This document shows positions 1 to 34,942 of a stretch of 34,942 nucleotides of DNA, piece after piece. The notes under the pieces were generated by a model. It was not told the DNA's origin. It worked only from the letters and a program-made list of their open reading frames with translations, and ran no database searches. Source of the stretch: Candidatus Pacearchaeota archaeon (lineage in GTDB: Archaea; Nanobdellota; Nanobdellia; Pacearchaeales; GW2011-AR1). Position 1 is the first letter of the stretch. The number at the start of each line of letters is the position of its first letter. Position numbers and translations under genes: made by a program. The stretch covers positions 1 to 34,942 of the forward strand of contig JAGVXK010000011.1 of NCBI GenBank assembly GCA_018303825.1, read 5' to 3'.

Positions 1-57
1 CTATTAATTAGTTACGTCAATTAGAAACATTTATAAATTAAGGTAAACAATAAAAAT

Positions 58-612
58 ATGAATGATTTGGTAAAAGCGTTACGTGATTTGGCACAAATAC
101 CTTTAGCTCCAGCAAGAATTATTGGAAGCATGGCGCTGGAATCCTTCAGAAGGGGAGGAAAAAAGACAAAGATGGTGACAACTGGAGGTTTAGTTACTCT
201 AATAGGATTGGGAATGTATGCTTGTTCTAGAGGATGTTCCCCTACAAGAGTAGAATATCCCTCGGAATATCCCGTAAGAAAGCTGGAAGTCCGGGGACAT
301 GGAATGAACCTTATTTATACAGATAAAGAAAATGCCCTTGCAAATCAAGACGAATCATTCTTTATGGGAGTTCATGGTAACAATATAACTAATAAGTTTC
401 AAATAGTAGTTCGTGATTCAAATGGCAACCCAAGGCTGTCTGATTCTGAATTAACAACCGAAGAAAAAAGGAATCTTGCTTCCAAGTATGCCTATTTTAT
501 AGCACCAAGAATTGAAGAGAGAAAGTTAATTGTATTAAAAGCGAAGCAGCCATCTCACGGAGTGATTGACTCTAATGTGCCTATTCCGGTCTTTATTGAT
601 GAGATTTGGTAA
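58..612 (+). CDS. Hypothetical protein with one hydrophobic segment
   Basis: 184-aa ORF preceded by a BRE/TATA-like GAAACATTTATAAAT (~25-39); hydrophobic stretch GGLVTLIGLGMYAC; no family recognised. Confidence 0.7.
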   Translation: MNDLVKALRDLAQIPLAPARIIGSMALESFRRGGKKTKMVTTGGLVTLIGLGMYACSRGCSPTRVEYPSEYPVRKLEVRGHGMNLIYTDKENALANQDESFFMGVHGNNITNKFQIVVRDSNGNPRLSDSELTTEEKRNLASKYAYFIAPRIEERKLIVLKAKQPSHGVIDSNVPIPVFIDEIW

Positions 613-735
613 GAAGACCATCGCTACGGGGACATAGACAAAATAAGAGAAATTATAATTGATTTCTCAAAATAATATGTTAATTCCTCAGTTTAAAGGA
701 GTAATGTTTAAATATCCCATATTCTTATTCAATAG

Positions 736-1461
736 ATGGTAAAGGGGGTTATGATTGACAGGTGTCCTACAGGCATAGCTGGTTTTGACGAGTTATGCCA
801 AGGCGGCTTAGTAAGAAATTCTGTCAATGTTCTTCTTGGCGGCCCGGGATCTGGAAAAACAATATTCTTAATGCAATTCTTATACAATGGTGTTACAAAA
901 TACAATGAAAATGGAGTTTATCTCTCATTCGAGCCTGATGTGATTGAGCTGTTCAAAGATGCAGCTGCTCTTGGATGGGATATGGAAAAACTTGATGCAA
1001 AGGGCCAATGCAGATTCGTAAGGATTTCTCCAGATTCAGATGTAAATGAAATAAAGAGAGACCTCACGGCAGCCATGGCAAAATATGATATAAGAAGAAT
1101 TTGCCTGGACCCTGTTTCACTATTTGCATCAACTGAAGCAAATGAATCAAAAATAAGAAAAATGCTTTATGACTTATCTTCAACTTTGAAAAGACTTGGA
1201 GCTACAGTCTTGATGTCTGACGAAACCGCAACGACAGATACTGAAGAAGTTGGAATTGCGGGCACAACCGCAAAATCGCAATATATTAAATTCTTAGTTG
1301 ATGGAGTCATTGACCTTTATTCATCCGGGCTTGGCGGAGTCTCGGATAGAGCAGTTAGAATAAGCAAGATGAGAAGAACAAACCATTCAAGAGGGCCAAT
1401 TCCAATGTCAATAACAGACGATGGAATCACGATAGTCAAAGGCAAGAAAGGCGTTCTTTAA
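736..1461 (+). CDS. KaiC/RAD55-like single-domain RecA-fold ATPase
   Basis: N-terminal PTGIAGFDELCQGG, Walker A GGPGSGKT, Walker B RICLD, C-terminal ISKMRRTNH typical of archaeal KaiC-like proteins. Confidence 0.9.
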   Translation: MVKGVMIDRCPTGIAGFDELCQGGLVRNSVNVLLGGPGSGKTIFLMQFLYNGVTKYNENGVYLSFEPDVIELFKDAAALGWDMEKLDAKGQCRFVRISPDSDVNEIKRDLTAAMAKYDIRRICLDPVSLFASTEANESKIRKMLYDLSSTLKRLGATVLMSDETATTDTEEVGIAGTTAKSQYIKFLVDGVIDLYSSGLGGVSDRAVRISKMRRTNHSRGPIPMSITDDGITIVKGKKGVL

Positions 1462-1589
1462 ACAGTAAAAGAGCAGTATATCTAACAACCCATTTAATTG
1501 TTCTGTATCCAAAATCTATAGATAAGTTCATAACCATTTTAATAATATTTTCACTATAATAAATCCAACAGACTTAAAAGCTATATTTA

Positions 1590-2579
1590 TTGAATATATT
1601 TATGAGATATGAAATGAAACCGCTCTTTGAAGAAAGGCTTAGGAAATTAATGCCAAATGAAGAAGACTTCCAGGCATTTGATAAAATAGTTCACACTGGT
1701 CCGAGAAATTTCATTAGGTGCAATACTTTGAAAATTTCTCCTGAAGAATTAATGAGAAGATTAAAAGAAAAATGGGATGTAATTCAGCCCTATTCAGAAT
1801 ACCCTGAAATAATACTGATAAACCAAGACTTACTGCCAGGAGAATTGGGAAACTCAAGAGAGCATATTCTGGGCTATTATTATGTGCAGGAAGTTTGTTC
1901 AATGATGTCTGCCCTGGCTCTTAATGCTCAGCGAGGGGATTTTGTCCTTGACCTCTGTGCAAGTCCTGGAAGCAAGACAACACAAATAGCCTCTTCGATG
2001 CAAAACTCCGGAACTTTAATTGCGAATGACTTGAAAATGGACAGGATAGCCATTTTAGCTTCAAATCTTGAAAAAGCCAGTGTAACTAACTCTGTTGTCA
2101 CAAGAAATGATGCAATTCAATTATGCTCAAAACTCTCCAAATCAGAATTTAAATTTGACAAAATACTTCTTGATGCTCCCTGTTCTGGAGAAGGCACTCT
2201 TCGTTCATCACCAAAGACATTTTTAATGTGGAATCCAAAAATGATAGACAAATTATCGAGACAGCAAAAGAAAATGCTTGCTTACGCATTGAAATGCCTC
2301 AAAGTTGGAGGAACTCTTGTCTACAGCACATGCACTCATGCTCCGGAAGAAAATGAATCTGTGATGGATTTTGCATTAAAGAATTTCCCAGTTAAAATAG
2401 AAGAAATTAAATTACCTTTAAAGACACGTCATGGAATAATAGAATGGAATAATGAAGTGTATGATAAAGATGTTGCGAAAGCCCATAGGATTTACCCCCA
2501 GGATAATGATAGTGAGGGCTTCTTTTTGTGCAAGATGACTTTGTTGGATGAAATTAAAGACAAAGGAGAAAGAAAATGA
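1590..2579 (+). CDS. RsmB/NOP2 (NOL1/Sun) family RNA m5C methyltransferase
   Basis: DLCASPGSKT SAM motif, LLDAPCSGEG (motif IV Cys), YSTCT (motif VI Cys). True start probably ATG 1602 or 1614. Confidence 0.95.
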   Translation: MNIFMRYEMKPLFEERLRKLMPNEEDFQAFDKIVHTGPRNFIRCNTLKISPEELMRRLKEKWDVIQPYSEYPEIILINQDLLPGELGNSREHILGYYYVQEVCSMMSALALNAQRGDFVLDLCASPGSKTTQIASSMQNSGTLIANDLKMDRIAILASNLEKASVTNSVVTRNDAIQLCSKLSKSEFKFDKILLDAPCSGEGTLRSSPKTFLMWNPKMIDKLSRQQKKMLAYALKCLKVGGTLVYSTCTHAPEENESVMDFALKNFPVKIEEIKLPLKTRHGIIEWNNEVYDKDVAKAHRIYPQDNDSEGFFLCKMTLLDEIKDKGERK

Positions 2580-3031
2580 ACATCCAATTCATAAAATCAA
2601 AAGAAAAACAACAGATTGCCGGACAGTTAAATGAGGACTTCGGCATATCAGAACTTAATTATCTGTTGATAGAGTCTGGAAAAGAAAAAATCCGGGGCTT
2701 CTCAGGAAGTTTGTCAAAAGAAGAAATAATGAAACTAGGAAAGTTGGCAAACATTGAACTTATAGGTGCATATTTAATAAAAAAAGAATCTAAAACTGAT
2801 TTAAGATTGAGCTTTGATGCGTGTATTATATTAAAAGACCAGATAACAAAAAACATTGTTGAAATTGATGATGAAAAATTCAATTCCTGGATTAGGGGAA
2901 ATGACATAGAAGTTTCAGGAATAAGTGGGAATCCAATTGTAAAATACAAAGAGGATTTTTTTGGCTGCGGAAAAAGTAATGGAATAAAGATTTTTAATTA
3001 TGTCCCGAAAGACAGAAGACTGAGAAAGTGA
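2576..3031 (+). CDS. Nip7/PUA-like partner of the m5C methyltransferase (RsmF C-terminal-like)
   Basis: ATGA overlap with the methyltransferase; LRLSFDA...WIRGNDI...FFGCGK...NYVPKDRR resembles the Nip7/RsmF C-terminal PUA region. Confidence 0.7.
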   Translation: MNIQFIKSKEKQQIAGQLNEDFGISELNYLLIESGKEKIRGFSGSLSKEEIMKLGKLANIELIGAYLIKKESKTDLRLSFDACIILKDQITKNIVEIDDEKFNSWIRGNDIEVSGISGNPIVKYKEDFFGCGKSNGIKIFNYVPKDRRLRK

Positions 3032-3084
3032 CTAATCTCTAAAAATACAATAATATTAATAAACTGCCATATTTTGCTTAAACC

Positions 3085-3461
3085 ATGCCGTACAAGCCAA
3101 GATATGCCAAAGGAGAAATCCTTGTTGTATTTAGAAAATCTACCAACGAGCAATTTGCCGGAGAATTTGGGGAAAGAATAGGATGCAAACTAAGCAAAGA
3201 AGAATATAAACATGGTGATAATGCCTTTGTTTATTTGACGCAGAAAAAAGAAGAAAAAAAGCAATAAAAAAATTTAATTCTCTCAAAGATTTTATTGATT
3301 GGGCAGATTTCAGAGATATTAAGATGGGAGCAAGATGGGAAAAATTGGAAGAAATTGTCTTTCTATTACAAAATTTAAGTGATGATGTTGCACTTTCAAA
3401 CAGAACCTACAAAGCAAAATTACAGGAAATAATCCAAATGTGTGAGAAAGCAAAAAAATAA
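3085..3461 (+). CDS. Frameshifted ~125-aa hypothetical protein (60-aa ORF plus -1 frame continuation); N-terminus resembles a subtilase pro-domain
   Basis: ORF 3085-3267 ends after A AAA AAG CAA TAA; the -1 frame from 3261 (AIKKFNSLKDFIDWADFRDIK...CEKAKK) stays open to TAA 3459-3461. YAKGEILVVFR resembles S8 pro-domain starts. Confidence 0.55.
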
Positions 3462-3497
3462 TAAAAAGTTTAAATATTGATAAATATATCAATCAAG

Positions 3498-3893
3498 ATG
3501 AAAAAAATTCCAAAACTTGAGCATCTGCTAAAAGAAATTGATAGGGATATAAATGAAAGAAGAAAATCACCAGTCCTTGAGTTTTTGATAGAATTGGGAG
3601 AGCTATGCAAGAATCAGAAAAATAATGAGCTTGCAATAGAATATGGCAAAAAATATCAAGCATTGCTGACAAAATATCATGAAACTTTTACTGCTGCCAA
3701 TAAAAATGCCCTGACAAAAAAAGAAGAGATAAAAAAATACGGCGAGAATACCTACAAAAGAATGGAAAAACACATTCAAGGTATAACTCAATCTTATGAT
3801 AAGGATGGACAAATAAGAATTCCAATTTCTGATCTGGAATGTGCTTATAGAGAAGCCACTGGGGAAAGAACGAACATTGGGGAATGGGATTAA
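3498..3893 (+). CDS. Hypothetical helical protein
   Basis: ORF track 3477-3893; first ATG at 3498; Lys/Glu-rich composition typical of this genome. Confidence 0.65.
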   Translation: MKKIPKLEHLLKEIDRDINERRKSPVLEFLIELGELCKNQKNNELAIEYGKKYQALLTKYHETFTAANKNALTKKEEIKKYGENTYKRMEKHIQGITQSYDKDGQIRIPISDLECAYREATGERTNIGEWD

Positions 3894-4196
3894 AAAAAAG
3901 AATCAGAAAAAGATTATTAAACATCGGGAACTACAATGTATTATGATCAACCCCAAACTAAGGAGGGCATTATCTACATATAAATAGAGTGCCATTTGAA
4001 GAGCTGTATAGATTATGCAGGCCGTGTGCAGAGGTTCCATCAAGAGAAGTCTATCCCTACAAGCCTCTGCCAAAACGAGGTTCATTCGGAAACCAGGCAC
4101 CAAGAGATTCCACCCCAAATATCCGAGAACGCTGAATGAATGCCTAATTAAAGGTTGCAAGCAAAACTATTAATATCATCACTTCCACCGCATTTT

Positions 4197-4583
4197 ATGG
4201 AAAAACTAAAAAGAGGGGGATATTTCTTCAACCCGGACAATTCTCCTGCCGATGCGATTCATGATTCGATGAAACCTGGAGCAAGAGCGGGAAATGAATT
4301 CGTTGATAATGTAATGGATACAATAAAAAAACGAATAGAAAAATTGAGACCAGAAATAAGAAAAAATGTGGGATATCTTAGAATTTATATTGACCTAATA
4401 ATCAGAACAAAATCCAAATCTGAAAAAAATATTGAAAATACGCTGGACGGTCTCCTAGAATATATGAATTTTGGAGAAGGAGAAAAAGAATTTAAAAGAT
4501 TATTAAATTATTACAGAAAGGTTTCAAATGAAAGATATCAATTCTATAAAAGAGAATATGACTCATTTAAAAAGATGGGGTGA
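4197..4583 (+). CDS. Hypothetical protein
   Basis: ORF track 4155-4583 (TTG); first ATG at 4197; protein-like composition. Confidence 0.65.
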   Translation: MEKLKRGGYFFNPDNSPADAIHDSMKPGARAGNEFVDNVMDTIKKRIEKLRPEIRKNVGYLRIYIDLIIRTKSKSEKNIENTLDGLLEYMNFGEGEKEFKRLLNYYRKVSNERYQFYKREYDSFKKMG

Positions 4584-4809
4584 AGAACCCCAAGGCAAGA
4601 CCTTAGGGCATCGGAAAACAAAAACCTTGTTATCTCATGGAACAACTTATCTTCATTTAACATAAGATAATACTTTGGTTAAACTATTTTTATTTTTAAT
4701 ATTTATTTCCTGCCTTGTCTTATCCCCCGGGCAAGACCTATGATTATAAAGCAGAATAAATAGATATCAGTTTCATAATCTATTTAAACAAAAATTACAT
4801 ACGTTTTTA

Positions 4810-5127
4810 ATGGAAGAGGAAAGATATTACTTATTAGTTCATGAAAATCCAGAGATAGACGCAGACATTGAGTCAAGAATGCGTGATCTTCTCTCCCAGT
4901 ATGAAAGACCAGAAGTAAAGAATGAACTGATAACTTCAAGAATTATTAGGGGTTATGAAAAAAGATTAAGAGTTGCACACATAAGTATTAAAGATAACGA
5001 CCTTGGCAAATTGATTGATGAAATAACCAACCTAGGAGTTCAAAAATTGGAAATATCCAAAATGCCATTTTCTGATAAATACTTGCACAGCCTTCTTGAG
5101 GAAAGAGGATGCTGCTGCAGAGAATAA
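4810..5127 (+). CDS. Hypothetical protein ending in GCCCRE
   Basis: 105-aa ORF downstream of TTTAAAC promoter-like sequence. Confidence 0.65.
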   Translation: MEEERYYLLVHENPEIDADIESRMRDLLSQYERPEVKNELITSRIIRGYEKRLRVAHISIKDNDLGKLIDEITNLGVQKLEISKMPFSDKYLHSLLEERGCCCRE

Positions 5128-5168
5128 ATTAAGAAAGGCTTTAAAACCCTCAAATCTATTTCTCATTC

Positions 5169-5238
5169 ATGACAGAAAATAAACTTTACAAAGGTTTAGG
5201 AAAGCAAGGATTTTGCTTAGAAGCAAAATGACAGAAAA
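5169..5238 (+). repeat. 59-bp unit flanked by an 11-bp direct repeat (ATGACAGAAAA); encodes a 20-aa uORF (5169-5231) overlapping the map start
   Basis: ATGACAGAAAA at 5169-5179 and 5228-5238; uORF MTENKLYKGLGKQGFCLEAK stops at TGA 5229-5231; contains AAAGCAAGGATTTT, also found in the 12.6-kb repeat. Confidence 0.75.
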
Positions 5239-6280
5239 ACATTATGGCGGAGCAAGCAGCCATGGACTAAAAAAAGATATCAATAAAACATCAAGCCAGA
5301 CTGCAGGTGTTGATAATAAAAAGAAAGCTGATGAAATAACTAAAGCCAATGCAGAAGAAAAGGTAATGGACAGAGGAAGGCATGATGAAATTGAAGATTA
5401 TAATGATTATGTAAAAGCAGGAAAGATAGCTTCTGAAATTGTGAAATACGCAAAGTCAATAATAAAACTAGGAGTGAAATTGCTTGAAATTGCTGAAAAA
5501 ATAGATTCAAAAATCCTGGAGTTAAGGGCAAAACCAGCATTTCCAGTAAATCTTAGCATTAATGAAATAGCTGCGCATGATACTCCAAGTTTTAATGATG
5601 AAAGAACTGCTTCAGGATTGTTAAAAGTTGACATTGGTGTACAGATAGACGGATGCACAGCAGACACTTCTTTTTCTGTTGATTTGGAAAACAATGAAGA
5701 AAATAAAAAACTCATTCAGGCAGCAGAATCGGGGTTAAAAGCCGCGATAGAAAAGATAAACCTCGGGGTTCAAACAAGTGAAATTGGAAAAGCAATTGAA
5801 AATGCAATAAAATCCTTTAATTTCGTGCCAATACATAATCTATCAGGGCATTTAATTGAAAAATATGACTTGCATGCGGGAATTACAATTCCGAATTATG
5901 ATAACTCTCAAGAAATTCAAATAGAATCTGGAGTTTATGCAATAGAGCCCTTCTCTACTGATGGTCTTGGAAATGTCCGAGATGGCAAGCCATCTGGAAT
6001 TTACAGATTAGACAAACCCGGAAGTGTGAGAGATAATTTTGCCCGTGAAGTCCTTTCATTTATCGTAGAAGAATACCAATCTCTGCCATTCTGTTCAAGA
6101 TGGATTTACAAAAAATTTTCTTCCCGTGGATTGCTTGCTCTCAGACAGATAGAAGCTGCGGGAATTTTGCATCAATATCCTCAACTAGTTGAATCTGGAA
6201 AAGGAAAAGTCGCGCAGGCAGAACACACAGTTATAATAACAAAAAAAGACAAAGTAGTCACAACATTATATTCCAATTAA
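5228..6280 (+). CDS. map: Methionine aminopeptidase type II
   Basis: Metal ligands in VDIGV, TADT, SGH, AIEPF, AEHT; type II insertion. Alternative start ATG 5366. Confidence 0.95.
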   Translation: MTEKHYGGASSHGLKKDINKTSSQTAGVDNKKKADEITKANAEEKVMDRGRHDEIEDYNDYVKAGKIASEIVKYAKSIIKLGVKLLEIAEKIDSKILELRAKPAFPVNLSINEIAAHDTPSFNDERTASGLLKVDIGVQIDGCTADTSFSVDLENNEENKKLIQAAESGLKAAIEKINLGVQTSEIGKAIENAIKSFNFVPIHNLSGHLIEKYDLHAGITIPNYDNSQEIQIESGVYAIEPFSTDGLGNVRDGKPSGIYRLDKPGSVRDNFAREVLSFIVEEYQSLPFCSRWIYKKFSSRGLLALRQIEAAGILHQYPQLVESGKGKVAQAEHTVIITKKDKVVTTLYSN

Positions 6281-6431
6281 TCATGCTCTTCATCAGTTAT
6301 CTGTATTGTTGCTTAGATATAAACTATCATATAAAAATATAAAACATTATAAATAAAACAACAAGTTGAATAATATCAAGCATCAATGTCAAATCTTGTT
6401 CTCGCCTAATAATTTTGTGATTCCGTATTAC

Positions 6432-7931
6432 TTATTGTATTTTATAACTACCCCAGGAAGTGACATTAAATTTAACCTTTCCCGCATTTAATGAGGTAAA
6501 GTTATAGCAATCCGTACATACCACTCCGCTCTTGTAAATTCTCGGGTTAATCATAGTTGTAGGCAAACCATATAATGTAATATTGGCAGCTGAATTTATC
6601 TTGCCAACTGGGAATGCCTGTGAGTTAACCTCGGCAAAATTGCTGGACAACGTCAAATTAATTCCCAATCCTAAATTTCCTTTAAATGTTAAATTACCTA
6701 AGAAGCTGGCATCTGTCCATCTTATCTCCCCGTAAGAATTATTGTAAACCAGATAATTAGTGTTGATACCGTCATATGAAAGAATCGAATAAAAAGGATT
6801 ATTTAGAATCTGATTATTTAATAATGTATTATTCACGCTCGTACGAACAAGCTGGATACCAAAATAATTGTTTGATTCTATTACGTTATTTGCTATCAGG
6901 CTGTTATTTGAACCTAATTCAATAACAATGCCTGTGTTCGTGGTCTTTATTGCATTGTTCGTGACAAAATTATTATTTGAACCCAGGACAAGATAGACCC
7001 CGATGTCCCCGCCGTTCTTAAACGTATTATTATCTATGAGATTATTCCGGCTGCTGTCTACATAAATCCCGTCTGCATCCCCTTCCATTATATTATTGTG
7101 CATAGTATTGTTATTAGATCTGAATTGGATACGAATCCCGCCATTTCCATTGAAAGAAATGTTATTATTTATTATCCTATTGTTGCTCGCATCTATGTAA
7201 AGATAAATTCCATGATGGTTGCCGGTAGATGAAATGTTGCTTATAATGTTATTAGAACTTCGTGTCAATAAAATTCCTGTAGAACCCCATATGAAGTTGC
7301 CTACTCCTTGGGTGCTACTAAATTCCGTTATAAGCCCGTTCCTTATTGTTATAGAATTATAGCCATTTGCGTAAACACCATAACCAGGATTATCATCGAG
7401 ACCGCTCCCGCGGATAGTGAACCCATTCAAATCGAGGATTACATTATTTGCCTGGATAGTCAAGCAAGTTCCATTTGTTGAAACATCATTTTGTAATTTG
7501 TAATAGCCTGGCTGGCTAATAACCCCGCACGAATTAATTCCAATGGCGGGAGAAGGAACAATGATGGTTCCAGAAATCCATTTCAATGGATAATTTCCTG
7601 TATCTGCACAAATATAATTTCCTCCGCTGTTTGCAAGATAAACTGCTCTTGTCACATAATCTATATTAACATTAGAATAACTTCCGCAATTAGTTTTCCA
7701 GCAGGAAACATAATTATTAGCTTCATTTGTATCGATAATTCCGTTGTTATTTAAATCAGCAGGATTAAAATCGCATCCTGCACTTCCAGGAGCAATTACA
7801 TTTCCAGTTAAATTAAGCTTGCCAATATTCCTGGAAAATGATACAACAACCATTAGAATAATTAAGAGCATTAAAAATAAAAATGTCCCTGTCTTGTTAT
7901 ATTTTCTTGTGTTTCCCTCTTTTTGTTTCAT
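6432..7931 (-). CDS. Secreted/anchored parallel beta-helix (NosD/CASH, pectin-lyase-like) protein
   Basis: N-terminal hydrophobic helix, EF-hand/dockerin-like DLNNNGIIDTNE, repeated GIYL..SNNN.I.NN.I units. Confidence 0.85.
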   Translation of the reverse strand: MKQKEGNTRKYNKTGTFLFLMLLIILMVVVSFSRNIGKLNLTGNVIAPGSAGCDFNPADLNNNGIIDTNEANNYVSCWKTNCGSYSNVNIDYVTRAVYLANSGGNYICADTGNYPLKWISGTIIVPSPAIGINSCGVISQPGYYKLQNDVSTNGTCLTIQANNVILDLNGFTIRGSGLDDNPGYGVYANGYNSITIRNGLITEFSSTQGVGNFIWGSTGILLTRSSNNIISNISSTGNHHGIYLYIDASNNRIINNNISFNGNGGIRIQFRSNNNTMHNNIMEGDADGIYVDSSRNNLIDNNTFKNGGDIGVYLVLGSNNNFVTNNAIKTTNTGIVIELGSNNSLIANNVIESNNYFGIQLVRTSVNNTLLNNQILNNPFYSILSYDGINTNYLVYNNSYGEIRWTDASFLGNLTFKGNLGLGINLTLSSNFAEVNSQAFPVGKINSAANITLYGLPTTMINPRIYKSGVVCTDCYNFTSLNAGKVKFNVTSWGSYKIQ

Positions 7932-7947
7932 GATATTTGAATGTCAA

Positions 7948-9528
7948 TCAACAACCCCCAATAATTTTTCTTAATATCCTGCAGTTGATAGTAACATCTT
8001 CATTGTTTGAATAAGATGACTCGCCGTTTAAATTATAAGCTTTTATCCTATACCTATAGCTATTTCCATTAACAACTAAATTATCAGTATATGCAACTGC
8101 ATTAGCAGCAGGGATTGCAATCTGAACAAAAGTGCCAACAACTCTATTCACTCCCTTTCCAATTCCACTAATAGGGGCTCTTTCTAACTTGAATCCTTGC
8201 TCATCAACAGCATTATCTACCCATGTTAATTGAATGGATGTAGTTGAAGTTGGGCTTCCAGCCAAATTGCTGGGAGCACTTGGAGCACTTGCTGTAGTTG
8301 AGACAGAATAGACGTTGCTATAAACTGAACTTCCAGCGCCGTTCAGGGCTTTTATCCTATAATAGTATGTTGTTCCCGGAGTTAAACCAGAGTCAACATA
8401 CAAAACTGTATTTAAAGCCAATGTAACAACTGTTGTCCATGGTCCCGTACTTGATAATGCTCTCTCCAATACAAAATTGTCTTCATTATTTGAATTATCA
8501 TTCCAGGCAAGGCTAATACTATTGCTTATTGAACTTGTAGATCTTAAGTTGCTGGGAGCACTTGGAATTGTTAAAACTGCACTAACTGTTAATATAAATG
8601 AACTATTTCTTGATACTGTTCCGTTTGTTGCACTGACAACAATTGTGCTTGTTCCTGTCGGAGTGGTTGCTGAAGTAAATATTGTTAGTGTTGTTGAACA
8701 GGTAGGACTGCATGAAATAAAAGAGAATGAAGCTGTTGCCCCCGTAGGCAGTCCTGAAGCGCTAAAACTGACTGCCTGTGTTGCTGCTCCTGAAACCAAA
8801 TTTGCAGTTATTAAATTCTGCGCATTCCCTCCCTGAACTGCACTCTTATCCCCGGAATTTACCAGCGAAAAATCAAACGAGGATGTACCAAGACTAAAGT
8901 TTGCTCTTACACTCTTATCCGTGTCCATTATTAAGTTGCACGCCCCAGTTCCCAGACATGCGCCAATCCATCCTGCAAAGAAATATCCGCTTGAAGGAGT
9001 AGCCAATAAGCTTACACTACTAGTAAAATCATAATTAGCACTACATGTTATTCCACAACTTATTCTCCCATCAGTGGAATTTACTGCTCCAGAACCAATT
9101 CTGCTGACGCTCAACGTATGATGCTGAGTCACCCTCAGACCTATTGCGCTGTTGCTACCTATCGCGCTGCTTGAACCCTCCCAGCTGACCATTCCAGAAA
9201 AAGTTCTCGTTTGAGTTTCAGATGCTGGAGGAATAGCACTATAACTTATTAACGAAGAAGCATAATATGGACCGCATCTCAAAATATTATTTCCCACAAG
9301 CGAACAAACTGCAGGGTAATTTGTAACCACCCAATTCGTAGGGGCAGTCTCTTCAAATAAATATACTACTGTAGAAGGATCTTTTGTAAAAGACAATGTA
9401 ACAGGAACAGCAACCCCGGGCGTATAAGTGCTTGGGAGAGTTCTGTCAGCACTGTTAATCGCAGAAACAAAACCAATCACAAATATAAAAAGAAAAACAA
9501 ATACAACCACAACCTCTCTTTTAACCAT
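7948..9528 (-). CDS. Secreted surface protein with an InlB B-repeat-like domain and two fibronectin type III domains
   Basis: Signal peptide; ATPSSGYFFAGWIGAC repeat; two FN3 motifs (PSAPSNL...LAW.DNS.NE...YYYRIKA.N). Confidence 0.85.
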   Translation of the reverse strand: MVKREVVVVFVFLFIFVIGFVSAINSADRTLPSTYTPGVAVPVTLSFTKDPSTVVYLFEETAPTNWVVTNYPAVCSLVGNNILRCGPYYASSLISYSAIPPASETQTRTFSGMVSWEGSSSAIGSNSAIGLRVTQHHTLSVSRIGSGAVNSTDGRISCGITCSANYDFTSSVSLLATPSSGYFFAGWIGACLGTGACNLIMDTDKSVRANFSLGTSSFDFSLVNSGDKSAVQGGNAQNLITANLVSGAATQAVSFSASGLPTGATASFSFISCSPTCSTTLTIFTSATTPTGTSTIVVSATNGTVSRNSSFILTVSAVLTIPSAPSNLRSTSSISNSISLAWNDNSNNEDNFVLERALSSTGPWTTVVTLALNTVLYVDSGLTPGTTYYYRIKALNGAGSSVYSNVYSVSTTASAPSAPSNLAGSPTSTTSIQLTWVDNAVDEQGFKLERAPISGIGKGVNRVVGTFVQIAIPAANAVAYTDNLVVNGNSYRYRIKAYNLNGESSYSNNEDVTINCRILRKIIGGC

Positions 9529-9676
9529 TTATTATCCTATTTTCTGCGCCTTATAAATATTTCTGCGATATGCTCGATATTTTATGTCTTAAAATATGAA
9601 TTCAATAAAAATCTCGGTTTTATAGAAATTCATAAGAACCTTGTCTTCCTTTTATAGGAATTTTAGAACCTTGGTT

Positions 9677-12115
9677 CTAACCAGTATAGAGTGGTCCGTT
9701 TTCTATCCCGGCCTTCGCACTCTTTAGGTAAAGATCTTCCATCTTCTTATATACTCTTGCTGTATCTGTGGAAACTGAGGCCTTGACTTTCTTAAATGCT
9801 TCATCAAAATCTTTCTTTTCAACTTTCTTAACATTCATATCCTTTCTTAATGCTGTCATTGATGCTTCCCTGACAAAGCTTTCAATATCTGCTCCGACAT
9901 ATCCTTCGGTTGAATGTATGAGCTCATCAATTATTTTTCTCTTCATATTTTCATTATCATTAAATATTTTTTTCTCTTCAGCAATTAATTTATTTTCCTC
10001 AGCCTTCTTTATCAAGTCAGAACCCCATCCATCGATAAATGGAGTATTCCTAAGATGCACTTCAAATATTTTTTTCCTGCTTTCTAAATCTGGGACATCA
10101 ACAAGAATAACCCTATCAAATCTTCCGGGCCTAAGCAACGCAGGGTCAAGCATATCGGGCCTGTTTGTAGCTCCAATTATTGTAACATCTTTCAAATCTT
10201 CCAATCCATCTATCTCTGCCAATAATTGATTGAGCACTCTTTCCGTAACTTTGGTTCCTTGTTCAACCCCTCTTCTTCCGGCAAGAGCATCAATCTCGTC
10301 AAAGAACACTATGCAGGGCGCAACTTGTCTTGCCCTCTCAAAAACTTTCCTAACTCCCTTCTCTGATTCCCCAACCCACATGCTCAATAAACTCGGCCCC
10401 TTAACCTGAATAAAATTAGCTTCGCTTTCTTTGGCAACTGCTTTTGCTAACAATGTTTTTCCAGTTCCCGGTGGACCATAAAGCAATATTCCCCTTGGAG
10501 GTCTTATTCCGAGTCTCTTGAAACTAGGTCCGTACTTCAAAGGCCATTCAACTGCCTCTTTCAATGAATCTTTTATCTTTTCCAAGCCCCCAATGTCACT
10601 CCAGCCAATATTCGGAACTTCAACAAGCACTTCTCTCATCGCTGAAGGACGAACAATCTTTAATGCAGATTCAAAATCCTCATTCCTTACTTTCATCTTC
10701 TCCAATATCTCTTGTTTTATTGGCTGATCTTCTTCCAATCTCATCTCTGGAAGTAATTTTCTGAGAACATTCATTGCTGCCTCCTTTGTCAACGCAGCTA
10801 TATCTGCCCCAACAAAACCATGTGTTTTTCCTGCAAGAGCCTCCAAATTAACCTTTTCCAAAGGCATATTTCTTGTATGTATTTTTAAAATATTTAATCT
10901 CCCATTTTTATCGGGAACATTTATTTCTATCTCTCTGTCAAATCTTCCGGGCCTTCTTAATGCAGAATCTAATGAATTAACTCTATTTGTAGCTCCTATA
11001 ACTATAACTTTTCCCCTTGATTTCAAGCCATCCATCATTGTGAGCATTTGTGAAACAACTCTTCTTTCAACTTCTCCCTGAACATCTTCTCTTTTCGGTG
11101 CAATTGCATCTAATTCATCTATGAATATAATACTTGGAGCATTTTTCTCTGCCTCTTCAAATATATCTCTAATTTTCTTTTCTGATTCTCCATAAAATTT
11201 GCTCATTATTTCTGGTCCGTTAAGTAAAATGAAATTTGCCTCGCTCTCGTTGGCCACTGCCTTTGCAAGTAATGTCTTTCCGGTTCCTGGAGGACCATGC
11301 AAAAGAACTCCCTTTGGAGGCTCAATTCCTAATTTCTCAAATATTTCTGGATGTTTCAAAGGAAGTTCAACCATTTCTCTTATCTTCTTCACCTCTTCTG
11401 TCAAACCTCCAATATCTTCATAAGTCACATCTGGAACTACCCCGGCATCCTCTCTTACATCGACGCCTTTTGACTGCAAAACTAATTCGGTTTGATCAGT
11501 TATCACAACACTCTGTGCAGGAGTTGTAGAAACAATAACAAATTTCAAATTCTGCAATCCTGAAAATCCGAATCCTGGGAACAATTCCCCAAAATCAGAA
11601 AAGAATTCATTTGAGAATGGATCATTCATAGTGGTATTCCTCCTTCCGCCGAGAGAAATGATATCTCCTTTTGAAACAACTCTTCCAAATAATCCGGATT
11701 TAATCATCTCAGGATCTCCTTGAACAATAACTCCCTGCTGTGCAGGAGCGATTATAACTTTCTGGGCGGCTTTAATGACTGCTCTTCTGACAATCACCTG
11801 CTCTCCAACTCCGGTCTTGGCATTTTTTCTAATTAATCCGTCTATTCTGATTATCCCTTCTCCAACATCTGCGGGATAAGCCCTGTCCACAATTGCTGCT
11901 GTTTCCCTTCCGCCTTTAATAGAAATGACATCTCCTCTGTTCAGCCCAAGCATTTTCATCAACTGGGGGTCAATTCTTGCAACACCTTTATATGCATCAT
12001 CCTGCAGTGCTTCAACAACTTTCAATCTGACTTCTTTTATCTCTTTTATTGTATCTTTCTTTTGCTCCTTAACGTCCCTCATATCTCTATTGTCTTTGTT
12101 TTCTTCTTTTGCCAT
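9677..12115 (-). CDS. cdc48: Cdc48/VAT double AAA+ ATPase
   Basis: N domain; two Walker A motifs (GPPGTGKT), Walker B IFIDE and [17 protein letters not shown] and ALLRPGRFD. Confidence 0.97.
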
Positions 12116-12123
12116 ATTATTAT

Positions 12124-12585
12124 TTACTTTTCATCTCCGTTTCGATTGTTGTTTTTCCTAATTTTTCTAATTCTAAAGCCATTTAAATTATTATATTCTG
12201 CATTATCATCTTCTTTTTCATCGAAATTATCAGTAAAATCATCAAAAATAACACTTAACCTGCCAAAATCCTCAAAGCAAAGCCTGACCATTTCATCCAT
12301 ATCTCTTTTCATATCCCTATGCCTCTCATTTATAAAGTCAAATATCTCCTTTGGGATAGATATTGCGTGGGAATTTCCGACCATTCTTAATTTAACTTCA
12401 AAATTCTTTCCCTTCAAATCCTTAAATTTTTCCATTCCATTCAAATCAGCAGGATGTATTATCTTGTCCCTACACTTTGGGCATTCAACAGCTCTTAATT
12501 CTAAGCCATTTCTATGTGCAATCGCTTTCCGCATCTCTATATTGCAGTTTTTGCACATTATTTTGGTGTCAAATATGTCTGTCAT
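12124..12585 (-). CDS. Zinc-ribbon plus AbrB/MazE/SpoVT-type DNA-binding protein
   Basis: CKNC...CPKC, then VKLRMVGNSHAISIPKEI swapped-hairpin motif; ATG at 12585 is in frame with ORF-track 12618; stop lies 8 bp upstream of cdc48. Confidence 0.8.
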   Translation of the reverse strand: MTDIFDTKIMCKNCNIEMRKAIAHRNGLELRAVECPKCRDKIIHPADLNGMEKFKDLKGKNFEVKLRMVGNSHAISIPKEIFDFINERHRDMKRDMDEMVRLCFEDFGRLSVIFDDFTDNFDEKEDDNAEYNNLNGFRIRKIRKNNNRNGDEK

Positions 12586-12711
12586 TTTTACCTCTGGTAA
12601 AAATCCTTGCTTTATCAAAATTTCCTAAATTTTGTATGTTTGTCATTTTTACCTCTGGTAAAAATCCTTGCTTTATCAAAATTTCCTAAATTTTGTATGT
12701 TTGTCATTTTT
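12574..12711 (-). repeat. Tandem 61-bp repeat (2 identical copies plus partial) over the AbrB gene start
   Basis: 12580-12640 is identical to 12641-12701; partial third copy 12702-12711; three minus-strand ATGACA starts at 12707, 12646 and 12585. Confidence 0.95.
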
Positions 12712-12741
12712 CTTTCAATATCTTTTATAGATATACTTTAT

Positions 12742-12777
12742 TAGTATACACAAAACGTATATACTATAATATTTAAA
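12742..12777 (-). promoter_or_regulatory. TATA box with a downstream inverted repeat (candidate operator) for the AbrB-cdc48 unit
   Basis: Minus strand AGAAAGG-TTTAAATA (TATA 12777-12770); TAGTATA-N11-TATACTA at 12742-12766. Confidence 0.55.
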
Positions 12778-12840
12778 CCTTTCTAAAGTCCCTTACTCGA
12801 AAAACAGGCATAAAATAGGAAAAACAAGATCTTTTTTAAA

Positions 12841-13569
12841 ATGAAAAAAATAATTTATACATTACTTTTGGTTACTGCGTTGACGACAAAAACAAATGCA
12901 AATCCAGAAAAATTACACTCTAAGCTAATTTCTGGGGAAGAAATAATGTCGAAAACGAGGGCGCTTGAGATAACCCGCATGGGTGAGATAAGAATACATG
13001 ATGAAACAGGATATTTTATTGATATTAAAGCAACTGAACACAAAAAGGCAGACTCAAAGAAGACTGAAAAAACACTTGAATTCAGAATTTGTGACAGCGA
13101 GACAGAGCTTACATTAATAGATAAAGATGCAAATGGTGTAGGCAAGGGAGATTCACTCTTATTTACCCACAGATTTCCGAACACTGATCACCTAGAAATT
13201 GTGGTTGAATCAAGGGGGAACAATAATTACTTTATTGCAAATAGAATTTACAACGGAACAAATGATCTCTACCGCCCAGAACCAATAGACATGTCTAAAA
13301 TGAATTTTTTTGCAAGTTTATATGTTCATTGGAAAATCTCTCCAATCATAAAATGGGGGCAAACTTCTTATTCTAATCTCGTAGCAAACATAGAAAGACA
13401 ACAGCCGGCAGGAGTTCAATACCATGAATTCAAAGAAGCACTGAAAGATTTCGAAGCAATAGAGCCAATAATAACAACCACAAAAGATAAGAAAAAAACT
13501 TTCGAAATCTGCGGAAAATATTTTGGTGCTGTAAAAAAAAAGGTTTTAAAAAAAGACGAAGACAATTAA
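12841..13569 (+). CDS. Hypothetical secreted protein
   Basis: Signal-peptide-like MKKIIYTLLLVTALT; no family recognised. Confidence 0.75.
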   Translation: MKKIIYTLLLVTALTTKTNANPEKLHSKLISGEEIMSKTRALEITRMGEIRIHDETGYFIDIKATEHKKADSKKTEKTLEFRICDSETELTLIDKDANGVGKGDSLLFTHRFPNTDHLEIVVESRGNNNYFIANRIYNGTNDLYRPEPIDMSKMNFFASLYVHWKISPIIKWGQTSYSNLVANIERQQPAGVQYHEFKEALKDFEAIEPIITTTKDKKKTFEICGKYFGAVKKKVLKKDEDN

Positions 13570-13608
13570 ATCAATAACCTTTATTAATCTGTTTTCCCAA
13601 ATCGAGTT

Positions 13609-15027
13609 ATGCAAAAAGAAGAAAAGCATAACATTCATAGCACTGTCAGGATTCTTGACGAAGAAGTAAAGAGAAAAAAGGCATTTAAAATAAGCATAAA
13701 GGAAGGCTCTGCAATGAGCTTTGGCAGCGATCTTGGAAATTCATTGATAACTCCCCTGGCAACTGAAATAGGAGGAAATTCCATTCACATAGGGCTGATA
13801 AGCGCGCTTTCCGGTCTTTTCTCTCCACTGGTTCAGATAAAAGGAGACAGATTAATGGAATCTATGTCAAGAAAAAAGATTGTGGCCAGATTCATTCTTT
13901 TGCAAGCAATAATGTGGCTCCCAATAGCACTCTTAGGGCTGCTATATTCAAAAAATATTCTTACAGACTCACTGCCCTGGCTTTTAATTGCATTTTATAC
14001 TGTTCTAGCCATAGCTGGAAGCTTCACAGCCCCATCCTGGTTCTCCTGGCTCGGTGATTTAGTTAACGAAAAAGAGAGGGGAAAATTCTTTGCAAAAAGA
14101 AATGTTTATATCGGAATATCTGGAATAATCGGACTACTGTTCGGAGGATTCATCTTAAAATATTTCAAAGCAAATAATTCCATTTTCATGGGTTTTCTTA
14201 TATTATTCTCCACATCATTTCTTTTCACAATAATAGCAAATTATTACATAAAAAGACAATACGAGCCAAAATTCAAACTTGATAAAAAAAGCTATTTTTC
14301 TTTCTTTTCTTTTATAAAAAGATTTGACAACTATGGAAAATTCTCAGTCTATCAGTCATTTTTCAATTTAGCAATAATGATTGCTTCTCCATTTTTTGCC
14401 TTGTATATGCTAGAAAATCTTGGCTTTAAAAATAATTATATGTTGTATATGATTGTTTCGCTAACAAGCACGTTTTTCTACTTATTATTTACACCATTAG
14501 CTGGAAAATTCTCTGATAAATATGGAAATCTAAAATTGCTCTGGATTTCAAACATTTTCTTTGCAATAACTCCATTATTATGGATATTTGTCAAATCCCC
14601 ATTGCAAATAATATTCCTGCCACAGCTTTCAGCAGGAATAGCAAATGCTGCCCTAGCAATTGCAATAACAAACTATACTTATGGTTCTGCATCAAAAGAG
14701 CATCGCGGTTTGTGCATGGCGTATACTAATATATTGATAGGGGTGGGCGCCTTCTTTGGCTCTATAATTGGAGGATTCCTAATCAGAAATATCACTCTTA
14801 ATGCATTCAACTCATTTATATTTGTATTTATTATCGCGGCAATTGCAAGAATTCTTGTTGCCCTAGTTTTCCTGCCAAGATTGAAAGAAGTAAAAAGAGT
14901 GTCAAAATTAAGGTTGCACTTCCCAATACATCTGAGTTTAACAAGACCATTTAGATTCCTCCACTTAGAGCATAGTATTCTTGGTTTCTTGCATCCAAAG
15001 GCAGCAAAAATAAAGTTCATCCCTTAA
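13609..15027 (+). CDS. MFS transporter
   Basis: About 12 hydrophobic helices; GKFSDKYG motif A-like loop. Confidence 0.9.
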   Translation: MQKEEKHNIHSTVRILDEEVKRKKAFKISIKEGSAMSFGSDLGNSLITPLATEIGGNSIHIGLISALSGLFSPLVQIKGDRLMESMSRKKIVARFILLQAIMWLPIALLGLLYSKNILTDSLPWLLIAFYTVLAIAGSFTAPSWFSWLGDLVNEKERGKFFAKRNVYIGISGIIGLLFGGFILKYFKANNSIFMGFLILFSTSFLFTIIANYYIKRQYEPKFKLDKKSYFSFFSFIKRFDNYGKFSVYQSFFNLAIMIASPFFALYMLENLGFKNNYMLYMIVSLTSTFFYLLFTPLAGKFSDKYGNLKLLWISNIFFAITPLLWIFVKSPLQIIFLPQLSAGIANAALAIAITNYTYGSASKEHRGLCMAYTNILIGVGAFFGSIIGGFLIRNITLNAFNSFIFVFIIAAIARILVALVFLPRLKEVKRVSKLRLHFPIHLSLTRPFRFLHLEHSILGFLHPKAAKIKFIP

Positions 15028-15189
15028 ATACAAACAATAGCTAAAAAACAATATCAATAAAATCATTACGAGATAATTGCCTTAACGACCATATTCTCCT
15101 GTCAATACCATTTTGACATCTAAAATAAGCATAAACAAAATAGAAACATCTTTAGGAAAGTTTAAAAGTTCAAACTATCTATAATAAAA

Positions 15190-15864
15190 ATGCTTTTTGG
15201 AAGAAAAAATAAGAAAAATAAAGAAGAATGCCCTAATTGTAAGTCTGATTTAGAAAAAGAATTCAGCTTCTGCCCTTATTGCGGTCTTTCATTAATAGAC
15301 AAAGAAAGAGAAATGAGAGAATTTGGAATGCTTGGAAGAGCTGATTTCGCAGACAAAACATCATCAAATACTTATTTGGCTCAATCAGGTGGTTTCTCTG
15401 ACAAAATAATTTCATCGATTGTCAATTCTTTGATGAAAAACTTAGACAGGCAATTCAAAGATATGGACAAAGAAATTGCAAATGCAGAAATAAAGCCAAT
15501 GCGAAATAGATTCAGCATAAGAATTGGCCCAAAAACAACAAACAAAAACATTGAAGAAAAGCCAAAGGCAGCAACTTCAAGAAAAGGCCCTAGCCAGGAG
15601 CAGATGAGAAAAATCTCTACTCTGCCAAGAAAATCAGCAAATACAAATGTAAAAAGGCTCGGAAATAAAATTATCTATGAATTAGGAATGCAGGGAATTA
15701 AGTCCCCTGAAGACATCTTTGTTTCAAAGTTGGAAAATGGATATGAAATTAAAGCAATTTCCGACAAACATGTTTATGTTAACACCATCCCATTAGACCT
15801 TCCGGTAAAAACATTCAAGTTAGAAAAGGACAAGATTAGTGTTGAATTTAAGACAGAATACTAA
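15190..15864 (+). CDS. Zinc-ribbon protein with a C-terminal HSP20/alpha-crystallin-like region
   Basis: CPNC...FCPYCG; C-terminal beta-rich segment (ANTNVKRLGNKIIYEL...IPLDLP) resembles a degenerate alpha-crystallin domain. Confidence 0.6.
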   Translation: MLFGRKNKKNKEECPNCKSDLEKEFSFCPYCGLSLIDKEREMREFGMLGRADFADKTSSNTYLAQSGGFSDKIISSIVNSLMKNLDRQFKDMDKEIANAEIKPMRNRFSIRIGPKTTNKNIEEKPKAATSRKGPSQEQMRKISTLPRKSANTNVKRLGNKIIYELGMQGIKSPEDIFVSKLENGYEIKAISDKHVYVNTIPLDLPVKTFKLEKDKISVEFKTEY

Positions 15865-16128
15865 TTACATAAACACATAAAAATTTAAATAACGCTGGGT
15901 TTTAGAAATTAAATGCGAAAGATAATCAATGCTGATAAGGTCATTGGCAGGATAGTATATGTCTTTTGATAGAGAACTATCAGAATATGAATCGGTTATT
16001 AGGGCAGGTCATAAAATAGATTTATTTGAATTTCCACCAACGAGTCCGCAAAGTGCATATGATTGTAAATACCCTAAAAAATTAAAAGAAAGCACAAAGA
16101 TTCAAAGATTCAAAAATCAAAAACATCA

Positions 16129-16200
16129 TGCGCCGTCTGGGAATTGAACCCAGCCGTAAACCTTGGGAAGGTTTCATACTAGCCGATATATGAACGGCGC
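16129..16200 (-). tRNA. tRNA-Gly(CCC)
   Basis: Acceptor GCGCCGT/ACGGCGC-A; anticodon arm AAACC-TTCCCAA-GGTTT; T arm CTGGG-TTCAATT-CCCAG. Confidence 0.95.
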
Positions 16201-16204
16201 CTAA

Positions 16205-16648
16205 TTATCTAAAATAGCTCTTTATTGATTTAAAGTCTTTTTTATACTTAAAACACTCATAAACAGACAAAGCAAAAATAATAATCATTATTGAATCTAT
16301 AATCATACAGCTTAAGCATATCTTCCCCAATTTAAAAAGCTGGATATAAATAAACCACAAGGAGCCAACGACCCCTATAAGATTGGTGATTACGAAATAA
16401 GGGTAAAAGTCCCTGTGCCTTAGCGCAAATGAATAAACTAAAAGCAAAAGAACAAAAGCAATTACTCCGATTAGGCTGACTTCAATTCCAAATATCTCCC
16501 CATATATTGATTTCTGAACCCCCTCGCAATCTGACTTTAGAATGCAAAGTGCACCACCTATCTCAACAGCCAAATACGACATGAAGGAAAGAAGAATATT
16601 TACAATTATTAAAATCAATATAATATTGTGAATTGCCTTTTGATTCAT
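16205..16648 (-). CDS. Vitamin K epoxide reductase (VKOR) family membrane protein
   Basis: Loop Cys pair C-ILKSD-C, V..S.YG.IFGI.VS.IG, and CLSC active site; four TM helices. Confidence 0.9.
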   Translation of the reverse strand: MNQKAIHNIILILIIVNILLSFMSYLAVEIGGALCILKSDCEGVQKSIYGEIFGIEVSLIGVIAFVLLLLVYSFALRHRDFYPYFVITNLIGVVGSLWFIYIQLFKLGKICLSCMIIDSIMIIIFALSVYECFKYKKDFKSIKSYFR

Positions 16649-16695
16649 AAAAACCAATTATAAAACAAGTTTAATAACCTTTTCTAATGAGAAAG

Positions 16696-16769
16696 TGGTC
16701 GTGCCAGGATTTGAACCTGGGACCCCTGCCTTATCAGAGCAGTATTCTACCGAGCTGAACTACACGACC
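16696..16769 (-). tRNA. tRNA-Ile(GAT)
   Basis: Acceptor GGTCGTG/CACGACC-A; anticodon arm CTGCT-CTGATAA-GGCAG; T arm CCAGG-TTCAAAT-CCTGG. Confidence 0.97.
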
Positions 16770-16792
16770 TTAAAATAGGGTGATTTAATTTG

Positions 16793-17470
16793 TTATTTAA
16801 AGCTTTGTGTAAACTTAAGATGTTTAATTGAATGTTTAGGGTTTTGGGGCTTGACAACTTTCATAAATAAATCAAACATCTCTACACCGCGAATGACAAC
16901 TGCATAAGAATCCTTTTGTCCTCCTTTTTTAACGAATTTTTCTTTATACATTGTTGCTCTCAACCCCAATTCATTAAAATTTTCTTTTAACTGACTCGCC
17001 AAAGGAAAAGATATCGTTTTTATCTCCAATCTAGGATATAATTTTCCATTCTTCTTCTCTAAATAAACACATCCATCTGTGTCAAATATGCCTCTTAAAA
17101 CTGCAGCCCTAAGAACACCATTTTTCAAAAAAATCTTAGGAATTTCTATGCTTGTCTTTGGTCCAGTTGGTAAACCTAATTTCTCTTTAAGTTTTACTAG
17201 TTCATTGCTCCAAATTTGAAAACCAAACACTCTTGTTGAAGACATTTCTCTTAAACTTATATCAATTCCATAAAGTTTCTTGAAAATAGGCTTCACTCCT
17301 TCAATATAATGCTGTTTATCGTCTTCTATATGCCCTCTAAGTAGTTGGTATATTCCTTTTTTCACCCCCTGATTATTATAATAACTCATGCTTCCATCCC
17401 CAATATGCCAACCAGTCTCTTCAGCTAACTCTTCAGTTATATTGCTAGGAAATTTTTCTATTTCATTTTT
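16793..17470 (-). CDS. Free-standing two-motif LAGLIDADG endonuclease lacking an in-frame ATG before motif 1
   Basis: Frame stays open upstream of ATG 17389 through EELAEETGWHIGDGSM (motif 1) to TAA 17473-17471; motif 2 AAVLRGIFDTDGCV; both catalytic Asp present. Confidence 0.9.
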   Translation of the reverse strand, partial: KNEIEKFPSNITEELAEETGWHIGDGSMSYYNNQGVKKGIYQLLRGHIEDDKQHYIEGVKPIFKKLYGIDISLREMSSTRVFGFQIWSNELVKLKEKLGLPTGPKTSIEIPKIFLKNGVLRAAVLRGIFDTDGCVYLEKKNGKLYPRLEIKTISFPLASQLKENFNELGLRATMYKEKFVKKGGQKDSYAVVIRGVEMFDLFMKVVKPQNPKHSIKHLKFTQSFK

Positions 17471-17621
17471 TTAATATAACTAAATAAACATCTCTATCAA
17501 GATATTCTTTTGGGCAATCAACTTTCGCACTTGTCCCAAACTTAGTAACATTTCTTTTGAAAAATCCTTCCACATTTTTTATAGATATTTTTGTTGAGTG
17601 GACAATTTTTACTTTTTTCAT
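17463..17621 (-). CDS. DUF2080-like (transposon-associated, AbrB-like) small protein, 52 aa
   Basis: Own translation: MKKVKIVHSTKISIKNVEGFFKRNVTKFGTSAKVDCPKEYLDRDVYLVILKK; V..FG.SAKV..PKEY matches DUF2080; TATA TTTAAATA upstream. Confidence 0.85.
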   Translation of the reverse strand: MKKVKIVHSTKISIKNVEGFFKRNVTKFGTSAKVDCPKEYLDRDVYLVILKK

Positions 17622-17728
17622 ATATCTTATAGATATCTTAAATATTTAAACTTTCCTAATTACAATTCTCATACAACCAACCCCTATTTTTTCATACACT
17701 TTAAAAACCCCTATAAATATATAGATAA

Positions 17729-18319
17729 ATGAACTTGAAAGAGCAAATAAAAAAATTCTGGAATTTTTTAAAGGAAGACACCTGGCAATCCTGGTTGGTC
17801 TCCCTAATCTTATTAATAGTCATAATCAAATTTATTTTCTTTCCATTGATGTCTTTATTAACAGGAACTCCTCTGCCTCTTGTTGTTGTAGAATCCTGCT
17901 CAATGTATCATGAATCGGACTTCAACACCTGGTGGAATTCAAATGCAGGATGGTATGAGGCAAGGAACATAACAAAAGAACAATTCAAATCATTCTCGTT
18001 GAAATATGGTTTCAATAAAGGAGATATTCTCTTTGTTACCGGAAGAGGCACCCCACATATAGGAAATGTTATAATATTCAAGGCAGAATCAAAATATCCT
18101 ATAATTCATAGAGTTATTTCTCTTTCTCCTCTCGAAACAAAGGGAGACCATAATTCGGGACAATTGACAATGGCAAGTTACGGAGTTGATGAAACTAATA
18201 TAGACAAAAATGGCATAGTGGGATATGCAAGGTTCAAGGTTGTTCCTCTTCTCGGCTGGGTAAAACTCATCTTCTTCGAGCCCCTAAAGCCCGCGAACGA
18301 AAAAGGCTTCTGCAGGTAA
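17729..18319 (+). CDS. sec11: Signal peptidase I (Sec11/S26B)
   Basis: N-terminal TM helix; VVESCSM (catalytic Ser), KGD and IIHRV (catalytic His). Confidence 0.9.
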   Translation: MNLKEQIKKFWNFLKEDTWQSWLVSLILLIVIIKFIFFPLMSLLTGTPLPLVVVESCSMYHESDFNTWWNSNAGWYEARNITKEQFKSFSLKYGFNKGDILFVTGRGTPHIGNVIIFKAESKYPIIHRVISLSPLETKGDHNSGQLTMASYGVDETNIDKNGIVGYARFKVVPLLGWVKLIFFEPLKPANEKGFCR

Positions 18320-18584
18320 AACGCTAAAAGTACAGACAACTTTATTTGTAATAAAAAATCAAATTCTATAATATCCAATAGATTATTATTTAAAATACTA
18401 ATTATAATACTCCTATCATCAGTAAAAATTAAAATTAATTAGTTGCAGATAAATAACTGCTGATTATCCTTAAACTGTCTTAATTTATGAACATTATATA
18501 ATTCCATTAATTCTGACAAAGAAGCATCCAGCAAAAGGCTTAAAAACCTCAAATGGATAGGTAGAAGATATCTTTTTTAATAAA

Positions 18585-18893
18585 ATGGAATTTTGCGTTA
18601 GATGCGGGGGGATGATTCTTGTTACAGAAGGCAAGGCTGCTTGTGTTAGCTGTGGCAAGAAACTGGATAAAAAACCAAAGATAGAATCCTTCGAAAAAAT
18701 GGAAAAGGCAGAGGAAATCGCAGTTGTAAACGAAGATGCTGGAGTTGTCTATCCTGAAGTTGACATGACCTGCCCAAAATGTAAAAACAAGAAGGCATAC
18801 TTCTGGACCCTGCAGACAAGGTCAAGCGACGAATCAGAAACCAAATTCTACAAATGCACGAAATGCAAGCACACCTGGAGAAAATATCGTTAA
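18585..18893 (+). CDS. tfs: Transcription factor S / RpoM
   Basis: MEFCVRCG Zn ribbon; C-terminal CPKC...QTRSSDESET.FYKCTKC with the acidic DE hairpin. Confidence 0.95.
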   Translation: MEFCVRCGGMILVTEGKAACVSCGKKLDKKPKIESFEKMEKAEEIAVVNEDAGVVYPEVDMTCPKCKNKKAYFWTLQTRSSDESETKFYKCTKCKHTWRKYR

Positions 18894-18916
18894 CAATACC
18901 TATAAGAAACTTAAAG

Positions 18917-19672
18917 TTATTTATTTTTTAGATATTTCTTTAACTCTCTGATATATCTTTTTCTAACTTGCTTATTCTTTGTTGGACGGTATCGTAAATA
19001 AATCGTTTTTTGCAACAGATTGTTATTAGTCCCTTTATCTTTCAATGCTTTCCAAGACGGAGGAATAGTTTTTCCTTTTAGACGTTTTTCCCAATAAAAT
19101 AGATGTGATACTTGTTTTGTCAATTGGCTAAATCCAAACTCTCCTTTCTCATACAAGTTTATAAACCGATCCTGAATTGCTTGTTTTAAGTCGTCATATA
19201 TTTTTTTATCTGTTCTCACCTTGAAATTAATTGCATTCAGACGTTTTCCGTAAACTATTTTATGGTAAGGTAAAAGAACTGTAAAATGATCTGGTTTTCC
19301 TTGAAAATTTCCAAACTTAAGTTTTTTTAGTCTTTTATTAGAAGACAACTCCCCAATCCAAATAGGTAAGAATTCCACTGGTTTTAACCATTCTTTATTC
19401 TGATCCCTAATATTCTTAATCACTTTTATTACCTTCTTATTTTTTATTATGGGAACAACGTTAATATCGCTTTTTTTGCCTAATTCCCGAAAAACAAAAC
19501 TTCCCTTAACGTAAATTGACTCAATATCTTTCATAAAATTCTGCCGTTTTATCCAATTCAAGGCTTTTTCTAACGCTTTGATATATCTTACCTCTTGTTT
19601 GTTTTTATTTTTCCAAGATTTCCAAAATTCATAATTAACTTCCTCTTTCATAAGACCCAAAAGCCTTTTCAC
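18917..19672 (-). CDS. Pol-beta-fold nucleotidyltransferase-like protein with a degenerate DxD motif
   Basis: IYVKGSFVFRELGKKSDINVV (GS-x10-DxN) followed by a helical C-terminal region. Confidence 0.65.
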   Translation of the reverse strand: MKRLLGLMKEEVNYEFWKSWKNKNKQEVRYIKALEKALNWIKRQNFMKDIESIYVKGSFVFRELGKKSDINVVPIIKNKKVIKVIKNIRDQNKEWLKPVEFLPIWIGELSSNKRLKKLKFGNFQGKPDHFTVLLPYHKIVYGKRLNAINFKVRTDKKIYDDLKQAIQDRFINLYEKGEFGFSQLTKQVSHLFYWEKRLKGKTIPPSWKALKDKGTNNNLLQKTIYLRYRPTKNKQVRKRYIRELKKYLKNK

Positions 19673-19937
19673 CTTTTAACCTTTTCCAAAAGCTCATAGA
19701 TATTTGAAATTATATTTGGAGAAAGTATCGCTGATAAAAGTTAGAATGTGCTTAACTTATTTGTAAAAAACCTGATGATTGTTTAGCATATAAATCTTTA
19801 AAATATTGTAAAGTCTTCGTTTCTAATGTCAGATAAAAGAATAGTGCTTCGCCAAGCAGAGTATGTATATCCTGAAAAATCATTAAGCACTTATTTATAT
19901 CCACAAGCCTTAAAAACTTCTAAACTCAATCAGTATA

Positions 19938-20225
19938 ATGAACAAAGAACTACTTGTTATAAAGAAGCAAATAACACCAATATTGCGAGAGTATAGAGTT
20001 ACCAAGGCAGGGATATTTGGTAGTTATGCGCGAGGGGAACAAAATAAGAAAAGTGATATAGATATTTTAGTAAAAATTGACAATGAAACGGATTTAATAG
20101 AATTAATAAGGCTTAGAACCAAGCTTCAGAGAATGATAAAGAAAAAGGTTGATATAGTCGAATATGGAAGTATAAGAAAAAAGATAAAAAATTCAATCCT
20201 AAATGATGAAATCCAGATATTATAA
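19938..20225 (+). CDS. MNT (minimal nucleotidyltransferase) antitoxin
   Basis: IFGSYARGEQNKKSDIDILV (GSX10DXD) and KKVDIV. Confidence 0.92.
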   Translation: MNKELLVIKKQITPILREYRVTKAGIFGSYARGEQNKKSDIDILVKIDNETDLIELIRLRTKLQRMIKKKVDIVEYGSIRKKIKNSILNDEIQIL

Positions 20226-20557
20226 AAAGATACTACAAACTTTATCTTAACGATATAAAAGAGAGTGTACAGCAGATAGAAGAATATACAAAAAATATGT
20301 CTCAAGAAGAATTTAGTAAAAATAAGAAAACGCAAGACGCAGTTATAAGGAGATTAGAAATAATGGGTGAGGCAAGTAGAAATATTCCTAGAGCCTTAAA
20401 AGAAAAAAACAAGCCTGTTCCATTGTTTGATATGTCCCAATTCAGAGATTTTATATCTCATTCGTATTTTAATCTTGGTTTGGAAACAATATGGAAGACA
20501 GTAAAAGAAAAAATACCTCAAATAAAGGAAAGTTTAAAAAAGATAGATTTGGTTTAA
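20222..20557 (+). CDS. HEPN/DUF86 toxin; natural N-terminus begins at ATA 20222 rather than ATG 20297
   Basis: In-frame KRYYKLYLNDIKESVQQIEEY upstream of ATG 20297; DAVIRRLEIMGEA; RDFISHSY (RX4H-x-Y). Confidence 0.85.
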   Translation: MKRYYKLYLNDIKESVQQIEEYTKNMSQEEFSKNKKTQDAVIRRLEIMGEASRNIPRALKEKNKPVPLFDMSQFRDFISHSYFNLGLETIWKTVKEKIPQIKESLKKIDLV

Positions 20558-20708
20558 TAAAATCGCTTCTCCTTTTCTTTTTAATTTCTTAAAACAACAT
20601 TAGGTAAAACCCGTATACATTTTGCATACTCTTATTTAATATTTATATCTTAGGTTTAATTTCCATATATATCAACAACTGGCACTTGAACATGCCAAAA
20701 AGGTAAAG

Positions 20709-20858
20709 TGGCCCCGAAGGGATTTGAACCCTCGACACCTGGATCACTCCTACATCTATTCTTGTAGGTATTATAGTTCTCTGCCTACCTAGAGTTTCTC
20801 TTTCAAAGAGAAACTGTAGTAAGAGTCCAGTGCTCTGGCCAGACTGAGCTACGAGGCC
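20709..20858 (-). tRNA. tRNA-Lys(CTT) with a canonical 37/38 intron
   Basis: Acceptor GGCCTCG/CGGGGCC-A; anticodon stem CTGGA/TCCAG; loop CT-CTT-A^A; 75-nt exon total after removing 20745-20819. Confidence 0.95.
20745..20819 (-). other. 75-nt tRNA intron with a bulge-helix-bulge motif
   Basis: Central helix CTCT/GGAG, bulges TA^C and TG^A, outer helix TACA/TGTA. Confidence 0.9.
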
Positions 20859-20927
20859 ACAACTAATTACTCCAAAAAGAGTTTTTAAAACTATTGAACT
20901 AGAACAAAACAAAAGAATATCTTTTGT

Positions 20928-21194
20928 TTAGCCAATCAATCTTCTGACGTTATCTATGTTTTCGGCAATTTCCTGGCCCTTCTTTGTTAACTTGATAAGC
21001 TTTATTCTTCCCTTCTTCTCAAACACAACAAGTCCAAGGCTTTCCAAGCTCTGAAGAATCTTAACTGCATGAGAATACGTGCAGTCAACTTCCTTGGCAA
21101 GTATGCTTCCATACCTCGCTCTGGACATCTTTCTCAAAGCTACAAGCATTAATGCTGGCTTTCTTCTAAAAAACACGTCAAAGTTATCTTTCAT
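20928..21194 (-). CDS. Winged-helix transcriptional regulator (MarR/ArsR-like)
   Basis: YGSILAKEVDCTYSHAVKILQSLESLGLV.FEKKGRIKLIKLTKKG; ATG 21194 overlaps the stop of the upstream gene. Confidence 0.9.
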   Translation of the reverse strand: MKDNFDVFFRRKPALMLVALRKMSRARYGSILAKEVDCTYSHAVKILQSLESLGLVVFEKKGRIKLIKLTKKGQEIAENIDNVRRLIG

Positions 21195-21468
21195 GGCACA
21201 CCACCGATACATCTGCCATTTGTTCAGAATCGGGATTCAAAACACCATCGACTGTAGAAAATAATACAAACCTATCCGGACTAACCATTACATCGTGCGA
21301 TAATTTATCTGCGAGCTCCCCACGACTTTTACCTCTCGCAATCACACCAATGTCTTCCAATACAGCAATGTAATCATTATTATATTTGATCCTCAACTCA
21401 TTTGCATTTTGCTCAACATATTTTCTGGCTTTTCTTATGCCTTCGCGATATTTTTTATCTAATGTCAT
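21184..21468 (-). CDS. DUF5678-like small protein
   Basis: ELRIKYNNDYIAV...VIARGKS.GEL pattern. Confidence 0.6.
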   Translation of the reverse strand: MTLDKKYREGIRKARKYVEQNANELRIKYNNDYIAVLEDIGVIARGKSRGELADKLSHDVMVSPDRFVLFSTVDGVLNPDSEQMADVSVVCHER

Positions 21469-21740
21469 CTTATTCCCTTAATATATATAATCGAACCTAT
21501 ATATTAAAGTTACCATATCGCTTTTAAACCTTGTGGATGATTTGTTATCTAAGAAAGTAACAAAATATAATCTACATTCTTGAGTAAATAATCTCTGCTG
21601 TTAAAAATAATGACAACATTTACAGAAGCTGAAAAGTGAAACAACAAATATGTGATATAACTATTACTAAATAATAGATATCGAAAAATATCAATGCTAT
21701 TTTATGCCAAAATGATTAAAATTAAAAAATCAATATTAAA

Positions 21741-22298
21741 CTAACCAACGTAAATTCTTATTATATTTCCGGTTATGCTCTTTCCAGTTAATTCAGTATA
21801 AAGATTAAGGTATCCTTTCCCAAAGAGGGTTGTCTTGCTTGCCTTTAAGTCAATTCCAGATTTTCCGGAAGCAAAAGATTCCTGAATGTAATCTTTATTC
21901 TGCACCATTTTAACTCCCTCCATTTTAGTAGTTATAATAATTGCATCAGGATTCTCAATAGCCCTTTTTGCAACCTTGATAATCCCATTTTGTATGATTG
22001 CATTATAAACATCATCATCAACTCTGAACTCTATCTCTGGGTCATTATTGCTCAACGGAGGATTATGCAATTCATATGCCTTAATTGAATAAAGAACATA
22101 GAAAACAAAACTTTCATTGAAACTAGCAATTGCCTCTTCTGTTGTCAGCCCTTGTGCAGGATTTTCTATAAAGGTAATTCCGGAGCTTTTCACATTGGTC
22201 GGTTTAAGAAGTGCAAAATACAAAAATAAAAGAATAACTAAGACTATTAATGCCACGATTGAGACTACCAGGGTCAATCTCCCCCTTTTATTCATCAA
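21741..22298 (-). CDS. Membrane-anchored hypothetical protein (possible class III-like signal; possible SCP2-like fold)
   Basis: MNKRG plus hydrophobic helix; IKVAKRAIENPDAIIITT resembles SCP2-like strands. Confidence 0.6.
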   Translation of the reverse strand: MMNKRGRLTLVVSIVALIVLVILLFLYFALLKPTNVKSSGITFIENPAQGLTTEEAIASFNESFVFYVLYSIKAYELHNPPLSNNDPEIEFRVDDDVYNAIIQNGIIKVAKRAIENPDAIIITTKMEGVKMVQNKDYIQESFASGKSGIDLKASKTTLFGKGYLNLYTELTGKSITGNIIRIYVG

Positions 22299-22411
22299 TT
22301 ATTCAGGATAAAATAGTTTATAAACAATGCTTCTAACGAGAAAAATGCAGTTTCATAACCTATTAATACTAAAAAAGATAGCATTTTAAACTCAGCAGAA
22401 CTAATAAAAAA

Positions 22412-23026
22412 ATGGTAACCAAAGGAAAAAAACTAAGGATTCTGGCAGCAGGAGATGTCCACGGAGACTCAAGAATAACTAAGAAACTGGCAGAAAAGGC
22501 AGAAAAAGAAAATGTAGATTTAGTCATCTTATGCGGAGATTTAACTGGATGGACAGAAACAAAAGAAGTAATAAAACCGTTCAAAGACAAAAATAAGAAA
22601 GTCTTGATCATTCCGGGAAATCACGATTCTTTTGCAACCGTGGATTTCTTAGCAACATTATATGGAGTAAAAAATATTCATGGGTATTCTGCAAAATATG
22701 AAGATGTAGGCATCTTTGGAGCTGGAGGAGCTGATTTAGGGCTTTCTGCAGAGTCAGAGGATGAAATGTTCAAAACATTAAAACAAGCGCATTCAGGATT
22801 GAAAGGAATAGAAAAGAAAATAATGATAACACATATGCATCCCTCTGGGAGTCTTTCGGAAGTCTCGGGATTTGAAGGCAGTAAAGCTATAACAAAGGCA
22901 ATAAAGGAATTCCATCCAGACATTCTTCTTCACAGCCATATTCATGAGGCAGAAGGCGTAGAAGAAATAATAGGCAAGACCAAAGTCATAAATGTCGGCA
23001 AATCCGGAAAAATAATTGAAATCTAA
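22412..23026 (+). CDS. Calcineurin-like metallophosphoesterase
   Basis: GDVHG, CGDL, PGNHD, ITH and HSHIHE motifs. Confidence 0.93.
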   Translation: MVTKGKKLRILAAGDVHGDSRITKKLAEKAEKENVDLVILCGDLTGWTETKEVIKPFKDKNKKVLIIPGNHDSFATVDFLATLYGVKNIHGYSAKYEDVGIFGAGGADLGLSAESEDEMFKTLKQAHSGLKGIEKKIMITHMHPSGSLSEVSGFEGSKAITKAIKEFHPDILLHSHIHEAEGVEEIIGKTKVINVGKSGKIIEI

Positions 23027-23403
23027 TAACGCAAAGCTTGCATAAACCTGCCATCTATTGCTTCGTGACTCATCCACCTTTCATAACCAATAACATTAAC
23101 ATATCTCCCGCATTTTTCTTTGAGATATCTTTTTTGTTCACATAAAGGCATTTCCAAGAATTCCTTGGCATCAATTCCCGCATTCATCTCCTTCAATCTT
23201 CTTTCTATAACATTCATTGCAGTAGAATATAATCTCTGATATGCATTAATTTTACTTATCTTCCTCGCTTCATCAGAAGCTTCTTCAAGAATAATTCTTC
23301 CAAGTTCGGTAGGTGTCAGGGTAGCCTTTCTTTTCTCAGCACATTGTCTCAGAAAATAATTCTCTAAATATTCATCAAAAGAATAAGCTATCTTTTTGTT
23401 CAT
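23023..23403 (-). CDS. Hypothetical protein
   Basis: 126-aa ORF with TTTAAAC promoter-like sequence upstream. Confidence 0.65.
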   Translation of the reverse strand: MNKKIAYSFDEYLENYFLRQCAEKRKATLTPTELGRIILEEASDEARKISKINAYQRLYSTAMNVIERRLKEMNAGIDAKEFLEMPLCEQKRYLKEKCGRYVNVIGYERWMSHEAIDGRFMQALRY

Positions 23404-23660
23404 AATAAAAGATTAGAAAAACAGTTTAAATACTTTATCGTAATGTTAGGTCAATTATCAAACTTAACATGGTTGATAGTTATATTCTCCTTCAGTAAGT
23501 TCGGTTTAATGGAAAAATTCATTATTTTTATACATAATTATGTGATCTGTTCTCCTAAATCTCTTCAATAAAATATTAAAATACAAGGTTTACTTAACAC
23601 ATAAACACCCAAAAAGACACTATAGAAAGATTTTTAAAAGCATGAAATTCAGATTGAACC

Positions 23661-23954
23661 ATGAGCAAGAAGACAGTAGTACTTCCGGGAAGAAGCCATA
23701 GCATCCCATTATGCGTCGCTCCATTTATTCAAGCTTTAAAAGAACGGAAAGGAGTTCGTCATGTAGGGATTGTTGGATTCAGGGATAAGGGAAAAATATC
23801 TGATTTCGAAGCAGGAATAAAATACTTTGATAGAAAAAATTCAACCTTTAAACTCTCAGTAAGATATCAGCAATTTGAACAGGATTTGTATATCGGGTTT
23901 GATCCAAGGCATGCCTCGCAAATAGCAACGTTCATTATTAACTACCGTCCATAA
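23661..23954 (+). CDS. Hypothetical protein
   Basis: 97-aa ORF after GAAAGATTTTTAAAAG promoter-like sequence. Confidence 0.65.
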   Translation: MSKKTVVLPGRSHSIPLCVAPFIQALKERKGVRHVGIVGFRDKGKISDFEAGIKYFDRKNSTFKLSVRYQQFEQDLYIGFDPRHASQIATFIINYRP

Positions 23955-23999
23955 AAACCTATAAATACCCAGCATCTAATAATCTATAATTAACAAAAG

Positions 24000-26465
24000 A
24001 TGGTAGTTGAAGCATTTTTACAGCAAACAAAACCAAAAATAACTGTTGAAAAGCCGGTTAAAAAAAGACTAAGCATAGCCGAGCTTACAACAGTTGAAAG
24101 TCCAGGAAGGCCAAGCCCAGCAGACATGCTCGAAGAAAGCGAAGAACCTAAAAAATCAACTAAAAGAAAAATATCAAGAAAGACAGCAAAATCAGATAAT
24201 ATCAAAATAGAAAAATCAAGGGGAAATGCAATTCTAATTATAACAGAAAAACCGCAGGCAGCGATGAAAATTGCAAATGCTATAGGGGAAGCAAATAAAT
24301 ATGCGGAAGATGGAATAAGCTATTATGAAATAGACAGGGAAAACAGGAAAATATATGTTGCTTCGGCAGTAGGACATTTATTCAACTTAAATTATAAAGA
24401 GGGGCAAAAAGGCTGGCCAATATACGAATTAGAATGGATTCCCTCATTTAACAAAAAAAACTCCGCATTTACTAAAAAGTATTATTCTTTATTGAAAAAA
24501 CTTGCGCAAAAATCCTCTGAGTTCATCGTGGCAACAGACTTTGACACAGAAGGAGAAGTCATAGGCTGGAATATTCTTCGTTTTATATGCAACCAAAGAA
24601 CAGCAAAAAGAATGAAATTCTCAACTCTTACTCAAGGTGAATTGAAGAAATCTTTCGAATCTCCTTTGCAGGAATTAGCTTGGGGAAATGCATACGCAGG
24701 AGAGTCTAGGCATTATCTTGACTGGCTGTACGGAATCAATCTTTCAAGAGCCCTCATGTCTGCGATAAAAACATCTGGTTCATTCAAAATTCTCTCGATA
24801 GGAAGAGTGCAAGGTCCGGCATTAAAAATAATTGTTGACAAAGAACATGAAATCTCTGCATTCAAGCCAGAACCATACTGGCAAGTCTTCGCCCAGGTTA
24901 AAAATCCTGAAAACAAGAAAGAAATTATTGAATTAAAGCATTTTGAAGACATATTTGACAAGGCTCTCCTTGATAGGTTCAAAAACATAAAAGAAGGAAT
25001 TGCAGAAACGAAATCAAGGGAAGAGCACATCCCCCCTCCGAGCCCGTTCGACCTCACGAGTTTACAAAGAGAAGCCTACAGACTTCATAAAATTTCTCCA
25101 TCTGAAACCCTGCATTTAGCTCAGCAATTATACATTGATGGAATTATTTCCTATCCAAGAACATCTTCTCAAAAAATTCCAAAAGAAATAGAACCAAAGA
25201 AAATCCTCAAAGCACTGGAAAAACACTTCCCTGCAGCGAAAAATATCACAAGAACTCTTCCAATAGAAGGAAAAAAATCAGACCCAGCACACCCATCAAT
25301 CTATCCAACGGGAGAATATGAAAAAATCCAGGGAAATGGAGAAAAACTCTATAACTTAATTGCCAAAAGGTTCATTTCATGCTTTTCAAGTGATGCAATT
25401 ACTTCCAGCAAAAGAATAACCCTTACAGCACTGGATTCGGGGGGAAATCAATTAACATATGAGGCATCAGCTACAGAAGTTGAAGACGAAAAGGAAGATA
25501 AAAAAGAAGATAATGATGAAGAAGTCGAAAACAGCAATGAAAATAACAAAGAAAAAAAGAATGCGGTAGATAATAAAAGTAAGAAGAGAACGATAGCAAT
25601 TAAATTTGCTGCTTCTGGGCTAAAAATCTTAGATGCCGGATGGACATCAATCTATCCGATGGAACTAATGGAATTTTATCTTCCAGATTTAAATGGAAAA
25701 GTAAAAATAGATAAAATAAAGATAGAAGAAAAAGAAACCCAGCCCCCAAGAAGATTTACCCCGACTTCCCTCATATCTTTATTAGAGAAAAAAAGGATGG
25801 GCACAAAATCAACAAGATCTACAATTGTAGACACTCTTTTCCAAAGAGGATATCTTGACGGCACTTCAATAAAAGCCACCGATTTGGGCATTAGATTAAT
25901 AGATACATTGAAGAAATACTCTCCAATCATCATAAATGAAGAATTAACAAGAAAATTAGAAGAAGAAATGGAAAAAATACAGGAATCAAATAATCCTAAA
26001 GAGCTGGAAAAGAAAGAAAACGAGATTGTAGAAGAAGCGAAAAAACTAATTAACGAAATATCAATAGAATTTAAGAAAAATGAGACAAAGATAGGCAAAG
26101 ACCTTCTTGAAGGTATAACAAAAGAAAGAGAAGATAAAAGAATAGCTAATGCCCTGCAATTATGTTCGACATGCAAAAAGGGAAATCTTAGAATTATGTA
26201 TAACCGTTCATCAAGAAGATATTTTGTCTCCTGTTCTGCCTATCCCGAATGCAGGCAAACCTTCTCATTGCCGCCAAACGCACTAATAAGGAAAACAGAC
26301 AACAACAAACTCTGCGAGTTTGATCAATTCCCAAAACTTCTCGCAATCAGAAAAGGCAAGCGCCCTTGGGAATTCTGCTTCAACCCAGAATGTGAAATAG
26401 AAAAAAAGAAAAGGGAAGAATGGGTTAACAAAAAGAAAGGCAAATACGGCGAAGACGAAGAATAA
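24000..26465 (+). CDS. topA: DNA topoisomerase I (type IA)
   Basis: TOPRIM IITEKP and ATDFDTEGE; SIGRVQ; active-site GIISYPRT; C-terminal Zn ribbons. Confidence 0.97.
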   Translation: MVVEAFLQQTKPKITVEKPVKKRLSIAELTTVESPGRPSPADMLEESEEPKKSTKRKISRKTAKSDNIKIEKSRGNAILIITEKPQAAMKIANAIGEANKYAEDGISYYEIDRENRKIYVASAVGHLFNLNYKEGQKGWPIYELEWIPSFNKKNSAFTKKYYSLLKKLAQKSSEFIVATDFDTEGEVIGWNILRFICNQRTAKRMKFSTLTQGELKKSFESPLQELAWGNAYAGESRHYLDWLYGINLSRALMSAIKTSGSFKILSIGRVQGPALKIIVDKEHEISAFKPEPYWQVFAQVKNPENKKEIIELKHFEDIFDKALLDRFKNIKEGIAETKSREEHIPPPSPFDLTSLQREAYRLHKISPSETLHLAQQLYIDGIISYPRTSSQKIPKEIEPKKILKALEKHFPAAKNITRTLPIEGKKSDPAHPSIYPTGEYEKIQGNGEKLYNLIAKRFISCFSSDAITSSKRITLTALDSGGNQLTYEASATEVEDEKEDKKEDNDEEVENSNENNKEKKNAVDNKSKKRTIAIKFAASGLKILDAGWTSIYPMELMEFYLPDLNGKVKIDKIKIEEKETQPPRRFTPTSLISLLEKKRMGTKSTRSTIVDTLFQRGYLDGTSIKATDLGIRLIDTLKKYSPIIINEELTRKLEEEMEKIQESNNPKELEKKENEIVEEAKKLINEISIEFKKNETKIGKDLLEGITKEREDKRIANALQLCSTCKKGNLRIMYNRSSRRYFVSCSAYPECRQTFSLPPNALIRKTDNNKLCEFDQFPKLLAIRKGKRPWEFCFNPECEIEKKKREEWVNKKKGKYGEDEE

Positions 26466-26516
26466 TTAAAATTCCTTTATACATAAAAAGAGATAAAGGT
26501 ATGTTAAAATAACTAT

Positions 26517-27089
26517 CTACTTCCCCCTTCTGCCCCAGGCTCTCTGGCTTGGCCTTACTTTCATGTCATGACTCTTTGATGTCATTCCTCTAGATTTCTT
26601 TCCTGCGCCGGTCAATCCCCTCAAAGCTCTGTTTCTATTCGAACTATCGCAAATCCAATTGATTGTATTATCATTCATAATTTCTGGCTTGCTTGGGTCA
26701 ACCATAATAACTTCAAAGAAATAATGCTTCCCGTCTTTTCCAACCTCATAAGAATTCAAAACTTCAAGATTGGGATATTTTTTCTGAGCTCTTATCTCTG
26801 CAACCCACTGATAGCTCATCTTCAATATCTTTCTTATGTGCTGTTTTCTTGACTTTCTTCCGTGCTTATGCCTTGTCCTCTTTCTTCCTCCGCGATTTAA
26901 TCTTATCCTTACAACAACAAACCCCTTCTTTGCCTTATAACCAAGAGCTCTGGCTCTGTCCAATCTCAACGGCTTTTCAACTACAACAGCAGAATTGCTT
27001 GCCCTCCATTCAATAAGTCTTTTCTGGGTTTCCTCTCTGGAAACATTCCTAAATGACTTCCCAATTTGGCTATATGCTCCCTGAACCAT
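26517..27089 (-). CDS. rpl15e: 50S ribosomal protein L15e
   Basis: RLDRARALGYKAKKG, YQWVAEIRAQKKYPNLEVLNSY, RALRGLTGAGKKSRG. Confidence 0.98.
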   Translation of the reverse strand: MVQGAYSQIGKSFRNVSREETQKRLIEWRASNSAVVVEKPLRLDRARALGYKAKKGFVVVRIRLNRGGRKRTRHKHGRKSRKQHIRKILKMSYQWVAEIRAQKKYPNLEVLNSYEVGKDGKHYFFEVIMVDPSKPEIMNDNTINWICDSSNRNRALRGLTGAGKKSRGMTSKSHDMKVRPSQRAWGRRGK

Positions 27090-27170
27090 TTTAATTTTTA
27101 TAGCTATACTATAACTATTATTATCTTTAAGAAAAGTGCTTTTTAAACTTTCGCCTAGCCGAGCCTAACC

Positions 27171-27199
27171 TAGCTTCTCCAAAGTCTTTCTAAGAGCTC
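27171..27199 (-). repeat. Solo copy of the 33.5-kb element core
   Basis: TAGCTTCTCCAAAGTCTTTCTAAGAGCTC matches 33501-33529 at 27 of 29 positions. Confidence 0.85.
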
Positions 27200-27271
27200 T
27201 TTAAATGTTATTGATGCTAATGGTAAGGAAAAATACAAAATATTATTAAACAGCCTGATCTATAAGAGTAG

Positions 27272-28381
27272 ATGAAAAAAATGTTGATTGCATCCCTATC
27301 GGTGTCCATTTTTGTCGTTCTTGCGATAACCTTCATGGTGCTTTTTGGCGGTTCAAAAGTTCATTTATCAAACCAATCAAACAACAGCTTAGAAATATGC
27401 AACTCCCTTATCTATAATGGAGATGACAAAATAAACATAGTTTTTCTCTCAGATAAAAAAACAGTCCGGGAATATTCAGATTATCTATTCTCTATCACAC
27501 CATTTTCATCAAATAAAGACAAATTTAACATCCTTTACATTGACAGTTATCAGCCTGAATGCCAATTATACAAAAGTGTTGCCCTATTATGCTACTCAAA
27601 AGAATTAACAAAAAAAGCATCATCATGCAAAAGTGATTATGTAATAGCCCTTGAAAATAAACCTGCAGAGATAAGAAGCTCTTCTTACATGAATGTTATC
27701 AGCATAAATAAAAACAATCCAAAAACAGTCCTCCCTCATGAGCTTTCCCATGCGTTGGCAAATCTTGCAGATGAGTATGTCCCGGCAGACATTCCTTCAG
27801 GTTCAAAAAACTGCCTTTCTAAATGCACATTATCGAAAGAAAATTGTTTTGACGGATGCTCAAAATCCAATTATTACAGAACAATAAACCAAGGTATAAT
27901 GCGCTCCCTGAACTCAAAAGAATTTGGAAGTTTTGACGAATCATTAATCCAAGAAAGTATCAATTCTCAAACCGATAAAAGAACGGGAATAACAGGCAAT
28001 GCGATAAGTGAAATAAACTGCAATGGACAAAGCTATTATCTGCTAACTGGAACGTTAAAAGATAATTCCATTCAAATAAAAAACAAAGAAATAGAAAAAG
28101 GATGTGTTGGCAATAATGGTTATGGTCAATTCAACCATCGAATAATTCTAAATGACAACACAATACTAGGACAGGAAAGTTTCAACCCAGAATTTATCTT
28201 CACAGATTCCCAAAATGGGCAGATGACAATAGATGGCAGCACATTTTCAAGTGATATTGAATTCTATGTAAAGGTCCCAGCCATAAATGACGCCAAAACT
28301 CTTGAAATTTACAATGAAGATACCAAAGTAGGTGAAACAAAACTAAACGATATCGGAGCAATACCATGCAAATTAGTATAA
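27272..28381 (+). CDS. Membrane-anchored M64 (IgA peptidase-like) zinc metallopeptidase
   Basis: N-terminal TM helix; DKINIVF...PF...DKFNI; PHELSHALANLADEY (HExxH...DEY). Confidence 0.8.
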   Translation: MKKMLIASLSVSIFVVLAITFMVLFGGSKVHLSNQSNNSLEICNSLIYNGDDKINIVFLSDKKTVREYSDYLFSITPFSSNKDKFNILYIDSYQPECQLYKSVALLCYSKELTKKASSCKSDYVIALENKPAEIRSSSYMNVISINKNNPKTVLPHELSHALANLADEYVPADIPSGSKNCLSKCTLSKENCFDGCSKSNYYRTINQGIMRSLNSKEFGSFDESLIQESINSQTDKRTGITGNAISEINCNGQSYYLLTGTLKDNSIQIKNKEIEKGCVGNNGYGQFNHRIILNDNTILGQESFNPEFIFTDSQNGQMTIDGSTFSSDIEFYVKVPAINDAKTLEIYNEDTKVGETKLNDIGAIPCKLV

Positions 28382-28833
28382 ATAAAAAGAAGATAAAAAT
28401 CAATAAAAGGGCTTTATCAAGTATAGTCACAACTCTGCTTATCATAATCTTATCACTTGCAATTGTAGCCACATTATGGTTAATGATTAACTCATTTGCA
28501 AACAAGCCAAATCTTTCTCCAAAAGTATCCTGCATAGATTTGCAGTCAAAAAACGAGCTGAAAATAGAAAAATCCTGTTTTAACAAAGATACAAACGAAC
28601 TAGAAATCACAATTAAACGGACCTTTTCTGGAAACGAGATAGATAACGTTCAATTCTCTCTTGATTCAGAAGTCTGGCAATGCACTGATTCATGCGGAAA
28701 CTGCATAATTCCCTCGTCGGGAGAAGCAAAAACATATTTTTTTGATTCAAATAATGCAAATCCTGAAAACTCAAACATAAAAATCTATATTTCTTCTTGC
28801 CTCTTAGATGAAAAGCCAGTCGAGAGCTGCTAA
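28366..28833 (+). CDS. Archaeal type IV pilin-like protein (class III signal peptide)
   Basis: NKRA|LSSIVTTLLIIILSLAIVATLW followed by a Cys-containing globular domain. Confidence 0.8.
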   Translation: MQISINKKKIKINKRALSSIVTTLLIIILSLAIVATLWLMINSFANKPNLSPKVSCIDLQSKNELKIEKSCFNKDTNELEITIKRTFSGNEIDNVQFSLDSEVWQCTDSCGNCIIPSSGEAKTYFFDSNNANPENSNIKIYISSCLLDEKPVESC

Positions 28834-28844
28834 GAAAAAATAAA

Positions 28845-30881
28845 TTAACTAAATGTTATAGTATAATCTGCAAATCCGCATGTTACACCATAATATCCGT
28901 AAGGTTGTGCAATCCAGTAATCCATAGTTCCAGTATATTGCCCACAAGGATGATTCCCGCACTTTCCAAGTGAAATACTTGGATATCTATTTGCTCCATC
29001 CCATGGATTGCATGGAAGAGTTATTTCATATGCGAAATCTGTTCCATCTCTATTTGGACGATAATGATTTTGAGGTACATGCAAAACCCACTTACCATCA
29101 CCCTGGCAACTTAGCTCTACTTTATAAAAACGAGAAGTATCTCCATTAATATAAATTACATCAGTATTATAATAACGTCCGCCAATTATACCGTCAAGAG
29201 TACCTGAAAATGTATTGCTAGTAAATTCAGGATAATTATTACTTATATCAATTCTATTAAATGTAACTGTGTACATAACATCCTCTATATTATTGAAGTC
29301 TAACTCATTGCATCCCACAGGTTCACACACATCCCCCATACCGTCTCCATCAGCATCAGCCTGATCATTATTAACAATATCTGGGCAATTGTCACATAGG
29401 TCTCCATACCCATCACTATCCATATTTTCTTGCCCAGGATTATAGGTATCTTCATTGGGATTTCCTGGATTAGGGGGGCAATTATCTTTTATACATGTCG
29501 GGCTAAATAGAATTTTGTTTTCAACATTTCTGCAGAACAATTTTAGTCTCCAAAAATTAATCAGGCACCTTTTTTCTACTGGTGGAGATAATTGCGGACT
29601 CCCTGCAGGGCACTCATCGCAAACAGAATCCCCATCATCATCAACACAAAACTCTGCAGAAACATCTCTATCTTGATTCATTGTTACTTGATAAATGGGG
29701 GAAGTTGCTCCATTTCCCCACTGATTAAAAAGTTCAATGGGTGAAGCATGCAACGAAACTTCTGCTCCTGCAGGATATCTACTGCTACAAGTTTCTCCCC
29801 CTTCCTCGGTGCAATCTATAATATTATCTCCTGTTCCTGAATCGGTAACACTTCCAAATCCAGTTACCACAACATTTAACTTATAATCCACTTCACTATC
29901 ATCATCTTCATAAGGGGCAGTACAACCAGGGTCAGCATCATCTTTACTCCCATCAACATCATTATCTATTTTATCAACACATTGTTTAGGATTCGTCTCA
30001 TCATCATCATCTCTATTTTCGCAACTATGGTCATTAGGATAGTCTGTCAAACCATCTCCATCATTATCTATTTCATCATTACATTCTGTTTTTACAAATA
30101 TGGCCTGGACTGCCTTGAAATCATTTGTATTATCACTATCTGTGTCTGAAAGAGTGCAAGTCTGGTCAGTTCCAGAACAAGCTCCTCCCCACCTACCAAA
30201 TTTATATCCCCATCCCTCTGGAGGTGCAGAATCCCCGGTTACGATTGAAGCTGTCAAGGTTATGCTCTGTGATTTTTGAACCATTGAGTAACATGTATCT
30301 TTTCCTACTGAATTAAAAGATGGAGTTTTCAAACAACCACCGATGCCATTATCTTCATTTCCAACCAATCCACTTGATGTAAGAGGTCCAACTACCTGAC
30401 CTACTCCTTCTATTTCGGTAATCCTCACTGAAAAGAAATTAGGGGGCGCGCTTATACATTCTACAGATAATAACCCTTTTTCTTGAAGATTGCCTTGAAC
30501 ATCGCAACCTTGATCAATTTTGCAACATATAGTCTCAGGGGGATGGTAATTTGGGGATGTTGGTACTAAAATAGTCACACCATTACATTTTATTGGTTTG
30601 TCTGAATTTGGATTGCATTTACAATCTACCTCTGTAATTGCTCCACCTAAGGGAGGCATAGTAGTTATAGAACAAGTTGAGCCGTCCTTACAAAGCATAA
30701 CTGTCTTCCACGTTGCTACTATTCCGTTCGTCCCATAGCATTTCTGAACAGATTTTCCATTTGGGTGACATTTACCTACAATAGTATTCTGTTCATTCAA
30801 AAGGCATAAAAAAGCAGCAACACTTTGCAATAGGATAACAAGCAAAATAAAAGCCAAAACAACAATCACAACTCCCTTCAT
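28845..30881 (-). CDS. Secreted Cys/Asp-rich surface protein with Ca-binding DxDxDG and thrombospondin type 3 repeats
   Basis: Signal peptide; [43 protein letters not shown]; B-repeat-like [10 protein letters not shown]. Confidence 0.85.
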
Positions 30882-31032
30882 CTTATATACTTTGTTTTAA
30901 TATTAATAAATGTTTCCTACATGGCTTAAATTAAAAAGCGATAACAAAAATGAATTATCAAACACAAGCTCAAAATAAAAGCTTTAAATATGGCTATTGG
31001 GAATATAAAGATGAGGAATGATAAAAATAGCA

Positions 31033-32964
31033 ATGGTAAAGAGTAAATTTTATGTCACGACACCAATTTACTATCCGAATGATGTTCCGCATCTAGGACA
31101 TGCATACACAACAATAGCTGCAGATGTCTTAGCCAGATGGCATTCTCTTTTGGGCGAAGATGTATTCTTTCTCACAGGAACAGACGAACATGGAAAAAAA
31201 TTACAGCTGGCAGCTGAAAGAGCAGGTAAATCTCCGAAAGAATTCGTAGACTCAATGATTCCAGAATTTAAGAAGGCATGGGAAAAATTAAACATAAAAT
31301 ACTCCAGATTTATAAGAACAACAGACAAAGACCACGAATCAATTGTGCAAAAAATAGTCAAAAAAAGCTTTGAGTTCGGAGACATCTACAAGGGGAACTA
31401 TGAAGGTCTTTATTGCACAAGTTGCGAAGCTTATTATACTGAAAAAGATGCGCCAAAAAATCTCTGCCCGATACATAATAAGCCCCTTGATTTATTAAAA
31501 GAAGAATCTTATTTTTTTAGGTTAAGCAAGTATCAAAAGGCTCTCCTGAATCATTACAAAAAACATCCTGAATTCATTTCTCCTGAAAGCAAAAGGATGG
31601 AAGTAATAAACAGGGTAAAAGAGGGTTTGCAAGACTTATCTGTTTCAAGGTCTAGCTTTTCCTGGGGAATCCCCCTTCCTTTTGATAAAAAACATGTTCT
31701 TTATGTCTGGCAAGACGCTTTGTTTAACTATTACACTGCAACAAGAGAAAAAGGAAGAGAAAAATTCTGGCCCGCAGATGTCCACATCATTGGGAAGGAT
31801 ATTTTATGGTTTCATACAGTTTATTGGCCAGCATTTCTCCTTTCTGCAGGAATAGAATTGCCAAAAAAAGTATTTGCTCATGGTTGGTGGACTGTTTTAA
31901 GTCAAAAAATGGGCAAATCAGCAGGAAATGCAATAAAAATAGACCAATTAATATCAAAAGGTGTTGATACTGCAAGATATTTCTTATTAAGAGAAGCGCC
32001 ATTCGGGCAAGATGGAGACTTCTCCGAACAATCTCTCGCAGAGAGGCATAACAATGAACTGGCAAACAAGCTCGGGAATCTTGTAAGCAGAGTTTCCGTC
32101 TTAGCAGAAACCTATGGTTTAAAAAAATCAACAATCAAGTTTCTTAAATCAGAAAAAACTAAAAGGGCAGTACATGAGTACCTTGAAAACCTGGAATTTG
32201 ACAAAGCTCTCAACGAGATTTTCTCATTTATAGATGAATGCAATACCTTTATCCAAGACAAAAAGCCCTGGGAAAAAGAAACAAAGGACAGAGAAAAAAT
32301 CCTCTACGAACTGGCAAGTGCCATAAAGGACTTTACTATCCTCCTTTCCCCATTCATCCCAGAAACGTGCGAAAAGATAGCAAACATTTTCAATTTTGAT
32401 ATTTCTATAAAATCCTTAAACGCTCCCTTAAAAATTTCAAAGATAAAGAAATCCTCTATTCTCTTTGCCAAGATAGATGTTAAAGATAACAATAGTCCAG
32501 TAAATAAAAAGAAAGAGCAAAACAAATTATCTAATATCAATAATAAAGCCGATTTAATAGATAGCAAACCTTCTAAGACTATTGATAATAACAAAGAAAA
32601 AGTTAATAAATCCCAAAAGATAGAAGGAATTATGTCAACAATAGAATTCAAAGACTGGGAAAAACTTGATTTAAGAGTTGGAAAGATAGAAAAGGTAGAA
32701 AATATAGAAGGTGCGGATAAGTTATACAAATTAACTGTTAACCTTGGGAATGAAAAAAGGACACTTGTTGCGGGAATAAAGCAACATTACTTAGAAAAAG
32801 AATTGAAAGAAAAAAAGGTAATTGTTTTCACCAACCTCGCTCCAAGAATGATGAAGGGCATTGAATCCCAAGGAATGCTTCTGGCAGCAGTCAGCGACGA
32901 CGAATCCAAAGTAATTCTTATAAGTCCAGAAAAAGACATCAAAGAAGGCAGTAAAGTCAGATAA
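31033..32964 (+). CDS. metG: Methionyl-tRNA synthetase with C-terminal tRNA-binding (EMAP/Trbp111) domain
   Basis: HLGH (HIGH), KMGKS (KMSKS), LSVSR, YVWQDAL; C-terminal LDLRVGKIEKVE...SQGMLLA. Confidence 0.97.
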   Translation: MVKSKFYVTTPIYYPNDVPHLGHAYTTIAADVLARWHSLLGEDVFFLTGTDEHGKKLQLAAERAGKSPKEFVDSMIPEFKKAWEKLNIKYSRFIRTTDKDHESIVQKIVKKSFEFGDIYKGNYEGLYCTSCEAYYTEKDAPKNLCPIHNKPLDLLKEESYFFRLSKYQKALLNHYKKHPEFISPESKRMEVINRVKEGLQDLSVSRSSFSWGIPLPFDKKHVLYVWQDALFNYYTATREKGREKFWPADVHIIGKDILWFHTVYWPAFLLSAGIELPKKVFAHGWWTVLSQKMGKSAGNAIKIDQLISKGVDTARYFLLREAPFGQDGDFSEQSLAERHNNELANKLGNLVSRVSVLAETYGLKKSTIKFLKSEKTKRAVHEYLENLEFDKALNEIFSFIDECNTFIQDKKPWEKETKDREKILYELASAIKDFTILLSPFIPETCEKIANIFNFDISIKSLNAPLKISKIKKSSILFAKIDVKDNNSPVNKKKEQNKLSNINNKADLIDSKPSKTIDNNKEKVNKSQKIEGIMSTIEFKDWEKLDLRVGKIEKVENIEGADKLYKLTVNLGNEKRTLVAGIKQHYLEKELKEKKVIVFTNLAPRMMKGIESQGMLLAAVSDDESKVILISPEKDIKEGSKVR

Positions 32965-32968
32965 AAAA

Positions 32969-33277
32969 TTAATCCAAATCTAATTCTCTTATTCTATCAA
33001 TCTCCCTCAATCTCCCAATTATATCTTTTCTTACATAGGAAGGAGATAAGTTTTGTTTATACCCGACCTTTGAAAAACATAAAGTCAATCCAACGTCAGC
33101 ACAAATCAATTTCCCCAAAGTAGTTCTATTTTCCTTTGCCTGCCTAACTAAGTCGGGCCAAGTGTAATCTTCCCGAGAATCAGAATAAACTACCTCATCA
33201 GTAGTGCCTTCAAGTGATTTATTGAGAACATCAACAATATCTATTCTGTTAACTTCATCCCTATCAATAACCATCAT
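32969..33277 (-). CDS. Hypothetical protein
   Basis: 102-aa ORF with AAAGCTTAAATA promoter-like sequence upstream. Confidence 0.6.
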   Translation of the reverse strand: MMVIDRDEVNRIDIVDVLNKSLEGTTDEVVYSDSREDYTWPDLVRQAKENRTTLGKLICADVGLTLCFSKVGYKQNLSPSYVRKDIIGRLREIDRIRELDLD

Positions 33278-33310
33278 GACTCAATTAACAATAAAAAGCT
33301 TAAATACTTT

Positions 33311-33463
33311 TCACTTAACAGCTATCTTCCTCCTCCTCTTCATATCCCAATATGGGCTCTTGCATTTAGGACAGACAATAGGAACATGTTCAACATTAGC
33401 CCTGGAAATCCATTTATGACTGCATCTCTCGCATTCATAACCCTGAATCTGTATTACTGCCAT
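33311..33463 (-). CDS. Small zinc-ribbon protein, 50 aa (not in the ORF track)
   Basis: MAVIQIQGYECERCSHKWISRANVEHVPIVCPKCKSPYWDMKRRKIAVK: CxxC...CxxC. Confidence 0.8.
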   Translation of the reverse strand: MAVIQIQGYECERCSHKWISRANVEHVPIVCPKCKSPYWDMKRRRKIAVK

Positions 33464-33473
33464 CTTTTTTTCA

Positions 33474-33547
33474 CCATTATCCTTTCACTCCTGTGAACCT
33501 TAGCTTCTCCGAGGTCTTTCTAAGAGCTCCCATTATCCTTTCACTCC
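33474..33547 (-). repeat. 38-bp insert between 18-bp direct repeats (period 56); encodes an 18-aa ORF
   Basis: CCATTATCCTTTCACTCC at 33474-33491 and 33530-33547; ORF 33533-33477 MGALRKTSEKLRFTGVKG. Confidence 0.9.
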
Positions 33548-34942
33548 CATTGATTTAGTCTTAAATGAATCAAACAAACTGACATTCTTCAGAGCTTTTT
33601 TCGCCTCTTCCTCTGCAATGGCAGAATCTACCTCCCCTATTCTCTTGTTATAAGACTGCATTTTCAGCTCATACACTTTAGTTTCCATTATCCCTTTTTT
33701 CAAATAATCAATCTGCAGTTGCTTCATTAATTCCACTAATCTTGCTCTTTCCATTACCAGTCTTTTCCCTTTCTGGATCAATGTTAATGCATATCTTTCC
33801 TCGTTTTCAAAATCAATCAATGACTCAACAACCTCTGCCAGTCTTTTCTCATAATGCTCTATTGTCTGATTGTATTCGTCCATTTCCATTCTTTTTCTGA
33901 TGAATGTTTCTTCCTGAGCTAATCTCATCAGCTGATTTATGATGATTTCCTCCTCCCTAAGCCTTCTTATTCTTGATCTAAGATATTCCAATCTTCCTAC
34001 CTTATAACTGGCAAATCCAAATATTACCAGGAACAAAACAGCAAGAGATATCTCCTTAGGATTATTCTTTAAGTAATATGAAAGTTTCCCAATTTCTCCC
34101 TTTACTTCTAGGGCATATGTAACCTGTGCTTCTTTTGTCCTTGCATATGCCTCTGCATAATCTGCCCTGCTCAAACTAAGTTCTGCCAATTTCACAAGTC
34201 TTGTGCTTCCATCAGTGTTAATGCCTTTTTCTCTTGCATTCTCCAATAAATCCTTCAACTCTTTTATTATCTTATCGGCATCAAGAGCATTTCCAACCTG
34301 CGCCCCAATTATCTTGTCATTATCAACAATTATCTCATATTTCTTATCAGCTAATGCTTTTTCTGAATCTGCTAGCAAGCCATTAAGATAATTGCTTGTT
34401 AGATTAACAGCATTTAACTGCAAGATTAAATCTTTCATTTTCTCAACAAGCTTATTAGCGTCATCTTCGCTTATTTCAACTACCTGCAATACTATCTTTT
34501 TGTTTTCGTTTACAATCAACTTGATAGTTGCCTCTTCTCCGGAACCAAGGCTCGCCAAGTTAGAGGGCTGAACTTCCATATACTTTGCAATATTCCCGCT
34601 TATGCTGAATTTCAATCCAGTCAAAGTCTGATTTGGATCCCTGTTCTTGAATGGGATTGCTATTTCAGATGTTTTTCCCCTTATGAAAGTATAATCTATC
34701 TTGCTTTCTATTGAACCTCCGCTGCTGCCTCCTCCACCTCCTCCACCGCCAGTTGTAGTTGTAGTTGTAGTTGTTGTTTGAGGATTGTCTGGGTCAAGCG
34801 TGCCGCAAGCTGTTACTTGCACACTATCAGTAACATTGTAGCATTGCAATGAAACATTTGCAACATCGCTGAGAACATATCCGGAACTATGATTAATCAA
34901 TGATAAAGTTCCAGTTGAATTTTCATAACCTTTCGCATAAAT
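33533..34942 (-). CDS. 5'-truncated large membrane-anchored surface protein with Thr/Gly linker, Ig-like segment, TM helix and coiled-coil tail
   Basis: Frame is open to the window edge; poly-Thr/poly-Gly linker; TM ISLAVLFLVIFGFASY. Confidence 0.8.
   Translation of the reverse strand: MYAKGYENSTGTLSLINHSSGYVLSDVANVSLQCYNVTDSVQVTACGTLDPDNPQTTTTTTTTTGGGGGGGGSSGGSIESKIDYTFIRGKTSEIAIPFKNRDPNQTLTGLKFSISGNIAKYMEVQPSNLASLGSGEEATIKLIVNENKKIVLQVVEISEDDANKLVEKMKDLILQLNAVNLTSNYLNGLLADSEKALADKKYEIIVDNDKIIGAQVGNALDADKIIKELKDLLENAREKGINTDGSTRLVKLAELSLSRADYAEAYARTKEAQVTYALEVKGEIGKLSYYLKNNPKEISLAVLFLVIFGFASYKVGRLEYLRSRIRRLREEEIIINQLMRLAQEETFIRKRMEMDEYNQTIEHYEKRLAEVVESLIDFENEERYALTLIQKGKRLVMERARLVELMKQLQIDYLKKGIMETKVYELKMQSYNKRIGEVDSAIAEEEAKKALKNVSLFDSFKTKSMGVKG

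Follow-up and report, generated by a model that had tools for sequence, protein, structure and literature searches.

Organization of the Locus

The window analysed here, that is, the whole stretch of 34,942 nucleotides of contig JAGVXK010000011.1 from a Candidatus Pacearchaeota archaeon, contains on its reverse strand a short DUF2080 gene and a LAGLIDADG endonuclease frame, followed by the gene for tRNA-Ile(GAU) (Table 1). The first two form a two-gene operon coding for a 52-aa DUF2080 protein and a single-chain LAGLIDADG endonuclease of 224 aa, the latter being interrupted in the window. Judging from its sequence, the BRE/TATA element that precedes DUF2080 is likely the promoter of the pair, and a promoter and leader of the same form (...AAATAT.T.AGATATCTATAAGATAT-ATG) also precede an IS-borne DUF2080 gene located elsewhere in the genome, on contig C13.

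Table 1. Features of the DUF2080-nuclease-tRNA-Ile locus, in window coordinates.
Feature	Position	Strand	Remarks
Candidate BRE/TATA promoter of the DUF2080-nuclease pair (AAAGTTTAAATATT)	17641..17654	(-)	~20 nt 5' of the DUF2080 ATG; proposed from sequence
DUF2080 gene, first of the pair	17621..17463	(-)	52 codons plus TGA stop (17465-17463)
A7 run	17466..17472	(-)	Comprises two DUF2080 Lys codons and the first base of the nuclease ATG; no slip site
True ATG of the LAGLIDADG gene	17464..17466	(-)	Overlaps the DUF2080 TGA (ATGA); gene calls in L003-L005, L131-L134 and L136
Lesion, AAA TAG versus intact AAA ATA G	17458..17463	(-)	A4 run short of one A
Rest of the LAGLIDADG endonuclease frame, now without a start	16793..17463	(-)	Intact product of 224 aa (P0002)
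BRE/TATA box of tRNA-Ile (AAAGCTTTAAATAA)	16793..16806	(-)	Doubles as nuclease C-terminal codons Ser-Phe-Lys-stop
tRNA-Ile(GAU), without intron	16695..16769	(-)	ARAGORN on the window; single copy in the whole-genome tRNA list

A preliminary description of this DNA had pointed to a 52-aa DUF2080-like frame ending in TTA AAA AAA TGA, which is indeed present and matches Pfam family PF09853. It had also described a nuclease frame lacking an ATG before its first motif, and this too is found in the sequence: the frame (NEIEKFPSNITEELAEETGWHIGDGSM...) stays open from 17467 to a TAA at 16795-16793, shows an ATA at 17461-17459 and has its first ATG at Met27 (17389), while the other frame reads ATG AAA TAG (17466-17458). 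The catalytic Asp residues of both LAGLIDADG motifs are retained, as had been noted, with intact GAT codons at 17398-17396 and 17077-17075. The nuclease frame is flanked by a divergent protein gene and by the tRNA gene; it is thus free-standing, residing neither in a self-splicing intron nor in an intein, in agreement with the earlier observation. Its adjacency to tRNA-Ile stands as well, the gap between nuclease stop and tRNA being of 23 nt (16770-16792) rather than the 24 bp previously given.

A One-Base Deletion Separates Intact and Broken Alleles

A protein search retrieved a 224-aa product (P0002) that coincides with the window frame except for its start, MKIEKFP.... It is encoded by six contigs, among them L003-L005, whose identity to the window is of 99.8-99.9% over 6.7 kb. 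In these intact contigs the nuclease opens in frame as ATG AAA ATA GAA..., overlapping the TGA of DUF2080, and the gene calls of L003-L005 (DUF2080 at 2846-3004, nuclease at 3001-3675) reflect a four-base ATGA overlap. The junction reads AAAAAAATGAAAATAGAAAAA in the intact contigs and AAAAAAATGAAATAGAAAAA in the window. Alignment of the window with L003-L005 (alignment A1) displays a single gap column, placed after the ATG, with the A7 run unchanged; the missing A belongs to the AAAA that follows the ATG (window 17461-17463). Loss of this base makes the nuclease ORF end after two codons (Met-Lys-stop), and restarting at the next in-frame ATG would drop the first LAGLIDADG helix.

The same lesion recurs in contigs of other assemblies (L137/L141 and L139), and a truncated product of 198 aa is called on four contigs, two of which are independent (ERZ4903055 k141_2533873 and ERZ27254752 k141_197335). 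The intact allele is present in at least three assemblies (ERZ27254845, ERZ27254767 and ERZ28563625). With two further independent assemblies sharing the deletion and three or more carrying the intact form, the lost A marks a null allele of natural origin; a signal for frameshifting, the remains of a fusion and faulty assembly are all discarded. Its occurrence in independent assemblies indicates that intact and broken alleles co-exist in the natural population, where the broken one is best read as null.

The closest relatives concur with the intact arrangement. The six examined (L131-L136, 64-70% identity) all carry a DUF2080 gene of 51-55 aa directly upstream of a nuclease that opens with ATG AAA AT, and all have tRNA-Ile downstream; the two genes overlap by ATGA in five of them and by 14 bases in the sixth. 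The nuclease homologues are all of ~222 aa and start with MKI, MKL or MNI. A DUF2080 domain fused to the nuclease was found in none of the best 120 of 487 homologues, the lengths searched ranging from 123 to 392 aa.

These observations bear upon two mechanisms raised in the preliminary description, recoding on the A7 run and disruption of a former fusion, as well as upon simple error. A programmed +1 frameshift or transcriptional slippage on A7 would yield a DUF2080-nuclease fusion, and in the broken allele one A fewer in the A7 of the mRNA, or a ribosomal +1 shift, does join both frames, rare slippage at this run being conceivable. Nonetheless, the comparative sequence data already contradict this mechanism and leave it extremely improbable: the intact allele and all relatives possess their own in-frame ATG, the lesion sits 3' of that ATG and outside the A7 run, and the A run before the nuclease ATG varies from A4 to A7 among relatives, so that there is no conserved slippery site and no conserved out-of-frame arrangement. 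The lack of fusions among the best 120 homologues further argues against recoding and, together with the overlapping genes seen in six out of six close relatives, also discards the disrupted fusion; the check proposed earlier, whether homologues are fused or split, returns overlapping genes and never fused ones in L131-L136. Sequencing or assembly error in the genome bin might be suspected, as the site lies within a short homopolymer and the missing A is the sole indel relative to the nearly identical L004 and L005 over 6.7 kb. On the contrary, contigs of two other assemblies also carry ATGAAATAG, and among them L137, with 3 substitutions relative to the window in 3.6 kb, represents a different consensus, making error very unlikely. 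Judging by their k141 names, the contigs probably derive from short-read assembly, in which miscalls of an A4 run are rare.

The Nuclease and Its Fixed Position beside tRNA Genes

The window nuclease matches Pfam LAGLIDADG_3 (E 1e-11). Alignment of 25 homologues (alignment A2, 67% mean column identity) shows that the motifs GWHIGDGS (D24) and GIFDTDG (D131) are invariant. The AlphaFold model (pLDDT 89, pTM 0.88) predicts a duplicated alpha-beta-beta-alpha-beta-beta-alpha fold, for which Foldseek gives as best matches the TliVMA intein nuclease, I-Tsp061I, PI-PfuI and I-DmoI (E 1e-8 to 3e-11; probability 1.00 to the 7qsu, 2dch, 1dq3 and I-DmoI entries). Two motifs with their acidic residue and a predicted duplicated core place the protein in the single-chain LAGLIDADG family. 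In the window protein, several positions that hardly vary elsewhere are altered (N28S, R57G, I58V, P76S, F93L, Y216H and an extra Leu in QLLRGH), which fits relaxed constraint in its lineage.

Loci of the order (8), of GTDB species genomes (44) and of metagenome contigs (6) served to explore the genomic position of the family, tRNA adjacency being scored wherever downstream sequence exists. In ~50 DPANN loci the nuclease ORF ends on the same strand, between a few and 27 nt (mostly 19-27) before tRNA-Ile, and the ~222-aa family always lies 5' of tRNA-Ile(GAU). About half of these tRNA genes carry introns, and ARAGORN then mislabels them. Considering 39 tRNAs in 806 kb, chance adjacency would amount to ~1.5%. 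The free-standing, tRNA-adjacent LAGLIDADG element envisaged in the preliminary description is thus borne out, with an invariant position at tRNA-Ile throughout the family and empty sites being common. The neighbourhood search it had suggested for DPANN genomes succeeds regarding the association of LAGLIDADG and tRNA genes; DUF2080, however, is the partner in one clade only, and is missing in ~40 of the 44 GTDB loci.

The contact with the tRNA gene extends to its promoter. ORFs of the family end in ...CAAAGTTTTAAATAA or ...CAAAACTTATAA, and the corresponding final codons, ...CAA AG(T/C) TTT AAA TAA or ...CAA AAC TTA TAA, are at the same time the BRE/TATA box of the tRNA. tRNA-Ile genes devoid of nuclease exhibit an identical BRE/TATA motif at equal distance. 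More distant relatives (27-41% identity) also adjoin tRNA genes in 11 out of 11 cases (His, Leu, Met, Arg, Ser), 8 on the same strand and 3 convergent, and one subfamily of ~380 aa has a frame that extends across the tRNA gene. In the genome under study, a second free-standing LAGLIDADG gene (on contig C13) runs into tRNA-Gln and is interrupted by an IS; the third LAGLIDADG domain of the genome is the nuclease of an MCM intein, in a separate gene.

Presence, Absence and Decay of the Nuclease Gene

Close orthologues occur in ~9 of 151 genomes of the order, in one copy per genome and with presence and absence within genera. Among other members of the taxonomic family, 28 of 29 tRNA-Ile(GAU) loci are nuclease-free, and a sample anchored on rpl15e, hence blind to the tRNA, contains ~21 empty and 2 filled tRNA-Ile loci out of ~23. 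tRNA-Ile usually has a Zn-ribbon protein before it and rpl15e after it. Empty loci, whose identification had been proposed earlier, are therefore common, and universal presence, which would have spoken against mobility, is not seen, most relatives being empty.

One filled and one empty locus (L035 and L079) could be compared to the nucleotide. They are collinear, with 73-76% DNA identity, and their sole difference is L035 1226-1932, a nuclease gene with its own promoter bounded by the stop of the upstream gene and by the 5' edge of the tRNA BRE/TATA. In general, the insert of the family is discrete, of ~0.7 kb, and found at a fixed site in a minority of related genomes. Upon mapping 27 filled and 16 empty loci on an rpl15e tree, at least 9 state changes are required. 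Decay is also observed, 4 of 42 complete nuclease copies from the GTDB loci being frameshifted versus none of the 26 rpl15e genes in those loci.

Several further traces of insertion were sought. No empty allele appeared among 7 contigs of the window population having an identical neighbouring protein, signal-peptidase-like and of 196 aa; all 7 contain the cassette. A genome with a signal-peptidase-like gene by tRNA-Ile and without the cassette (G073, locus L077) was considered as a syntenic empty site, and discarded because another ORF and a tRNA lie between, making the comparison unclean. The left and right promoters are alike, as a promoter duplication left by insertion would be; both are, however, plain consensus BRE/TATA elements, and this candidate footprint was rejected. 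Comparison of tRNA-Ile genes with and without nuclease gave no consistent base difference that might act as an immunity signature, and no cleavage site or target-site difference was found between filled and empty loci. A shield provided by tRNA introns was likewise discarded, introns occurring in 23 of 43 tRNA-Ile genes with nuclease vs ~8-9 of 21 without.

The DUF2080 Partner

The window DUF2080 protein matches PF09853 over profile positions 1-48 of 50 (E 3e-17; 62.5 bits, for a cut-off of 21.5 bits), and 48 out of 48 aligned relatives match the same family. Homologues number 216, with 28-91 aa, and the DUF2080 proteins on the contigs of the closest nucleases are 75-83% identical to that of the window; the pair is stable in the clade of the window. 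Across the order DUF2080 genes are multi-copy, often at contig ends, and precede, at a distance of a few bases, transposases of the IS66, DDE_Tnp_1, IS240 and rve types and also LAGLIDADG genes. The second DUF2080 of the genome occupies the first ORF position of an element of IS240/IS6 type, whose 30-nt inverted repeats lie at L101 2131-2160 and 3227-3256 and which is inserted in the other free-standing LAGLIDADG gene. The transposon association attributed to this family in the preliminary description is thus corroborated by four transposase families and by an IS-borne copy in the same genome.

Its position before four transposase families suggests that DUF2080 is a general accessory of mobile-element genes, and it might, with low confidence, be regarded as a small protein that regulates or inhibits the enzymes of mobile elements. 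Foldseek matched the modelled fold (pLDDT 79) to nothing with E below 3.8, a profile search against PDB sequences returned chance matches only, and relaxed Pfam scans detected no second family. Its segment FGTSAKVDCPKEYL may resemble the AbrB/MazE motif.

A reading compatible with homing, although improbable in itself, is that the pair is toxin-antitoxin-like, DUF2080 neutralising the nuclease here and transposases elsewhere in an addiction or self-limiting module. The small gene coming first, with an ATGA overlap that would allow translational coupling, would be in line with it, as would the co-divergence of DUF2080 (75-83%) and nuclease (64-72%) on shared contigs of one clade. A DUF2080 antitoxin is also listed among validated partners of nuclease toxins (PMC10440598), and DUF2080 constitutes the C-terminal domain of CalpT (bioRxiv 10.1101/2024.05.08.593097). 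On the contrary, the absence of DUF2080 from most GTDB nuclease loci shows that the pair is not obligate, DUF2080 remains intact in nuclease-null strains, and it precedes at least five unrelated enzyme families, a diversity that speaks for regulation or DNA binding and against a specific fit between two proteins.

Homing Element or Host Gene

The comparison of nuclease and rpl15e indicates a common history to a large extent. Both trees share most supported clades, pairwise identities are correlated (Mantel r 0.55, reached by 0 of 2000 permutations), mean identities are 62.6% for the nuclease vs 62.5% for rpl15e, and in no pair is the nuclease unusually similar. AU tests rejected neither the host clade on nuclease data (p 0.18) nor the nuclease clade on rpl15e data (p 0.13); the only rejection (p 0.015) concerns one pair chosen post hoc from the trees. 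The single hit with a bacterial label (Paceibacterota, CPR) was dismissed as a case of inter-domain transfer, because the contig holds an archaeal rpl15e and is therefore a mis-binned archaeal one. Neither tree conflict nor near-identical distant copies thus point to horizontal spread, and the mobile homing element of the preliminary description is sustained regarding empty sites but not regarding horizontal transfer, the nuclease co-diverging with rpl15e. Altogether, the data fit an old nuclease under strong selection that is often lost in these lineages.

The nuclease gene is interpreted here as a free-standing homing endonuclease gene at tRNA-Ile, with a probability only slightly above even (about 55%). 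Its product would cleave tRNA-Ile loci lacking the nuclease, close to the promoter or the 5' end of the tRNA, and repair would copy the gene into the cut locus. It would then be kept by drive among close relatives, decay, as in the window, and finally be lost. DUF2080, perhaps a small accessory or regulator before many nuclease and transposase genes of the order, may have become its upstream partner in one clade of the family.

The main competing explanation, to which a clearly smaller but still appreciable likelihood is assigned, is that the nuclease has been domesticated, being an old, vertically inherited accessory gene of the host tied to the tRNA-Ile locus and without homing, with roles such as binding the promoter, maintaining the locus or keeping out foreign DNA, selected in some lineages and lost in others. 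A pace of evolution as slow as that of a ribosomal protein is no less compatible with a role in the host than with selfishness, and the largely congruent trees, the single copy per genome, the fixed position with a promoter common to an essential tRNA, and the order TFIIS, 190-aa protein, DUF2080 and nuclease kept in the clade of the window all concur with domestication. Against it, both catalytic Asp residues are strictly kept, while they are not in domesticated relatives of the WhiA type. The gene is present in only ~6-9% of the related genomes searched and varies within genera, with its at least nine changes on the 43-taxon tree, ~10% of its copies are frameshifted, and a null allele segregates in the population of the window. 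Sister subfamilies at many different tRNAs are, moreover, what would be expected of selfish nucleases that switch specificity. A more speculative and rather unlikely reading considers the tRNA-flanking LAGLIDADG genes as long-lived, promoter-capturing selfish elements and DUF2080 as a universal small inhibitor or regulator of homing endonucleases and of the four transposase families. With their last codons serving as BRE/TATA of an essential single-copy tRNA, such elements could be lost only by precise deletion, which would lead to long persistence and co-divergence with the host while still driving into empty alleles. The element in the window is a decaying and probably selfish nuclease cassette linked to tRNA-Ile.

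Relation to Known Systems and Implications

Archaeal single-chain LAGLIDADG enzymes such as I-DmoI, I-Tsp061I, PI-PfuI and the TliVMA intein nuclease share with the window protein two motifs with Asp, a duplicated fold and a size of ~200-220 aa. Their genes, however, reside within inteins or introns of rRNA and home into the gene so interrupted, whereas the window nuclease is free-standing, outside genes and fixed to the promoter side of a tRNA, with an identity to them of only 14-24%. Its mode of action may be closest to that of the free-standing phage endonucleases of tRNA regions, exemplified by SegB, which cuts in the tRNA region. In the intron-less homing of T4/T6 SegB, a nuclease gene is also found between conserved genes, by tRNAs and with a patchy distribution in relatives; by analogy, the window nuclease would be expected to cut the nuclease-free allele near its own insertion point. 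Nonetheless, SegB has a GIY-YIG fold and acts in phage co-infection, while the window nuclease is a LAGLIDADG protein of a cellular archaeal chromosome, and in its family the 3' end overlaps the tRNA promoter and each subfamily is tied to one tRNA species. SegB is named as a free-standing homing endonuclease in PMC13096335.

LAGLIDADG genes inserted in the rRNA of CPR bacteria likewise colonise conserved RNA genes of microbes with ultra-small genomes, although they lie inside the rRNA as intervening sequences, while the family described here lies beside the tRNA and outside the mature RNA (PMC11270868). Regarding the transposase-associated DUF2080 proteins (PF09853), the 52-aa protein of the window is a clear member; in the window and its clade of relatives the downstream partner is, however, a LAGLIDADG nuclease and not a transposase. 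A literature search returned no paper on archaeal tRNA-adjacent LAGLIDADG genes or on DUF2080-LAGLIDADG pairs.

What appeared to be a recoding site should be annotated as the pseudogene allele of a normal overlapping pair, and both the DUF2080 ORF and the true ATG of the nuclease merit annotation. The locus offers a clean case of a little-known arrangement, widespread but patchy in DPANN archaea, in which a free-standing LAGLIDADG gene is locked to one tRNA with a promoter in common, and it presents intact and null alleles side by side in one natural population. It also ties the little-studied DUF2080 proteins to nucleases besides transposases. With nucleotide-level boundaries available for the filled and the empty site, the homing hypothesis is directly testable with one protein and two DNA substrates. 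By analogy with known enzymes of this kind, these nucleases would recognise long conserved sites of the tRNA region and could supply new meganuclease specificities.

Arrangement of the tRNA-Ile unit and its intron

The nuclease gene and the adjoining tRNA-Ile are flipped as a block relative to their flanking genes when related loci are compared. At locus L009 (genome G086), the unit lies between rpl15e, the host ribosomal protein gene, and the Zn-ribbon gene in the orientation opposite to that of the lone tRNA-Ile at the empty site L079 (genome G043) of the same genus. The cassette of the window is inverted with respect to VKOR and tRNA-Gly when set against the close relative L131. A tRNA-Gly(CCC) gene is found within approximately 1 kb of the cassette not only in the window (see table) but also in five of the six close relatives (L131-L136), its side and strand being variable.

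An intron of exceptional length (~75 nt) interrupts tRNA-Ile at position 39 both at L164 (G123), which lacks the nuclease, and at L167 (G128), which has it. The intron is the same at the two loci, and its type thus does not depend on the nuclease gene.

Coordinates of the features discussed, numbered within each locus or the window
Feature	Location	Coordinates	Remark
tRNA-Gly(CCC)	window	16129-16200	~1 kb or less from the DUF2080-nuclease-tRNA-Ile cassette
Partial rpl15e duplicate (5' end)	L013 / L048	2305-2622	beside filled tRNA-Ile site
Second free-standing LAGLIDADG gene of G000	contig C13, L101	1605-3400	split by IS
Inverted repeats of this IS	L101	2131-2160 and 3227-3256	30 nt
MCM helicase gene of G000	contig C2, L100	1386-4955	1189 aa; intein with LAGLIDADG domain inside

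Anomalies around rpl15e

Beside the filled tRNA-Ile site of L013 / L048, the partial rpl15e duplicate lies just upstream of the real gene, retains its first ~17 residues (MTKGLYHYLREAWKKPD) and is joined to an unrelated hydrophobic ORF; it may represent a repair scar. Moreover, the rpl15e match of several family genomes contains one or two in-frame stops, mostly TAA (examples, as genome:contig, are G215:C9, G126:C5, G043:C2, G210:C6, G160:C5, G059:C1 and G207:C30). In this essential gene, the stops might reflect small introns, frameshifts or assembly errors. An archaeal rpl15e, together with a member of the tRNA-Ile-linked LAGLIDADG family, is also present on a 3.5-kb contig (L142; NCBI GCA_035527295.1, DATLAU010000045.1) filed under the bacterial Candidatus Paceibacterota, and this contig is probably mis-binned.

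Further LAGLIDADG sequences and their overlap with tRNA genes

In G000, the genome containing the window, the 3'-proximal part of the second free-standing LAGLIDADG gene is split by an IS of ~1.1 kb, whose cargo consists of a DUF2080 ORF and an IS240-type transposase of 276 aa. Beyond it, the nuclease frame picks up again and extends into tRNA-Gln at 3326. The third LAGLIDADG sequence of this genome is the MCM intein domain.

Open frames overlapping a neighbouring tRNA gene also characterize a LAGLIDADG subfamily whose N-terminally extended members are ~375-385 aa long. At L015, L016 and L018 the frame spans the entire adjacent tRNA gene, and at L025 it enters tRNA-Arg. The final ~10-30 codons of these frames thus consist of tRNA sequence.
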